Shown in pieces: positions 1 to 64,000 of a DNA stretch of 64,000 nucleotides. Below the pieces are notes generated by a model that was given only the letters and a program-made list of their open reading frames with translations, was not told the origin of the DNA and did not search any database. The DNA comes from an uncultured Rhodobiaceae bacterium (GTDB lineage Bacteria; Pseudomonadota; Alphaproteobacteria; Rhizobiales; TMED25): positions 79,128 to 143,127 of the forward strand of contig CAJWPC010000001.1 of assembly GCA_913045225.1 (NCBI GenBank), in the 5' to 3' direction. Both the position numbers and the translations under genes were made by a program. The number at the start of each line of letters is the position of its first letter. Positions within the stretch are counted from its first letter, which is position 1.

Positions 1-1518
1 ACAGAGCTGCAGGTTAGTACCGAAGTTAAGTCTCATAACATGAAGGATGAAGATCAAATTCCACTCAGGAAATATGAACAAGCGAGGGTACTCGGAGGTG
101 GTTCATCTATAAACGGGTTAGTTGCAAATAGGGGTGCGCCAAACGATTACAGTATATGGGAGGAAAGAGGAGCAAAAGGTTGGTCGTGGGATGACGTACT
201 CCCATATTTTAAGAAAGTAGAAAAGGACACAGATTTTCAAGGTCCATTTCACGGTAATGATGGAAATATACCTGTCAGCCGAATTTTTCCTGATATTTGG
301 AATGGTCATGCTAAAGCATCTGCATCTGCATTTGAAGAGGCAGGATTCAAATACCTTGAAGATCAAAATGGAAAGTTTGAGGATGGCTATTTTCCTGTAA
401 CTGGCTCATTTATATACGAGAGAAGGGTTTCGGCAGCAATGGGCTATCTGACACAAGGCATCCGAAATCGAAAGAATCTAACAATAATGACCGAGTCATT
501 CGTTAAAGAAATTCTCTTTGATGGGAAAAAATGTATCGGTGTAAAGGTCAGAATTGAAGGCAAAGATAAAAAATTTTTTGCAAAAGAAATAATATTAAGT
601 TCAGGCGCAATTCATTCCCCAGCACATTTGATGAGGGCAGGAATTGGCCCCGCAATGGATCTCAAAGATAAGGGCATAAATGTACTAAAGAATCTTGGTG
701 GTGTCGGACAGAGGCTAATGGATCACCCGTCAATTAATATTGCCTCATTTATAAAACCTGAGGCACGAATTAATGAATATTCAAGACGGCATCTACTTGT
801 TGGCATGCGTTATTCATCTGGCCTTAAGAATATTCCAAAAGGTGACATGTATGTAGCGGTATGTTCAAAGACGGCTTGGCATTCAATTGGTGATCAACTA
901 GCTGCATTTATTTTATTTGTAAATAGAACCTACTCTGAGACAGGTCAAGTAAGATTAAGTACCACAGATCCTTATGATGAGCCAATTGTTGAGTTTAATT
1001 TACTTTCCGATGAGAGAGATCTTATGCGTCTGATGGAAGGCTTTCGTAAAATGGTTTTAATCCAACAAACTGAACCATTTCAGAGGATCTCTAAAGAGGT
1101 CTTTGCTGCAGTTTATGGTGATAAGGTGAGGCAGGTTGGAAAGGTCAATTTACAAAATAAATTACTCACAAAGGTCTTCTCAAAAATGCTTGATGGGCCG
1201 GATGCGTTGAGGAGGTATTTGCTAAATAAATTTGTTATCGAAGCACCTGAATTATCTGTACTGATGTCAGATGACGAAGTTTTATCAGATTTTATTAAAA
1301 AATCAACTGTTGGTGTGTGGCATGCATCATGCACCTGCAGAATGGGTGCTAAAACTGATAAAATGGCTGTTACTGACAATGAGGGTCGAGTGCATGGAAT
1401 AGATGGTTTGAGGGTAGTTGATGCGTCAATTTTTCCTATAGTACCATGCGCAAACCTAAATTTTCCAACCCTTATGACTGCGGAAAAGATTTCAGAAAAG
1501 ATACTTGCCTCAAACTAA
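1..1518 (+). CDS. GMC-family FAD oxidoreductase, 5-hydroxymethylfurfural oxidase (HMFO)-like; 5' truncated by window edge
   Basis: Frame is open from base 1 and the N-terminal GxGxxG is missing. Motifs ARVLGGGSSING, GWSWDDVLPYF, SSGAIHSP, GVGQRLMDHP, GVWHASCTCRMG, VVDASIFP, ANLN (His/Asn pair). Confidence 0.9.
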   Translation, partial: TELQVSTEVKSHNMKDEDQIPLRKYEQARVLGGGSSINGLVANRGAPNDYSIWEERGAKGWSWDDVLPYFKKVEKDTDFQGPFHGNDGNIPVSRIFPDIWNGHAKASASAFEEAGFKYLEDQNGKFEDGYFPVTGSFIYERRVSAAMGYLTQGIRNRKNLTIMTESFVKEILFDGKKCIGVKVRIEGKDKKFFAKEIILSSGAIHSPAHLMRAGIGPAMDLKDKGINVLKNLGGVGQRLMDHPSINIASFIKPEARINEYSRRHLLVGMRYSSGLKNIPKGDMYVAVCSKTAWHSIGDQLAAFILFVNRTYSETGQVRLSTTDPYDEPIVEFNLLSDERDLMRLMEGFRKMVLIQQTEPFQRISKEVFAAVYGDKVRQVGKVNLQNKLLTKVFSKMLDGPDALRRYLLNKFVIEAPELSVLMSDDEVLSDFIKKSTVGVWHASCTCRMGAKTDKMAVTDNEGRVHGIDGLRVVDASIFPIVPCANLNFPTLMTAEKISEKILASN

Positions 1519-1519
1519 T

Positions 1520-2650
1520 TTATGATAGTTTTTCAGAGAGCCATTCAAACGACGCGGCAGCCCAATGATCCTGGTACTTGAACGCGCAATGCCCAGCATC
1601 TGGGTAAATGCGAGCCTCTCTTCCATGAGGTGGGCCGTTCTCCAACATAAAGTAGATATTTCCAATAGGTGCAAGATGATCTTTTTTACCATTAATTAGA
1701 AGCATTGGCTGGTTTATCTTATCAAGTATACCAAGACTGCTTAATGACCATTTTTCAAATAACATCTGCTCTTTTTCTACAGTCCAAGGTGGAAAAGATG
1801 GTGGGTCTCCTATCTGCCCAAAGACATGCTGTGCTCGATCATTCCGTGCTTTTACAAAATTGCTCATTTCCTCTTCTGTCATCTTGTAACCGAAGGGATG
1901 CCCTGCATTTGCAACTATAGCTTTGACCATTTCGGGATAGGATCCTGCAAGTTGTACGACAGAATAGCCTCCTCTGCTTATACCAAAGGCACCTATCTTA
2001 TTTTCATCAACTTCAGGTCTACATGCAAGGTAGTCGATAGCTGCCATCCAAGCTGATACTGACTCTGGCTCCCATGGAAATGGATTTTCTCCGGTGGCGG
2101 GCCCATCCATGACAAGCGATGCTAGACCATTATCAATGGCATGCTGTGAAGCCCAACCTCTATCTTCCTTAAACATATCAGCTCCACACATGATGAGAAC
2201 TGCGGCAGTTTTCTCAGCCCCTTTTGGACACCTGTAATGACACGTTATTTCCTTATCACCACAACGGACTTTAACTATTTCAACTTTGGGCTCAAGTAGC
2301 TCACATGCTTTTCTGTATACCCTTGAGCATTCAGCGCTAATTTTTTTTTTATTCTCGGTAATCTCACCTGGATATCTTGCAATAGATAGGTACGTTTTTG
2401 CTAGCATAAACTCATTATATGCTTTCTGTTGGTTATTTTCCCTAATGAATTCGTCACCCTTCTTTTCATGTGTATCAGCAACTTCACTCCATATTGGTAT
2501 CCAAGACTCTTCAGTCGTACTTTTTATCTTACTAACCGCGGACACAAGTTCGTCTAGATCAGTTAGCATAGGCATCCACCTTCTGTAGAACCCCCCATAC
2601 TCAACAGCATATGGATTCTCCCCTGCGCTAAATTTAATTTGATCTCCCAT
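1520..2650 (-). CDS. Alpha/beta hydrolase, FrsA / 2,6-dihydroxypseudooxynicotine hydrolase-like
   Basis: Nucleophile elbow GISRGG, acid motif GKKDHL, His motif DAGHC; N-terminal helical cap; DGPATGE. Confidence 0.85.
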   Translation of the reverse strand: MGDQIKFSAGENPYAVEYGGFYRRWMPMLTDLDELVSAVSKIKSTTEESWIPIWSEVADTHEKKGDEFIRENNQQKAYNEFMLAKTYLSIARYPGEITENKKKISAECSRVYRKACELLEPKVEIVKVRCGDKEITCHYRCPKGAEKTAAVLIMCGADMFKEDRGWASQHAIDNGLASLVMDGPATGENPFPWEPESVSAWMAAIDYLACRPEVDENKIGAFGISRGGYSVVQLAGSYPEMVKAIVANAGHPFGYKMTEEEMSNFVKARNDRAQHVFGQIGDPPSFPPWTVEKEQMLFEKWSLSSLGILDKINQPMLLINGKKDHLAPIGNIYFMLENGPPHGREARIYPDAGHCAFKYQDHWAAASFEWLSEKLS

Positions 2651-2744
2651 TTACAAAGCCTATCGTGTATATATAATTAAATATATATTTATTTAACAAA
2701 AAAATAAATGTGCAAAATAAAGAAATACAGGGGATTTATTCATC

Positions 2745-3740
2745 ATGAGAGCAGCGGTAATTGGTCTAGGTTGGTGGGGTAAACAAATAATAAAATGCCT
2801 CAATGAGAGCAAAAAAATTGATATAACGCATGCTTTTGATCCTCAAATAAGTAAGGATGACCCAGTTTTTTCCAAGTTCTCGGTTGACCCGAGTTTAAAT
2901 TTTGACGCAATAATAGACAGTCCATCCGTTGATGCTGTCATTTTGGCAACACCAAATCAATTTCATGAAGAGCAAGTAATCTCTGCGGCAAACAAAGGAA
3001 AGCAGGTATTTTGTGAAAAACCAGTTGCCTTAAAATATGAGAGTATTAAGAGAATGGCATCCGCTTGCAAGAAAAATGGTATTATTCTCGGTGTCGGCCA
3101 TGAGCGACGATGGGAGCCCGCAATGGTCAAGCTCAGATACATGCTTGATGAAGGTATGCTTGGAGAAATCTTGCATATGGAGACAAATTTTAGTCACGAT
3201 ATCTTTATGAAGCTAGACAGAGATAATTGGAGGTTGGACCCAAAATCTGCTCCAGCCGGTGGAATGACTGCTCTTGGGATACATTTATCCGATTTTTTTG
3301 TGTCTTTCCTGGGATCGGCAAAGACTGTTTATGCAAAAACTGGCTCAATAGTCTTGGAGCATCCAAAAAAAGATACATTATCAGTGAATATAAGGTTTAA
3401 AAATAATGTCACAGCGTCACTCGCTGTCATGATATCGACTCCATTTTATGGTCGGTTTACTGTGTTTGGCGAGAAAGGTTGGGTAGAAATAAGGGAAGTA
3501 TCAAATGTTGATTTTGACGATCCAGCTGAATTTATCTATTGCGATAAACATGGCAAAAGAGTGGTTGAAGAACACCCGGTTGTAAATACCGTAAAATTGA
3601 ATTTCGAAGAATGGGCAGACGCGGTTGCAGGTCGTTCCACATATCGTATTAATATAGATGAAGTAGTATCAAATGTTCAAATATTAGAATCTATAATTAA
3701 TTCAGCTGAAAAAAATGAAATTATTAAAATAACCGATTAA
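2745..3740 (+). CDS. Gfo/Idh/MocA family NAD(P)-dependent oxidoreductase
   Basis: N-terminal GLGWWG Rossmann motif, ATPNQFH, FCEKP, GG-x-LGIH. Confidence 0.9.
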   Translation: MRAAVIGLGWWGKQIIKCLNESKKIDITHAFDPQISKDDPVFSKFSVDPSLNFDAIIDSPSVDAVILATPNQFHEEQVISAANKGKQVFCEKPVALKYESIKRMASACKKNGIILGVGHERRWEPAMVKLRYMLDEGMLGEILHMETNFSHDIFMKLDRDNWRLDPKSAPAGGMTALGIHLSDFFVSFLGSAKTVYAKTGSIVLEHPKKDTLSVNIRFKNNVTASLAVMISTPFYGRFTVFGEKGWVEIREVSNVDFDDPAEFIYCDKHGKRVVEEHPVVNTVKLNFEEWADAVAGRSTYRINIDEVVSNVQILESIINSAEKNEIIKITD

Positions 3741-3748
3741 TTGATGAA

Positions 3749-4750
3749 ATGATGTCCATCAAGAATTATGTAAATAATCTGTCTGATGAAGACCTAAAAA
3801 GAATATATAAAAAAATGCTCATGATCAGAAAGTGTGAAGAGCATTTGGGAGAGGCCACAAAAAATGGAGCCTTTCCAGGTGCTGTTCATCTTTATATTGG
3901 TCAAGAGGCAATCGCGGTACCGTTGTGTGATCAGTTGAATGACTCTGATTGGATATCGAGTACACATAGGGGCCATGGACATTTCATCGCAAAAGGTGGC
4001 GACGTAAAAAAAATGATGGCTGAAATTTACGGAAAGTCGACGGGAATATGTGGGGGTAAAGGTGGCTCTATGCATGTTGCTGATTTCAAAAAGGGAATAA
4101 TTGGAGCAAATGGTGTTGTTGCAGGCGGTATGGGATTAGCTGTAGGTGCAGCCCTGGCATCCAAAATGGATGGTAACGGAGCCGTTTCAATAATTTTTTT
4201 TGGGGATGGTGCAGCAAATCAGGGCGTTTTAATGGAGGCCATGAATATATGTTCATTGTGGAACTTACCAATGATATTTATGTGTGAAAATAACCAATAT
4301 TCTGAGTTTACTCACACATCGGAGGTAACTTCTGGAAAGATTGTTGATAGGGCTGAACCTTTTGGTATTCCAAAATATGAAGTTGATGGAAATAACGCTG
4401 TTGATGTGTGGCAAGCTGCCTATCAGGCAGTTCAGAGGGGGAGAAATGATGAGGGCCCATCATTTATTGAAGCGCATACATACAGGCAACGTGGGCATGT
4501 TGAATTTGAATACACATTTTTGTCACGAACTTACCGAGATCAGAGCGAGGTTGAGTTATGGAAAACAAATGACAAAGACCCGATATTGAGGCTTGAGTCA
4601 TACTTTATAGAACATAGTAAATATTCTGGAGATGATATTGAAAAAATTCAGAAGGAGGTTCAGGACGAAGTTGATGATGCAGTAAAATTTGCAATTGAAA
4701 GCCCAGAGCCAGAAATTTCCAGTGCTATGGATCATATGATTGAGAGATAA
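3749..4750 (+). CDS. ThDP-dependent dehydrogenase E1 alpha subunit (AcoA/PdhA-like)
   Basis: HLYIGQEA, THRGHGH, GKGGSMH, GDGAANQG...ENNQY ThDP motif, TYRQRGH. Confidence 0.93.
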   Translation: MMSIKNYVNNLSDEDLKRIYKKMLMIRKCEEHLGEATKNGAFPGAVHLYIGQEAIAVPLCDQLNDSDWISSTHRGHGHFIAKGGDVKKMMAEIYGKSTGICGGKGGSMHVADFKKGIIGANGVVAGGMGLAVGAALASKMDGNGAVSIIFFGDGAANQGVLMEAMNICSLWNLPMIFMCENNQYSEFTHTSEVTSGKIVDRAEPFGIPKYEVDGNNAVDVWQAAYQAVQRGRNDEGPSFIEAHTYRQRGHVEFEYTFLSRTYRDQSEVELWKTNDKDPILRLESYFIEHSKYSGDDIEKIQKEVQDEVDDAVKFAIESPEPEISSAMDHMIER

Positions 4751-4753
4751 GCA

Positions 4754-5728
4754 ATGTCCAAGCAAAGAATGATGCCAGCAATAAATCTGGCATTACAAGA
4801 AGAAATGGAAAGAGATAATAAAGTTATCCTTTACGGAGAGGATGCAGGTATTTCCCTTTTAGGGCAGACAACAGGTCTTCAAGAAAATTTTGGTAAAGAC
4901 AGGGTTAGAGATACGCCAATCTGTGAGAATATTATGACCGGTATGGCTGTTGGTGCAGCAGCAGCTGGATACCGACCAATTTGCCATCTTTTGTATGGAA
5001 ACTTCATATATACAGGGTTTGACTCAATAGCCAACCAAGCAGCAAAATTAAAGTATATGACCGCTGGGCAAGTAAAATTACCTATAGTTTATATGGCAGT
5101 TATCGGCGGCGGGAGGTCTGCGGCAGCGCAACACTCAGATATACCTTATCCCGCATTGATGAATTTAGGTGGTGTGAAGGTTGTTGTGCCGTCAAACTCT
5201 AGAACAGCCAAAGGCTTATTGAAGTCTGCGATCAGGGATGATAATCCAGTATTTTACTTAACTGCAGCTGGTGGTGGCCGACCAGAGGAAGTACCAGATG
5301 ATGATAACTATTTAATACCAATTGGGAAATCAGAAGTAATAAACCAAGGAAATGATGTCACAATTATATCAATTGGTTCAATGACTCTGAAAGCACTGCA
5401 GGCAACAAAAAAACTTAACGAAAAAGGTATAGGGGTTGACTTAATTGACCTCTTATCATTAGTGCCAATTGACGAGGATACAATCATAAATTCGTTAAAG
5501 AAAACAGGAAGAGTGATCATTGTTGATGAGGCTCGTGACATATGTAGTGCAGCAAGCCATATATCGGCTATCTTATCAGATAAGGCATTCAAATATCTAA
5601 AATCACCTATAAAAAGAGTTACAGTAAAAGATGTTGCAATTCCATACTCGCCCATCTTAGAAAGCCATGTGATACCAGAGGTAGCCGATATTGTGAATTG
5701 TATTGAAGAATTATTGGAGTTAAATTAG
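4754..5728 (+). CDS. ThDP-dependent dehydrogenase E1 beta subunit (AcoB/PdhB-like)
   Basis: RVRDTPICE, GMAVGAA, AQHS, AKGLLKSAIRDDNPV, IDLLSLVPID, KKTGRVIIVDE. Confidence 0.92.
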   Translation: MSKQRMMPAINLALQEEMERDNKVILYGEDAGISLLGQTTGLQENFGKDRVRDTPICENIMTGMAVGAAAAGYRPICHLLYGNFIYTGFDSIANQAAKLKYMTAGQVKLPIVYMAVIGGGRSAAAQHSDIPYPALMNLGGVKVVVPSNSRTAKGLLKSAIRDDNPVFYLTAAGGGRPEEVPDDDNYLIPIGKSEVINQGNDVTIISIGSMTLKALQATKKLNEKGIGVDLIDLLSLVPIDEDTIINSLKKTGRVIIVDEARDICSAASHISAILSDKAFKYLKSPIKRVTVKDVAIPYSPILESHVIPEVADIVNCIEELLELN

Positions 5729-5730
5729 CC

Positions 5731-5970
5731 ATGGAAAGAATAGTTAAAATGCCTAGAATGGGCATGAATGTTGATGAAGGTACAATCGTTGAGTGGCATG
5801 TAAAAGAAGGTCAGAGTTTTTCAAAGGGTGATGCCCTATATTCCATCGAGACCGATAAGACAACTGCTGAGATAGAAGCACCCTGTGACGGTGTTTTAAA
5901 TAAAATTCATGCAAATATTGGTGACGATATATCCGTTGGTGACCAGATATGCTCCATTACCGAGACTTAA
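5731..5970 (+). CDS. Stand-alone lipoyl-domain (lipoyl carrier) protein
   Basis: 79 aa; MPRMG..EGTIVEW..KEG..GD.L..IETDKT..EIEAP..G is a single lipoyl domain with the DK attachment lysine; 2 nt after E1 beta. Confidence 0.9.
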   Translation: MERIVKMPRMGMNVDEGTIVEWHVKEGQSFSKGDALYSIETDKTTAEIEAPCDGVLNKIHANIGDDISVGDQICSITET

Positions 5971-6009
5971 TTATCAAAAATATTATCTTTTATATCAATA
6001 TGTCCCAGC

Positions 6010-7395
6010 ATGCAATCTAGTCCAAAAAATACTTTTATGTATCATTATATGGATACCGTCCGTATGGGTTTTCCAATAATTATTGCTAGGACTTCAATTC
6101 TGATTATGGTTACAGTTGATGCAATCATGACGGGCTGGGCCGGTCCAGATCAACTGGCATATCTGGGAATTGGACTAGCTCCAGTAATTGCGCTCATGGT
6201 TATTTTTATTGGCGCACTAAACGCAACAGTCGTGCTTGCATCACAATCAATTGGAGCAAATGAAAGACACAAAGTTGGTTCTATTTGGTACTCCGCTATG
6301 ATCCATAGTATCTTATTTTCAATTATCTCTATCTTTATATCTTTTTTCTTTGAAGATTTTTTTCTAATTACAGGGCAAGAGCTTAATATCGCAGAGGAAG
6401 GTGCACGAGTTTCTCTGGTGTTCGCATACGGAATTCCTGGGATGTTATTTTTTGTCACAACAAACCTTATTTTAGAGGCAATGGGTTACCAAAAAGCGGG
6501 CATGTATGTCATGATTTTTGTTAATATACTAAACGTAATTTTTAATGGCATCTTCATATTATCTTGGGGCTCTTTTTATAATGGAGGTGGGGCTTATGAA
6601 GCGATCGTTATCTCATCAATATTAAGATGGACAGCATTTTTTATGACCTTAATTTACCTTGTCTACATATCAAAGAAGAATGGTGATGTTTTTAAGATGA
6701 AAAAAAACTTTTTAGAAATTAGAGAGAACATGTTTACTTTAAAATCAAGTATATCGAAGAAATTTAGAAAAATAGCGCTTCCAATGGCATTGTTGCAAGG
6801 TGTTGAAGTAATTGCCTTTGCAGCAGTTGTATTTATTGCGGGATGGTTTGGATCAGCTGCGCTTGCCGCTCACCATGCAACTTACACTGTTGTGAATTTA
6901 ATATATATGAGTGCAATTGGAGTCGCTGGTGCTACCTCTATCAGGGTTGGTATTGCGGTTGGTCAGCAATCAGTCAGCGATACGAAAAGAGCAGGGTTAA
7001 TGGGTATGCTGGTTGCTTTTTCAATAACGCTCCCAATATCTGTTTTTACACTCATTAATCCTGATGTGATTGCACGAGTTTTCTTTGATAACCCAGAGAT
7101 GATTTTGATGACTCAGGAAATAATATTTTTTGTAGGATTTCTATTTATTTTTGACACTTTGATGGCGGTTTCACTTGGTGCATTGAGAGGTACTGGAGAT
7201 GTGTGGGCGCCATTTATTATATTATCTGTCTGTTTCTGGATTTTTGGAATACCGCTTTCATACGTTTTTGCTGTCACACTTGATTTTGGATTGATTGGAT
7301 TATGGATTGGAATTGGTATTGGAATTATAAGTTCATTATTGATTCTCGCACCAAGATTTTATATAATTTCCTCATCTCCAATACAAAGATTATAA
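6010..7395 (+). CDS. MATE family efflux transporter
   Basis: About 12 hydrophobic segments; VDAIMTG..G...LA, SQSIGA, LAAHH, SIRVG..VG, ALRGTGD, GLIGLWIG. Confidence 0.9.
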   Translation: MQSSPKNTFMYHYMDTVRMGFPIIIARTSILIMVTVDAIMTGWAGPDQLAYLGIGLAPVIALMVIFIGALNATVVLASQSIGANERHKVGSIWYSAMIHSILFSIISIFISFFFEDFFLITGQELNIAEEGARVSLVFAYGIPGMLFFVTTNLILEAMGYQKAGMYVMIFVNILNVIFNGIFILSWGSFYNGGGAYEAIVISSILRWTAFFMTLIYLVYISKKNGDVFKMKKNFLEIRENMFTLKSSISKKFRKIALPMALLQGVEVIAFAAVVFIAGWFGSAALAAHHATYTVVNLIYMSAIGVAGATSIRVGIAVGQQSVSDTKRAGLMGMLVAFSITLPISVFTLINPDVIARVFFDNPEMILMTQEIIFFVGFLFIFDTLMAVSLGALRGTGDVWAPFIILSVCFWIFGIPLSYVFAVTLDFGLIGLWIGIGIGIISSLLILAPRFYIISSSPIQRL

Positions 7396-7406
7396 GATTG
7401 TCATTT

Positions 7407-8294
7407 ATGAGATTTCCAATAATAGATAGTCATCATCACATATGGAAGCAATCAGACTTAGATTGGCTCCAAGGTGAAATACAGCCAAGAATATTTGGAG
7501 ATTATACTTCAATCAAAAAAGACTATCTCATCGATGACTTTATTGAAGATGTTGTAAATTTTGGAGTGGAGCAGTCAGTTTATATCCAATGCAACTGGCC
7601 AATCGATAAATATTATGAAGAGGCAAAGTTTGTTGATGACTCTTTCAATAATTCGGGATGGCCAAACGCGTTTATCGGATATTGTAATTTATTAGATCCA
7701 AATGCTCCTGAGATGCTCGATAAATTATTTGACTATCCTCTGACGAGGGGCATAAGAATGCAGCTTCATTGGCATGAGCGTGAATTATATTCATTTGCAT
7801 CAGCGCCAGATATTATGGAGGATTCAATATTTAATAATAATTTTGAGTATTTGGCTAAAAAAGACTCAATTTTTGAATTACAAGTTTTTCAAAGTCAACT
7901 GAGTCATACAAAAAATCTTTTGAAAAGGTTTCCCGAAACAACTTTTGTTCTTCAGCATGCCGGCATGCCGCATGACTTATCGAATACTGGTTGGGCTGAA
8001 TGGAATATATTCATGGAAAGCCTTGCTGAATATAAGAACCTTTTCATTAAACTTTCAGGATTGGGAACATTTATTAATAAAAATGACCCTGAGTTTATAT
8101 CAAATATTGTTCAGAAAGTTTTAGCAAACTATCCATCAGATAGGTGTTTGTTTGGATCGAATTTCCCGATTGAGAAAATCTGGTGTAATTATGGCGATCT
8201 GATTAATGCATTCCGAATGGCAACGCGTAATATACCAATTACTGATCAGAAAAATATTTTTCATGATACGGCAAGCAAAGTTTATGGGATTTAG
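7407..8294 (+). CDS. Amidohydrolase_2 family protein (COG3618; L-fuconolactonase/LigI-like)
   Basis: Start reassigned to ATG 7407 (MRFPIIDSHHHIW); RGIR, QHAG, KLSG, FGSNFP. Confidence 0.85.
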   Translation: MRFPIIDSHHHIWKQSDLDWLQGEIQPRIFGDYTSIKKDYLIDDFIEDVVNFGVEQSVYIQCNWPIDKYYEEAKFVDDSFNNSGWPNAFIGYCNLLDPNAPEMLDKLFDYPLTRGIRMQLHWHERELYSFASAPDIMEDSIFNNNFEYLAKKDSIFELQVFQSQLSHTKNLLKRFPETTFVLQHAGMPHDLSNTGWAEWNIFMESLAEYKNLFIKLSGLGTFINKNDPEFISNIVQKVLANYPSDRCLFGSNFPIEKIWCNYGDLINAFRMATRNIPITDQKNIFHDTASKVYGI

Positions 8295-8295
8295 A

Positions 8296-9507
8296 TTATC
8301 TTGTGCCGAATATTATGACAGGGCGATCCTTTATTGGGTAATGTAGTACAGCTGCAAGCAAACCGAGTAAAACGGAAAACCACCACATAATGTTATAATC
8401 ACCAGTTAAGTCAAAAATCCACCCGCCCATCCACGAACTTACGAACCCACCTAATTGATGACTGAAAAATACAATTCCATATAGCATCGACATATATTTA
8501 GGTCCAAAAAAGGTTGCAACAAGACCACTTGTCAATGGGACGGTACCTAACCACAAGATACCAAGAACAAAGGTAAAAATTAATGTTGATATTACAGTGA
8601 TCGGTGTAATTATGTAGATTATAAATGCCAGAGCTCTGAGAGCATACAAAGCGACAAGTACATCATTTTTTTTGTATTTGTCACCTAAGCGACCAGCTAA
8701 TGCTACACCAAAAATATTTGCAAAACCAATCAAAGCGAGCGAAGTTGTAGCCACATTCCCCGGCAGTGACATATCTGAAATAAAAGCAGGCAGATGAGCG
8801 ACAATGAAATTCACATGAAATCCACAAATGAAAAAACCACATACTAGCAGTAGGAAGTTTTTTGATTTCAGTGCATGACTTAGTACCTCACTTAGTCTCT
8901 CACCAGCGTCATTCGTCTGGTTATTTTGGTTTCTTATTTTATCATTTTGTACCAGTCCGTAAACTAGAGGTATCATAACCAAGGAAATTGCGGCAAGTCC
9001 CAATAGAGCTCCCGACCAACCAAATGATTGAATGAAAGTGCCTGTAACGGGAACGCCTAAAAACATCCCTATTGAACCACCCATTGTTGTCAAACCTAGG
9101 GCGGTACCTCTTTTTTCAGGTGGTGCAGATTTTCCAACTGCACCTAGAATTACTGTAAAGCCCAATCCGGATAGCCCAGATCCTATAATTATTCCGCCAA
9201 GTAGTAATTCCTGAGGGGTGGCTGAATTTGATAAAATCAGAATACCACCCGAATAAAATAATGCACCTATTATAGCAACTCTTTTTAAACCAAATTTATC
9301 AGCTAGCGCCCCTGTAAATGGAGCAAGGGCTCCCCAAAGAAGATTCACAAGTCCAATTGAAAGAGCAAATGTCTCTCTTCCGATCTGCAGTGTTGTACTA
9401 ATTGGCTCCAGAAAAAGTCCAAATGATTGCCTAATACCAACTGCAATGGCAAGAATTAGGCCACCGCATATAATTTTAAATTGTAAAGGCGTCAATCCCT
9501 TAGTCAT
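8296..9507 (-). CDS. MFS transporter
   Basis: 12 TM segments; GALADKFG and GRLGDKY MFS loop motifs. Confidence 0.9.
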   Translation of the reverse strand: MTKGLTPLQFKIICGGLILAIAVGIRQSFGLFLEPISTTLQIGRETFALSIGLVNLLWGALAPFTGALADKFGLKRVAIIGALFYSGGILILSNSATPQELLLGGIIIGSGLSGLGFTVILGAVGKSAPPEKRGTALGLTTMGGSIGMFLGVPVTGTFIQSFGWSGALLGLAAISLVMIPLVYGLVQNDKIRNQNNQTNDAGERLSEVLSHALKSKNFLLLVCGFFICGFHVNFIVAHLPAFISDMSLPGNVATTSLALIGFANIFGVALAGRLGDKYKKNDVLVALYALRALAFIIYIITPITVISTLIFTFVLGILWLGTVPLTSGLVATFFGPKYMSMLYGIVFFSHQLGGFVSSWMGGWIFDLTGDYNIMWWFSVLLGLLAAVLHYPIKDRPVIIFGTR

Positions 9508-10396
9508 AAGCTCTACTCATTAAGATTTGTGTTTTAAACTTTTTAGTTTGCATGATGTAACTGCGACGATATACCTTAAGGCTCCATTTGTCATTCACTT
9601 TGTCAATATCATATTTTAAGAATGATAGTTTACCGCCGTTTGCTCGAGAGGTTGATGGGGCACCAAAGCAGGGAACATTAACCTCTTTTAGAGATATTTT
9701 TTTTTGACTTTCGGTGTGTAAGTGACCGTGTAATATCAAATTTATATTAAATCCACTGAGTATTTTAATTAATGAGTTCTTATTGAGCAGACCTTTAAAG
9801 TTCAGAAAACCGAATTCATGCAAAGGATGGTGTAATAGTAATATTATGAAATAATTATCTTTTGATAATGAATGTAATATCTCGGTTATGGTGTCTAATT
9901 GTGTTTCTGAGACACGCCCCCAAGACATTAGAGGTGGGGACGCGACAGCAGTTGAAATTCCAATGATTGCAATATCGTTAAATAATTTTAGATACGGAAA
10001 GGGTGACGCCTGAGTATTATCATGGTTATTTTCTGTGTATCGTCGCAGCATATACATTGAGTCTTCATAATTACATTTCACGTAATTATCATGGTTCCCA
10101 GGTATAATCGATAGCTTCTCTTTTGAGAAGTAACTTCCTAAGAAATCACTGGCCGACTCGAACTCACTGCGAAGTGACAAATTGACTATATCACCTGTCA
10201 AAATTGTATGGTCATCAGAATTTTTTAATATATCATCGAATATTATTTTGAGATTTTCAATGTCATGAATTTTTTTTCTGTTTGATGAATGATTAATAAA
10301 ACCAAACAATCTCTTGTTCAGTAAATCACTAAAACTCGGCTGAACTGTGATTGGAAGATGTATGTCTGAAATGTGGGATATAATCATATTATGCAC
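9500..10396 (-). CDS. Calcineurin-like metallophosphoesterase
   Basis: SDIH, TGD, PGNHD, LHHP, HGHLH metal motifs. Confidence 0.9.
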   Translation of the reverse strand: MHNMIISHISDIHLPITVQPSFSDLLNKRLFGFINHSSNRKKIHDIENLKIIFDDILKNSDDHTILTGDIVNLSLRSEFESASDFLGSYFSKEKLSIIPGNHDNYVKCNYEDSMYMLRRYTENNHDNTQASPFPYLKLFNDIAIIGISTAVASPPLMSWGRVSETQLDTITEILHSLSKDNYFIILLLHHPLHEFGFLNFKGLLNKNSLIKILSGFNINLILHGHLHTESQKKISLKEVNVPCFGAPSTSRANGGKLSFLKYDIDKVNDKWSLKVYRRSYIMQTKKFKTQILMSRAYD

Positions 10397-10419
10397 ATTT
10401 ATGTATACTTCTTTTGGTC

Positions 10420-10881
10420 CTAGCGGAATAGGTATTTTTGATGGTAATTTTCGGCTTCAAAGAAGGTCACATTTTCGTAAAGAATTGTTGAAATCGGATT
10501 ATTGTAGCGCTTTGATGTGTTGAGAGCATTAATGGCATTTTTGGCAATCTCGATGTATGGCTCATAATCCGTAAATATACAAGATCTGTATTGCGTTCCA
10601 ATGTCGACACCTTGTCTATTGATTTGAGTTGGATCATGAATATCCCAAAAGATATCTAGTAGCTTACTAAAATCAATTATATTTGTATCAAACTCAACTT
10701 TTACAACTTCAGCATGGCCCGTTTGACCTGAACAAACCTCTGCGTAGGTAGGGTTTTCTGTGGTACCGCCTGCATAGCCAACTTTTGTGCTTATGACACC
10801 GTCTGTTCTGTGGAATATCATCTCAGGATGCCAGAAACATCCTGAACCGAGTAGAACAATATTCGCATTATTTTTATCCAT
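10420..10881 (-). CDS. msrA: Peptide-methionine (S)-S-oxide reductase MsrA, short form
   Basis: GCFW, VGYAGG, GHAEVV, NRQG.DIGTQYRS, AENYHQKY. Confidence 0.93.
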   Translation of the reverse strand: MDKNNANIVLLGSGCFWHPEMIFHRTDGVISTKVGYAGGTTENPTYAEVCSGQTGHAEVVKVEFDTNIIDFSKLLDIFWDIHDPTQINRQGVDIGTQYRSCIFTDYEPYIEIAKNAINALNTSKRYNNPISTILYENVTFFEAENYHQKYLFR

Positions 10882-11856
10882 TTAATTGCCTCTATTATGC
10901 GGTTGAGTAAAATCAAATGCGGGTCCAGCTGCAACGACACCACTTGGATTTATTGTTTCATGACTGCCATAGTAATGGAGCTTACTGTACTCGTCATCGT
11001 AAGTATCAGAAATACCAGGATATTGATATAACTCTTTCGCATAATTGAACAGATTATCGTACTCCTTGATTTTTTTCTTATTACATTTAAAGTGTCCGTG
11101 ATAGACGCTATCGAATCTCAATAGTGTTGGCAATAACCTCCAGTCAGATTCTGTTATTTCATCGCCGATTAAATATTTTTGGTGGGACAATATACCATCT
11201 AACTTATCTAATCCGAGAAAAAGTGTTTCAATTGCTTCATTGTATGCTTCTTGAGTTGTTGCGAATCCAGATCTGTAAACACCATTATTTATATTTTGAT
11301 AAATATAGTCATTCATGTCGTCTATCGCAGTTCTTTTTGCTTCGGGATAATAATTACCAGGATTTGCTCCAATATCATCAAATTCTGAATTAAACATTCT
11401 AATTATATCAGCTGATTCATTGTTAACTATGGTTGATGTTTTTTTATCCCAAAGCAAGGGAACAGTTACTCTACCTGAATAGTTTTGGTCTTCTTTTAGA
11501 TATACCTCATATAAATATTTTTTATTATTCACACTATCTGCAATAACACCCTGTCCATCATCAAATGTCCATCCATGTGAACGCATTATGGCATTGACGA
11601 CAGAGATTGAAATTATATCCTCTAATCCCTTAATAGCTCGAAAAATCAGGGTTCTGTGAGCCCATGGACAAGCCCAGGATACATAAAGATGATATCTATC
11701 TTTTTCTGCTTTAAAACCATCTTTGCCCGACGGCCCTGCTGCACCATCTTTTGTTATCCAATTTCGATAAATTGATGGCTTGCGCACATAACGACCTTTT
11801 GTCTCCTTCGTGTTATGCCATTGATCGATCCATTTACCATTCTCTAATCTGCCCAT
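10882..11856 (-). CDS. yqjG: Glutathionyl-hydroquinone reductase / omega-like GST (YqjG/ECM4 family)
   Basis: YVSWACPWAHRT, RVTVPLLWD, VNNESADI, INNGVY, YYGSH..INP. Confidence 0.9.
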   Translation of the reverse strand: MGRLENGKWIDQWHNTKETKGRYVRKPSIYRNWITKDGAAGPSGKDGFKAEKDRYHLYVSWACPWAHRTLIFRAIKGLEDIISISVVNAIMRSHGWTFDDGQGVIADSVNNKKYLYEVYLKEDQNYSGRVTVPLLWDKKTSTIVNNESADIIRMFNSEFDDIGANPGNYYPEAKRTAIDDMNDYIYQNINNGVYRSGFATTQEAYNEAIETLFLGLDKLDGILSHQKYLIGDEITESDWRLLPTLLRFDSVYHGHFKCNKKKIKEYDNLFNYAKELYQYPGISDTYDDEYSKLHYYGSHETINPSGVVAAGPAFDFTQPHNRGN

Positions 11857-11965
11857 AAAGCAACATCCTTGTACAAAATAATTAGTTGTAGTATTTTTAG
11901 CATTTTTATTTTATTAATGCCATCAGAACGTTAATTATACCGCGCTATTTTAGAGTAATTTCAAT

Positions 11966-12475
11966 ATGAAGATGAATGATTCAATATTTATTCGAAAAGA
12001 GCAAGAAATAGATAACACTGAAATTAATACATTATACACTAACTCATTTGGACCAGGGCGTTACGCAAAGAGTGCTTTTCGATATCGAGAAAAATATGAT
12101 CATTTAATTGATATTTCTCAGGTACTCATTTGTCAAAATAAATTAATTGGCTCTGTTAGGTTTTGGAATATTCTCGTAAATAATAAAAAATCTTTGCTAT
12201 TGGGTCCAATCGTTATGCATCGTGATTATAGAGGACAGGGTTTTGGGAAGAGACTTTTAAAAGATAGTATTCTTAATTGTAAAAACTTGGGCCATAATTT
12301 AATAATTTTAGTTGGTGATTTATCTTATTATTCGAAAGTTGGCTTTAAACGAATTGGGCAGAGAAAGATTTTATTTGAAGGCCCTGTAAATTATGAACGC
12401 GTCTTGTATATTGAGTTTAATAAAAGTATAATTGAACATAGTACCGATATTAAAATAAACAAATTTATAGATTAA
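11966..12475 (+). CDS. GNAT family N-acetyltransferase
   Basis: SFGPGRYAKSAFRYRE, LLLGP, YRGQGFG, LVGDLSYY. Confidence 0.85.
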   Translation: MKMNDSIFIRKEQEIDNTEINTLYTNSFGPGRYAKSAFRYREKYDHLIDISQVLICQNKLIGSVRFWNILVNNKKSLLLGPIVMHRDYRGQGFGKRLLKDSILNCKNLGHNLIILVGDLSYYSKVGFKRIGQRKILFEGPVNYERVLYIEFNKSIIEHSTDIKINKFID

Positions 12476-12480
12476 AAAGA

Positions 12481-12990
12481 TTGTCTAAAACCAATAATAT
12501 TTATCAAAATAAAGATCCAAAAGCGAAGTTCCAAATTGATAGAGAATGTCGTTGGTTCTATGAGGGAACTGAGATAAAAAGGCATGCAATGGTGTGCCTA
12601 TTCTCGCGATATTTGAAACGAGATGATAATGGTGCGTATAATATTGTAACACCTTATGAGTGTGTTGCCGTTGGGGTTGAACATACTCCTTTTAAAGTAA
12701 TTAATATACAGATGAAGGGTAAGGGTGTTAAGTGTGATTTCTACATAGAGACAAATGTGAATGAGGTTATAAAAATAGAAAGAGAAGATCAGTTAAGTTA
12801 TTTAGTGGATGAAGAAAACCAAGGAATCATCCCATACATAAATATCAGAGAAAATATTGTAGCCATCTTCTCTAGATCATGCATGCTCGATTTAATAAAT
12901 TATTGTGATTATCATCCAGTAAATGGGGGGAAGACTTTTGGCTTTTGGAGCAACGGGATATTATTTCCTGTTGACATTATTAAAGATTGA
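12481..12990 (+). CDS. DUF1285 family protein (TTG start)
   Basis: IDRECRWFYEGT.I.R...V.LF, VTPYE...V.VE.TPF; usual neighbour of the CoA pyrophosphatase in alphaproteobacteria. Confidence 0.75.
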   Translation: MSKTNNIYQNKDPKAKFQIDRECRWFYEGTEIKRHAMVCLFSRYLKRDDNGAYNIVTPYECVAVGVEHTPFKVINIQMKGKGVKCDFYIETNVNEVIKIEREDQLSYLVDEENQGIIPYINIRENIVAIFSRSCMLDLINYCDYHPVNGGKTFGFWSNGILFPVDIIKD

Positions 12991-13010
12991 TTATCACATA
13001 ATAAATCTCT

Positions 13011-13607
13011 ATGAAATACTCACAAAAATTAATAAAAGACATGCCCACTTTTACCCCTCAAACATCTTTAAAGGATGATAGTACAAAATATTATTCTGTT
13101 ATTGATGGGGTTAAATATAGAAATTCTGCGGTTTTGGTTCCTTTAGTTGAAAAATCCAACGGCACAGAGATTATTCTAACTATTCGCTCCAATGATCTAC
13201 CCTCGCATGCGGGTCAAATATCTTTTCCTGGAGGAAAAGTAGACGCTGAGGATAAAAATCCAGTTGATACCGCTTACAGGGAAGCCTTTGAAGAGATAGG
13301 CTTATCTGAGAAACACATAAAGAGGCTCGGGTATTTAGATATCACAACAACCGGAACAAATTATATGATATTACCGGTGGTTGGCCTCATTGATATAGAT
13401 TTCTTGCCAAAAATAAATAGAAATGAGGTTGAGGATATCATATATCTGCCTTTAGAATTTATAGAGCATAAAAATAATTTGAAGTACGTAGATAAAGAAT
13501 TTAATGGAATTCGAAAATCGTTTTATTTATACCAATACAAAGAGTATTCTATATGGGGTGCAACTGCACGCATATTAAAAACACTATCTGAGAGGTTTTT
13601 TCAATAA
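13011..13607 (+). CDS. CoA pyrophosphatase (Nudix, NudL/PCD1-like)
   Basis: SAVLVPL, HAGQISFPGG, Nudix box TAYREAFEEIG, IWGATARIL. Confidence 0.9.
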   Translation: MKYSQKLIKDMPTFTPQTSLKDDSTKYYSVIDGVKYRNSAVLVPLVEKSNGTEIILTIRSNDLPSHAGQISFPGGKVDAEDKNPVDTAYREAFEEIGLSEKHIKRLGYLDITTTGTNYMILPVVGLIDIDFLPKINRNEVEDIIYLPLEFIEHKNNLKYVDKEFNGIRKSFYLYQYKEYSIWGATARILKTLSERFFQ

Positions 13608-13873
13608 TGGCAAGGCTAATAATATTACATCTACTAATTGTATCAATCCCATTTATATTAATGGGTCTCTTTTATATTTTTAGTGGCAGAACCAGTGAAC
13701 TTAAAAATATACCCAGAATTTATGGCTACAAATTGCTCATATTAGGTTTATCTATTTCTATAATAATTTTCTATCTAAACCCACTACTCTCAGGCATATC
13801 AAGAGATAATAACTACACACCTCCATATATAGAAGAAGGGAAAATTATTTCAGGTAATGTAAGTGAGAATTAG
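13607..13873 (+). CDS. Small membrane protein (DUF6111-like)
   Basis: Two TM helices, C-terminal YTPPYIEEGKIISG; conserved position between the CoA pyrophosphatase and cca. Confidence 0.6.
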   Translation: MARLIILHLLIVSIPFILMGLFYIFSGRTSELKNIPRIYGYKLLILGLSISIIIFYLNPLLSGISRDNNYTPPYIEEGKIISGNVSEN

Positions 13874-13882
13874 AAGTTATTT

Positions 13883-15136
13883 ATGGGAAAAATCCTACCA
13901 ATAGATAAATATAGCCGAAAAAAAATTGATGTAAGCAGCATCTTAAATAATGATGTTCGAAAGTTATATACTCAATTTTCAGAAAGTGGATTTCATTTGT
14001 TAATTGCTGGAGGCGCTGTTCGAGATCTTATTTTAAACCAGAAACCAAACGATATTGATTTTGTTACAAATGCTACACCAGATGAAGTTATTCAAAGATT
14101 TGGGAATAATAAAGAATACAGCATTATTGATCATGCAAAAAAATATGGCTGCATTACTTTCGTAAAGGGTAGTAAAAAATACGAAGTGACCTCTTTAAGG
14201 GTAGATACAAAAACCTTTGGTAGGGCCGCTAACATTGAATTTACAAATGATCTCCACAGTGATGCTATGAGGCGGGACTTCTCTTGCAATTCCCTATATT
14301 TATCATTTGACGGTACTATTTATGATCCCTTGAATGCTTACTCAGACATAGTAAGCCGTATAGTAAGATTTAATGGTGATGCACGGATGAGGATATTAGA
14401 AGACCATCTAAGAATTCTCAGATATCTCAGATTCTCATCCAGTCTCAAGGCGGTGATGAACCGTGATGAATTAGAGATATGTCTAGCAGAAAAGACCTTA
14501 TTACTCAAATTATCAAAAGAGAAAATAAAAGATGAGTTAATAAAGTTAATCCAATCAATCAAATCGCCAGATATCATAGCAAAGCTTCATCTAAGAGATT
14601 TTTTAGATCTCTTTAACCTAAAAATAAATGACTGTACTCATATACCGAAGCTTGCATCAATAAAGGAAATATTTGATGATTTTTTTCAAAATCCTCTATT
14701 TGAGCTCAGTCTAGCCCTCGATAACTCTATACCTGCAGATAGCATCTTTGATTCTCTAAGAGCGATTAAGTTTACAAATAACGAGATAAAGCAAATTAAA
14801 ATATTCTTGGAATTAATTAATCAATGTAAGACTCCAATTTCAGATAATATTGATGCTTACATTTATAAATATGGGAGGGAATTTACCAGATACGCTGTTA
14901 TCGTATCTTGGTTGATTGGGTCAAAAAATATACAAAATAAATTTCCCGTCAAATTATTGAATAGTGTAAGTGAAAAAATTATTCCTAACTTCCCCGTTCA
15001 ATCAACAGATATATTGGAATTAGGCGTGAAGCCTGGAAAAGAGGTGGGTCAAATTATCAAAAAACTTGAGAATAATTGGCTATCAAGTAATTGTCGGCTG
15101 ACTAGACGTGAACTTCTTGAAATAATAGGCACATAA
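13883..15136 (+). CDS. cca: CCA tRNA nucleotidyltransferase / poly(A) polymerase family
   Basis: GGAVRD...DIDF, EVTSLR, DAMRRDFSCN, RILEDHLRILRYLRF. Confidence 0.88.
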   Translation: MGKILPIDKYSRKKIDVSSILNNDVRKLYTQFSESGFHLLIAGGAVRDLILNQKPNDIDFVTNATPDEVIQRFGNNKEYSIIDHAKKYGCITFVKGSKKYEVTSLRVDTKTFGRAANIEFTNDLHSDAMRRDFSCNSLYLSFDGTIYDPLNAYSDIVSRIVRFNGDARMRILEDHLRILRYLRFSSSLKAVMNRDELEICLAEKTLLLKLSKEKIKDELIKLIQSIKSPDIIAKLHLRDFLDLFNLKINDCTHIPKLASIKEIFDDFFQNPLFELSLALDNSIPADSIFDSLRAIKFTNNEIKQIKIFLELINQCKTPISDNIDAYIYKYGREFTRYAVIVSWLIGSKNIQNKFPVKLLNSVSEKIIPNFPVQSTDILELGVKPGKEVGQIIKKLENNWLSSNCRLTRRELLEIIGT

Positions 15137-16009
15137 TTACCAACTGACCAACGGTGGTAATGACGATAAAATTGAGTCAATATTTCCACCGGTCTTTAAG
15201 CCAAATAATGTACCTTTGTCATACATTAAGTTAAATTCGACGTACCTACCCCTGAAATGTAATTGTTCTTGTTTTTGTTTTTCTGTCCAAGTTTTATCGA
15301 TATTGTCTTGAATAATAATTTTATAAACTTCAATAAAATTATCGCCGACTTGTTTAAGGAATGACAAATCACTGCTCGAATTCTTTGACTTGTAGTTGTC
15401 GAAAAAGATACCGCCAGTGCCTCTATTTTCATTTCTATGCTTTAAATGAAAATAAGTATCACAATTTTTTTTAAATTCATCATATTTATTGATTAATGAA
15501 TTTTCACAAGCAGACTTTAAATATTTGTGAAAAAGAACTGTATCTCTATCTTTTTCTGACCTTTTTATTTTTAGCATAGGGGTTAAATCAGCCCCACCGC
15601 CAAACCAATATTTATCTGTAACAATCATTCTAAGGTTAAGATGTGCAGAGGGTATAAAAGGACTTTGAGGATGGATAATTACTGAAATACCTGAAGCCCA
15701 AAAATCACTTTCTTTACTTTTCTGATCATTTAGTGCACCGCTTGGTAGCTGGCCATATACTGTTGACAGGTGGACTCCAGCTTTTTCAATAATAGATCCC
15801 CTCAGGATACTTGAAACACCACCACCACCTTCATTTCTGACCCACTCATTCACATGAAATGTTCTATCGGCGTTTGATGAATTTTTTTCGTATGATTCTA
15901 GGGTTTCACATAAGTTATCACGTAATGTCTTGAAAACTATTGCAGCCTCTTTCCTCAAGGATTTTGTATTATCGAGAATGTTTTCATGAATTTTTTTTTG
16001 ATATTTCAT
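15137..16009 (-). CDS. hemF: Oxygen-dependent coproporphyrinogen III oxidase
   Basis: GGGGVS, EKAGV, SAHLN.R, WFGGGADLTP, RGRYVEFNL.YD.GT.FGL. CAT at 16007-16009 and TTA at 15137 show it is on the minus strand; the ORF track strand label is wrong. Confidence 0.96.
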   Translation of the reverse strand: MKYQKKIHENILDNTKSLRKEAAIVFKTLRDNLCETLESYEKNSSNADRTFHVNEWVRNEGGGGVSSILRGSIIEKAGVHLSTVYGQLPSGALNDQKSKESDFWASGISVIIHPQSPFIPSAHLNLRMIVTDKYWFGGGADLTPMLKIKRSEKDRDTVLFHKYLKSACENSLINKYDEFKKNCDTYFHLKHRNENRGTGGIFFDNYKSKNSSSDLSFLKQVGDNFIEVYKIIIQDNIDKTWTEKQKQEQLHFRGRYVEFNLMYDKGTLFGLKTGGNIDSILSSLPPLVSW

Positions 16010-16015
16010 ATCACA

Positions 16016-16459
16016 TCAGGTTGAGATTTGTCTAATCGCTTCGCTCGTTATTATAGCGCAAGAATTTGATACGTTAAATGATCTAATGTTATTTTGCATC
16101 ATTATTCTGATTCTTATATCTGATTTTTCATGCACTGCATCTGGCACACCCGAGCTCTCTCTCCCAAAAACTATCACATCACTCGTTTTATATTCTATAT
16201 CTAGATAGGATTGACTAGCTTTTGTTGTTGCTAATAAAATCCTTTTTGACTGAGATCTAGACCATGAGTAGAATTTATCCCATGACTCGTGCCTGACTAA
16301 TTCAAGATATTCCAGATAATCCATTGCCACTCTTTTAAGTCTTTTATCATCAATCACAAAACCTGCAGGCTCAATTATGTGAAGTGTAAATCCAAAGCAC
16401 GCTGCTAGGCGAATAATTGAACCAGTATTTTGAGGAATATCTGGCTGATAGAGGGCCAC
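16016..16459 (-). CDS. trmL: tRNA (cytidine/uridine-34-2'-O)-methyltransferase
   Basis: LYQPDIPQNTG, LKRVAMDY, FGRESSGVP, RSFNVSNS (SPOUT fold). Start codon uncertain. Confidence 0.92.
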   Translation of the reverse strand: MALYQPDIPQNTGSIIRLAACFGFTLHIIEPAGFVIDDKRLKRVAMDYLEYLELVRHESWDKFYSWSRSQSKRILLATTKASQSYLDIEYKTSDVIVFGRESSGVPDAVHEKSDIRIRIMMQNNIRSFNVSNSCAIITSEAIRQIST

Positions 16460-16641
16460 AGATAATTTATTTTTCTGAATTTCTCTGTCCTGTCTGTTTA
16501 AAAATTATTAAATATTCTTATATATATAATTGAATTTTATGTTTTTGTAATTTACAACAAAAAATCAATTAATAACATGCATAAATATATAGCATTTTTT
16601 TTTAAATCAGTATAAATATATAGAGGAATTAAGAGGGCAAA

Positions 16642-17217
16642 TTGTCAGACAAAGATCCAAAGCAACCATCACGTAGAGATTTCATTTTTTTAGCCACAGG
16701 TGCCTTCGCTGCAGTAGGAGCTGCAAGCATCGCATGGCCAATAGTTGATCAAATGAATCCTGATGCGACGGCGCTTGCATTATCGAAAATTGAAGTTGAT
16801 ATCAGTCAACTTGAGAGAGGTCAAGCAATCACGGTCAAGTGGAGAGGAAAACCTGTTTTTATTCGAAGGAGAACTGAAGAAGAAATCCAGATGGCCTCAC
16901 GCGTGGACATTGATAGCTTACCTGACAATAACGCCCGAAATTATAATTTGAGCCCTGATTCAGCTGCATCAGATGAAAATAGGTCGCTCGATGAAAACGG
17001 AGAATGGCTAGTAATGGTAGGGGTTTGTACGCATCTTGGGTGCGTTCCAAAGGGTCAATCTCTGGGGGATTCTAAAGGGGATTTTGGGGGCTGGTATTGC
17101 CCTTGCCATGGTTCGCATTATGATACTGCTGGTAGAATAAGAAAAGGTCCAGCAGCTAAAAATCTTGATATACCAGCGGCAGAATTTATAAATCAAAACG
17201 TGATAAGAATAGGTTAG
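16642..17217 (+). CDS. petA: Ubiquinol-cytochrome c reductase Rieske Fe-S subunit (TTG start)
   Basis: Tat motif SRRDF; CTHLGC and CPCHGS. Confidence 0.98.
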
Positions 17218-17224
17218 TAATATA

Positions 17225-18484
17225 ATGAGTAAAGAATCTACATATATTCCAAAATCGGGCTTCTCGAAGTGGTTTGACCAGAGACTGCCATTACCAAGAA
17301 TGCTTCATGACAACATAAATGCATTTCCAACACCAAGAAACCTCAACTATTGGTATACTTTTGGTGGAATTTTGACATTCTGTCTCGTGACGCAAATAGT
17401 TACGGGCATAGTTCTCGCGATGCACTACACTGCCGACGCAGGACTCGCATTTGCATCTGTTGAGCACATAATGCGGAATGTAAATTATGGTTGGCTTATA
17501 AGATACATTCATGCTGTTGGAGCATCTATGTTCTTCTTAGCCGTTTATGTGCATATTTTCAGAGGTTTGTATTATGGATCATACAAAGCGCCAAGGGAAA
17601 TCCTATGGATACTAGGTGTGGTCATATATTTGTTAATGGTGATTACCGCCTTTATGGGCTATGTCTTACCTTGGGGACAAATGAGTTTCTGGGGCGCTAC
17701 TGTTATAACCAATCTATTTTCTGTGATACCGGTTGTGGGTACAACAATCACTGAATGGTTATGGGGTGGCTTTGCTGTAGATAATGCTACATTAAAAAGA
17801 TTTTTTAGTTTGCACTACTTGATGCCCTTCATGATCTTTGGTGTAGTAATTTTACACATTTGGTCACTTCATGTTACAGGTAATAATAACCCTGTTGGGG
17901 TTAGCGTCAAGGAAAAGCAGGATACAGTACCATTTGCTCCTTATTACACGGTAAAAGACGCATTTTCACTGGTTTGCTTTTTGATCTTATTTGCTTGGTT
18001 TATATTTTTTAATCCAAATATATTAGGTCACACAGACAACTATATAATGGCTGATCCATTAGTGACTCCAGCTCATATTGTGCCAGAATGGTACTTACTA
18101 CCATTTTATGCAATACTTAGAGCCATTCCATCAAAACTTGGTGGAGTATTAGTGATGGGTGCTGCAATAGCGATACTATTCATTTTGCCATGGCTTGACA
18201 CATCAAAAGTGAGGTCAGCTACCTTTAGACCATTGTACAAGCAATTTTATTGGATATTTGTAGTGAATTGCATTGCCCTTGGATATCTTGGTTCTCAGAA
18301 TCCAGAAGGTTTATTTTTAGTTGCATCCAGAATATGTACTGCATACTACTTCATACATTTTCTTCTTGTGCTTCCAATATTAGGGTTGGTTGAGAAGCCA
18401 AAGCCCATTCCCGAGAGCATAACTAAAGCTGTTCTTGAAAAAATGGAAATAAGGAATATGAAAGAAAAAAGCGCGGAGGCCTAG
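17225..18484 (+). CDS. petB: Cytochrome b
   Basis: [33 protein letters not shown]. Confidence 0.98.
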
Positions 18485-18493
18485 CTAAAATAA

Positions 18494-19342
18494 ATGTTCA
18501 AATTATCCGGGTATAATTTCAAGTTTTGTATATTGTTCCAAATTATATTTGTCTTATTTTTTTCGGTAAGTGCATTCGCTGCAGGGGAACAAAAAAGAGT
18601 TCAGAAGCATGACTGGACTTTTGCTGGTATATTTGGACATTATGATGATGCTCAACTTCAGCGTGGTTTTCAAGTGTATCGTGAGGTGTGCTCATCTTGT
18701 CACTCAATGAACTATGTATATTACAGAAATTTAGCTGAAGAAGGCGGCCCAGGTTTTACCGTTGAAGAAGTCAAAGTCATTGCATCAGAGGATATGATAA
18801 TTGATGGACCTGATGACTACGGGGAAATGTTCGAAAGACCAGGAAAGCCAAGTGATACGTTTGTTTCCCCATACGCCAATCAAAATGAAGCGCGTGCATC
18901 AAACGGTGGCGCATATCCTCCCGATTTCAGTGTACTCGCAAAAGCTAGAAGTACACTTAGAGGATTCCCTTGGTGGTTTGTTGACTTATTTACAGGGTAT
19001 CAAGAGCAGGGTGTAGATTATATTTATGCTCTCTTGAACGGGTATAGTGAACCACCTGAAGATTTTATATTACAATCAGGCATGCATTATAATGAATACT
19101 ATCCTGGTAACCAGATAGCAATGGGTCAACCACTCTATGAAGAGTCTGTTGAATATGCTGACGGAACTGTAGCAAGTGTTGAACAAATGGCAGAAGATGT
19201 CTCTGCATTCATGATGTGGGCTGCTGAGCCAAAGCTAGAAATTAGAAAACAAATGGGTTTCAAGGTTGCAATATTTTTATTTGTTCTTGCTGGCCTGCTA
19301 TATTACTCAAAGAAGAAAATATGGGCCAGAATTGAACATTAG
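18494..19342 (+). CDS. petC: Cytochrome c1
   Basis: Signal peptide, CSSCH heme motif, PPDFS, C-terminal TM anchor. Confidence 0.97.
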   Translation: MFKLSGYNFKFCILFQIIFVLFFSVSAFAAGEQKRVQKHDWTFAGIFGHYDDAQLQRGFQVYREVCSSCHSMNYVYYRNLAEEGGPGFTVEEVKVIASEDMIIDGPDDYGEMFERPGKPSDTFVSPYANQNEARASNGGAYPPDFSVLAKARSTLRGFPWWFVDLFTGYQEQGVDYIYALLNGYSEPPEDFILQSGMHYNEYYPGNQIAMGQPLYEESVEYADGTVASVEQMAEDVSAFMMWAAEPKLEIRKQMGFKVAIFLFVLAGLLYYSKKKIWARIEH

Positions 19343-19363
19343 AACCAATAAGTAATAGATCCA

Positions 19364-19894
19364 TTGAAAAACAATATAAATTATCTTGAAAAGAAAATAC
19401 GTGCGATAAAAGACTATCCCAAACCAGGTATCACTTATCAAGACATCACACCTCTTTTAAGAGACCCACAGGCCTTTTCACTTGCAATTGACCTATGTTG
19501 TGAAAAAGTGGATCGCGATATCGATTTAATAGCTGCAATTGATGCAAGAGGTTTTATTTTAGGTTCTAGTATTGCATACAAGACCGGAAAAGGAATCATC
19601 CCAATTCGTAAAATGAATAAGCTACCATATAATGTAATAGCAGAAAAATATTCCCTCGAGTATGGTCATGATCAAATTGAATTGCACACTGACTCAATCG
19701 AGGAAGGACAAAAAATAGTTTTGGTTGATGATGTTTTGGCAACCGGCGGAACAACAGAAGCTGCAATTAAACTTATCGATAGGTTAGGGGGTCAGTTGTG
19801 CGCGATAATTTTCTTATTAGAACTCAAAGACTTGAATGGTCGCACAAAGATAGCAAAATATGCAAATAACATTCACTCCTTGATCGAATTTTAG
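19364..19894 (+). CDS. apt: Adenine phosphoribosyltransferase
   Basis: DYPKPGI.YQDITP, YSLEYG, LVDDVLATGGT. Confidence 0.96.
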   Translation: MKNNINYLEKKIRAIKDYPKPGITYQDITPLLRDPQAFSLAIDLCCEKVDRDIDLIAAIDARGFILGSSIAYKTGKGIIPIRKMNKLPYNVIAEKYSLEYGHDQIELHTDSIEEGQKIVLVDDVLATGGTTEAAIKLIDRLGGQLCAIIFLLELKDLNGRTKIAKYANNIHSLIEF

Positions 19895-20988
19895 TTATTG
19901 CTCCTGAAGTGCATAACATCGCCGTCTTGAACTATATATTCCTTACCCTCAAGCCTCATTTTACCAGCTTCCTTCGCTCCTTGTTCCCCGTTATAATTAC
20001 AAAAATCTATATATGATGTGGTTTCTGCTCTTATGAAACCTTTTTCAAAATCTGTATGAATAACAGATGCAGCTTTTGGTGCTAAAGTATTCTTTTTTAT
20101 GGTCCAGGCCCTGGTCTCTTTCTGGCCACTTGTAAAATATGTTATAAGATCAAGTATGTAATAACCTGTTTTGATGACTTTAGTTAGCCCTGTTTCATTG
20201 AGGCCAATACTTTTCAAATATTCATCCTTTTCCAATTCGTCTAGGATTGATAGCTCTGACTCTGTCGAGGCCGAGATAGTTATACAATTGGAGTTTGATT
20301 TTGATACAAAGTCGTGAACTTCCCTGGAAAATACATTTCCTGAAGCTGCATCTGCCTCCTCAACATTACAAATATAAAAGATTGGTTTCGATGTGAGAAG
20401 ATTTAATTCAGTATAGATCTTCTTATTCATATCGTCGACTTTGAATTCCCTTGCCTGTTTTCCAGAGTCTAAAAAAGTTATGATCTTATCAATAAGCTCG
20501 TATGTTGATTTTGCTAGTTCGTCATTTCCCTTTATTTTGCGTTCCAGCCCATTTTTACGATTTTCCAGATTTTGTATATCAGCAAGTAGTAACTCAGTCT
20601 CAATCGATTGGATATCTGATATCGGATCTATCTTATTATTTACGTGGGTGACATTATCATTTTCGAAGCATCTTACAACATGCGCAATCGCATCTGTATC
20701 TCTTATATTTGATAAAAATTTATTACCAAGACCTTCTCCTTTTGATGCACCCTCAACTAAACCTGCTATATCTACAAAATTCAATTTTGTTGGGATTGTA
20801 TTAATTGATTTTGATATCTTACTCAAATTTATAAGCCTTTCATCGGGAACTGAAACCTCTCCTATATTTGGCTCAATGGTACAAAATGGGTAATTACTAG
20901 CCTCAGCATTTGCAGTCTGAGTTAGTGCATTAAATAAAGTAGATTTTCCAACATTCGGTAGTCCCACTATACCGCATTTAAAACCCAT
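19891..20988 (-). CDS. ychF: Redox-regulated ATPase YchF
   Basis: GIVGLPNVGKSTLFN, NYPFCTIEPN, DIAGLV.GAS.GEGLGN, TGS domain. Confidence 0.98.
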   Translation of the reverse strand: MGFKCGIVGLPNVGKSTLFNALTQTANAEASNYPFCTIEPNIGEVSVPDERLINLSKISKSINTIPTKLNFVDIAGLVEGASKGEGLGNKFLSNIRDTDAIAHVVRCFENDNVTHVNNKIDPISDIQSIETELLLADIQNLENRKNGLERKIKGNDELAKSTYELIDKIITFLDSGKQAREFKVDDMNKKIYTELNLLTSKPIFYICNVEEADAASGNVFSREVHDFVSKSNSNCITISASTESELSILDELEKDEYLKSIGLNETGLTKVIKTGYYILDLITYFTSGQKETRAWTIKKNTLAPKAASVIHTDFEKGFIRAETTSYIDFCNYNGEQGAKEAGKMRLEGKEYIVQDGDVMHFRSNN

Positions 20989-20997
20989 AGTTTTCTC

Positions 20998-21609
20998 TCA
21001 CTTAAATAAACCTAAAATTTTTTTTAATGGATTAATTTCTTGGTTTTGGACTTCTACGAGTTCAAAGTTAGCAATGAAGCTCTCTTTTTTATTTAAAATT
21101 TCATAGATGTTATTTGTTAGGTAATTCAGAATTTGATTGAGTTTCTCTTTCTCAGATCCCGTGAAGTTACCCATAACATGACCATTAACCCTCTCTTTAT
21201 TCCCAGGATGCCCTATACCAAGCCTGACTCTTGTATAATTATTATCAATTTTATTAGAAATTGATTTCAGTCCGTTATGGCCTGCGTTACCGCCTCCAGA
21301 TTTAATTCGAATTTTTCCAAATGGGATATCTAGTTCATCATGTAAAACTAATATATTTTTTGAGTCTATCTTATAAAAATTTGCAATTTGAAAGACAGCA
21401 TCGCCAGAATTATTCATGTATGTTTCTGGTTTTATAAGGATAATTCTATTCTTATCTATTATCGTTTCATAAATAATAGAGTTAAATTTCTTTTTAATTT
21501 TATAATCTTGTTGTGCAGAAACAATATTATCTATAGCCATATATCCGATATTATGGCGGGTATATTGGTATTTTTCCCCCGGGTTTCCGAGGCCAACTAT
21601 TAGTTGCAT
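20998..21609 (-). CDS. pth: Peptidyl-tRNA hydrolase
   Basis: GLGNPG..Y..TRHNIG, KP.TYMNNSG, HDELD, GHNGLKS. Confidence 0.97.
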   Translation of the reverse strand: MQLIVGLGNPGEKYQYTRHNIGYMAIDNIVSAQQDYKIKKKFNSIIYETIIDKNRIILIKPETYMNNSGDAVFQIANFYKIDSKNILVLHDELDIPFGKIRIKSGGGNAGHNGLKSISNKIDNNYTRVRLGIGHPGNKERVNGHVMGNFTGSEKEKLNQILNYLTNNIYEILNKKESFIANFELVEVQNQEINPLKKILGLFK

Positions 21610-21623
21610 TGCGCTATTTTTTT

Positions 21624-22274
21624 TTATTCTTGGCTATCTTCATCATCAGAGGTTTCTTGTGCATCACTATCCTCCACCTCTTCTGTTTCATCTGCTTCTT
21701 CAGTAATACCCGCTGGAGCCGCAATTGTAGCAATTGTAAAATCTCTATCAGTAATTGTAGGCGTAACGTCCTCAGGCAAAGTTACTGCTGAGATATGAAT
21801 TGAGTCACCGGTGTCTGCTTCAGAGAGGTCTACTATGATATTTTCAGGTATCGCATCAGCTGGGCATGATAATTCAACATTATAGCGAACAACATTCAGC
21901 ACGCCACCCTTCTTAATGCCTGGACAAATATCATCATTGATGAATGATACAGGTACCTCCACCACAACTTTTGCTTCTTTTGATAGCAATAGAAAATCAA
22001 CGTGCAGTGGTGTATCTTTTACTGGGTGGAGTTGTACATCTTTCGGTATTACACGTGTTTTTTTTCCATCCAAATTCAAATCATATAGTGTTGATAAAAA
22101 TCTACCAGTTTGGAAGTGCTTTACGAGTACTTTTGTTTCAACTGTTATATTTATTGGATCAATACCGGTCCCGTATAGTATGGCTGGTGTATTACCATCC
22201 CGTCTAATTGCACGTGAGCCACCAGTACCTATTTGGTCTCTAATTTTAACTTCGATTTCCTGTATATCAGCCAT
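21624..22274 (-). CDS. rplY: 50S ribosomal protein L25/Ctc
   Basis: SRAIRR.G..PAILYG, VQLHPV....LHVDF, GIKKGG, acidic tail. Confidence 0.96.
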   Translation of the reverse strand: MADIQEIEVKIRDQIGTGGSRAIRRDGNTPAILYGTGIDPINITVETKVLVKHFQTGRFLSTLYDLNLDGKKTRVIPKDVQLHPVKDTPLHVDFLLLSKEAKVVVEVPVSFINDDICPGIKKGGVLNVVRYNVELSCPADAIPENIIVDLSEADTGDSIHISAVTLPEDVTPTITDRDFTIATIAAPAGITEEADETEEVEDSDAQETSDDEDSQE

Positions 22275-22368
22275 TTTATTCTAAATATCTGCTTATGAAT
22301 TTATTAGTAGGTTCTTTTATTATTATCTATAAATAATTTTTAGAAAAAAAGAAAGATTTTTTTAATTA

Positions 22369-23325
22369 TTATATGAAGAGGCTTGAAACAGACTCTTCAT
22401 TTGAAGTTCTCATAATTGCATCGCCCAACAACTTTGCAACAGAAATTATTTTTATTTTTTTAGATCCAGCACCAACAGTTTCGTTAAAGATTGTATCACT
22501 TACAACAAGATTTTTTAGATCAGAGCTATTAATTCTTTCAACTGCTTCACCTGATAGAACGCCGTGAGTAATATAAGCGCTAACTTCTTTTGCCCCTGAC
22601 TCCAGTAATTTACTTGCGGCATTACATAATGTTCCACCAGAGTCTACAATGTCATCAACGAGTATACACGACCTTCCATTTACATCCCCTATAATATTCA
22701 TTACTTCTGATTGGCCGGGTTTATCTCTTCGTTTATCAACAATTGCTAATGGCGCACCACCAATTCTTTCGGCAATAAGTCGTGCCCTTACAACTCCCCC
22801 AACATCTGGCGAGACAACTGTAATTTTTTCAACATCCAGCGTATCTTTTATGCTTGCTACAATAACAGGCGCAGCCGATAGGTTATCCGTTGGTATGTCA
22901 AAAAAACCTTGTATTTGGCCAGCATGAAGATCAATAGTTAAAACTCTGTCAGCACCAGCATTTGTAATAAGGTTTGCAACTAATTTGGCAGAGATCGGAG
23001 TTCTACCCGATGTACGCCTATCTTGGCGAGCATATCCGTAGTAGGGTATTACCGCAGTAATTCTTCGCGCTGATGACCTTTTTAGGGCATCAATAAGTAT
23101 TAATAATTCCATTAAATGATCATTAGCAGGATATGATGTTGACTGTATAACAAAAACGTCCTCACCCCTTACGTTCTCAAGAATTTCGACAAATACTTCC
23201 ATATCAGCAAATCTACGAACGTTGCATTCGGTTAGGGGTATTTTAAGATAATTTGCAATATCTGTCGCAAGCCTCATATTTGAGTTCCCGGCCACGATTT
23301 TTATATTTTGATCTTGTTTTTTCAT
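22369..23325 (-). CDS. prs: Ribose-phosphate pyrophosphokinase
   Basis: [47 protein letters not shown]. Confidence 0.98.
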
Positions 23326-23405
23326 ACCAAGTCGTAGAATTTATTGTTTACACAATAACACTTTATTAAAATAAGTAAATATTTAGGTCTTTTTATAGCG
23401 TATAT

Positions 23406-24170
23406 TTATTTGTTAATGGTGATTGCATTTGCCTGTCTTCCATAATCCATTTCCTTTAGATGAAGAGATCTTCTAAAAGAAAAAAATTCATTACTATTTT
23501 CATATGTGCATTTTTTTATATTACCAATTTCTCTAACGCCACAATTTTTAATTTTATTTATGCAATATCGTGGTAAATCAAAATAGTATTTTTGATTTAC
23601 TTGGATAAAGAGCTCTTTATTTTTATCATCATCAATCACAAAATTATCCAAAAACTCATTGCCAACCTCATATGATTTTTGTTGTATACATGGCCCTATT
23701 ACTATTGATATATTTTCTATTTTTCCACCTAATTCCTGCACCTTCATTAATGTATTTTCTATAATATTATTTTTAGCTCCTTTCCAACCTGCGTGGATTG
23801 CACCAATTATATTTTTCTGTCTCTCATGAAGTAATATAGGAACACAATCGGCTGTCAAAATACAAAGAACAAGTTTTTCACTTTTTGTCACTAGCGCATC
23901 TGCTGTGACACTATGAGAGTCATTTTCCGTAATTACTTTGCATATATTTGTATGTTTTTGTATTGGTATGACAAGACTCGCACCTTCTTTACCCAGCTCT
24001 TTCAGAACTTTTTTTCTATTTTTGCTAGTATTCACATCTGAGTCATCTGACCTTCTACTGCAATTTAGGCTTTTATAAATGCCCTCAGAGTATCCTCCAT
24101 TGCGCGTGAAGAAGCCATAGCTACAGCCACTTAGGTAATTTTTTTTTGATTTTATAAAATTTTTTTTCAT
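23406..24170 (-). CDS. pgeF: PgeF/YfiH (polyphenol oxidase/laccase domain) protein
   Basis: FFTRNGG.S.G.Y.SLN, ADALVT, TADCVP, HAGWKG, FFSFRR. Confidence 0.92.
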   Translation of the reverse strand: MKKNFIKSKKNYLSGCSYGFFTRNGGYSEGIYKSLNCSRRSDDSDVNTSKNRKKVLKELGKEGASLVIPIQKHTNICKVITENDSHSVTADALVTKSEKLVLCILTADCVPILLHERQKNIIGAIHAGWKGAKNNIIENTLMKVQELGGKIENISIVIGPCIQQKSYEVGNEFLDNFVIDDDKNKELFIQVNQKYYFDLPRYCINKIKNCGVREIGNIKKCTYENSNEFFSFRRSLHLKEMDYGRQANAITINK

Positions 24171-25249
24171 TTCATTTTTTCTGGTACTGTAGAATTATTA
24201 TTTGAAAAGTATAGAACCTTAAATAATTTACCCATTTTATCAGGATCAGTTAATCGGTGATACTGTCTATCCAGTTTATTTTTATATTCATCACTTGCAT
24301 TTGATCTCAATATTTTGTATCTCTCAAAGATTCCCAAACTTAGCAGGAAGTCACTCTGATTAATTGGCCCGAATGAATTTATATTCATGGTTCTTGCAAT
24401 TTCTTGATATCTTTTTATGTCTATCAAGCTCGTTAAGTCAGTTTTGCCTGGCTCATAAAAAATAGACCTTTTTTTATGTGCTGAGATTGCTTGCATTGTA
24501 TCACCTCCTCCACCTCTTATTTTGGCGTAGTCTAAAATTAACAGACCACCATTTTTAGATATATTTTCAAAAATTATTTTTAATATATCATCTTGCTTTG
24601 GTGAGATTTCATAAACTTTATAATCATTTAATTCATGTTCTAGAAAGTCTAAATCAGTTGACTGCCCTTTTTGTTTATCAATAACAGAGTAAGTGAATCG
24701 ACCAAGATCATCTAAGTCGATAGCCCTTTCTTTCCAATTACCGGCGTCTCGAATATATTGTTTTATTGGTATTGCATCAAAAAATTCATTTGCAATAAAG
24801 AAGTTTATGCCATCAGGCATTTTCTTCAGCGTACTTACTCTCTTGAAATTGTAATCTATATTACGTGATTGTTCTTCTTTAAGAGTTTCATTTGTGTCAT
24901 ATAACCAAATATTGATTGATTTATAAAAATCTGGAAATTTTTTTGAAACTCTATGAATATCATTCATCATCAAACCATTTCCTGGACCTAATTCTATGAT
25001 ATTAATTTTTTGTTTCCCAATATTTTGCCATGCGGTGATCAGCCAGATCGCGATCATTTCACCAAACATTTGACTGACCTCGGGCGCTGTAATGAAATCA
25101 CGGTCTGCACCAATCGGTCTCTTATATTTGTAATAACCAAAATCCTCATCTTGAAGACATAATGTCATATACTCTTCAATTGTAATGAGCCCATCTTGAT
25201 AAATTTTGTCTTTAATTTTTTCTTCTAGATTTCTAAATTTTTTTTCCAT
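24167..25249 (-). CDS. SAM-dependent methyltransferase, NDUFAF7/MidA family
   Basis: DFITAPEVSQMFGE, ELGPGNG, ANEFFDAIP, DLTS, MGKLFKV. Confidence 0.9.
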   Translation of the reverse strand: MEKKFRNLEEKIKDKIYQDGLITIEEYMTLCLQDEDFGYYKYKRPIGADRDFITAPEVSQMFGEMIAIWLITAWQNIGKQKINIIELGPGNGLMMNDIHRVSKKFPDFYKSINIWLYDTNETLKEEQSRNIDYNFKRVSTLKKMPDGINFFIANEFFDAIPIKQYIRDAGNWKERAIDLDDLGRFTYSVIDKQKGQSTDLDFLEHELNDYKVYEISPKQDDILKIIFENISKNGGLLILDYAKIRGGGGDTMQAISAHKKRSIFYEPGKTDLTSLIDIKRYQEIARTMNINSFGPINQSDFLLSLGIFERYKILRSNASDEYKNKLDRQYHRLTDPDKMGKLFKVLYFSNNNSTVPEKMK

Positions 25250-26042
25250 TTTTTCTATTTAATAGTATTATTCCCAGAATCATCATGGGAATAGAGATAA
25301 TCATACCAATTGTAACTTGACCAAAAATATATCCGATTTGTTCATCTGGCAGTCTATATATTTCTGATATTATTCTGAAAACTCCATAAAAAATAAGGAA
25401 TATTGCTGATGCATTGCCTGGGGTTCTTAGAATACGATATCTTTTACATGCGACTAATAATATAAAAAATAAAACCAAGCCTTCCAATATCGCTTCATAT
25501 ATTTGCGATGGATGTCTAGAAATAAGTTCTCCAGTTGGATATATAACAGACCAAGGAAGATCGGATGGCTTTCCAATTAATTCATGATTTATAAAATTTG
25601 ATATTCTACCAAAGAAGATACCGATAGGCGCAGAAATTGCCAATAGATCTGCCAGTGATAAGAAGTTTAATTTATATTTTTTTGAAAATATTAGTGTTGA
25701 AATGATTATACCAACGAGGCCGCCATGAAAAGACATTCCGCCATTCCAAATTTTATATATTTCATGAAGATTTTCTAAAAAGTAAGAAAGATCGTATATT
25801 AAAACATACCCAAAACGACCGCCTAGTATGATACCAACAATAGCCCATGGAAGAAAATTACTAATCATTTCTCTACCAATGAATTTATCCGCAGCGTAAT
25901 CATGGATAAATTTAGAAGATATATATATCCAGCCAAGCAGGAGGCCCAGACCATAGGATAAGCCGTACCAGTGAATATTAATTGGTCCGATCTGAATCGC
26001 CACGGGGTCAATAACGGGCACGAGCATTGCAATTACATACAT
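25233..26042 (-). CDS. lgt: Prolipoprotein diacylglyceryl transferase
   Basis: IHWYG, GGRFGYV, GGMSFHGG, GRISNFIN, RHPSQIYE. Start ATG 26042 or TTG 26048. Confidence 0.97.
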   Translation of the reverse strand: MYVIAMLVPVIDPVAIQIGPINIHWYGLSYGLGLLLGWIYISSKFIHDYAADKFIGREMISNFLPWAIVGIILGGRFGYVLIYDLSYFLENLHEIYKIWNGGMSFHGGLVGIIISTLIFSKKYKLNFLSLADLLAISAPIGIFFGRISNFINHELIGKPSDLPWSVIYPTGELISRHPSQIYEAILEGLVLFFILLVACKRYRILRTPGNASAIFLIFYGVFRIISEIYRLPDEQIGYIFGQVTIGMIISIPMMILGIILLNRKNGKKI

Positions 26043-26123
26043 TAACAATATTTACCTTTAATTTTTAATTTTAATATATCATAATTACCTAAGAAAATAC
26101 TTTTAACAATAAATGGAGAATTT

Positions 26124-26390
26124 ATGAGTCAGTCGAGCTCAAACTTATTTAGTAAATTAACAGAAATATTGTCCGAAACAGCAGGGGCCGCCAGTGGGGT
26201 AAAAAAGGAAATTGAGATAATAGTAAAATCTCAAGTTGAGAAGTTATTGAATGATTTTGAAGTTGTTCAACGCGATGAATTTGATTTAATAAAAGAAATG
26301 CTCATTAAAGAGAAAGAAAAAAGTACGCTTCTTGAAAAAAAATTAAATGAAATAGAGAAGAAATTAAAAAAAAGAAATTCTACAAAGTAG
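26124..26390 (+). CDS. ubiK: Accessory factor UbiK/BMFP family coiled-coil protein
   Basis: AAG/ASG N-terminus, FEVVQRDEFD motif, C-terminal coiled coil; divergent from lgt. Confidence 0.8.
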   Translation: MSQSSSNLFSKLTEILSETAGAASGVKKEIEIIVKSQVEKLLNDFEVVQRDEFDLIKEMLIKEKEKSTLLEKKLNEIEKKLKKRNSTK

Positions 26391-26499
26391 TGGATAAGTC
26401 ACGAAGATATAGAAATAAAAATACACTCCTAGCTAGCGTAAATAAAAAATTAATCATTTAGCTTAAAATGGTAAATAGGTAAATTTACTTTTTTGTGCA

Positions 26500-26997
26500 A
26501 TGGAAAATTTATTATTTTTAAATAAAAAAAAGCATCCACTCGATGTAATTGAAGAAATTATAGACTCGCAGAGCTATACATTTAAAAGATCATTTCAAGA
26601 TGAATTGGACTTGTGGATATCAAGTAGGAGGTCGAATTTTCGAATAAATTTTAATTGGAATAGCAAATTAGAGGGTATTCACATTATTGTTTTTTTTGAA
26701 ACAAAGATTCCAGAACATAGACAGGATGAGGTGTATAAATTAACCATAAAAATTAATCAATTAATTTGGTTGGGACATTTTGATATCTGGAGTGACGAAC
26801 TAATGCCAGTGTTTAGGTATAATTTGCTGCTTTCTGGAGGCCTTATACCCACTGATATTCAATTCAATTCTTTACTTAGGCATATAACGGATACTTGTGA
26901 AAAATTTTTTCCATCATTCCAATACGTTATTTGGGGAGGAAACAATGCTGACGAGGCAATAAAAAATTCAATATTTACAACTGCTGGGGAATCTTGA
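26500..26997 (+). CDS. YbjN domain protein
   Basis: HPLDVIE, INQLIW.GHFDIW, P.FRY, C-terminal F.T.GE; conserved upstream of proC. Confidence 0.8.
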   Translation: MENLLFLNKKKHPLDVIEEIIDSQSYTFKRSFQDELDLWISSRRSNFRINFNWNSKLEGIHIIVFFETKIPEHRQDEVYKLTIKINQLIWLGHFDIWSDELMPVFRYNLLLSGGLIPTDIQFNSLLRHITDTCEKFFPSFQYVIWGGNNADEAIKNSIFTTAGES

Positions 26998-27815
26998 GTT
27001 TACAAACACTAAAAAAATTATCTCTTATTGGTATGGGTAGGATGGGCAGGTCCATGGTATATGGATGGTTAAATAGCGGTTTAAGCGCTAATAAGATACA
27101 GATTATTGACCCAAATATAAGTATTAATGATGATTTCATAACCGAAAATGATCTGAGTGTGAAATGTCTCGAAGAAATTGACTATACTCAAGGAACAATA
27201 GTCATTGCTGTAAAACCTCAAGTTGTAGAAAATATTCTAATTACACTAAGGGAGAAGTTAACGTCAGAGACAACAATCATATCGATTGTTGCAGGTTACT
27301 CAACCAAAGATATTAGGAATTATATTGGAAAGGCACCTAAATTGATTAGGACGATGCCAAACACACCGGCTGCAATCGGGAAGGGTATGACAGCAATATT
27401 TTCTGATAGCGCTCTGAGCCAAAATATAAGATCAGAAGCCGAGGCTCTGTTCAGCGCCATTGGAAAGTATTGCTGGATAGAAGACGAAGATCATATGCAT
27501 CTAATAACTGCTGTATCTGGCAGTGGCCCGGCTTATTATTATTTACTCACTGAATGTTTGATTGAAATTGCGAGCAGCTGCGGTCTTGAGAAAGATATTG
27601 CGGCATTACTTGTTGAACAAACTTTTACAGGTTCTGCTGCATTGGCAGAAACTTTTCCGAATATTTCTCCAACTCAACACCGTCAAAATGTTACCTCACC
27701 AGGTGGAACAACAGAGGCGGCATTGAAAATATTGATGGAAGATGATAAATTAAAAGGACTATTAGATTTAGCTATTAATAGTGCAGTTGAGAGAAGCAAA
27801 AATCTCTCAAAATAA
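26994..27815 (+). CDS. proC: Pyrroline-5-carboxylate reductase
   Basis: GMGRMG, AVKPQ, RTMPNTP, TAVSGSGPAY, VTSPGGTT. Confidence 0.96.
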   Translation: MSLQTLKKLSLIGMGRMGRSMVYGWLNSGLSANKIQIIDPNISINDDFITENDLSVKCLEEIDYTQGTIVIAVKPQVVENILITLREKLTSETTIISIVAGYSTKDIRNYIGKAPKLIRTMPNTPAAIGKGMTAIFSDSALSQNIRSEAEALFSAIGKYCWIEDEDHMHLITAVSGSGPAYYYLLTECLIEIASSCGLEKDIAALLVEQTFTGSAALAETFPNISPTQHRQNVTSPGGTTEAALKILMEDDKLKGLLDLAINSAVERSKNLSK

Positions 27816-27839
27816 TTTATCAATCTTGAGGTCAATAAA

Positions 27840-28448
27840 TTGGCAGATTTAAATAAAAAGCAGATCATTGCAGCTTTCATAGATATTTTAAAGAAAAATA
27901 GCTACAGCTCTATTACTATTGAAAAAATTGCAAGAAAAGCAAAAGTCAAAAAAGAAGTAATTATGTCTGAGTTTCTTGATGTTGACTCAATAGCACTTCA
28001 ATATCTTAATGAAGTTGATATTGAAACGTTAAATTTGGCAAAAGAGGACTCGGACTTAAATAATCCCAAAGATATTATGTTTAATATCATCATTAATAGA
28101 CTGGAAATATACGAGAGGAGTCGTGCTTCTATTCTCAATTTATTAGATAGAAAATCTGACTTTAGGCTAAAATATATAGCAACATTGCCAAGATTAATAA
28201 AAATCTTTGATCTTATTTATAAAAATAAAAATAATACAAGTTTGAAAAAATTATCTAGAGATGCTGGATTTCTATACATCTACAAACAAGTATTGCGTGC
28301 CTGGATAATAAATAAGGAGATATCGGAGCTTATGTCTATGACCGATAAAAAACTTATAAGAGCTGGTGAAATATATAGCTATATCAGCAAACCGGTGGCT
28401 ATTCTAGACGATCTATTATGTAAGCAACTAAAGACTAAGAAAAATTAG
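27840..28448 (+). CDS. TetR/AcrR-like helical protein
   Basis: N-terminal HTH-like segment (SITIEKIARKAKV), MTDKKL near the C-terminus; divergent. Confidence 0.6.
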   Translation: MADLNKKQIIAAFIDILKKNSYSSITIEKIARKAKVKKEVIMSEFLDVDSIALQYLNEVDIETLNLAKEDSDLNNPKDIMFNIIINRLEIYERSRASILNLLDRKSDFRLKYIATLPRLIKIFDLIYKNKNNTSLKKLSRDAGFLYIYKQVLRAWIINKEISELMSMTDKKLIRAGEIYSYISKPVAILDDLLCKQLKTKKN

Positions 28449-28542
28449 CAATTAAAAATAAAAATATATAGTTTTTTTCTTCCAGAAAAGTTAACAATAT
28501 TGTATATACTGCATATAAGTATTTCAAATATAGAGATGTTTC

Positions 28543-29412
28543 ATGGCACCACATTTTGACAATAGAGAAGGTTATATTTGGTTCAATGGTGATTTTGTCG
28601 ATTGGGCTGATGTAAAACTGCACGTTCTAAGTCATGCATTACATTATGCGAGCTCTGTCTTTGAAGGCGAAAGAGTCTACAAGAAAAAAATATTTAAGCT
28701 AAATGAACATACTGAACGACTGTTTTACTCAGCGAATACGATGGATATGGAAATACCTTATACTATGGATGAAGTGAATGAAGCATGCAACTCTACTGTC
28801 AAAAAAAATAAGATCATTGATGGTTATGTAAGGCCAATTGCTTGGAGAGGTGCAGAAATGATGGGTGTGTCTGCACAAAATACAAAAATCAATTTTGCAG
28901 TTGCTGTTTGGGAATGGCCATCATACTTTGATCCGGAAGAAAGGCTTAAAGGTATTCGGCTGTCACTATCCAAGTGGAGAAGGCCTTCGCCTGAGACCAT
29001 ACCTTGTGATACTAAAGCCGCAGGCTTGTATATGATCTGTACTCTCTCAAAGCATGACGCTGAGAAAAACGGATACGCAGACTCATTAATGTTAGATTTT
29101 GAAGGTTACGTTGCTGAGGCTACAGGAGCAAATGTTTTCTTTATAAAAGACAATGAAATTCATACGCCTAGCCCAGATTGTTTTTTAGATGGTATAACAA
29201 GGAGAACAGTCATAGAGCTTGCAAAGACGAGAGGCCTATCAATCGTCGAAAGAAAGATATTACCAGAGGAAATGGCAGAATTTACTGAGTGTTTTTTGAC
29301 TGGAACAGCTGTTGAGGTCACCCCAGTATCACAAATTGGTCAGTATGATTTCAAACCAGGTCTGATTACAAAAAACTTAATGGAAGACTACATAAGTCTG
29401 GTAAATAGATAG
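28543..29412 (+). CDS. ilvE: Branched-chain amino acid aminotransferase
   Basis: HALHYASSVFEG, YVRP, KAAGLY, EATGAN, LDGITR, TGTAVEVTP. Confidence 0.95.
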   Translation: MAPHFDNREGYIWFNGDFVDWADVKLHVLSHALHYASSVFEGERVYKKKIFKLNEHTERLFYSANTMDMEIPYTMDEVNEACNSTVKKNKIIDGYVRPIAWRGAEMMGVSAQNTKINFAVAVWEWPSYFDPEERLKGIRLSLSKWRRPSPETIPCDTKAAGLYMICTLSKHDAEKNGYADSLMLDFEGYVAEATGANVFFIKDNEIHTPSPDCFLDGITRRTVIELAKTRGLSIVERKILPEEMAEFTECFLTGTAVEVTPVSQIGQYDFKPGLITKNLMEDYISLVNR

Positions 29413-29434
29413 ACCTTTCGCCTGATTTCAAAGA

Positions 29435-29890
29435 CTAAAAATTCTCCCATTGATATAACTTCCTCAAGTCACTCTCCTTTTGCTCGACCCATATCTCTTT
29501 ATCAGGGTATATTTCTTTTTTCCAGAATGGTGCTGAACTTTTCAGGAAATCCATGATGAATTGATTAGCGCTCATACTATCAGAGCGATGACTTGATCCA
29601 GTTATTACCAAAACGATGTTGTCGTTTGGTTTTAATGAACCATATCTGTGTAGTACCCTAATGTTATTAAGAGTCCATTTCGAGCACGCAATTTCTGCCA
29701 TATTTTTGATTTCTTTTTGAGCCATTTCTGGGTAGCAATCAATCTGCATACTCTGTAGGCCATTCTCAGGTCGTACCTTACCAATGAAAATTGAGACAGC
29801 TCCATGATCAGAACTATTCTTATTAAAGATTTCTAACTCCTCAGTAAGATCAAAATCATCTTTTGTGATATTAATATCCATATTAACCAC
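29435..29890 (-). CDS. moaE: Molybdopterin synthase catalytic subunit
   Basis: GAVSIFIGKVR, YPEMA, HRYG.L, DFLKS.APFWKKE. Confidence 0.95.
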   Translation of the reverse strand: MVNMDINITKDDFDLTEELEIFNKNSSDHGAVSIFIGKVRPENGLQSMQIDCYPEMAQKEIKNMAEIACSKWTLNNIRVLHRYGSLKPNDNIVLVITGSSHRSDSMSANQFIMDFLKSSAPFWKKEIYPDKEIWVEQKESDLRKLYQWENF

Positions 29891-30134
29891 CCGTCATTGG
29901 AGGAAAGAAGGCTACCTCATCAGCTTTTGATATCAACTCATTTTCATTCACTAGAACTTGGTTTACCGCGAATTTGATACTTTTTCTTTTTTCGAAAGCT
30001 TTTTTGTAAGCTTCATCGATTGAGGATAGATAATCAATGAGTTGTCCTATTGTTTCGATTCCAGATGGTATTTCTAAACTCTCTTCCCGTTTATCAATAA
30101 TTTCTGCTATCCATGCGAAATACTTAAGATTCAT
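29883..30134 (-). CDS. moaD: Molybdopterin synthase sulfur carrier
   Basis: YFAW, AVNQ, DEVAFFPPMTGG (C-terminal GG). Confidence 0.96.
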   Translation of the reverse strand: MNLKYFAWIAEIIDKREESLEIPSGIETIGQLIDYLSSIDEAYKKAFEKRKSIKFAVNQVLVNENELISKADEVAFFPPMTGG

Positions 30135-30711
30135 TTTCTTTCTTTTTTATAATGCTTCTATGAACAGTTTTTATATATATCATCAGAGATATTACACTTA
30201 TTATTGCTGTAGCATAGATAAATGTGTTTGTAAGATTTATTATCTGTATGCCTGAGTTACGAGTGAGTGATACCAAAAAAAGTAGAATTAGTGAAATAAA
30301 TTGTAATGTTGTTTTTAATTTTGATAGCCTAATTACATCTATCATTATTCCCTGATGCGCTGTTATTTCTCGCATTGTCATTACTATTATCTCCCTAGCT
30401 GTGATAATCAGTATCCCGATTGTGGTGTAAGTATTGAGCAAATCAGAATTTATGAACATCATGAATGCCAAAATGACCAGAAGCTTATCAGCAATTGGGT
30501 CTAGGATTTTTCCAAGTACTGATGTTTGATTTAATTTTCTTGCAAGATATCCATCAAGAAAATCAGAAAGAGATGCCAGAATAAAAATAATAAAAGCCAA
30601 TAATTGTAGAATGTATATTCCTGACAAATAGAATACGAGAATAAATGGGATAGATAGGAGTCTAAAATATGTAATTAAATTTGGTATGGAATATAGGGAG
30701 CTTTTTTGCAT
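30124..30711 (-). CDS. pgsA: CDP-diacylglycerol--glycerol-3-phosphate 3-phosphatidyltransferase
   Basis: PNLITYFR, DFLDGYLAR, GKILDPIADK, REI, KLKT. Confidence 0.93.
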   Translation of the reverse strand: MQKSSLYSIPNLITYFRLLSIPFILVFYLSGIYILQLLAFIIFILASLSDFLDGYLARKLNQTSVLGKILDPIADKLLVILAFMMFINSDLLNTYTTIGILIITAREIIVMTMREITAHQGIMIDVIRLSKLKTTLQFISLILLFLVSLTRNSGIQIINLTNTFIYATAIISVISLMIYIKTVHRSIIKKKENES

Positions 30712-30720
30712 TTTTATATT

Positions 30721-32574
30721 TTATCTATTTTTAAACGAAGAGTGTATATCTTTTGCTATCTTTTCATTTATCCCAGGAACTTTTATTATATCTTCAAAGC
30801 TTGCTTCACTTATAGACTTTATGCTTCCAAAATGTCTCATCAACTGTTGCTTTCTCTTCAGCCCAATGCCTTCGATATCATCAAGTCTAGAGTAATTAAT
30901 TTGTTTAACTCGTCTTGTTCTGTGGCTACCTATTGCAAATCTGTGAGCTTCATCTCTGATGCGTTGTAAGAAAAAAAAGATAGGGTCATTCTTGTCCAAA
31001 ATGAAAACCCCTTTGTCTTTTGAGTGTATCTTTTCATTACCATATTTTCTATTTTTATCTTTTGATATACTTATAACCTCAATATCTTTTATCTTATTCT
31101 CTTTTATTATATCAATCGCAATATTCAATTGACCTTTACCCCCATCAATTACAACAAGGTCAGGAGAACTATCTTGAAAATCTGTCTCAGATAGTTTTGC
31201 AAATCTCCGTGTGAGAACCTCTCGCATCATAGCATAGTCATCACTTGTTGAGATATCTCTCGATTTTATATTAAATTTTCTATAATTCTTATTATCAAAA
31301 CCGTTTTGACCAACAACGATCATAGCGCCGACTGGAAAGCTGCCCTGGGTATGGCTATTATCGTAGACTTCAATTCTACGTGGTACTTTATTTAATTGTA
31401 ATTTCGTGGCAAGTCCTTCAAGTAGACTCTGCTGATCTTGCATCTGGTTAACTTTTCGATTAAGAGCCTGTTCAGCATTCATAAGCACTTTTTTAACAAG
31501 TCTATATTTTTCACCCTGTTTAGGTTGTGTAATTTTTATTTTTCGCTTGTTTTTTTCTGATAAAGCACTTGCAAGAAGTTTTTCACTAGGTAATTTCTCA
31601 GACACGATTACGTTATTTGGGCATGGGTGAGATGTATAAAACTGAGCGATAAATGAGTCTAGTATTTCTGGATTTTTATCAAGCTTATTCGCGATGGGGT
31701 AGTATTCCCTATTACCCCAATTTTGACCCGCCCTGATAAAAAAAACTTGTATGCACACGATATTATTTAATCGACTAACGCCAAAGACATCTGCATCACC
31801 AAGATTTGAATTATTTATAGATTGTTGGGATATTATTTTGTTTATGGTCTCTAATCTATCTCTTAGTTTTGCCGCATTCTCGTAATTAAAGTTTGCTGAT
31901 TCCCTCTGCATGTCAGTATAAATTTTATCTTTGATATTGCTTGCATGTCCATTCATAAAATCTTGCAGGTCGTTAATCAGATGGTCATAATTTTGTTTAG
32001 TAATTTCTCCTGTACATGGCGCAGAGCATCTGTTTATTTGGTATAAAAGACAAGGTCTAGATCTATTTTCAAATACATGATTACTGCAAGTTCTGATTAA
32101 GAAGGCTTTCTGTAAAGTATCAATGGTCTTGTTGACAGCGCCAGCAGATGCAAATGGTCCATAATAATCACCATTTAACTTATTATCACCCCTATATTTC
32201 ATCAATCTTGGGTAATCATGTTCCTTATTGACCAGTATTTTTGCAAAAGACTTATCATCGCGCATGGCGATATTATATTTTGGTTTGTTTTTCTTAATAA
32301 GATTTGCTTCTAAGAGAAGTGCTTCAGCTTCAGTGCCAGTTATTGTAAACTCCATTGATCTTGTCTCTGAGATCATTTTCTTTATTCTGTATGTATGATT
32401 GTTGAGATTTGTATAGCTTTTAACCCTATTGAATAAGTTTTTTGCTTTTCCGATGTATAATATATTTTTGTTGTTATCGAGCATTTTATATACACCAGGC
32501 TTCTTGGTGAGATCTTTGGAATAAGACCTGATGGTAAGAATGCCTGTTTCAGTATTCGTTAGTTCTCTCTTCAT
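30721..32574 (-). CDS. uvrC: Excinuclease ABC subunit C
   Basis: GIY-YIG (PGVY...YIGKA), C-x-YQI..CSAPC, IEVYDNSH, IDGGKGQ, RDEAHRFA, HhH tail. Confidence 0.98.
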   Translation of the reverse strand: MKRELTNTETGILTIRSYSKDLTKKPGVYKMLDNNKNILYIGKAKNLFNRVKSYTNLNNHTYRIKKMISETRSMEFTITGTEAEALLLEANLIKKNKPKYNIAMRDDKSFAKILVNKEHDYPRLMKYRGDNKLNGDYYGPFASAGAVNKTIDTLQKAFLIRTCSNHVFENRSRPCLLYQINRCSAPCTGEITKQNYDHLINDLQDFMNGHASNIKDKIYTDMQRESANFNYENAAKLRDRLETINKIISQQSINNSNLGDADVFGVSRLNNIVCIQVFFIRAGQNWGNREYYPIANKLDKNPEILDSFIAQFYTSHPCPNNVIVSEKLPSEKLLASALSEKNKRKIKITQPKQGEKYRLVKKVLMNAEQALNRKVNQMQDQQSLLEGLATKLQLNKVPRRIEVYDNSHTQGSFPVGAMIVVGQNGFDNKNYRKFNIKSRDISTSDDYAMMREVLTRRFAKLSETDFQDSSPDLVVIDGGKGQLNIAIDIIKENKIKDIEVISISKDKNRKYGNEKIHSKDKGVFILDKNDPIFFFLQRIRDEAHRFAIGSHRTRRVKQINYSRLDDIEGIGLKRKQQLMRHFGSIKSISEASFEDIIKVPGINEKIAKDIHSSFKNR

Positions 32575-32581
32575 ATAATTT

Positions 32582-33331
32582 CTAATTCTCTATAAAGTCT
32601 GGCGTCTTCCAGGATAAGTGTTGTCCAGAGTCGATTGCGATTATCTGACCTGTAACCGATTCTGTACTTAAAAGGAATTTAATTGCATTTGAGATATCTT
32701 TTATACTTGGTTGTTTTTTAAGCGGTGTATTGTTTGCTTCAGCATCAAACATCTCTGTTGTCTGATCATGGTTTGCTAATATGGGACCTGGTGCAATTGC
32801 ATTAACTCTAATTGTTGGACTGTATTCTTGAGCCATCATTTGAGTAACGCCCCACAAACCAAACTTGCTGACTGAATAACTAAAATATGAGGGATTTAAC
32901 CTCATTACACGCTGGTCGATTATGTTAATAATATTATTGTCTCGATCTTTTTGGTGTATCTTACATAGATGCTTTGATAGTAAAATTGGTGCCAAAAGAT
33001 TTATATCCATATGTTTAGAAAAATTGTCAATTGTAATATTTTTAGCACTGTCATCTTCAAATACTGATGCACAATTAATGATTGTATCCAGATCTTGTCC
33101 AACATCTTTTGTAATTTTATCCAGCATATTGATAATATCGTTCTCCTTTGACAGGTCAGCTTTATAGATAAATGCTTCTATTTTTTTATTTTTTAGGTCA
33201 TTTTGTAATTTTTTAGCATCTACATCGGAATTGTTATAATGAATTAAGATACGATTACTCTCATGACCGAGTTCTTCTGCAATTGACTTACCAATTCTTT
33301 TTGCGCCACCAGTTATTAATATTGTTCTCAT
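32582..33331 (-). CDS. SDR family oxidoreductase (pteridine reductase-like)
   Basis: TGGAKRIG, HYNNS, NCAS.F, YSVSK, RVNAIAPG; start reassigned to MRTILITGG (33331). Confidence 0.88.
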   Translation of the reverse strand: MRTILITGGAKRIGKSIAEELGHESNRILIHYNNSDVDAKKLQNDLKNKKIEAFIYKADLSKENDIINMLDKITKDVGQDLDTIINCASVFEDDSAKNITIDNFSKHMDINLLAPILLSKHLCKIHQKDRDNNIINIIDQRVMRLNPSYFSYSVSKFGLWGVTQMMAQEYSPTIRVNAIAPGPILANHDQTTEMFDAEANNTPLKKQPSIKDISNAIKFLLSTESVTGQIIAIDSGQHLSWKTPDFIEN

Positions 33332-33347
33332 TAAGTGCTCCACTACA

Positions 33348-35360
33348 TCAATGATCTTCATCGATAAGTAAATTTTTATTACTTAGCCTTTTTAGTTCAT
33401 CCCTAATTCTTGCAGCCTCTTCAAATTCAAGATTTGAAGCAGCATCTAGCATTTCTTTTTTTAATCTTTCAACTTTCTTACCAAAATCTTCTTCTTTCAG
33501 TTCTATTTTACTATCTATTCCAACATTATAGTAATCTTTTTCATAAATTGAATAATCAAGGTCATCAACATTTCTCGATATTGTTTCGGGGGTAATATTA
33601 TTATCGTTGTTGTATAGTCTTTGTTTTTTCCTTCTTCTCTCAGTTTCTGCTAATGCATTAGATATTGAATTTGTAACTTTATCGGCATAAAGGATTACTC
33701 TCCCATTTACATTTCTTGCCGCTCTTCCAATAGTTTGTGTGAGTGATGTCTCAGATCTTAAAAAACCCTCTTTATCAGCGTCAAGTATTGCCACAAGTGA
33801 ACACTCTGGAATATCTAGGCCCTCCCTAAGTAGGTTTATACCAATTAATACATCAAAAATTCCCTTTCTCAGGTCCCTAATTATTTCAATACGTTCGATC
33901 GTATCAATATCTGAGTGTAAATAGCGAACCCTAATACCTTTTTCATGCATAAATTCAGTCAAATCTTCGGCCATTTTTTTTGTGAGAACTGTGATCAGTA
34001 CTCTCTGATTACTTTTTGTTGCATTATTTATTTCGTCAACAATATCCTCTACCTGATTTTTTACTGGCCTAATCTCTGTGGTTGGGTCAATTAGACCAGT
34101 TGGCCGAATAATTTGCTCAATAAATCTACCTCCAGTTTGGCTCAATTCCCACTTACCCGGTGTAGCTGAAACATAAATAGTTTGAGATCTCATACCATTC
34201 CACTCATTAAAATTTAGGGGTCTATTATCCTTGCATGATGGCAACCTAAAACCATATTCAGATAAGTTTTCTTTTCGGCTCAGGTCCCCCTTATACATCG
34301 CACCCAACTGAGGGATTGTTACGTGACTCTCATCAATGAAAACAATTGCATCTTTTGGCATAAACTCAAATAATGTAGGTGGTGGATTACCCTCTCGTCT
34401 TCCTGATAAGTACCTCGAGTAATTTTCTATGCCTGCGCATGTTCCGGTAGTACCTATCATTTCGAGATCAAATATTGTTCTTTGTTCTAATCTTTGGGCC
34501 TCAAGCAACTTATTCTCTTTATTGAAGAAATCTAGGCGTGACTTTAGGTCATTTTTTATTTGCAGCATTGCTGTCTCGAGAGTTGGCTTTGGGGTTATAT
34601 AATGAGAGTTTGCAAATATTGTTATTGAATTAATATTGTCAAAAATTTCACCAGTAAGAGGGTCAAATTCTTCAATTGACTCAACGTCATTACCAAAGAA
34701 AGATATTCTCCAAGCTTTATCGTCATAATGGGCCGGAAATATTTCAAGCGTATCTCCCCTGACCCTAAATGTGCCGCGATAAAAATTTAGATCATTTCGT
34801 TTGTATTGGAGCTCAACTAATCTCGTAATAATCATCCGCAGGTCAATATTCATATTAACTTCAATTTTCTCTGTCATATCAGCATATACATCCAAAGGCC
34901 CAATCCCATAAATGCATGACACTGATGCAACGATAATAAGATCCTTCTTTTCAATAAGTGATCTTGTTGCTGAGTGCCGCATTTTATCGATCTGCTCGTT
35001 TATTGAGGCGTCTTTTTCAATGTATGTGTCTGTCCTTGCAACATATGCTTCTGGTTGATAATAATCATAATATGATACAAAATATTCGACAGCATTTTGG
35101 GGGAAGAAAGATTTAAATTCACCGTATAATTGAGCTGCAAGTGTTTTATTTGGTGCCAATATAATGGCAGGGCGTTGAACTTCTTCAATTATCTTTGCCA
35201 TGGTATATGTTTTACCAGAGCCAGTTACACCAAGTAATACTTGATCTTTTACTCCATTATTTAATCCCTCTGTAAGTAATTTTATCGCATTTGGCTGATC
35301 GCCTGAGGGCATAAACTTGGATTGTATTTGAAATTTATTTTGGACCAAATCTGTAGACAT
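33348..35360 (-). CDS. uvrB: Excinuclease ABC subunit B
   Basis: [44 protein letters not shown] domain. Confidence 0.99.
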
Positions 35361-35509
35361 TTTTAGCTGTCATTTTGTTATTATATTTTATGTATAATTA
35401 TTATGTTTACATTTAAATTTCAATATTTATAAACTATATTTTTTGTAACAAATAAATTATATTTGTGTTAGATAAATGACAGGGATCGAATATCTTCGGA
35501 GGAATTGTA

Positions 35510-37023
<1,514 letters not shown>

Positions 37024-37025
<2 letters not shown>

Positions 37026-37061
37026 AAAAAACTGGACGCTAGGGCAGAGTCCAGTTTTTTT
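37024..37061. terminator. Bidirectional Rho-independent terminator
   Basis: AAAAAAAACTGGAC-gctagggcaga-GTCCAGTTTTTTT: perfect stem with A/T tails on both sides, between convergent aatA and lsrB. Confidence 0.9.
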
Positions 37062-37120
37062 GTGATGTGCAAGCGTATATGTTAATTGGGAGGTATCATA
37101 TACAATATGAGCAATTTAAC
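37024..37120 (-). ncRNA. Candidate AbcR-like (alpha-r15-type) small RNA
   Basis: About 97 nt. 5' hairpin exposing CCUCC(CA) anti-SD, 3' intrinsic terminator, directly downstream of lsrB/vtlR as AbcR1/2 are in Rhizobiaceae. Confidence 0.55.
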
Positions 37121-37180
37121 GCAATTATCTATGCAAATCTATACATAATAATGCAAAATAGATATGCATTTTTTGCAATA

Positions 37181-38062
37181 CTAAAATGCCCACTCTTTCC
37201 CTTTTTCAATAATAAATTCCCTGAAAACTGCGATTCTTTTTGAATTCCTTCTTTCTTCAGCATAGGTTAGATAGGTATCAATTTCTGGGAGTTTTGCATT
37301 GAAAGCTATTCTGACTAAATTATCATCCTGACCAACAAGATAATCCGGAAGCATTGCAATCCCAATACTGTTGGAGACCGCCATGTGTAATCCTTTTATA
37401 TTACCTATTTTTAAAATTGGTTTTATCTTATATTCTTTAGTTATATTCTCCAGCCAATTTATCTCTTTCAGATAATCGGGTGCCCTCCCATATGTGACAA
37501 TTTTATGGTTCGTAAGGTCACTTATCTTACTTGGGGTACCATACTCATCAAGATACTTTGGCGATGCGTATAAATGAAAATGAACAGTAAATAGTTTGCG
37601 TTGAATCAGATCTAATTGTTGTGGCTTATGAAACCTGATTGCGATATCGGCTTCCCTCATCCCAACATCAAGCTCTGCATCAGTTAACCTTAGCTCTAGA
37701 TTAATTTCAGGAAATTTTGAAGTAAAATCTTTAAGGCGAGGCGTAAGCCAATTAGTGCCTAGACCAACTGTTGTGGTAACAGATAAATCTCCCGATGGCC
37801 TTTCTTTGCTATCTATTAACTCAAATTCAGCTTCCTTAATTATATCAACAATATTTCTTGTCCGCTTATAGAGTAGTTCGCCCTGCTCGGTAAGTATAAG
37901 TCCTCGAGGGTGCCTGTGAAATAGCGGCATACCAACCTCATATTCGAGATTAGAAACCTGCCTACTAATAGCAGATTGACTTGTGTTAATTTCCTCACTT
38001 GCATGAGAAAAGCTACCAGCATCTGCAACAATATGAAAAATTCTTAACCTATCCCAGTCCAT
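37181..38062 (-). CDS. lsrB: LysR-type regulator, LsrB/VtlR orthologue
   Basis: DWDRLRIFH...GSF......SQSAISRQVS.LE...LFHRH.RGL.LTEQGE, VTTTVGLG; overlaps the trxB 3' end as in Rhizobiales. Confidence 0.85.
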   Translation of the reverse strand: MDWDRLRIFHIVADAGSFSHASEEINTSQSAISRQVSNLEYEVGMPLFHRHPRGLILTEQGELLYKRTRNIVDIIKEAEFELIDSKERPSGDLSVTTTVGLGTNWLTPRLKDFTSKFPEINLELRLTDAELDVGMREADIAIRFHKPQQLDLIQRKLFTVHFHLYASPKYLDEYGTPSKISDLTNHKIVTYGRAPDYLKEINWLENITKEYKIKPILKIGNIKGLHMAVSNSIGIAMLPDYLVGQDDNLVRIAFNAKLPEIDTYLTYAEERRNSKRIAVFREFIIEKGKEWAF

Positions 38063-39002
38063 TGGTATTCTTGTTTGCTAAAAAATTTTCAGCGTCCAGG
38101 GCGGCCATGCAGCCCATTCCTGCGGCAGTAACAGCTTGACGATATTTTTCATCGGTCACATCACCAGCAGCAAAGACACCAGATATTGAGGTTTTTGTAG
38201 ACCCAGGAGTGGTGAGAATGTATCCATTTTTGGTTTCTAAATCTTTTGTGAATAGTTCAGTTGCAGGTTTGTGACCAATTGCAATAAAAACACCGTCTGT
38301 TTCGAAGTGTCCTGTTTTATTTGATTTTGTGTTTCGTATATTTATGCCAGTCACAGAATTTGGATTTTTAGTACCCGTAATCTCATCTACAACACTATCC
38401 CAGATTACATTTATTTTCTTATTCTTGAATAATCTGTCTTCGAGTATCTTTTCGCATCGCAATTCATCTCGTCTATGTATGAGGGTTACTTTACTTGCAA
38501 AATTTGTTAAAAATAACGCCTCTTCAACAGCTGTATTGCCACCCCCAACGACAACTACAGTCTTATCTTTATAAAAGAACCCGTCACAGGTTGCGCAGGC
38601 TGAAACTCCAAAACCCTTGAATTTTTCCTCGGTTTCCAAACCAAGCCATTTTGCTTGGGCTCCAGTACATATAATAAGACTTTCGGCAATATACTCAGTG
38701 CCGGAGTCACCATTCATTTGGAATGGGTATTTAGATAGATTGCATAGATTGATGTGGTCATTTATCACTTCTACACCTGTGTTCTTGGCCTGCAGTCTCA
38801 TCTGATCCATGAGCCAAGGGCCCTGTATAATATCTGCAAAACCTGGGTAGTTTTCCACGTCGGTAGTTATTGTAAGTTGACCGCCGGGTTGGATACCTTC
38901 AATTAGAATTGGTTCTAGCATTGCGCGCGCAGCATAAATTGCAGCAGTGTATCCAGCTGGACCTGAACCAATTATTATTACTTTAGATTTTTTTTCAGCC
39001 AT
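38049..39002 (-). CDS. trxB: Thioredoxin reductase
   Basis: GSGPAG, GGQL..TT.VENYPG, CATCDG, GGGNTA, AAGDV.D..YRQA. Confidence 0.98.
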   Translation of the reverse strand: MAEKKSKVIIIGSGPAGYTAAIYAARAMLEPILIEGIQPGGQLTITTDVENYPGFADIIQGPWLMDQMRLQAKNTGVEVINDHINLCNLSKYPFQMNGDSGTEYIAESLIICTGAQAKWLGLETEEKFKGFGVSACATCDGFFYKDKTVVVVGGGNTAVEEALFLTNFASKVTLIHRRDELRCEKILEDRLFKNKKINVIWDSVVDEITGTKNPNSVTGINIRNTKSNKTGHFETDGVFIAIGHKPATELFTKDLETKNGYILTTPGSTKTSISGVFAAGDVTDEKYRQAVTAAGMGCMAALDAENFLANKNTNGLG

Positions 39003-39038
39003 ATATTTATAATTTATCCATTGGATACTGCGGTTAAT

Positions 39039-39515
39039 TTATGCATACTTAATTTTGATAATTTCATAGCTTTTACCGCCACCTGGCGTCGCAACTTCGA
39101 CACTATCACCGATAGTTTTTCCGATTAATGCCCTTGCAATTGGTGAGCTAATCGAAATTAAACCCTCGGAGATGTTAGACTCAAACTCACCAACAATTTG
39201 ATACTTAGCTTCTTTTTCTGTATCCTCATCTATTACGGTCACCATTGCACCAAATTTAACAATATTACCTGATAATTTTGATATATCAATGACATCTGCT
39301 CTTGATAATTTATCCTCCAGATCACTAATCTTTGCCTCATTCATTGCCTGTTGTTCTTTTGCTGCATGATACTCAGCATTTTCTGACAAATCACCGTGCT
39401 TTCGCGCTTCAGCAATCGCTGCAATAATTTGAGGTCTTTCAGTCGTCTTCAAGCGCTTTATTTCAGCTTGGAGATTTTCATAACCATTGATTGTCATTGG
39501 TATTTTATCCATCAT
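39039..39515 (-). CDS. greA: Transcription elongation factor GreA
   Basis: [23 protein letters not shown]. Confidence 0.98.
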
Positions 39516-39571
39516 TTATCCTGTATGAATTCGTTCCTATTATAGTGTAAGGCTACATTACTAAATAATTA

Positions 39572-42500
39572 TTAAAAATACTCCTGCAAGGATTTAATTT
39601 TCCCTAATCCATTTATATATCTTTCGATAGCTATGACCGCCGCTAATGCGCCAGATAATGTTGTGTAGTAGGGGATCCTATTTCTTAGGGCTGCTTGCCT
39701 GAGTGATTTGCTATCTGATAATGCTTTGCTTCCTTCTGTTGTATTAATAACCAAGTTTATATTGTTATTGTTCATGGAGTCAACAACGTGTGGCCTTCCC
39801 TCTAAGACTTTATTAACTCTTTCCACACTTATTCCATTTTCAATCAGGAAGCGCTGAGTTCCACCAGTGGCAAGGATCTTAAAGCCCAGATTTTCTAATA
39901 CCCGCACAGATTCAATGATATGAGATTTATCTTTATCCTTGACTGAAACAAAAACATTTCCCTGCTTTGGAAGGGGGACATTGGTTCCCAATTGGCTCTT
40001 CGCAAAAGCAATTCCAAAGTCATCTCCAATTCCCATAACTTCTCCTGTTGATTTCATCTCAGGACCCAACAAAACATCAATCCCATCGAATTTGGTGAAG
40101 GGAAAAACGGCTTCTTTAACTGCGATGTGTCTCCTAGTTGAGATTTTCTTTGGTGGTTTAAAACCTCTACCTGTTATAATCTCCGTAGCTATTTTCGCAA
40201 CAGGGTAACCTGTAACCTTTGCAACAAATGGGATGGTTCTGCTTGCGCGTGGATTTACCTCAATTATGTAAATTTCATCATCTTTGATTGCAAATTGTAT
40301 GTTTATACAACCTATAATATTGAGTGACTCACTTATTGCATTTGTTTGTCTTTCAAGTTTGTTGATAATATTAGACTTTAGTGAGTAAGGGGGGATGGAG
40401 CATGCGCTATCGCCTGAATGAACGCCAGCCTCTTCGATATGCTGCATTATTCCACAAATATGAACCTTCTTTCCATCAGAAATTGCGTCAACATCTACCT
40501 CAACTGCATCCGAAAGGTATCGATCTAAAAGCAATGGATTATCTTTTAGAAGAGTATCAATTTGCCTCTCTCTGTTTTGGGGATATTTTGATTTTATGCT
40601 CTCTGGGATCAGTTCCGGTAAAGTGCTTTCAATATAGTCATCATAGTCATTTTCATCCCTTAGTATTACCATCGCTCTGCCACCTAAGACATAAGATGGC
40701 CTCAGGATAATTGGTAAACCAATATCTAAAATTGATTTACGAGCTTCACTTATGGAGTAGGCAATTTTATTTTCCGGCTGTTTTAACTTTAAGTCTCTAA
40801 TTAATTTTTGAAATCTGTCTCGATCTTCTGCGAGGTCAATAGCATCAGGTGAAGTCCCAAGGATATTTATACCTCTTTTTGATAGTTCCTCGGATAATTT
40901 TAGCGGCGTTTGCCCCCCAAATTGTACAATTACCCCAATTAATTTACCAGTTTCCTGCTCTAATTTTATAATTTCAAACACATCTTCCGTCGTCAGAGGT
41001 TCAAAATATAGCCTATCAGATGTATCATAATCTGTGGAGACAGTCTCTGGATTACAATTTATCATTATTGTTTCAATACCCATCTCTTTAAGTGCGAAGC
41101 ATGCGTGGCAGCAGCAATAATCAAATTCAATTCCCTGACCAATTCTATTTGGCCCGCCACCAATGATAATTATTTTTTCATTATCACTCGGATTTGCCTC
41201 ACAATCCATGTCCTGATTATCGAAATGGCTGTAAGTAGAGTACATATAGGCAGTTAATGTTTGGAATTCAGCTGAACAAGTATCAATATGTTTGAAGACT
41301 GGCTTTATGCTTAAATCTTCCCTTATTTGTCTTACATAGTGCTCTTCTTCTCCTATCAAATTAGCAAGTCGCGCATCAGAGAAGCCATACGATTTTAAAA
41401 GGCGAAAATTTTCCTGATCTTTTGGTAACCCATAAAGTTGTATCTTATTTTCAATATCAATAATTTCTTGCAGTTTATCAATAAACCACGGATCAATTTT
41501 ACATGACTGATGGATTTGTTCGTGAGATATACCAAGCCTCAATGCTTGTGCAACTTTTAATATACGATTTGGTGTTGGCTCACCTAATTCAGCACGTACA
41601 ATATTTTTTTTTGCATCTTTACCAATATCTGAAAACTCGATTGGGTCCAAACCAGTTAAACCAATTTCTAGGGATCTAAGTGCCTTTTGAAGGCTCTCGG
41701 CAAAAGTTCTACCAAATGCCATTGCTTCGCCAACGGATTTCATCGAGGTTGTTAATAACGGCTCAGCATCTGGAAATTTTTCAAATGCAAATCTCGGTAT
41801 TTTTGTAACAATGTAATCAATTGTAGGTTCAAAAGAAGCAGGTGTTTGGCCTCCTGTTATATCATTTGAAAGTTCGTCAAGAGTGTATCCTAGGGCTAAT
41901 TTAGCAGCTACCTTAGCAATTGGAAATCCCGTGGCTTTTGAAGCTAATGCCGATGATCTTGAAACTCTTGGGTTCATCTCAATTACAACCATTTCTCCAT
42001 TCTCGGGATTCACTGCAAATTGTACGTTTGAACCACCAGTTTCTACTCCAATTTTGCGGAGAATTGCGATTGAGGCATTTCTCATAATTTGATACTCTTT
42101 ATCAGTTAGAGTTAACGCTGGAGCGACGGTAATTGAGTCACCTGTGTGAATACCCATTGGATCAACATTTTCTATAGAGCATATGATTATGCAATTATCA
42201 TTTTTATCTCTTACAACCTCCATTTCATATTCTTTCCAACCCAAAACAGACTCCTCAATTAAAACTTCTGAAGTTGGTGAAGCATCGATACCATTCTCAA
42301 CTATTTTAATAAACTCCTCACGTGTGTAGGCGATGCCACCACCAGTTCCCCCAAGGGTAAAAGAGGGACGAATTATTACCGGAAGACCAAGTTCAACTAA
42401 AGCATCGAGTCCTTGTGATAGATTATGAGCTAGAAGTGATTTTGGTGTTTTCAATCCAATCTCCCCCATTGCTTCTCTAAAAAGCTCTCTATCTTCCGCC

Positions 42501-42874
42501 ATGTCGATAGCTTCAGATGATGCCCCAATCATTTCGACATTATGCTTGTCAAGTACCCCTAATTTTTTTAGAGAAAGCGTCGTGTTTAGAGCTGTCTGCC
42601 CACCCATTGTTGGCAGAATTGCATCAGGCTTTTCTTTTTCTATAATTTTTTCTAAAAGCTCAGGTGTTATTGGTTCGATGTATGTAGCGTCTGCTAATTC
42701 TGGATCGGTCATTATTGTGGCTGGATTCGAATTAATTAAAATTACACGGAAACCCTCCTCTTTGATTGCTTTTAATGCTTGTGTTCCAGAATAATCAAAT
42801 TCACAAGCTTGCCCTATGACAATTGGTCCAGCGCCAACAACGAGTATAGACTCTATATCACTTCTTCTTGGCAC
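39572..42874 (-). CDS. carB: Carbamoyl-phosphate synthase large subunit (GTG start)
   Basis: [17 protein letters not shown], duplicated ATP-grasp domains, [20 protein letters not shown] domain. Confidence 0.99.
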
Positions 42875-44093
42875 CGTACTTCCTTTTATTTACTGATTGA
42901 ATAGTTTTAATAAATTTCTCGAAAATGGAATAACAATCCTGTGGACCAGGTGATGCCTCTGGATGAAATTGAACTGAAAAAATTGGTTTATCTTTAACTT
43001 CAAAGCCACAATTAGATTGATCAAATAGTGATCGATGTGTTTCCTGAACATTACTCGGTAGGGAATCCATATCTACTGTAAAACCATGATTCATTGATGT
43101 TATCTGAACTTTTTTATTACTCAAATCTTGAACAGGATGATTTGCCCCATGATGTCCAAAAGACATTTTTTTTGTTTCACCCCCCAAAGCAAGAGCTAAT
43201 ATCTGATGGCCTAAGCATATGCCAAATATAGGTATATTTTTGTCAATTATACCTCTAATTAATTCAAGGCTATATGTGGATGTTGCCTCCGGATCTCCGG
43301 GGCCATTGGATAGGAGAACTCCATCTGGATCATATTTCATGATGCTATCTATTTCTGTTTTTGCGGGAAATATTTTGGTTTCACAATCGTATGTATTGAG
43401 CATTCTAATTATATTTGTTTTTATGCCATAATCAATTAGAGCGATCTTTATTTTTGTATGATTATTTTTTCTATATCCTCTATCCCACTCCCATGCTTTC
43501 GAATTTAAATTATAAATACTGCTTGTGGAGGCTTCGGAAGCTAGATCTAAACCTTCCATTTTTTTCACATTTTCTAGTATTTTGAGTAATTTCGGTATAT
43601 CAAATATTCCATCGTGCCGATGTTCTATAAGACAACTCATCATTCCTTCATCTCTAATAAGTTTTGTTACATATCTTGTGTCAATACCAGAAATACCTGT
43701 GATTTTTCTATCCCTCATCCACTCCGAAAGAGTGCTTTCAGATCTATAATTCGATGGTTTTTCATTGTATGAATGCGTTATGATCCCCGATATGTGTATT
43801 TCTTGATCTGGATTCGCGGTTTCATTATCTTCGTTATTTGCTCCAACGTTACCAATATGTGGAAACGTGAAATTAACTATTTGATGAGCGTAGGATGGAT
43901 CTGACATAATTTCTTGATAGCCCGTGATTGATGTATTGAAACAAACCTCACCAGAAGTTATTCCTGTGCTTCCAATTCCAAAACCATATTTAATTAAACC
44001 ATTAGAAAAAAGTAGAACGGCAGTTTTTTTTATTGGTTGCCATCCAGCTGTTTTGTTAGCAGCATTAGCACTTGCTATTTTTGACTCACGCAT
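42858..44093 (-). CDS. carA: Carbamoyl-phosphate synthase small subunit
   Basis: [42 protein letters not shown]. Confidence 0.98.
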
Positions 44094-44264
44094 AATATGT
44101 TAGTTTTATGAATATTCGTATAATGTATACATCATTTATTTGTATTATTCTCAAAATTCATTCAATATTTATCACTTTTCCAAGGTAAATTTTATTCATA
44201 AATAAAAAAAAATGAATATAATGGAAAATGTTATAAAATCAGCAAATTCCGAAGAGATAAAATT

Positions 44265-44717
44265 ATGATAAAAGATACTATTAATTCAGAGCTAAAAATT
44301 TCTATGCTCAGCTCAAACAAGGATAAAACATCAACCTTACGCCTTATACTTGCGGCAATAAAAGATCGAGAAATAGCAGCAAGAGAAAAGAAACAGGATA
44401 TTGATGATGCGATTGTTATGGACGTATTGTCTAAGATGGTTAAGCAACGTTTAGAGTCAGCAGATATATACAAAAAAAATAATAGATTGGAATTAGCTGC
44501 CAAAGAAGAGCTTGAGATCGAGGTTATAAGAGAATTCTTGCCAAAACAACTAACCGAGCAGGAAATAAAGGAAATTATTCTTAAACTCATTGAGGAAACA
44601 AACTCATCTTCGATCCGGGATATGGGCAATATTATGGGCACACTAAAATCTAAATACGCTGGACAATTGGACTTTGCTCTCGCAGGAAAATTATTGAAAG
44701 AGCATTTATCGAGTTAG
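44265..44717 (+). CDS. GatB/YqeY domain protein
   Basis: LRLILAAIKD, KQRLES...Y....R.ELA.KE..E, FLPKQL, DMG.IMG. Confidence 0.92.
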   Translation: MIKDTINSELKISMLSSNKDKTSTLRLILAAIKDREIAAREKKQDIDDAIVMDVLSKMVKQRLESADIYKKNNRLELAAKEELEIEVIREFLPKQLTEQEIKEIILKLIEETNSSSIRDMGNIMGTLKSKYAGQLDFALAGKLLKEHLSS

Positions 44718-44736
44718 TTGATTAGGCTGTAAATTT

Positions 44737-46662
44737 ATGAACACACAGAAAACATCTAATAATGTAACCGAAGAGATTAAGTCAAAAATTTCTCTGTCTG
44801 ATATTATTCAGAAGTATGTCACGTGGGATAATAAAAAATCAAATCCAACTCGCGGAAGCTATTGGGCGTGTTGCCCTTTTCATAATGAGAAGACCGCATC
44901 ATTTACTGTAGATAATCACAAAAATACCTATCATTGCTTTGGATGTAATGCTCATGGTGATGCATTTAAATTTCTAATGGATATAGAAAATATAGATTTT
45001 CCAGAAGCATTGAGGAGGCTAGCTGATATATCAGGCGTCAATCTTCCAGAAAAAATTAATTTTGATCCGGTAGAGAAACAAAAAAGAGAAATTATTCAAC
45101 GCATAAATGAAGATGCAAAGAAGTTTTTTATTAATGAATTGATTAAGTCAGAAAACGCGACTGTATTTGATTACCTAATGAAAAGAGGCCTGACAAAGGA
45201 TAATATAGAGCAGTTTGAGATTGGTATAACCGCAAAGCGAGGGGAATTAGTTCGTCATTTGAGCTCTATTGGATATAATGAGAAACAAATATTTGATGCT
45301 GGGCTGTCCGCACAAAATGACGATGGCGAATATTATGAGCGATTTATTAATAGGATCACTTTCCCAATTAATGATAAAAATGGCAGAACAGTTGCATTTG
45401 GTGGTCGAGACTTAACAAATAAAGCACCAGCTAAGTATCTAAACTCACCTGAAACTATCCTATTCCAGAAAAAAAATATTGTTTATAACTATCACAACGC
45501 AAAGAAATTATTAGCAAATGAGTCCCAATTACTTGTCTGTGAAGGCTATTTCGACTGCATAACATTATCTATCAACGGGTTCCGTAAGTCTGTAGCAACA
45601 ATGGGTACAAGTATGTCTGCGGTACAGATACAATTGCTTTGGCAACTCTCAAATCTTCCAATACTTTGTTATGATGGGGATACAGCGGGGGTTAACGCAG
45701 CAAATCGAATAATCGACATTATTTTTCCTATATTAAAACCTGGTTATTCTATGAAATTTATTTTTTTTCCAGATGGTATGGATCCTGATGATTTTTTAAA
45801 AAAACGTGGAAAAAATGAAATGGATAAACTTATTTCTAATGCAACTCCACTTATAGACATATTTTGGGCCCATTTCATTACTTCATCTAATTTTGGAACA
45901 CCTGAAGATAGGGCAAATATTGAAAATCAGCTAAATAAAATGATGGATAGAATTGAGAATGCTGAAGTAAAAAAACAATACAAGCTTGAAATAAGAGACA
46001 GATTAACTGCATATTGGAGGTCGAAAAGTTTTGAGTCAAACCGTGTTTTTTTTAAAACCACTAAGAAAAAACCAAGTGCAAAATTACTACAAAAATATAG
46101 ATCAAATTCTGGAGAGGATGGTATATCGTGGCAAAACTCAATATTCATTTTATCGTTAATCAGGTGTCCAGAATTAGTTGCTGAATTTATGGACGAGATT
46201 AGTCTAGTTGAATTATTGGATGACAGAGTAATTTTACTTAAAGAGAAAATATTTAAATTTGTAATAGAAAATAAAGTTAAAAACGAACAATCGATCTTAT
46301 TAGTTAACCATTTAAAAGATTTAGGATATGCAAGGCTTATGGAAACGATCGAAAGAAACACAAATGAGAAAATACATATTAGTTTATTGGATGATGTAAA
46401 CATTAAAGATGCCAAGGTGAAGTTTAGAAATGTATTAAATGAGCTGGAGAAAAATAGATTGGCTAATGATTTGGAAGCGGCAAAATTATCTTATTTTGAG
46501 AATGCGACGGATATAAATGAGAGTAAAATATATGAATTAAAAAAAGAGCTCGATAATTTAAAGAATCGTGAAAGTCAAGGCCATAAGCAGGAGGCGCATA
46601 TTGAAAAGAAGTTTGACAAATGGTATGAGGAAAATAAATCTAGGCTAGAGAGAAAAAATTAA
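44737..46662 (+). CDS. dnaG: DNA primase
   Basis: CCPFHNEKT.SF zinc finger, CFGC, FGGR, KYLNSPET, EGYFD, CYDGD.AG, DPDD. Confidence 0.97.
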   Translation: MNTQKTSNNVTEEIKSKISLSDIIQKYVTWDNKKSNPTRGSYWACCPFHNEKTASFTVDNHKNTYHCFGCNAHGDAFKFLMDIENIDFPEALRRLADISGVNLPEKINFDPVEKQKREIIQRINEDAKKFFINELIKSENATVFDYLMKRGLTKDNIEQFEIGITAKRGELVRHLSSIGYNEKQIFDAGLSAQNDDGEYYERFINRITFPINDKNGRTVAFGGRDLTNKAPAKYLNSPETILFQKKNIVYNYHNAKKLLANESQLLVCEGYFDCITLSINGFRKSVATMGTSMSAVQIQLLWQLSNLPILCYDGDTAGVNAANRIIDIIFPILKPGYSMKFIFFPDGMDPDDFLKKRGKNEMDKLISNATPLIDIFWAHFITSSNFGTPEDRANIENQLNKMMDRIENAEVKKQYKLEIRDRLTAYWRSKSFESNRVFFKTTKKKPSAKLLQKYRSNSGEDGISWQNSIFILSLIRCPELVAEFMDEISLVELLDDRVILLKEKIFKFVIENKVKNEQSILLVNHLKDLGYARLMETIERNTNEKIHISLLDDVNIKDAKVKFRNVLNELEKNRLANDLEAAKLSYFENATDINESKIYELKKELDNLKNRESQGHKQEAHIEKKFDKWYEENKSRLERKN

Positions 46663-46784
46663 AAGCCATAAATTTAATCGCAAAAAAAATAATTAAAAAT
46701 ACCTAGTAATTAAGGGGTAAATTTATTATATAGAATTAAATAATCTTACTGAAAGAAACACAGTACAAGTAATAGAAAACCAGA

Positions 46785-48755
46785 ATGACACCAAGACCAA
46801 AAAAAAATCAAGATAAACCTGAAGAGATAGTTGAAACCAAGAAAGACTCTCCGCTTATAGATACTTCTGACCGAACAGTAAAAAGCTGGATTAGACTCGG
46901 GAAAAAAAGGGGGTACATAACATACGACGAATTAAATGAGATTTTACCATCAGAAGAGGTTTCATCAGAGCAAATAGAAGATATTATGGCAATGTTTTCT
47001 GATATGGGGATAAACGTAATTGAGAACGAAGAAGCCGACGATCAATTAGGATCTGACTCAGAAGGACAGCTTCCCGCAAAAATCGAACAATCTGGATCAT
47101 CTGGTGCCGATAGATCCGATGACCCTGTCAGAATGTACCTAAAAGAGATGGGCTCTGTTGAGCTTTTATCAAGGGATGGTGAAATTGCAATTGCAAAAAG
47201 AATAGAGGCAGGTAAGGAAGCAATGATGCGTGGTCTGTGCGAGAGCCCACTAACATTTCAAGCAATAATAATTTGGAGAGAGCAGTTAAATGATGGCGAC
47301 GTACTTTTGAGAGATATCATTGACCTAGAAGCGACGTATTCTGGTCCTGATGCGCAAGAAATGCCGAAAATCGATATGATCGATGAAGTAGAAGAACCAG
47401 TCCAAAGTAATCAAGCGGATGGTGAGGATAGCGAAGATCTAGAAAAATCCATAGAAGAAGACCAAGATGACGAAGAAAATGAAAATAATCTTTCACTTGC
47501 GGCAATGGAGTTGGCATTAAAAGACCAAGTCTCGTCAAGATTTAATAAAATTGCAAAAGAATATGCAAGTCTAGAAAAATTAAAAAAATCAATTGAGAAA
47601 AAAAATGCTAATACAAAAAATTTTACTGCATCCGAAGAAAAAAAATATACAAAAATTCGTACAACACTCATTGATGAAGTCAATGCTCTATCGTTAAACG
47701 CAAACAGAATAGAAGCGCTCGTGCATCAGCTATATAATATCAACAAGAGGCTAATGTCCTTAGAAGGAAAGCTAATGAGGTTAGCAGAGAGTTATGGGGT
47801 TGACAGAAGCGAATTTATTAAACAGTACCACAATAATGAACTTGATCCGAACTGGGTTCGTCGGGTATCCAGACTAAGCGCAAAAGGTTGGAAAGACTTT
47901 ACCTCATCTGAAAAGGCTGAGATAAAAAACATAAGAGAAGAAATTTCATCGTTGGCATCTGAGGCGGGTCTGGATGTTAACGAGTTCCGGAATATAGTGC
48001 ATATGGTGCAAAAAGGAGAACGAGAGTCACATTCTGCAAAAAGAGAAATGGTCGAGGCGAACTTAAGGCTAGTTATCTCGATTGCAAAGAAATATACAAA
48101 TCGAGGCCTACAATTTCTGGATCTAATACAGGAAGGAAATATAGGCTTGATGAAAGCTGTAGAAAAATTTGAGTATCGAAGAGGCTATAAATTTTCAACT
48201 TACGCTACATGGTGGATTAGACAGGCAATAACTAGGTCAATTGCAGACCAAGCAAGAACAATTAGAATACCTGTTCACATGATTGAGACGATAAATAAGA
48301 TTGTAAGGACGTCACGACAAATACTCAATGAAATTGGGAGAGAACCAACTCCTGAAGAAATATCTGAAAAACTTGGTATGCCTCTCGATAAAGTCAGAAA
48401 AGTAATGAAGATAGCAAAAGAGCCAATTTCTCTTGAAACGCCGGTAGGTGATGAGGATGATAGTCACCTTGGCGATTTTATTGAAGACAAAAATGTTATT
48501 TTGCCCATTGATGCTGCTATCCACTCAAATTTAAGGGATACCACAACGAGAGTTCTTGCTACTTTAACACCAAGAGAAGAGAGGGTTCTAAGAATGAGGT
48601 TTGGTATTGGTATGAATACAGACCACACTCTTGAAGAGGTTGGTCAACAATTTTCTGTAACGAGAGAGAGAATCCGTCAAATCGAAGCAAAAGCGCTCAG
48701 AAAGCTGAAGCATCCATCAAGAAGCAGAAAGCTTCGAAGCTTTCTTGACAGCTAA
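46785..48755 (+). CDS. rpoD: RNA polymerase primary sigma factor
   Basis: Region 1.1, [52 protein letters not shown]. Confidence 0.99.
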
Positions 48756-48812
48756 AACCAGTCTCTTTAATATCCGAACACGTAGCTTCACCTATATTCA
48801 CATATTTGTGGC

Positions 48813-48841
48813 TTTACATATCAATAATGTAGTACTATAAA
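48813..48841 (+). promoter_or_regulatory. Sigma70 promoter for the tRNA
   Basis: TTTACA (48813-18), N17, TATAAA (48836-41), ending 7 nt before the tRNA 5' end. Confidence 0.65.
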
Positions 48842-48848
48842 AAAATTA

Positions 48849-48925
48849 GGGCGATTAGCTCAGTTGGTTAGAGCCCTCCGCTCATAACGGAGTGGTCCCA
48901 GGTTCGAGTCCTGGATCGCCCACCA
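48849..48925 (+). tRNA. tRNA with CAT anticodon, most likely tRNA-Ile2 (lysidine)
   Basis: Acceptor GGGCGAT/ATCGCCC, D arm AGCTCAGTTGGTTAGAG, anticodon arm CTCCG-CTCATAA-CGGAG, T arm GGTTCGAGTCC, encoded CCA. Lacks the fMet GGG/CCC stem; sits downstream of rpoD like E. coli ileX. Confidence 0.93.
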
Positions 48926-49053
48926 GTTGAATATTTTTACAGGGTATTGAACGATTGAAAAGAGTTATACTGATTTACTCCAACATATGAGTTACAACTT
49001 CGCTGTCAAATGTGAATCGCGAATAAGCGAATAGAAATAAAAGGAGTTAAATA

Positions 49054-49470
49054 ATGATTGAAAATTTTAATGGTATATTTTTCCTAGTGACACATATTCT
49101 TGTTCTGATAATGATAAGTTTTTATCTTATTCGTATCATATTTGCACCAAGTGGTATTGCTGAAGAGTTTGGTGTGGATAAATCAGGAATTTATATTACA
49201 AGAATATTGGGGACGTTTGTTGCGCCGTTGTTTATTATTGGCGTTTACATCATATTTAGAGACGGTGGACCGACTGGCTGTTGGATCTGGTATGTTACTT
49301 TAGCAACAACATCAATTCTTCAACTTAGTTATGAAAGTTCCTTTTATTTTAAGAAAATTGATACTGCTATTGGTGCAAAAAATAAGTTACTCGATGTGAT
49401 CGTATCCGCTATTTTTACGATAATATCAGTTGTCCTCATTCTGGGTTTATCAGATAAAATATATTTATAG
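49054..49470 (+). CDS. Hypothetical 4-TM membrane protein
   Basis: Strong AAGGAG RBS; four hydrophobic segments; family not recognised. Confidence 0.75.
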   Translation: MIENFNGIFFLVTHILVLIMISFYLIRIIFAPSGIAEEFGVDKSGIYITRILGTFVAPLFIIGVYIIFRDGGPTGCWIWYVTLATTSILQLSYESSFYFKKIDTAIGAKNKLLDVIVSAIFTIISVVLILGLSDKIYL

Positions 49471-49508
49471 TATTTCCTATTTTTTTTCACAAATGAGATT
49501 GCATTAGT

Positions 49509-49564
49509 CTCTATTTCTGTGTTAAATAGAGTGATTATTAAAACATTACATCAGTATTGTAATG
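49509..49564. promoter_or_regulatory. Two tandem inverted repeats, candidate operators of the M24 operon
   Basis: CTCTATTT-N7-AAATAGAG (49509-49531) and CATTACA-N7-TGTAATG (49544-49564). Confidence 0.5.
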
Positions 49565-49595
49565 ATGTGTAAGAAGTTAAAAAGGGGTATGAATA

Positions 49596-50942
49596 ATGAA
49601 ACCAGTGGATCCTACTAAGGGTTATGAGCTAGATACTAGCTTTATTCAAGAGCAGCACCATACAAATCCGAGAAGACTATACAGTCAAACTGGTGCAGAT
49701 TGGCAATATCGTGTTGATCACGAAAGACTAAGAAGGCAGAGATTAGAGCGAATTAGAGCCGAAATGGAAGCGGATGATCTGGGAGCGCTTGTTGTGTTTC
49801 AAGGCGCTAATGTACGATATATAACAGGTTCCTACCAAGGAAATTGGAAATATAACATTAACATTAGGTATGCTGTGCTACCTCGTGGCGGCGATCCAGT
49901 CCTGTTTGAAACAGCTGGTTCGGATATGAGAAATGCTCACTTAGACCTACCTTGGTTGGGTGAAGAAAATATTAGACCCGCTATGACATGGCAGTGGGCT
50001 GAAGGTGCTGTTGGTGAAATGGCTGACAAAATGGTCGCAACCGTAAAGCAAGTTTTAGTTGATAACGGTGTTGACAAAGAAAAGATTGGTGTTGACCAGT
50101 TAGATATGCCTGCACTTCATGCAATGGAAAAAGCTGGCATTAAAATTGTAAATGGCTGGCCAGCAATGTCACGTGCAAGAGTTGTGAAAACAATAGACGA
50201 AATCGAGCATTTAAAGATGTCATCATCAATTGGTGATGCGGCAATGTGGCATGTTAAGCATGAGTGGTTAAAACCAGGTATAACAGAACGTCAAATCGAA
50301 GCAAAAGTACACGACTTTATGCTGTCACGTGGATGTGAAATTATTTATGACATCATTGTTGCGTCCGGTGGTAATACAAGCCCATACAGAAGATGGGCAA
50401 CTGACAAACTGATTCAACAAGGCGATCTACTAATTGTTGATATTAACGCAGTTGGCCCCGGTGGTTACTTTATTGACTATGTTCGAACATTCAAATGTGG
50501 CTCGAAAATGAGTCAGCAAGAAATTGACCTATATCGTGAAACATATGACTCAATGTATGCAGGGCTAGAAAACCTTAGACCTGGAAAAACTTCAGCAGAT
50601 GTTGTATCAAAATTCCCAGAGTATGATGATGATAAGTACGGTACTGTCACACTTCAACAGTTTGCTCACTCAATAGGTATCACACTATATGAAGGGATGT
50701 GGATGAGTAGGGCTTACTCACTAAAATATCCTGCGGAAATAAAGGAAAATATGTATTTTGCTATTGAGACTTTTGCTGGACATCCAGGCCTTCCTCAAAC
50801 TTGTAGGTTAGAGGAAAATGTTCTGGTCACAAAAGATGGACCATCTGTATTTACTAAAATGGAGCATATGGAAGAGGCCGTCGCGGGATACAGACCAGGC
50901 GAATTCCATCATGCAGAGATTTTTGGATACCCTCAAAAATAA
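49596..50942 (+). CDS. M24B-fold metalloenzyme (Xaa-Pro peptidase family, DddP-like architecture)
   Basis: Creatinase-N domain (NVRYITG), RVVKT.DEI; metal ligands D (VDINA), D (FIDYVRT), H (FAHSIG), E (FAIET), E (RLEEN). Confidence 0.9.
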   Translation: MKPVDPTKGYELDTSFIQEQHHTNPRRLYSQTGADWQYRVDHERLRRQRLERIRAEMEADDLGALVVFQGANVRYITGSYQGNWKYNINIRYAVLPRGGDPVLFETAGSDMRNAHLDLPWLGEENIRPAMTWQWAEGAVGEMADKMVATVKQVLVDNGVDKEKIGVDQLDMPALHAMEKAGIKIVNGWPAMSRARVVKTIDEIEHLKMSSSIGDAAMWHVKHEWLKPGITERQIEAKVHDFMLSRGCEIIYDIIVASGGNTSPYRRWATDKLIQQGDLLIVDINAVGPGGYFIDYVRTFKCGSKMSQQEIDLYRETYDSMYAGLENLRPGKTSADVVSKFPEYDDDKYGTVTLQQFAHSIGITLYEGMWMSRAYSLKYPAEIKENMYFAIETFAGHPGLPQTCRLEENVLVTKDGPSVFTKMEHMEEAVAGYRPGEFHHAEIFGYPQK

Positions 50943-50952
50943 ATATAATATA

Positions 50953-50980
50953 AACCTCGGGGCTTTACTGCCTCGAGGTT
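50953..50980 (+). other. Intercistronic 11-bp RNA hairpin
   Basis: AACCTCGGGGC-tttact-GCCTCGAGGTT (one G-U pair); no U tail on the + strand. Confidence 0.7.
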
Positions 50981-51034
50981 CACACCATATAAAGGCAAAC
51001 TTTTGTGTATTATAAGTTTGAAAAAAATCGCTCA

Positions 51035-51820
51035 ATGATTTTTAATCCATTAATAATTGTTGCGTCTGAACTCGGTATAAGAGATTTATCATCAGAGCCT
51101 CCAAAGCCTAAAGAACAAGTCAAGGCAATGGTTACTGCTTTTCGAAAAGTCAATGACTCAGGTATTGGTAGTGTAATAGTTGATGGTGTATCAGACGAAC
51201 AAGTGACCGAGCTCGAGGGAAATGGAGCTTACACTGTTAAAACTGATATGTCTGAATTTGGAAAAGACCACAATTATCGTTCGAAATCGGGGGCTGAACG
51301 CATAGCGGCAACAGTTAATAAATTTGATCGATATTACACACATGATATTGTTGTAGCTGTGCCTGATGATATGCCCGAGCTAAAGCCATATTATATGCAA
51401 GCACTCATGTATGCACTTTCAGATAGTGATGTCGGTATTGCTACAATGGTCTCGCCGTTAACTGATGAAGAGCGATATGATAATGAAGTGGTCAAGGCAA
51501 GGGTTGATTGGAACTCTGACAGAATCGTCTATCCTTTAGAAGGATCAAAAGTCGGCACTTTAAAGGATATTAGGAGAAATATTGATGACTTTGATACTGA
51601 CGATGTATATAAGCTTGTTCCCATACATGCGTGGAGGAGGGGTCCATTAGATAAACTAATTGAGCTGCCACCATCAGACCGTGAATTTGAAGAAGGAACG
51701 GACCTTGTTCGAGCCTTAGATGCTGGCATGAGGATTGATGTCACATTTGTAACTGACAATATGAAGGTATTGATTACACCAGAAGAATTAGATGAAGCCG
51801 CATATGAAATTGAAGGATAG
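51035..51820 (+). CDS. KdsB (CMP-Kdo synthetase)-like protein with degenerate active site
   Basis: SGAERI, DIVVAVPDDMP, GIATMV, EVVKA, AWRRGPL, LPPS..E, RALDAGMRIDV and ITPEEL follow the alphaproteobacterial KdsB scaffold; start reassigned to ATG 51035. Confidence 0.8.
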   Translation: MIFNPLIIVASELGIRDLSSEPPKPKEQVKAMVTAFRKVNDSGIGSVIVDGVSDEQVTELEGNGAYTVKTDMSEFGKDHNYRSKSGAERIAATVNKFDRYYTHDIVVAVPDDMPELKPYYMQALMYALSDSDVGIATMVSPLTDEERYDNEVVKARVDWNSDRIVYPLEGSKVGTLKDIRRNIDDFDTDDVYKLVPIHAWRRGPLDKLIELPPSDREFEEGTDLVRALDAGMRIDVTFVTDNMKVLITPEELDEAAYEIEG

Positions 51821-51846
51821 TCTGTTGCTTCAAAATGAGGTTTAAA

Positions 51847-53115
51847 ATGAATAGACCATACTACAAGCCAGATCCTGTTGGGGGGGCAGAACAATATGTT
51901 GGTGCTGAACATAAACTTAATGAGCCATGGGAGGAACAAGCCCATAATGTAAAATTAGTTGGGCATTCAGATCTAAATGGCTGGGGTGACGCCTTCCAGA
52001 TACAGGTATCAAATGGAATATGTTATGTTGCAGCTTCAGGAATTAATGGTCATAATGGCATGACAATTCTTGATGTCAAAGATCCGTCAAAGCCGAAAAT
52101 ATTAAATCAAATATCAGACTCGCCTGGTGCAAGAACCCATAAGGTTCTCAGAATTAGTGATGATGTATTAATTACAAATTCAGAGCTGAGGCCTAATCTA
52201 GTTGGTCAATATCCAGAACTAAAAGGTGGATTAAGAGTTTTTGATATATCAGATCCTATTAATCCAAAGTTTATTAGACACGTTGAAGTAGATAGTTTTG
52301 GTATACATAGACCGATCTATGATAGGGATAGAAAATTGATGTATAGTTCTGGTTTTAAAGACGGTTATAATGGAAAAATACTGCTTATTCATGATATGAA
52401 AGATCCATCAAATCCTCGTTTTATTGGTCATGGTTGGGTTGAGGGTCAAAAAGAAGGCGAAGAGTATTCATGGGATAACTCAATAGTTAAAAACGAAGCT
52501 TGGTGCCACGAAGGAAATCCATGGGGTAATTTCGTTACCGCCGGATGGTGGGATGGGGGTATTGTTTTATTTGATTGTACGGATCCATCAAAACCAGAAT
52601 TTAAGTGGAGACATAACCCTCATGAAACCCATGGTTGGCCGGGAAACTATCATAGTTTTCTTGTGCCAAAAGGCTCTGAATTTGGAATTGTCACTCAAGA
52701 AACTATAACTGTCAACTGTGAACACCCGCCAGCATTTATTACATTCTACGATTTAAGAAATAGAGATGTCCCTCTTCCAGTAAGTACATATATGCCATTT
52801 GATATAGATCCATATGAGATGAGACCATTAGACTCTAAATGGGGGCAGACAGGATCAAGGCATGGCGCTCATAATATATGGTTGGATATGGAAAAAAATG
52901 ATCTTATCTACATTGCTTGGTTTAATGCTGGGTTAAGAATCATTGACTGGAGCAATCCATTTAGCCCCAAAGAAGTTGGATCTTATATCCCAGCAGGAAA
53001 TAGAGAACGATGCTGTCCACAAAGTAACGATGTTTATGTTGATCGTGAAACCGGACTTATATATATGTCTGATCGATGGGGATTAGGTCTGCATATTCTC
53101 GAATATACAGGTTAA
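51847..53115 (+). CDS. LVIVD-repeat beta-propeller protein, cytoplasmic
   Basis: Repeats LDVKDPSKP, FDISDPINP, HDMKDPSNP, FDCTDPSKP, YDLRNRDVP, IDWSNPFSP; no signal peptide; start ATG 51847 or 51835. Confidence 0.85.
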   Translation: MNRPYYKPDPVGGAEQYVGAEHKLNEPWEEQAHNVKLVGHSDLNGWGDAFQIQVSNGICYVAASGINGHNGMTILDVKDPSKPKILNQISDSPGARTHKVLRISDDVLITNSELRPNLVGQYPELKGGLRVFDISDPINPKFIRHVEVDSFGIHRPIYDRDRKLMYSSGFKDGYNGKILLIHDMKDPSNPRFIGHGWVEGQKEGEEYSWDNSIVKNEAWCHEGNPWGNFVTAGWWDGGIVLFDCTDPSKPEFKWRHNPHETHGWPGNYHSFLVPKGSEFGIVTQETITVNCEHPPAFITFYDLRNRDVPLPVSTYMPFDIDPYEMRPLDSKWGQTGSRHGAHNIWLDMEKNDLIYIAWFNAGLRIIDWSNPFSPKEVGSYIPAGNRERCCPQSNDVYVDRETGLIYMSDRWGLGLHILEYTG

Positions 53116-53120
53116 ATTAT

Positions 53121-54308
53121 ATGAAAAAACCTTTAGAAGGTATTAGGGTAATTGAGTTTGGCAACTTTATTGCTGGACCTTTCTGCGGAATGTTGCTTGC
53201 AGATATGGGAGCAGAAGTAATAAAAATTGAGCCTCTGTCAGGTGACTTGGCCCGAGCTATACCACCAATAATTGATGGTAAAAGTGCTGCATTTATGACT
53301 CTAAATAGGAATAAAAAAAGTCTAGCAATAGATTTAAAGTCGAACCATGGTAGGTCTCTTACGCTTGAGATATGCAAATCAGCAAATGTCATAATTGAGA
53401 ACAATAGACCAGGTGTGATGCAAAGACTGGGTTTGGGTGAAGAGGAAGTAAAAAAAATAAATAATAAAATTGTTTATACATCTGTATCTGGTTTTGGACA
53501 AACAGGTGAATTAAAAAATAGAGCGGGGATAAATCTTATTATTGAAGCATTATCTGGAACGTTGTCCGTAATGGGTGAGAAAGGCGAAATTCCCCCAAGG
53601 CCCGGCTTGCAAACCGCAGACATTCTTGGTGCAATGTTTGCAACCTATTCAACTTTAGCTGGATTAATTGGACAGATTCAACACAATCAAGGTATGCATG
53701 CAGATGTAGCTCTAATCGAGGCATCCATCGCCTCTGCTGTATGGGAAACAACAGAATACTTATCGAGTGGTATCGTTCCAGAACAATTAGGGCATTCACA
53801 CCGAGCAAGTGCACCATATCAATTATTTGAAACAAATGATAAAAGGTATATTGCAATAGGCGCGCCGAGTGACGCACATTTTAAGAGATTGATGAACATA
53901 CTAGATCTAAATGATTTATGTGAAAATCCGAAATTTACTTCATATTCCAGTAGAAAAGAAAATGAAAACGATCTTGTCCCAGTTGTTGCAGAAAAAATAA
54001 TGGATTGGGACTCATCAAATTTAGAAATTAAATTGACAGAAGCTGGTATACCATGCGGCTGTGTAAGAAATTACAAAGAAGCTCTAAATAATCCTCATAG
54101 CATCGAAAGGCAGCTGGTAAAGGAAATAAGTGATGGTCAAGGTTCTAAAATTAAGACAATACGTAATCCAGTCTTAATTAATAAAAAACCAATAAGAATT
54201 GATAACCTTGCTCCAGAATTAGGTCAGCACAGCTTTGAAATTTTAAATGAAGTTGGTATTGATAAAAATGCGTTCAGCAAACTTGTCAGTGATGGGATTA
54301 CTATCTAG
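53121..54308 (+). CDS. Class III CoA-transferase (CaiB/BaiF family)
   Basis: AGPFCGMLLADMGAEVIKIEP, NRNKKS..DLK, ENNRPG, catalytic Asp in ADILGA, APELGQH; start reassigned to ATG 53121. Confidence 0.94.
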   Translation: MKKPLEGIRVIEFGNFIAGPFCGMLLADMGAEVIKIEPLSGDLARAIPPIIDGKSAAFMTLNRNKKSLAIDLKSNHGRSLTLEICKSANVIIENNRPGVMQRLGLGEEEVKKINNKIVYTSVSGFGQTGELKNRAGINLIIEALSGTLSVMGEKGEIPPRPGLQTADILGAMFATYSTLAGLIGQIQHNQGMHADVALIEASIASAVWETTEYLSSGIVPEQLGHSHRASAPYQLFETNDKRYIAIGAPSDAHFKRLMNILDLNDLCENPKFTSYSSRKENENDLVPVVAEKIMDWDSSNLEIKLTEAGIPCGCVRNYKEALNNPHSIERQLVKEISDGQGSKIKTIRNPVLINKKPIRIDNLAPELGQHSFEILNEVGIDKNAFSKLVSDGITI

Positions 54309-55356
54309 TTTTTACTTTTTCTATTATTGCATTTGTCATATCAATTGTAGAAGATTTTCCTCCAATATCTGCTGTTAGGTATTTTCTTTCTTTGATTACT
54401 TCTGATGTTGACTCCTCAATAATATTTGAAGCCATAATTAATTTTTCCTCATTATATTTAGAGCCCATCCATGATAACAGCATTGATGTTGACATAATCA
54501 TGGCATATGGGTTCGCAACATTTTTTCCTGCAATATCCGGCGCAGAACCATGCGTTGCTTGAGCCATTGCAATATTTTCTCCAAGACAGAGACCAGGCGC
54601 CATGCCAATTGAACCAATTAAACCTGCTCCAATATCACTTAATATATCGCCGAATTGATTTGTTGTTACAACAACATCAAATGACTCAGGATTTGAGACT
54701 AGGTGCATAGCAGTTGTATCAATTAGTGTATCCTCATAAGAGATTGAAGGATATTCCTTTGAAACTTTTACGCATTCCTCCAAGAACATTCCACAACTTA
54801 ATCTAAATAGGGGTTCTTTATGTGCTGCTGTAACTTTGGATCTATTTTTGCTTATAGCCAAATCAAAGGCAGCTTTAGCTACTCGATTAGAACCTTTTCT
54901 TGTAATAACCCTTGATGCGATAGTGATATCATCGTTTGGACGAAATTCAGGGTATCCTCCAACAATTGTGTCTGAACTCTGCAGACCTTCAGTTAATTCT
55001 CTGACGAAAATGATATCTATATTCTTCGAATTATCATATGACTTCGCAGGTCTTACCGCAGCATATAATTCAAATTTTTTTCTAATAGGGGGCATTTTCC
55101 ACGTCGAGTCATTTCGGGGATAATTATTATGCCCAATAGGGCCACAAATTATTCCATGGACTTCATTTAATTGAGATACTGTGTATTCAGGAAAGGTATC
55201 GCCGTACTTACTATGTGCTAAATTTCCAATGGGTAAGTCAATTAGTTCAATATCATACCCAAGGGTCTTTAGTGCTTCAGTTAATACCAACTTTGCCATT
55301 GGGACAATTTCTATACCAATATCATCACCGTTCATAATTGCAATTTTTAGCTTCAT
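54301..55356 (-). CDS. Isocitrate/isopropylmalate/tartrate dehydrogenase family (beta-decarboxylating dehydrogenase)
   Basis: GDDIGIEIV, VRELTEG, NQFGDILSD, ATHGSAPDIAGK..ANP, TADIGG. Confidence 0.92.
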   Translation of the reverse strand: MKLKIAIMNGDDIGIEIVPMAKLVLTEALKTLGYDIELIDLPIGNLAHSKYGDTFPEYTVSQLNEVHGIICGPIGHNNYPRNDSTWKMPPIRKKFELYAAVRPAKSYDNSKNIDIIFVRELTEGLQSSDTIVGGYPEFRPNDDITIASRVITRKGSNRVAKAAFDLAISKNRSKVTAAHKEPLFRLSCGMFLEECVKVSKEYPSISYEDTLIDTTAMHLVSNPESFDVVVTTNQFGDILSDIGAGLIGSIGMAPGLCLGENIAMAQATHGSAPDIAGKNVANPYAMIMSTSMLLSWMGSKYNEEKLIMASNIIEESTSEVIKERKYLTADIGGKSSTIDMTNAIIEKVKTR

Positions 55357-55386
55357 GCTGAAATGATATCAGATTTGGAAATGAAA

Positions 55387-56016
55387 TTAATCAAATTTTT
55401 TTGATAGATTATTTATGAGTTGGGATACAGATTTATTAGAAAGATAGGATGTAAACTCGTCTTTTTTTTGGAGCGTAAGCGATACACCAGCAAGAGTTAG
55501 GTCTATTACTTTATACTGCTGATCTTTATTTATAATTATCCACCATCTTATTGATGCAAGTCTTGAGTCATCCTTAAGAACATCACCATCCACCAAAAAC
55601 TCTCTATTTTTTGACCCTTTGGTTCTACAACTGTCATTAACAATCCCGTATGTAACGTCTGGTTCCTCTTCATCATTATCCAATCTATCATATATCGTCT
55701 TCGTCAGCATCTTTTGGATAAGATCGGTATAGACCTCTTTCATGTCATCAGGTAGTTTCCGTGCATATTTACCGAGCATGACTTTGCCCATTGTCTCGAA
55801 ATCAGCATTTTTGTTGAGTAGCTCCGAAAGATTAGATTTTTTTTGATTTTTGGTAAACTCAGATGAGTTTATGATACTTAATGTTTCATCTGTTACTTCA
55901 TTAATGAAAGCAATAGCCTCATCGCAATATTCCCTACCATTGGCGCTCGACACAAAAATAACTAATAATAACAATGAACCAATGAGGTATTTATTTAAAT
56001 TCTGAAACATGATCAA
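55387..56016 (-). CDS. mlaC: Phospholipid-binding periplasmic protein MlaC/Ttg2D
   Basis: Signal peptide, DF..MG...LG.Y, KVIDL..AGVSL.....DEF.S. Confidence 0.85.
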   Translation of the reverse strand: MIMFQNLNKYLIGSLLLLVIFVSSANGREYCDEAIAFINEVTDETLSIINSSEFTKNQKKSNLSELLNKNADFETMGKVMLGKYARKLPDDMKEVYTDLIQKMLTKTIYDRLDNDEEEPDVTYGIVNDSCRTKGSKNREFLVDGDVLKDDSRLASIRWWIIINKDQQYKVIDLTLAGVSLTLQKKDEFTSYLSNKSVSQLINNLSKKFD

Positions 56017-56021
56017 CCTAG

Positions 56022-56855
56022 TTAGAATACTAAGTTGAGATCCCGTGCTGTGTCAATTGAAAATTCAGATGGTTCGTCGCTTGGAACACCGTTTGAAATT
56101 TCATCCATTCTTCTTTGCATGTACATATTTCTTATACTAACATAGTAATCAGTAGAACTTGCCTCGATGTCATCAAGCACATCTAGTAGTTCTTCTCGAG
56201 CAACTACAGCTTCTGAAATTCCGTATGAGTAACGATATCCATCATTTTGATTTTGCAAATACCAAGTTAGTGGGTGTACCGCAAAGTCCACTACACGCCC
56301 AGCAATATGACGCGGCGTTGATGGTCCAAAAAGAGGCGAGACAATGTAGGGACCGCTTTCAACACCATAAACAGCGAGTGTTTGTGCAAAATCTTCTGTG
56401 TGCCTCGGGTATCCCATATCTGTCGCTGGATCACCAAATCCAAAAAAACCAACTGAAGAATTTATGACAAACCTATTAACTGTGTTAGATGCTCGTTCTT
56501 CTTCACCTTGAAGGATATCATTAAAAAGAATTGTCGGAGATTCTAAGTTGCGTAGGAAATTCCTAATCGACTCGCGACCGCCTTCTGGCACAATATCCCG
56601 ATAAGCTTGAGCCATTGGTTTTAATATTGCTTTGTCAACTGCTTGGTTAAAAGCAAACATCTTTCTATTAGTTTCCTCGAAGGGATCAAAAGTATTATAA
56701 TCGATTTCAGGGGAAGATGGCTCGACGTAGGATGAATTATAATTTTCTTCAATAAATTGGGATATATCTGCTTTGGATGCTGTTGTATGCAAAAAAAGCA
56801 TTATAGAAAGTGTTATTACAAAGAGTATTCTATGTATATTTATTTTGGCCACCAT
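56022..56855 (-). CDS. mlaA: VacJ/MlaA family protein
   Basis: DPFE..NR.MF.FN...D...LKP, RF.INS.VG..G..D.A, EDFAQTL..YG...GPY.V.PL.GPSTPR. Confidence 0.92.
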   Translation of the reverse strand: MVAKINIHRILFVITLSIMLFLHTTASKADISQFIEENYNSSYVEPSSPEIDYNTFDPFEETNRKMFAFNQAVDKAILKPMAQAYRDIVPEGGRESIRNFLRNLESPTILFNDILQGEEERASNTVNRFVINSSVGFFGFGDPATDMGYPRHTEDFAQTLAVYGVESGPYIVSPLFGPSTPRHIAGRVVDFAVHPLTWYLQNQNDGYRYSYGISEAVVAREELLDVLDDIEASSTDYYVSIRNMYMQRRMDEISNGVPSDEPSEFSIDTARDLNLVF

Positions 56856-57105
56856 TACATCCCATTTGTTTGTTATAACTTTATATAGGCTAACATAATA
56901 TATATCAAATATGATTAAAAATAAATAAATTTGACATGTTTTGTTTTTAGTTTAATCATCAATTGTTAAGATGATCTTAAAGACTTACGTTCTGATGTTA
57001 AATATTGTTCAAAATTTAGGCAAAATAAATTCAATTTTTTTAATTATGTGATATATCAACAGCTTTTTGATCGAGTTTTTTACATAATCTTGATATTATC
57101 GACTA

Positions 57106-58029
57106 ATGAAATCAAATCAAATAGTTTTGCTTGATGGGGGAATTGGCCAGGAGATATACAAAAGAGCTGGATCACCCGAATCAAAAACGCTCTGGTCTTT
57201 ACAGATCATGCGAGATAATCCAGATATTGTAGTTGGCGTACATAAGGATTTTATAAATGCAGGATCAAAAGTTTTAAGCTTAAATAATTATGCTGCAACC
57301 CCATCAAGATTAGAGAGAGTTGGTATGCGAGACAGTTTTGATGAAATCCACTCTTTGTCCATCCAGTTGTTGAATACCGCAATTTCTGAATCAAAGTATA
57401 CTAGATCAGATTTGTCCATCGCTGGTTGCTTGCCGCCACTTATCGCTAGTTATACAGCTGAGGATAGTAGAGGCAATAAGGAACTTTTTGACGAGTATAT
57501 TCTTTTAATTGAACAGCAAATTGATGATGTCGATTTATTTCTGGTGGAGACAATGTCTAGCATCAAAGAGATAATTGTTGTCACCGATGCTCTTGATCAT
57601 TTTGGACTGGGTAAGTATGTTAGTCTCACGTTAGATGATGATTATCCCAATTTGCTCAGATCTGGTGAAAATTTGGTAGATGCGATTAAATTATTGGAAA
57701 TGAAATCCGCAGACGCAATTTTATTAAATTGCTCCTGTCCAGAAACAATATCCTCAGCGTTAACTAAATTTAAAAATATTGACATACCCTTTGGTGCTTA
57801 CGCAAATGGTTTCTCTTCTGTCAAAGATTTGAAATTTGGAAAAAGTGTAAATGTATTGGAGGCAAGAAATGACCTCGGTCCGGATGAATATTTAAAATTT
57901 GTGATGGATTGGATCAGTAAAGGTGCAAGAATAATTGGTGGCTGTTGTGAGATTGGTCCAAAGCACATCAATAGAGTTTCAGATCAGTTACACCTTAATG
58001 GCTACACAACCATGAAGCTTAGATTATAA
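57106..58029 (+). CDS. Homocysteine S-methyltransferase family protein
   Basis: LLDGGIG.E, VHKDFI.AG, ETMS, Zn ligands LNC and GGCC. Confidence 0.9.
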   Translation: MKSNQIVLLDGGIGQEIYKRAGSPESKTLWSLQIMRDNPDIVVGVHKDFINAGSKVLSLNNYAATPSRLERVGMRDSFDEIHSLSIQLLNTAISESKYTRSDLSIAGCLPPLIASYTAEDSRGNKELFDEYILLIEQQIDDVDLFLVETMSSIKEIIVVTDALDHFGLGKYVSLTLDDDYPNLLRSGENLVDAIKLLEMKSADAILLNCSCPETISSALTKFKNIDIPFGAYANGFSSVKDLKFGKSVNVLEARNDLGPDEYLKFVMDWISKGARIIGGCCEIGPKHINRVSDQLHLNGYTTMKLRL

Positions 58030-61000
58030 CTTATTTTTTTTACCGTATCCTCCACCTGAAGGAGTAGTGATCATCAGCTGATCTCCGATGGCTAATTCTA
58101 TTTGGCAATTTCCTTCTATCTCTATTGCCACATTGTTTCTTATTATTGTGTTTGACCCCAGCTTCCCCGGCTCACCTCCACAAAGACCAAATGGCTGTTC
58201 TTTCCTGTTATTTGATAACAGAGAACAACTCATATTATCACAAATGAAGAATATTTTTTTTAAACCACGGCCACCTGCAAATTTACTATTATATTGTTTC
58301 CCCTCAACTAGGGATATTTCTGAGAGAATAATTGGGTATTCTTCCTCAAAAATTTCAGGATCGGTAGATCTTGAATTTGTCATATTTGTCTGTATCGCAT
58401 CACAACCATTATGATTTTTCCCTGCTCCCTGACCTCCGCATACAGTTTCATAATATTGAAATTTGTCATTACCAAAAATGATATTGTTCATTGTAGATTG
58501 ACAAGATGCTTTGATGGAGAGCGCACCAAAAATACAATTTGCAAGAGCTTGGCTCACTTCAACATTTCCCGCTGAGACGGCCGCATTTTTTGAGGGATTT
58601 ATTATAGAGTTGCTGTCCGTAGATATTTCTACAGGTTCAAGGATTCCTGAATTTAGAGGAATATCCTCATTAATTAAACATCTTAAGACATAAATTATGA
58701 CAGCTTTTGTGATTGGAAGCGGCGCATTAAAATTATCTGAACTTTCTCCACTTGATCCAGTGAAGTCAAAGTTAATCTTTTTACCATCAGAGCATGTATT
58801 TATTCTTAATTTGAGATAAAAATTATCAAGTGTCATATCAAAGCTTGATGCTTTAATATTTTTCAATATCCCGAGACATGCCTCTTTTGCATTCTCTTGT
58901 ATTGCAAACATTTGTTTAAGAACAACCTCTAATCCATAGTAGTCAATGATTTTACGCAATTGTATCTCACCAATTTTATTTGCTGCTGCTTGAGCTGTAA
59001 TGTCTTGTATGTTGAGCTCTGGATTTCTCGCTGGATATTTACCACTATTTAATTTTTTTTGTAATCGTTCGTGTTTCGTAAGATCATTCATCCGAATTTT
59101 AAAATTATCAAATATAATACCTTCATCATCCAATTTTTTTGCTTCGGGAGTCATAGATCCAGGATAAATTCCACCAATATCAGGGTGATGACCCCGCGTG
59201 GCCAAGTAAAAAATTATATCATTGGTTTTATCAGAAAAGATAGGGGAAATAATAGTAATATCAGGCAAATGCGTTCCTCCAGAACTAGGTGAGTTATTTA
59301 TAAATATATCCCCCCTGTTTACAGATTGATTTTTCTTGATAAGCCCTTTTACGCAATCATCCATAGATCCGAGATGTACTGGTATATGAGGTGCATTCGC
59401 AACAAGATTACCGATATTATCAAATAGAGCACACGAGTAATCAAGCCGCTCTTTTATATTTATAGAGGCCGCAGTCCTTTGTAGTGTTTCCCCCATTGTT
59501 TCTGCTACTGACATAAAAAGGTTGTTAAAAATCTCCAACATTATTGGTGACTCATCAGCTTTTCTATGAGTTTTTGATGTTTTTATTTTTTTTATTAGAA
59601 TATTGCCTGATTGGTCCCTAGTTGCTTGCCATCCCTCTTCTACGATTATTGTTGAGTGATCATCAATCAGAATTGCTGGCCCTGTAAGTTTGAAGTCATA
59701 GAATTTTTCTATTCGACACACAATTGCCTTAACCCATTTTCCTTTACTATAGAAATTTTCATAATCAATCTTATTTTCAGTATTTATTTTTTTTATGGGC
59801 AGTTCGATTTTATTATATCGAGGAGTTGTTTCAACTTGGATCATATCAAGTATAATTTTTCTATTTAGATTATAGCCGTATATCTTTTTATGAATTTTCC
59901 TAAAATTTTTGATTAAATCTTCACACTTAATATTTGATTTTTTTTCTTTTATGCAAATACTTTGATCGGTACCCTTGTACTTCAAATAAAATAAATTTAA
60001 ATGAGATACAGTCATGGATTTGGTGTTAGCTAGGTTTTCTTTTTGTAATTTTTTTATAAGAGCATCAATTTTATTTCTATATTTTTTATCAAATTCAAAA
60101 AAAGTACTCTCTTGTTTAATATACTTCTCTCCAGATTGAGCCATACCATATGCCGATAAAAAACTTGATAGTGGATTAATAATAACTGTTTTGATCTCAA
60201 GGTTCTCAGCAATCTGGCAAGCGTGTTGGCCACCAGCCCCCCCATAACTCACGAGCGCATGCTCTTCCAAGTGCAGACCTTTCCTTGTGGCAATTTTTCT
60301 TATTACTCTACACATTTTCTCAACTGCAATTTTTATAAACCCTTCAGCTACATCTTCTGGAAGCATTTTTGGATCTATATTATCTCTCAGTTGATTGAAT
60401 TCCTTAGATACAATTTGCTTATTCAGTGAGGATTTGCCGTCATGGCCAAACTTCTGTGGGAAATACTTTTCTATAATTTTGCCAAGAAATAGGTTTGCAT
60501 CTGTAAGTGTGAGGGGGCCATTTTTTCCATAAGACATTGGTCCGGGGTATGAACCCGCTGATTTTGGTCCAACGATCATCCTCGAGTTCCTATAGTCTAA
60601 AATTGAACCTCCACCAGAAGCAATTGTATCTATATCAATGATAGGTACCTGAAGTATTTGGTTATCGATCGTTTTCTCATTCTTGTACTCCAATTCACCC
60701 TCGAAATGTGAGACGTCTGTAGAAGTGCCACCCATATCAAAAGTTATAATTTTTTTAAAGCCTGAGTTTTTACCGACTGAGATTGCACCCATTACGCCCC
60801 CAGCTGGACCCGATAATATAGAATTTATACCTCGGAAGTTTTTTTCTTCTGCTAGGCCACCATTCGATTGCATGTATCTAAGACTAATATTATTCTTATT
60901 AAAATTTATTTCTTTTTTTAAATTATCAATATCGCTTCTGATAATAGGATCTACATAGGCATGAACAAGAGATGTATGGGTTCTTCGTATATATTTAATC

Positions 61001-61590
61001 GTTTTTGAAATTTCATGACCAAGTGTAACATTTTTGTGTCCAAGTTGATTTAATATACTTTGGATCTCAATTTCATAACTGGGAAATTTCCATCCATGAA
61101 TTAAGCTTACACAAATTGAATTATAATTCCCTATTTTTATTTGTTTTAATTGCTCCGTAATTGTTTTCCAATTTGGTTTTATGAAATCATTCCCACTATT
61201 TGTGAGACGGATGTCCAATTCTATTACTTTTGAATACAACGGGATTGGCCTTTTGATTTCTAGTGAAAATATATCTTCTCTACTTTGATAACCAATCTTT
61301 TGGCAGTCTCTAAAGCCTTTTGGAACAATTAAAAGTGTTTTTTCACCTGTTCTCTCCAAAAGAGTATTTGTAGCTTTCGTTGTTCCAACGGTTATATTCC
61401 CTATATTTTTAAGGTCTGCAGAGTTATCGGTTAAGATTTTTTTTATACCAGTTGAAACAGGGTCATCATTCTTGTTTTGAGACTGACTCAATACTTTTTC
61501 TAGAAATAGATTATTATTTGGGGAAAGGGCAATTACATCAGTAAATGTACCACCTTTATCTATCCAGAAATTCCAATTATTTTTTTCCAT
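58024..61590 (-). CDS. ATP-dependent 5-oxoprolinase / fused hydantoinase A-B family
   Basis: DKGGTFTD, SGPAGGV, DMGGTSTDV, NIKERLDYSCA, IPVHLGSM, GGTHLPD, YYET..GG.GA, TPSGGGYG. Confidence 0.93.
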   Translation of the reverse strand: MEKNNWNFWIDKGGTFTDVIALSPNNNLFLEKVLSQSQNKNDDPVSTGIKKILTDNSADLKNIGNITVGTTKATNTLLERTGEKTLLIVPKGFRDCQKIGYQSREDIFSLEIKRPIPLYSKVIELDIRLTNSGNDFIKPNWKTITEQLKQIKIGNYNSICVSLIHGWKFPSYEIEIQSILNQLGHKNVTLGHEISKTIKYIRRTHTSLVHAYVDPIIRSDIDNLKKEINFNKNNISLRYMQSNGGLAEEKNFRGINSILSGPAGGVMGAISVGKNSGFKKIITFDMGGTSTDVSHFEGELEYKNEKTIDNQILQVPIIDIDTIASGGGSILDYRNSRMIVGPKSAGSYPGPMSYGKNGPLTLTDANLFLGKIIEKYFPQKFGHDGKSSLNKQIVSKEFNQLRDNIDPKMLPEDVAEGFIKIAVEKMCRVIRKIATRKGLHLEEHALVSYGGAGGQHACQIAENLEIKTVIINPLSSFLSAYGMAQSGEKYIKQESTFFEFDKKYRNKIDALIKKLQKENLANTKSMTVSHLNLFYLKYKGTDQSICIKEKKSNIKCEDLIKNFRKIHKKIYGYNLNRKIILDMIQVETTPRYNKIELPIKKINTENKIDYENFYSKGKWVKAIVCRIEKFYDFKLTGPAILIDDHSTIIVEEGWQATRDQSGNILIKKIKTSKTHRKADESPIMLEIFNNLFMSVAETMGETLQRTAASINIKERLDYSCALFDNIGNLVANAPHIPVHLGSMDDCVKGLIKKNQSVNRGDIFINNSPSSGGTHLPDITIISPIFSDKTNDIIFYLATRGHHPDIGGIYPGSMTPEAKKLDDEGIIFDNFKIRMNDLTKHERLQKKLNSGKYPARNPELNIQDITAQAAANKIGEIQLRKIIDYYGLEVVLKQMFAIQENAKEACLGILKNIKASSFDMTLDNFYLKLRINTCSDGKKINFDFTGSSGESSDNFNAPLPITKAVIIYVLRCLINEDIPLNSGILEPVEISTDSNSIINPSKNAAVSAGNVEVSQALANCIFGALSIKASCQSTMNNIIFGNDKFQYYETVCGGQGAGKNHNGCDAIQTNMTNSRSTDPEIFEEEYPIILSEISLVEGKQYNSKFAGGRGLKKIFFICDNMSCSLLSNNRKEQPFGLCGGEPGKLGSNTIIRNNVAIEIEGNCQIELAIGDQLMITTPSGGGYGKKNKL

Positions 61591-61669
61591 AATAAATCTA
61601 AATTATTGCTGTTATGGCAACTATGAAAGACTATAATTAACATAGATGATTATATAAAGTTTTTACAAA

Positions 61670-62407
61670 ATGATAAGCCATAAATATAAATCACCAAACT
61701 ATAGTGATCGAGTTAAGGATTCAAAAATAGAGTTTATAATAATTCATTATACTGGTGTTGATATGCAATTTCACAAAGTTATTAATTGGTTTCTCGATGA
61801 GCGATCGAGAGTAAGTTGTCACTTTCTAATAGATACATCAGGTAAAATTTATAATTTAGTTGATATCTCAAAGCGCGCTTGGCATGCGGGGAAATCATTC
61901 TGGAATAATTGCGTTGATATTAATTCAAATTCAATTGGAATAGAGTTGCACAATGCAGGCAATGAAGATTTTACGGCTCACCAGCTTGAGTCATTAGTAA
62001 AACTAGTAAAAAAACTTATGAGAGACAATGCAATTCAAAGCTGGGATATTCTGGGGCATTCTGATGTTTCAATTGGAAGAAAGATTGACCCGGGAGTAAA
62101 ATTTCCATGGCAACACCTCGCAAAAGAAAAAATTGGTTTTTTTTCAGATCTTTCACAAGAAAATTTTGATATGGACAATTCAGATAAGAATAGTCCGCAA
62201 TTCATCAAGGAAATACAAACTAAACTCATGACAATTGGATATCATGTATATAAATCTGGAGTTTTTGATACGCAAACTGTTGAAGCACTGAAGGCATTTC
62301 AGAGACACTGGAGGCCAGTAAAAGTTAATGGTATGTTAGATGTCTCAACAAAACAAATACTCACAGAAGTACATAAAAAATTATCTGAGTTTAGGGGTGG
62401 TCATTAG
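61670..62407 (+). CDS. N-acetylmuramoyl-L-alanine amidase (AmpD/AmiD type) with peptidoglycan-binding domain
   Basis: SPNY, IHYT, VSCHFLID, RAWHAG.S.W, SIGIE, GHSD....RK.DPG..FPW, AFQRHWRP. Confidence 0.93.
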   Translation: MISHKYKSPNYSDRVKDSKIEFIIIHYTGVDMQFHKVINWFLDERSRVSCHFLIDTSGKIYNLVDISKRAWHAGKSFWNNCVDINSNSIGIELHNAGNEDFTAHQLESLVKLVKKLMRDNAIQSWDILGHSDVSIGRKIDPGVKFPWQHLAKEKIGFFSDLSQENFDMDNSDKNSPQFIKEIQTKLMTIGYHVYKSGVFDTQTVEALKAFQRHWRPVKVNGMLDVSTKQILTEVHKKLSEFRGGH

Positions 62408-62447
62408 TCTATGTGGACAATTGGTAATTATTCATGTTAAAACAAAT

Positions 62448-62793
62448 ATGCTAGATGGCTGGATGATCGCTATTTATTAGAGGAAAGTCCGGGCTCCACA
62501 GAGGAACAGTGCCGGATAACATCCGGCGGGGGTGACCCTAGGGAAAGTGCAACAGAAAATATACCGCCATGATTAAATGGTAAGGGTGAAATGGTGTGGT
62601 AAGAGCACACCGCAATGGTGGTAACATCATTGGCAGTGTAAACCCCACTGGGAGCAAGACCAAATAGAGATGGAAATATGTCCTCTGCATTCTGCCATCT
62701 GGGTAGGTCGCTAGACTCAATGAGTAATCATAGAGCGAGATGAATGATCATCGTCAAATTGACACAGAACCCGGCTTATAGGCCATCTAGCAT
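62448..62793 (+). ncRNA. rnpB: RNase P RNA, bacterial type A
   Basis: GAGGAAAGTCCGGGCTCC, GGAAAGTGCAACAGAAA, GGTAAGGGTGAAA, GGAGCAAG, ACAGAACCCGGCTTA; P1 ATGCTAGATGGC/GCCATCTAGCAT; P2 GATGATC/GATCATC. Confidence 0.97.
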
Positions 62794-62802
62794 TAGAATT
62801 TG

Positions 62803-62818
62803 GTTAATAAATAATTAA
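62803..62818 (-). promoter_or_regulatory. CtrA-binding consensus upstream of mraZ
   Basis: GTTAA-TAAATAA-TTAA, the reverse complement of TTAA-N7-TTAAC, 8 nt upstream of a TTGACT -35 element. Confidence 0.55.
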
Positions 62819-62821
62819 AAA

Positions 62822-62866
62822 AACCATTGACTTCCAAAAAATACCATGATATCCCATAAATACCCA
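62822..62866. promoter_or_regulatory. Phased MraZ-box-like direct repeats
   Basis: AACCA, TTCCA, TACCA, TCCCA, ACCCA at an exact 10-bp period (reverse strand TGGNN/TGGGN). Confidence 0.65.
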
Positions 62867-62881
62867 TTTATGGAATTTAAC

Positions 62882-63340
62882 ATGCAATTATTTTTATCTA
62901 AATTTAAGAATAAAATTGATCAGAAAGGTCGCGTCTCGATACCGTCGCAATTCAGGAGTATTTTATTTCAAGATGGATCCCAAAAAATGTTCTGCTATCC
63001 ATCTCTTGATGCAGAAGCAATTGATGCAGGAGGTGACAGTCTATCTCGGGAGATTTATGCACTTATGGATAATCTTGATCCATACTCAGATGAGAAAGAT
63101 TTTCTATCAACAGCACTTTTTGGGCTGTCTGAAGAACTCCGAATTGATAGTGACGGCCGAGTCATCATAAGCGATGCCCTAATTCAGCATGCTCAGATTA
63201 ATGACGAGGTTATATTCGTAGGTTTAGGTCAAAAATTCCAAATATGGGAGCCAAATAGATTTAGTAATTATTTGCAAGAAGCCCAAAAAAAGGTAAGAGA
63301 GCAAAGGCTATTATTGAGTAAGAAAAACAAAGGTTTTTAG
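62882..63340 (+). CDS. mraZ: Division/cell wall cluster transcriptional repressor MraZ
   Basis: FLS......IDQKGRVSIPSQFR, D.DGRV, GLGQKFQIWEP; start reassigned to ATG 62882. Confidence 0.95.
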   Translation: MQLFLSKFKNKIDQKGRVSIPSQFRSILFQDGSQKMFCYPSLDAEAIDAGGDSLSREIYALMDNLDPYSDEKDFLSTALFGLSEELRIDSDGRVIISDALIQHAQINDEVIFVGLGQKFQIWEPNRFSNYLQEAQKKVREQRLLLSKKNKGF

Positions 63341-63344
63341 TGTG

Positions 63345-64000
63345 ATGGATAGTAGAAAAATTTCTACTGGCGGACCATACTATCACACACCTGTCATGAC
63401 CAAGAAGGTGCTTGATGCATTATCACTCAGAGGAGGAAGTGTATTTGTGGATGGCACCTTTGGCGGGGGCGGACATTCTAGTGCGATATTGGATTTATTT
63501 GATTGCATAATTATTGCAACAGATAGAGATGTCAATTCTGTTCCTATTGCAAAAAAACTTAATGAAAAATATCAGGACCGAATTAATTTTTATAATGCGA
63601 GTTATACGCAAATTCCAAACATACTTGATAGCCTATCAATTAAAGCGGTAGATGGACTCTTGTTAGATCTCGGGGTATCATCGATGCAAATTGATGATCC
63701 AAAAAGAGGATTTTCATTTCAGAATGAAGGGCCCCTAGATATGCGGATGGGAAAAAATACAATTAGCGCTCATGATGTTGTTAACAAGATGAAGGAGGAG
63801 CATTTATCCGAAATAATCAGTGACTTTGGTGAAGAAAAGTACTCACGTATTATTGCGAGTAGGATTAATGATTATAGACAAAAAAATACTATCAAAACGA
63901 CCACTCAACTCAGTAAAATAATTAATGATGCCGTCGGAAATTTTTATAAAAAACAAAAAGGAGCCCATATTCATCCAGCAACACGCACCTTTCAGGCCAT
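63345..64000 (+). CDS. rsmH: 16S rRNA m4C1402 methyltransferase RsmH (MraW); runs off the window end, absent from the ORF track
   Basis: My translation: MDSRKISTGGPYYHTPVM...DGTFGGGGHS...DRD...DLGVSSMQID...RGFSF...GPLDMRM...HPATRTFQA. Confidence 0.96.
   Translation, partial: MDSRKISTGGPYYHTPVMTKKVLDALSLRGGSVFVDGTFGGGGHSSAILDLFDCIIIATDRDVNSVPIAKKLNEKYQDRINFYNASYTQIPNILDSLSIKAVDGLLLDLGVSSMQIDDPKRGFSFQNEGPLDMRMGKNTISAHDVVNKMKEEHLSEIISDFGEEKYSRIIASRINDYRQKNTIKTTTQLSKIINDAVGNFYKKQKGAHIHPATRTFQA

What the first reader, a model, noticed from the sequence alone, without database searches (positions are those of the whole stretch)
51035..51820. KdsB-fold pseudoenzyme: scaffold intact, CTP/Kdo/Mg residues lost
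Seen: the N-terminal PARxxSxRLPGKPL loop is replaced by VASELGIRDLSSEPPKP; QGD becomes PDD, HIGLY becomes LVPIH, LEQLR becomes TDLVR, and GVDTP becomes VLITP. Surrounding motifs (SG.ERI, LPPS, RAL.AGMRIDV) match alphaproteobacterial KdsB closely. The protein is strongly acidic, uninterrupted, and sits among non-LPS genes. Established: KdsB needs the Arg/Lys loop (E. coli Arg10, Lys19) and Asp100/Asp235 for Mg-CTP. Inference: a neofunctionalised paralogue, such as a ligand-binding, scaffolding or activating subunit for the M24 or propeller enzyme.
Basis: partly seen in the sequence, partly recalled or inferred. Interest (0 to 1): 0.75.

Follow-up and report, generated by a model that had tools for sequence, protein, structure and literature searches.

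The report
Inactive KdsB copy partnered with M24 enzyme
This gene encodes a copy of the LPS-sugar-activating enzyme KdsB that has lost its catalytic residues but is strongly conserved, and it always sits next to one tail-bearing form of a very conserved M24 metalloenzyme, so it most likely serves as that enzyme's non-catalytic partner.

Summary
The ORF (probably 51005-51820, GTG start; 51035 is an internal Met) has the KdsB fold (Foldseek top 32 hits all KdsB, E 1e-15). It fails every curated KdsB threshold and lacks the CTP-loop Arg10/Lys19 and the second Mg-A aspartate; the Asp100 equivalent is kept.

It is not decaying: dN/dS is 0.03-0.08 among OCS116-cluster orthologues.

It belongs to a small monophyletic "HNY" subfamily of KdsB. 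The basal branch sits at the normal alphaproteobacterial kdsB position (cytochrome c | kdsB | pheA). The derived branches lost catalytic residues in different ways.

In 23 of 23 non-redundant loci, the gene lies directly downstream of a DddP-like M24 metalloenzyme that is 76-100% identical across phyla and carries a C-terminal YRxGxFHH...GYP tail. In 0 of 23 loci does it follow the tail-less form.

The LVIVD propeller is a lineage-specific insertion, not a partner.

Best reading: a non-catalytic subunit, regulator or assembly factor of the tailed M24 enzyme. Binding is inferred, not shown. The M24 substrate is unknown. Whether a canonical kdsB exists elsewhere in this genome could not be tested.

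The parts
51005..51820 (+). KdsB-like pseudoenzyme gene ('KdsBL', HNY subfamily, clade A).
   Evidence: ORF. Start-codon argument. KdsB homology. Fold. Motif losses. dN/dS 0.03-0.08.
49596..50942 (+). Partner gene: DddP-like M24 metalloenzyme (Creatinase_N + Peptidase_M24, 448 aa), tail-bearing form. All five M24 metal ligands are kept.
   Evidence: Pfam and NCBIfam. Alignment to 1pv9 and 4s01. 76-100% identity across loci. dN/dS about 0.01.
50880..50939 (+). Codons for the M24 C-terminal tail (VAGYRPGEFHHAEIFGYPQK). It is absent from the stand-alone 422-425 aa form, and its presence predicts a KdsBL gene downstream.
   Evidence: Alignment A4. Tail versus KdsBL tables: 23/23 vs 0/23, Fisher p about 6e-12 without phylogenetic correction.
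50953..50980 (+). Conserved stem-loop between the M24 stop and the KdsBL start (11 bp stem, 6 nt loop). Possibly a leaky terminator or an RNA-stability element that sets the M24:KdsBL expression ratio.
   Evidence: Fold z-score -4.3. Six of 11 pairs show compensatory changes across OCS116 lineages. Hairpins at the same place in GC-rich relatives.
51835..53115 (+). LVIVD-repeat beta-propeller gene. It is a lineage-specific insertion between KdsBL and CaiB and is not part of the conserved module.
   Evidence: Pfam. Present only in L008-L018; absent in L019-L022, L007, L002 and others.
53076..54308 (+). Family III CoA-transferase (CaiB-like). It follows KdsBL in the OCS116-related lineages only.
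   Evidence: Pfam and NCBIfam. Synteny.
54301..55356 (-). Iso_dh-family dehydrogenase, convergent with CaiB. It is conserved next to the module in OCS116-related lineages.
   Evidence: Pfam. Synteny.

Best explanation
The gene encodes a KdsB-fold protein that no longer makes CMP-Kdo. It acts as a non-catalytic partner of the M24 metalloenzyme encoded directly upstream.

Shown:
- It has the KdsB fold.
- It has lost the CTP-loop Arg/Lys, the ribose-contact Gly and one of the two Mg-A aspartates.
- It is under strong purifying selection.
- It belongs to a monophyletic 'HNY' KdsB subfamily.
- It is strictly adjacent to the tail-bearing M24 form and absent next to the tail-less form.
- Different M24-linked clades destroyed the old active site in different ways.

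Inferred:
- An HNY-type housekeeping KdsB of a Rhodospirillales-like lineage acquired a second role with the M24 enzyme.
- A duplicate kept only that role and then travelled with the M24 gene as a two-gene module into OCS116/Hyphomicrobiales, Rhodobacteraceae and others.
- The protein binds the M24 enzyme, most plausibly through the M24 C-terminal YRxGxFHH...GYP tail. The tail would dock on the HNY-specific surface (NPL, HNY loop, FDRFYxHD, W159/R163) or in the vacated nucleotide/sugar cleft.
- Binding would stabilise, activate, regulate or help assemble or metallate the enzyme.

The M24 substrate is unknown. It is probably a small organic acid or osmolyte-type compound, judged from neighbouring aldolase, dehydrogenase, CoA-transferase and transporter genes.
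For: Fold and homology.

Catalytic losses:
-, read against the residue roles in PMC3149649: R10/T14/R15/K19 bind the triphosphate; P8, R10, R76, G94 contact cytidine; D95 and D219 hold Mg-A.
- Only the R76 and D95 equivalents survive here.
- Across M24-linked clades the QGD site reads PDD, PEH, YGH, HGG, GAG or PDG, and the D235 site is never Asp.

Selection: dN/dS is 0.03-0.08, against rpoD 0.014-0.04 and CaiB 0.12-0.19.

Linkage:
- M24 lies immediately upstream in every clade A locus, including a Rhodobacteraceae isolate at 57% KdsBL identity.
- It also lies upstream of partners only 29-39% identical to this protein.
- Counts are tail-GYP M24 23/23, tail-less 0/23, tail-SSVDGRDH 0/4.
- M24 stays 82-100% identical while its linked partner falls to about 30%. 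This asymmetry is typical of a core enzyme with an accessory protein.

Unlinked case: single-cell genome RIS_SAG_35 holds a tailed M24 plus HNY clades B and C on other contigs.

Phylogeny:
- The HNY family is monophyletic (100/100) and clade C is basal.
- Clade B is nested among the M24-linked clades (81/100).
- Clade C sits at cytochrome c | kdsB | pheA, like canonical alphaproteobacterial KdsBs.
- Every position conserved in the derived clades is also conserved in clade C. The derived copies therefore kept the HNY-specific features and shed only the catalytic ones.
Against: - No direct evidence of contact exists. No M24-KdsBL fusion proteins appear among the best 150 of 1.84 billion representatives.
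- A conserved, partly terminator-like hairpin separates the two genes. Expression may therefore be uncoupled or sub-stoichiometric.
- The tail-less M24 form, 76-79% identical with the same metal ligands, exists without any KdsBL. The partner is thus not needed for basic M24 chemistry.
- The HNY-specific conserved residues are shared with clade C, which looks like a housekeeping KdsB. They could reflect lineage history rather than an M24 interface.
- Many invariant polar residues (D50, N80, R99, H103, D104, R163, D206) would also fit a new catalytic or ligand site.
- The tail correlation is not phylogenetically corrected.
Confidence: 0.55

Rival explanations
1. KdsBL is a real enzyme with a new chemistry on the old scaffold. 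It would carry out a separate step of the same pathway as M24, for example acting on the M24 substrate or product, rather than binding M24.
For: dN/dS is as low as for housekeeping genes. Invariant polar residues are spread over the fold: D50, N80/Y81, R89, D98, R99, H103, D104, R163, R202, D206, R233. Conserved operon-like adjacency is equally expected for consecutive pathway enzymes.
Against: All triphosphate-binding residues are gone, and the former catalytic positions differ between M24-linked clades. No single new active-site constellation is visible at the old site. All family-wide conserved positions are shared with the apparently housekeeping clade C. The gene's presence tracks a C-terminal peptide tail on M24 rather than any pathway gene. 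Other neighbours vary freely.
Confidence: 0.2
2. KdsBL is a transient maturation factor for the M24 enzyme, such as a metallochaperone-like or folding helper, rather than a stable subunit.
For: The conserved intercistronic hairpin, with T-runs in some relatives, suggests lower expression of KdsBL than of M24. A CobW_C-only ORF sits directly upstream of M24 in several tailed loci. The M24 tail has an invariant His-His pair. M24 keeps a dinuclear metal site.
Against: The evidence is purely circumstantial. CobW_C is present in only 4 of 24 tailed representatives. No metal-binding motif was identified in KdsBL. The tail-less M24 form needs no such factor.
Confidence: 0.15
3. It is still a CMP-Kdo synthetase (or another cytidylyltransferase) with unorthodox motifs, possibly the genome's only KdsB.
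For: It has the KdsB fold and full-length homology. The Asp100 and Arg78 equivalents are retained. A canonical kdsB could not be located, because only 64 kb of this genome is visible. Clade C shows that an altered CTP loop (PSQ..PKKQ) can occupy the housekeeping locus.
Against: It lacks Arg10, Arg15, Lys19, Gly99 and Asp235, which bind CTP and Mg-A. Scores are 89 vs 281 and 49 vs 155 bits against curated KdsB models. It is not at the cytochrome c | kdsB | pheA locus. Orthologous partners even lose the remaining Asp. The same module occurs in a Rhodobacteraceae isolate and in a MAG (metagenome-assembled genome) assigned to Bauldia litoralis; both taxa are expected, from general knowledge, to have ordinary kdsB.
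Confidence: 0.03
4. It is a decaying pseudogene or a mis-called ORF.
For: Catalytic motifs are degenerate and there is no Pfam hit.
Against: The reading frame is intact in more than 80 loci. dN/dS is 0.03-0.08 with saturated dS. More than 160 homologues exist at 47-100% identity. The predicted fold is confident.
Confidence: 0.01

Closest known systems
KdsB / CMP-Kdo synthetase (3-deoxy-manno-octulosonate cytidylyltransferase; Pfam PF02348, TIGR00466, NF003948; PDB 3K8D, 1VH3, 2Y6P)
   Same: Same fold and domain order, with full-length sequence homology. It shares the SGxxR helix cap, the LPPSDRE and RALDAGMRIDV motifs, and one Mg-A aspartate. It descends from a KdsB lineage whose basal member sits at the normal kdsB locus.
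   Different: It lacks the CTP loop (R10, R15, K19), G99 and D235, and its Kdo-side motifs are changed. It carries two insertions (the HNY loop and about 8 aa in the arm). It scores below all curated thresholds. It lies in a non-LPS context and is always paired with an M24 enzyme.
Non-catalytic nucleotidyltransferase-fold paralogues used as regulatory subunits (GMPPA with GMPPB, eIF2B gamma/epsilon NT-like domains, plant AGPase large subunit; recalled from general knowledge, not tested here)
   Same: A sugar-nucleotidyltransferase-type fold that has lost catalysis but is conserved and works through protein-protein or ligand binding.
   Different: Those pseudoenzymes pair with their own active paralogue. 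Here the inferred partner is an unrelated M24 'pita-bread' metalloenzyme, and binding is not yet shown.
DddP (DMSP lyase) and creatinase/prolidase M24B enzymes (PDB 4S01/4RZY, 1PV9): the closest relatives of the partner enzyme
   Same: The partner has Creatinase_N + Peptidase_M24 architecture and all five metal ligands. DddP is its best PDB and NCBIfam match.
   Different: It scores only 122 bits against the DddP cut-off of 600, and E 8e-24 to 4S01. It forms its own very conserved family (at least 1585 members) with three C-terminal forms. No described M24 enzyme is known to me to need a KdsB-like partner, and five full-text searches, three of them aimed at such a pairing, found none.

Membership tests
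KdsB (CMP-Kdo synthetase) | KdsB three-dimensional fold (nucleotide-binding alpha/beta domain plus dimerisation arm) | tested here: met
   AF2 model pLDDT 84. The Foldseek PDB top 32 hits are all KdsB, E 1e-15 to 3e-12, TM 0.62-0.78.
KdsB (CMP-Kdo synthetase) | Score above the curated family thresholds (NCBIfam NF003948, TIGR00466; Pfam PF02348) | tested here: not met
   89 vs 281 bits and 49 vs 155 bits. PF02348 is not reported at E <= 0.1.
KdsB (CMP-Kdo synthetase) | CTP loop PAR..(S/T)R..GKP, with Arg10, Arg15 and Lys19 binding the triphosphate | tested here: not met
   It is replaced by VASELGI..RDLSSEPP. Residue roles come from PMC3149649.
KdsB (CMP-Kdo synthetase) | Two strictly conserved aspartates holding Mg-A (E. 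coli D100 and D235; Aquifex D95 and D219) | tested here: not met
   The D100 equivalent is kept (VPDD) but D235 is Ile (VLITP). In other M24-linked clades the first Asp is also lost.
KdsB (CMP-Kdo synthetase) | C-terminal-domain motifs conserved in canonical KdsBs (HxGxY, LEQLR) | tested here: not met
   They read LVPIH and TDLVR. Their role in Kdo binding is recalled from the literature and was not checked here.
KdsB (CMP-Kdo synthetase) | Alphaproteobacterial housekeeping position: cytochrome c | kdsB | pheA | tested here: not met
   Canonical P0120 and P0119, and HNY clade C, sit there. The window gene sits at rpoD - M24 - X - LVIVD - CaiB.
KdsB (CMP-Kdo synthetase) | CMP-Kdo synthetase activity or complementation of kdsB | not testable with these tools
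   This needs an enzyme assay and a conditional kdsB mutant.
Pseudoenzyme acting as accessory protein of another enzyme | Catalytic residues lost while the fold is kept | tested here: met
Pseudoenzyme acting as accessory protein of another enzyme | Purifying selection on the inactive copy | tested here: met
   dN/dS is 0.03-0.08 over pairs with dS 0.2-2.9. The ORF is intact in more than 80 loci.
Pseudoenzyme acting as accessory protein of another enzyme | Conserved genomic association with one specific partner | tested here: met
   23/23 tailed M24 loci against 0/23 tail-less loci. The association persists down to about 30% partner identity.
Pseudoenzyme acting as accessory protein of another enzyme | Physical complex with the partner and an effect on it | not testable with these tools
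No fusion proteins were found.
DddP DMSP lyase (for the partner M24) | Score above the NCBIfam DddP equivalog threshold | tested here: not met
   122.5 vs 600 bits.
M24 metalloenzymes (for the partner) | Five metal ligands D, D, H, E, E | tested here: met
   The alignment to P. furiosus prolidase 1PV9 and to DddP 4S01 keeps all five. They are invariant in A4.

The most novel reading that the evidence does not exclude
An HNY-type housekeeping KdsB in a Rhodospirillales-like ancestor already bound the tailed M24 enzyme, that is, a moonlighting link between envelope-precursor synthesis and a catabolic metalloenzyme. After duplication, one copy became a pure non-catalytic subunit. The M24 + pseudo-KdsB pair then spread horizontally as a two-protein enzyme of still unknown substrate that is common in streamlined marine Alphaproteobacteria. 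This would be the first case of a KdsB-fold pseudoenzyme, and the first M24 enzyme with an obligate heterologous subunit recognised through a C-terminal peptide tail.
Probability: 0.25. Interest if true: 0.75.

Novelty: new variant of a known kind. Interest (0 to 1): 0.6.

Why it matters
Pseudoenzymes that regulate or scaffold active enzymes are well known in eukaryotes and poorly charted in bacteria. I know of no KdsB-fold example, and five full-text searches, three of them aimed at such a pairing, found none.

Annotation pipelines still label many members '3-deoxy-manno-octulosonate cytidylyltransferase'. That can create false LPS-pathway calls in metagenome-assembled genomes of abundant marine groups such as the OCS116 cluster and Rhodospirillaceae.

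The partner M24 enzyme is 76-100% identical across phyla and has at least 1585 homologues, so it is clearly important, yet it has no assigned substrate. Knowing that one form needs a dedicated partner, marked by a short C-terminal tail, gives a concrete handle for expressing it actively and finding its substrate.

The family also offers a clean natural series (housekeeping-position copy, unlinked copy, linked copies with differently wrecked active sites) for studying how a pseudoenzyme arises.

Tried and rejected
1. Complex prediction: I built 13 paired M24 + linker + KdsBL sequences (A5).
2. M24 monomer model: it came out at pLDDT 64.7 from an 18-sequence alignment. That is too poor to interpret or to search with, so it was not used.
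3. Canonical kdsB elsewhere in the genome: tblastn of a canonical KdsB found only the target gene in the 64 kb window and in all fetched flanks. A third homologue search would list only the 120 best hits and was unlikely to surface the OCS116 copy, so it was not run.
4. Fusion (Rosetta-stone) search: none among the best 150 representatives or the best 120 M24 homologues.
5. Literature: searches for KdsB + M24/creatinase, KdsB-like pseudoenzymes, DddP-like M24 enzymes and OCS116 genomes found nothing describing this pair.
6. LVIVD propeller as partner: rejected because it is absent outside one sub-lineage.
7. Defence-system link: no PADLOC hits.
8. The 274-aa ORF downstream of the tail-SSVDGRDH M24 form, tested as a cryptic KdsBL: unrelated (hhalign probability 0.3%).
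9. Promoter/terminator consensus scan of 49400-54400: not above the shuffled expectation and no hit in the spacer.
10. Signature specific to M24-linked copies relative to clade C: none found beyond L125M and I173V.
11. The Pfam Glyco_transf_21 hit (E 0.023, below cut-off) is treated as noise.
Full report
**What is at the coordinates**

The + strand carries an uninterrupted ORF ending at 51820.

- The ten in-frame codons upstream ('VYYKFEKNRS') are conserved at the protein level in relatives, with synonymous codon changes.
- These codons begin with ATG in GC-rich relatives (L002, L024, L028, L030) and with GTG in the low-GC ones.
- They are preceded by AAGG(A) 10-13 nt upstream.
- The gene is therefore most likely 51005-51820 (271 aa).

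The window comes from an OCS116-cluster alphaproteobacterium (Rhodobiaceae/Hyphomicrobiales, genomes of about 1.4 Mb) by near-identity to single-cell and metagenome-assembled genomes (SAGs and MAGs). GC content is about 36%.

**Is it KdsB-like with a degenerate active site?**

Yes, it is KdsB-like.

- NCBIfam KdsB models match over the full length (NF003948, E 2e-25) but far below their cut-offs: 89 vs 281 bits, and TIGR00466 49 vs 155 bits.
- Pfam CTP_transf_3 is not detected.
- PDB KdsB chains match at E 6e-7.
- An AlphaFold2 model from a 60-sequence alignment is confident (pLDDT 84, pTM 0.83). Its best 32 Foldseek matches in the PDB are all KdsB (E 1e-15 to 3e-12).

The Aquifex KdsB structure paper (PMC3149649) assigns these roles:

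- R10, T14, R15 and K19 bind the triphosphate.
- P8, R10, L70, P71, R76 and G94 contact cytidine.
- The strictly conserved D95 and D219 (E. coli D100 and D235) hold Mg-A.

Only the R76 equivalent (R89) and the D95/D100 equivalent (D112 in VPDD) survive here. Gly99 is Asp and Asp235 is Ile.

The protein is acidic: pI 4.5, net charge -21. It has two insertions relative to canonical KdsB. One is a 'K(D/N)HNYRS' loop before SGAER. The other is about 8 residues in the beta-arm.

**Is it decaying?**

No.

- Against orthologues in other OCS116 lineages, dN/dS is 0.03-0.08 at dS 0.2-2.9. This is similar to rpoD (0.014-0.04) and lower than the neighbouring CaiB (0.12-0.19).
- The homologue search found 165 proteins. 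About 88 are at 56-100% identity with no Pfam domain recorded.
- The frame is intact in more than 80 fetched loci.

**The family**

A profile search of 1.84 billion representatives found only 20 clusters at E <= 1e-30. Scores then drop to the level of ordinary KdsBs. This is a small, distinct subfamily, here called HNY after its inserted loop.

A neighbour-joining tree shows:

- The HNY family is monophyletic (100/100 bootstraps).
- Clade C, from marine Rhodospirillaceae MAGs, is basal.
- All the other clades are derived.
- Clade B, from the same MAGs, is nested among the M24-linked clades (81/100).

Clade C keeps Lys19, Asp100 and Asp235, although its loop reads PSQ..PKKQ. It sits between a divergent cytochrome c gene and pheA. 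This is the arrangement found for the canonical KdsBs P0120 (cytochrome c) and P0119 (pheA). It therefore looks like the positional orthologue of housekeeping kdsB.

The derived clades all lack the CTP-loop Arg/Lys and Asp235. They differ at the QGD site, which reads PDD, PEH, YGH, HGG, GAG or PDG. The old active site is under no common constraint.

By contrast, every position conserved across the derived clades is also conserved in clade C. These positions are N4-P5-L6, D50, A65-Y66, N80-Y81, S85-G86, R89, F97-D98-R99, H103-D104, W159, R163, G174, P196, R202, D206 and R233. The copies kept the fold and the HNY-specific features and shed catalysis.

**The constant neighbour**

The gene directly upstream (49596-50942) encodes a Creatinase_N + Peptidase_M24 protein.

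- Its best named relatives are DddP DMSP lyases, but far below threshold: 122 vs 600 bits, and PDB 4S01 at E 8e-24.
- All five M24 metal ligands are present.
- It is extraordinarily conserved. It is 84-100% identical in all clade A loci, 82-86% next to partners only 29-39% identical to the window protein, and 76-79% in Desulfobacterota-type contigs. Its dN/dS is about 0.01.
- At least 1585 homologues exist.

Aligned, the M24 family has three C-terminal forms:

- a short form ending ..MEHMEEAMR (422-425 aa);
- a form with a tail ..YRxGxFHH...(F/L)GYP.. (442-453 aa);
- a form with a tail ..YRVGxFHHSSVDGRDH (442 aa).

I fetched 80 further M24 loci from metagenomes and reduced all loci to representatives below 96% M24 identity with at least 700 bp downstream. 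A KdsB-like gene follows:

- the GYP-tailed form in 23 of 23 loci;
- the short form in 0 of 23 loci;
- the SSVDGRDH form in 0 of 4 loci.

Fisher p is about 6e-12, not corrected for phylogeny (L025 and L088 were corrected by hand).

The SSVDGRDH form occurs in single-cell genome RIS_SAG_35. That genome also holds clades B and C on other contigs. This is an unlinked version of the same pairing, and clade B is the likely partner.

Other neighbours vary:

- LVIVD occurs only in one OCS116 sub-lineage.
- CaiB and Iso_dh occur only in OCS116-related lineages.
- TRAP transporter, LysR and FAA-hydrolase genes occur in the Rhodobacteraceae isolate.
- Arginase and permease genes occur elsewhere.

The propeller is not a partner.

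**How it probably works**

The following are shown:

- loss of the KdsB catalytic apparatus;
- strong selection;
- strict, deep linkage to one M24 form marked by a C-terminal peptide tail;
- much faster evolution of the KdsB-like protein than of M24.

From these I infer a non-catalytic partner that binds the M24 enzyme. Most simply, it would capture the YRxGxFHH...GYP tail on the HNY-specific surface or in the emptied cleft. It would then stabilise, activate, regulate or mature the enzyme.

Because the conserved features predate the loss of catalysis, the second role may have begun in a still-active KdsB and been partitioned after duplication.

The points against this reading are real:

- There is no contact evidence.
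- A conserved hairpin lies between the genes. It has compensatory changes at 6 of 11 pairs and T-runs in some relatives. It could uncouple expression.
- The tail-less M24 form lives without any partner.
- The invariant polar residues would also suit a new active site.

I put 0.55 on the partner model, with stable subunit, regulator or assembly factor left unresolved. The rivals rate as follows:

| Rival | Confidence |
|---|---|
| Separate new enzyme | 0.2 |
| Transient maturation factor (suggested by CobW_C-only ORFs upstream of M24 in 4 of 24 tailed representatives, and by the His-His pair in the tail) | 0.15 |
| Still a cytidylyltransferase | 0.03 |
| Pseudogene | 0.01 |

**What the module does**

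This is unknown. Recurrent neighbours of the M24 family are:

- HMGL-like aldolase/lyase (13 of 28 short-form representatives);
- cupin-HTH regulators;
- D-2-hydroxyacid, GFO/IDH/MocA, FAD-linked and short-chain dehydrogenases;
- FAA-family hydrolases and RidA;
- CoA-transferases;
- TRAP, MFS and ABC transporters.

These point to catabolism of a small organic compound and not to peptide processing. I could not narrow it further. There is no defence-system signal.

**Limits**

Whether this genome has a canonical kdsB elsewhere could not be tested.

- None is present in the window or the flanks.
- MlaA and MlaC in the window suggest a normal asymmetric outer membrane.
- The module also occurs in a Rhodobacteraceae isolate and in a Bauldia litoralis MAG. 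Both taxa are expected, from general knowledge only, to have ordinary kdsB.

**Novelty**

Non-catalytic nucleotidyltransferase-fold paralogues are a known kind (GMPPA, eIF2B subunits; recalled, not tested). A KdsB-derived one tied to an unrelated M24 metalloenzyme through a tail motif appears undescribed: five full-text searches, three of them aimed at such a pairing, found nothing. I file it as a new variant of a known kind.

Many database members are still named CMP-Kdo synthetase. For clade A and the other M24-linked clades that name is almost certainly wrong.

Noticed in passing
window 51005-51037: The likely true start of the target gene is GTG 51005, not ATG 51035. The N-terminal extension '..F.E(K/Q)NRS' is conserved with synonymous codon changes, and relatives have ATG at the aligned position. 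An AAGG(A) box lies 10-13 nt upstream.
   Followed up: yes
window 50953-50980: An 11-bp stem-loop lies right after the M24 stop codon. Compensatory changes occur at 6 of 11 pairs among OCS116 lineages. Unrelated hairpins sit at the same place in GC-rich relatives, some followed by T-runs (for example L026). It may be a leaky terminator that sets the M24:KdsBL ratio.
   Followed up: partly
window 49596-50942 and loci L059-L143: The M24 enzyme family is 76-100% identical across phyla (dN/dS about 0.01, at least 1585 homologues). It has no assigned function and three distinct C-terminal forms: none, YRxGxFHH..GYP, and YRVGxFHHSSVDGRDH.
   Followed up: partly
L042, L047-L052 (e.g. L050 9989-10783): In marine Rhodospirillaceae MAGs, the gene at the usual cytochrome c | kdsB | pheA position (clade C) has an altered CTP loop (IPSQ..PKKQ instead of IPAR..GKP) and HDD instead of QGD. 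It keeps Lys19, Asp100 and Asp235. If it is the only KdsB there, Arg10 is dispensable in that lineage.
   Followed up: partly
L059 7388-7987; L078 3448-3933: A short ORF holding only a CobW_C domain (no GTPase domain) lies directly upstream of the tailed M24 gene in 4 of 24 non-redundant tailed loci, from different KdsBL clades.
   Followed up: no
window 51835-54308 compared with L010-L017: Synonymous divergence of the LVIVD gene (dS 0.28-0.59) and the CaiB gene (0.23-0.37) is much lower than that of KdsBL and rpoD (0.8-2.4) for the same genome pairs. The LVIVD gene is missing in sister lineages (L019-L022). This suggests recent acquisition and recombinational spread of this segment among OCS116 lineages. 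The two ORFs overlap by 40 nt.
   Followed up: no
window 49054-49470: A 138-aa hydrophobic ORF with no Pfam hit lies between rpoD and M24. It is conserved (81-95%) only within part of the OCS116 lineage.
   Followed up: no
L029 about 8546-9886: The M24 reading frame in this MAG shows an in-frame stop or frameshift near codon 186 when extracted with the tblastn coordinates. It could be an assembly error or my coordinates.
   Followed up: no
L146 3355-4179: A 274-aa, highly charged ORF with no Pfam hit follows the tail-SSVDGRDH form of M24 in several contigs. It is unrelated to KdsB.
   Followed up: partly
window 55387-56855 and 58024-61590: MlaC and MlaA genes (outer-membrane lipid asymmetry) and a fused hydantoinase A/B (oxoprolinase-like, 1188 aa) lie just downstream on the minus strand. 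The Mla genes imply an LPS- or LOS-type outer membrane in this organism.
   Followed up: no
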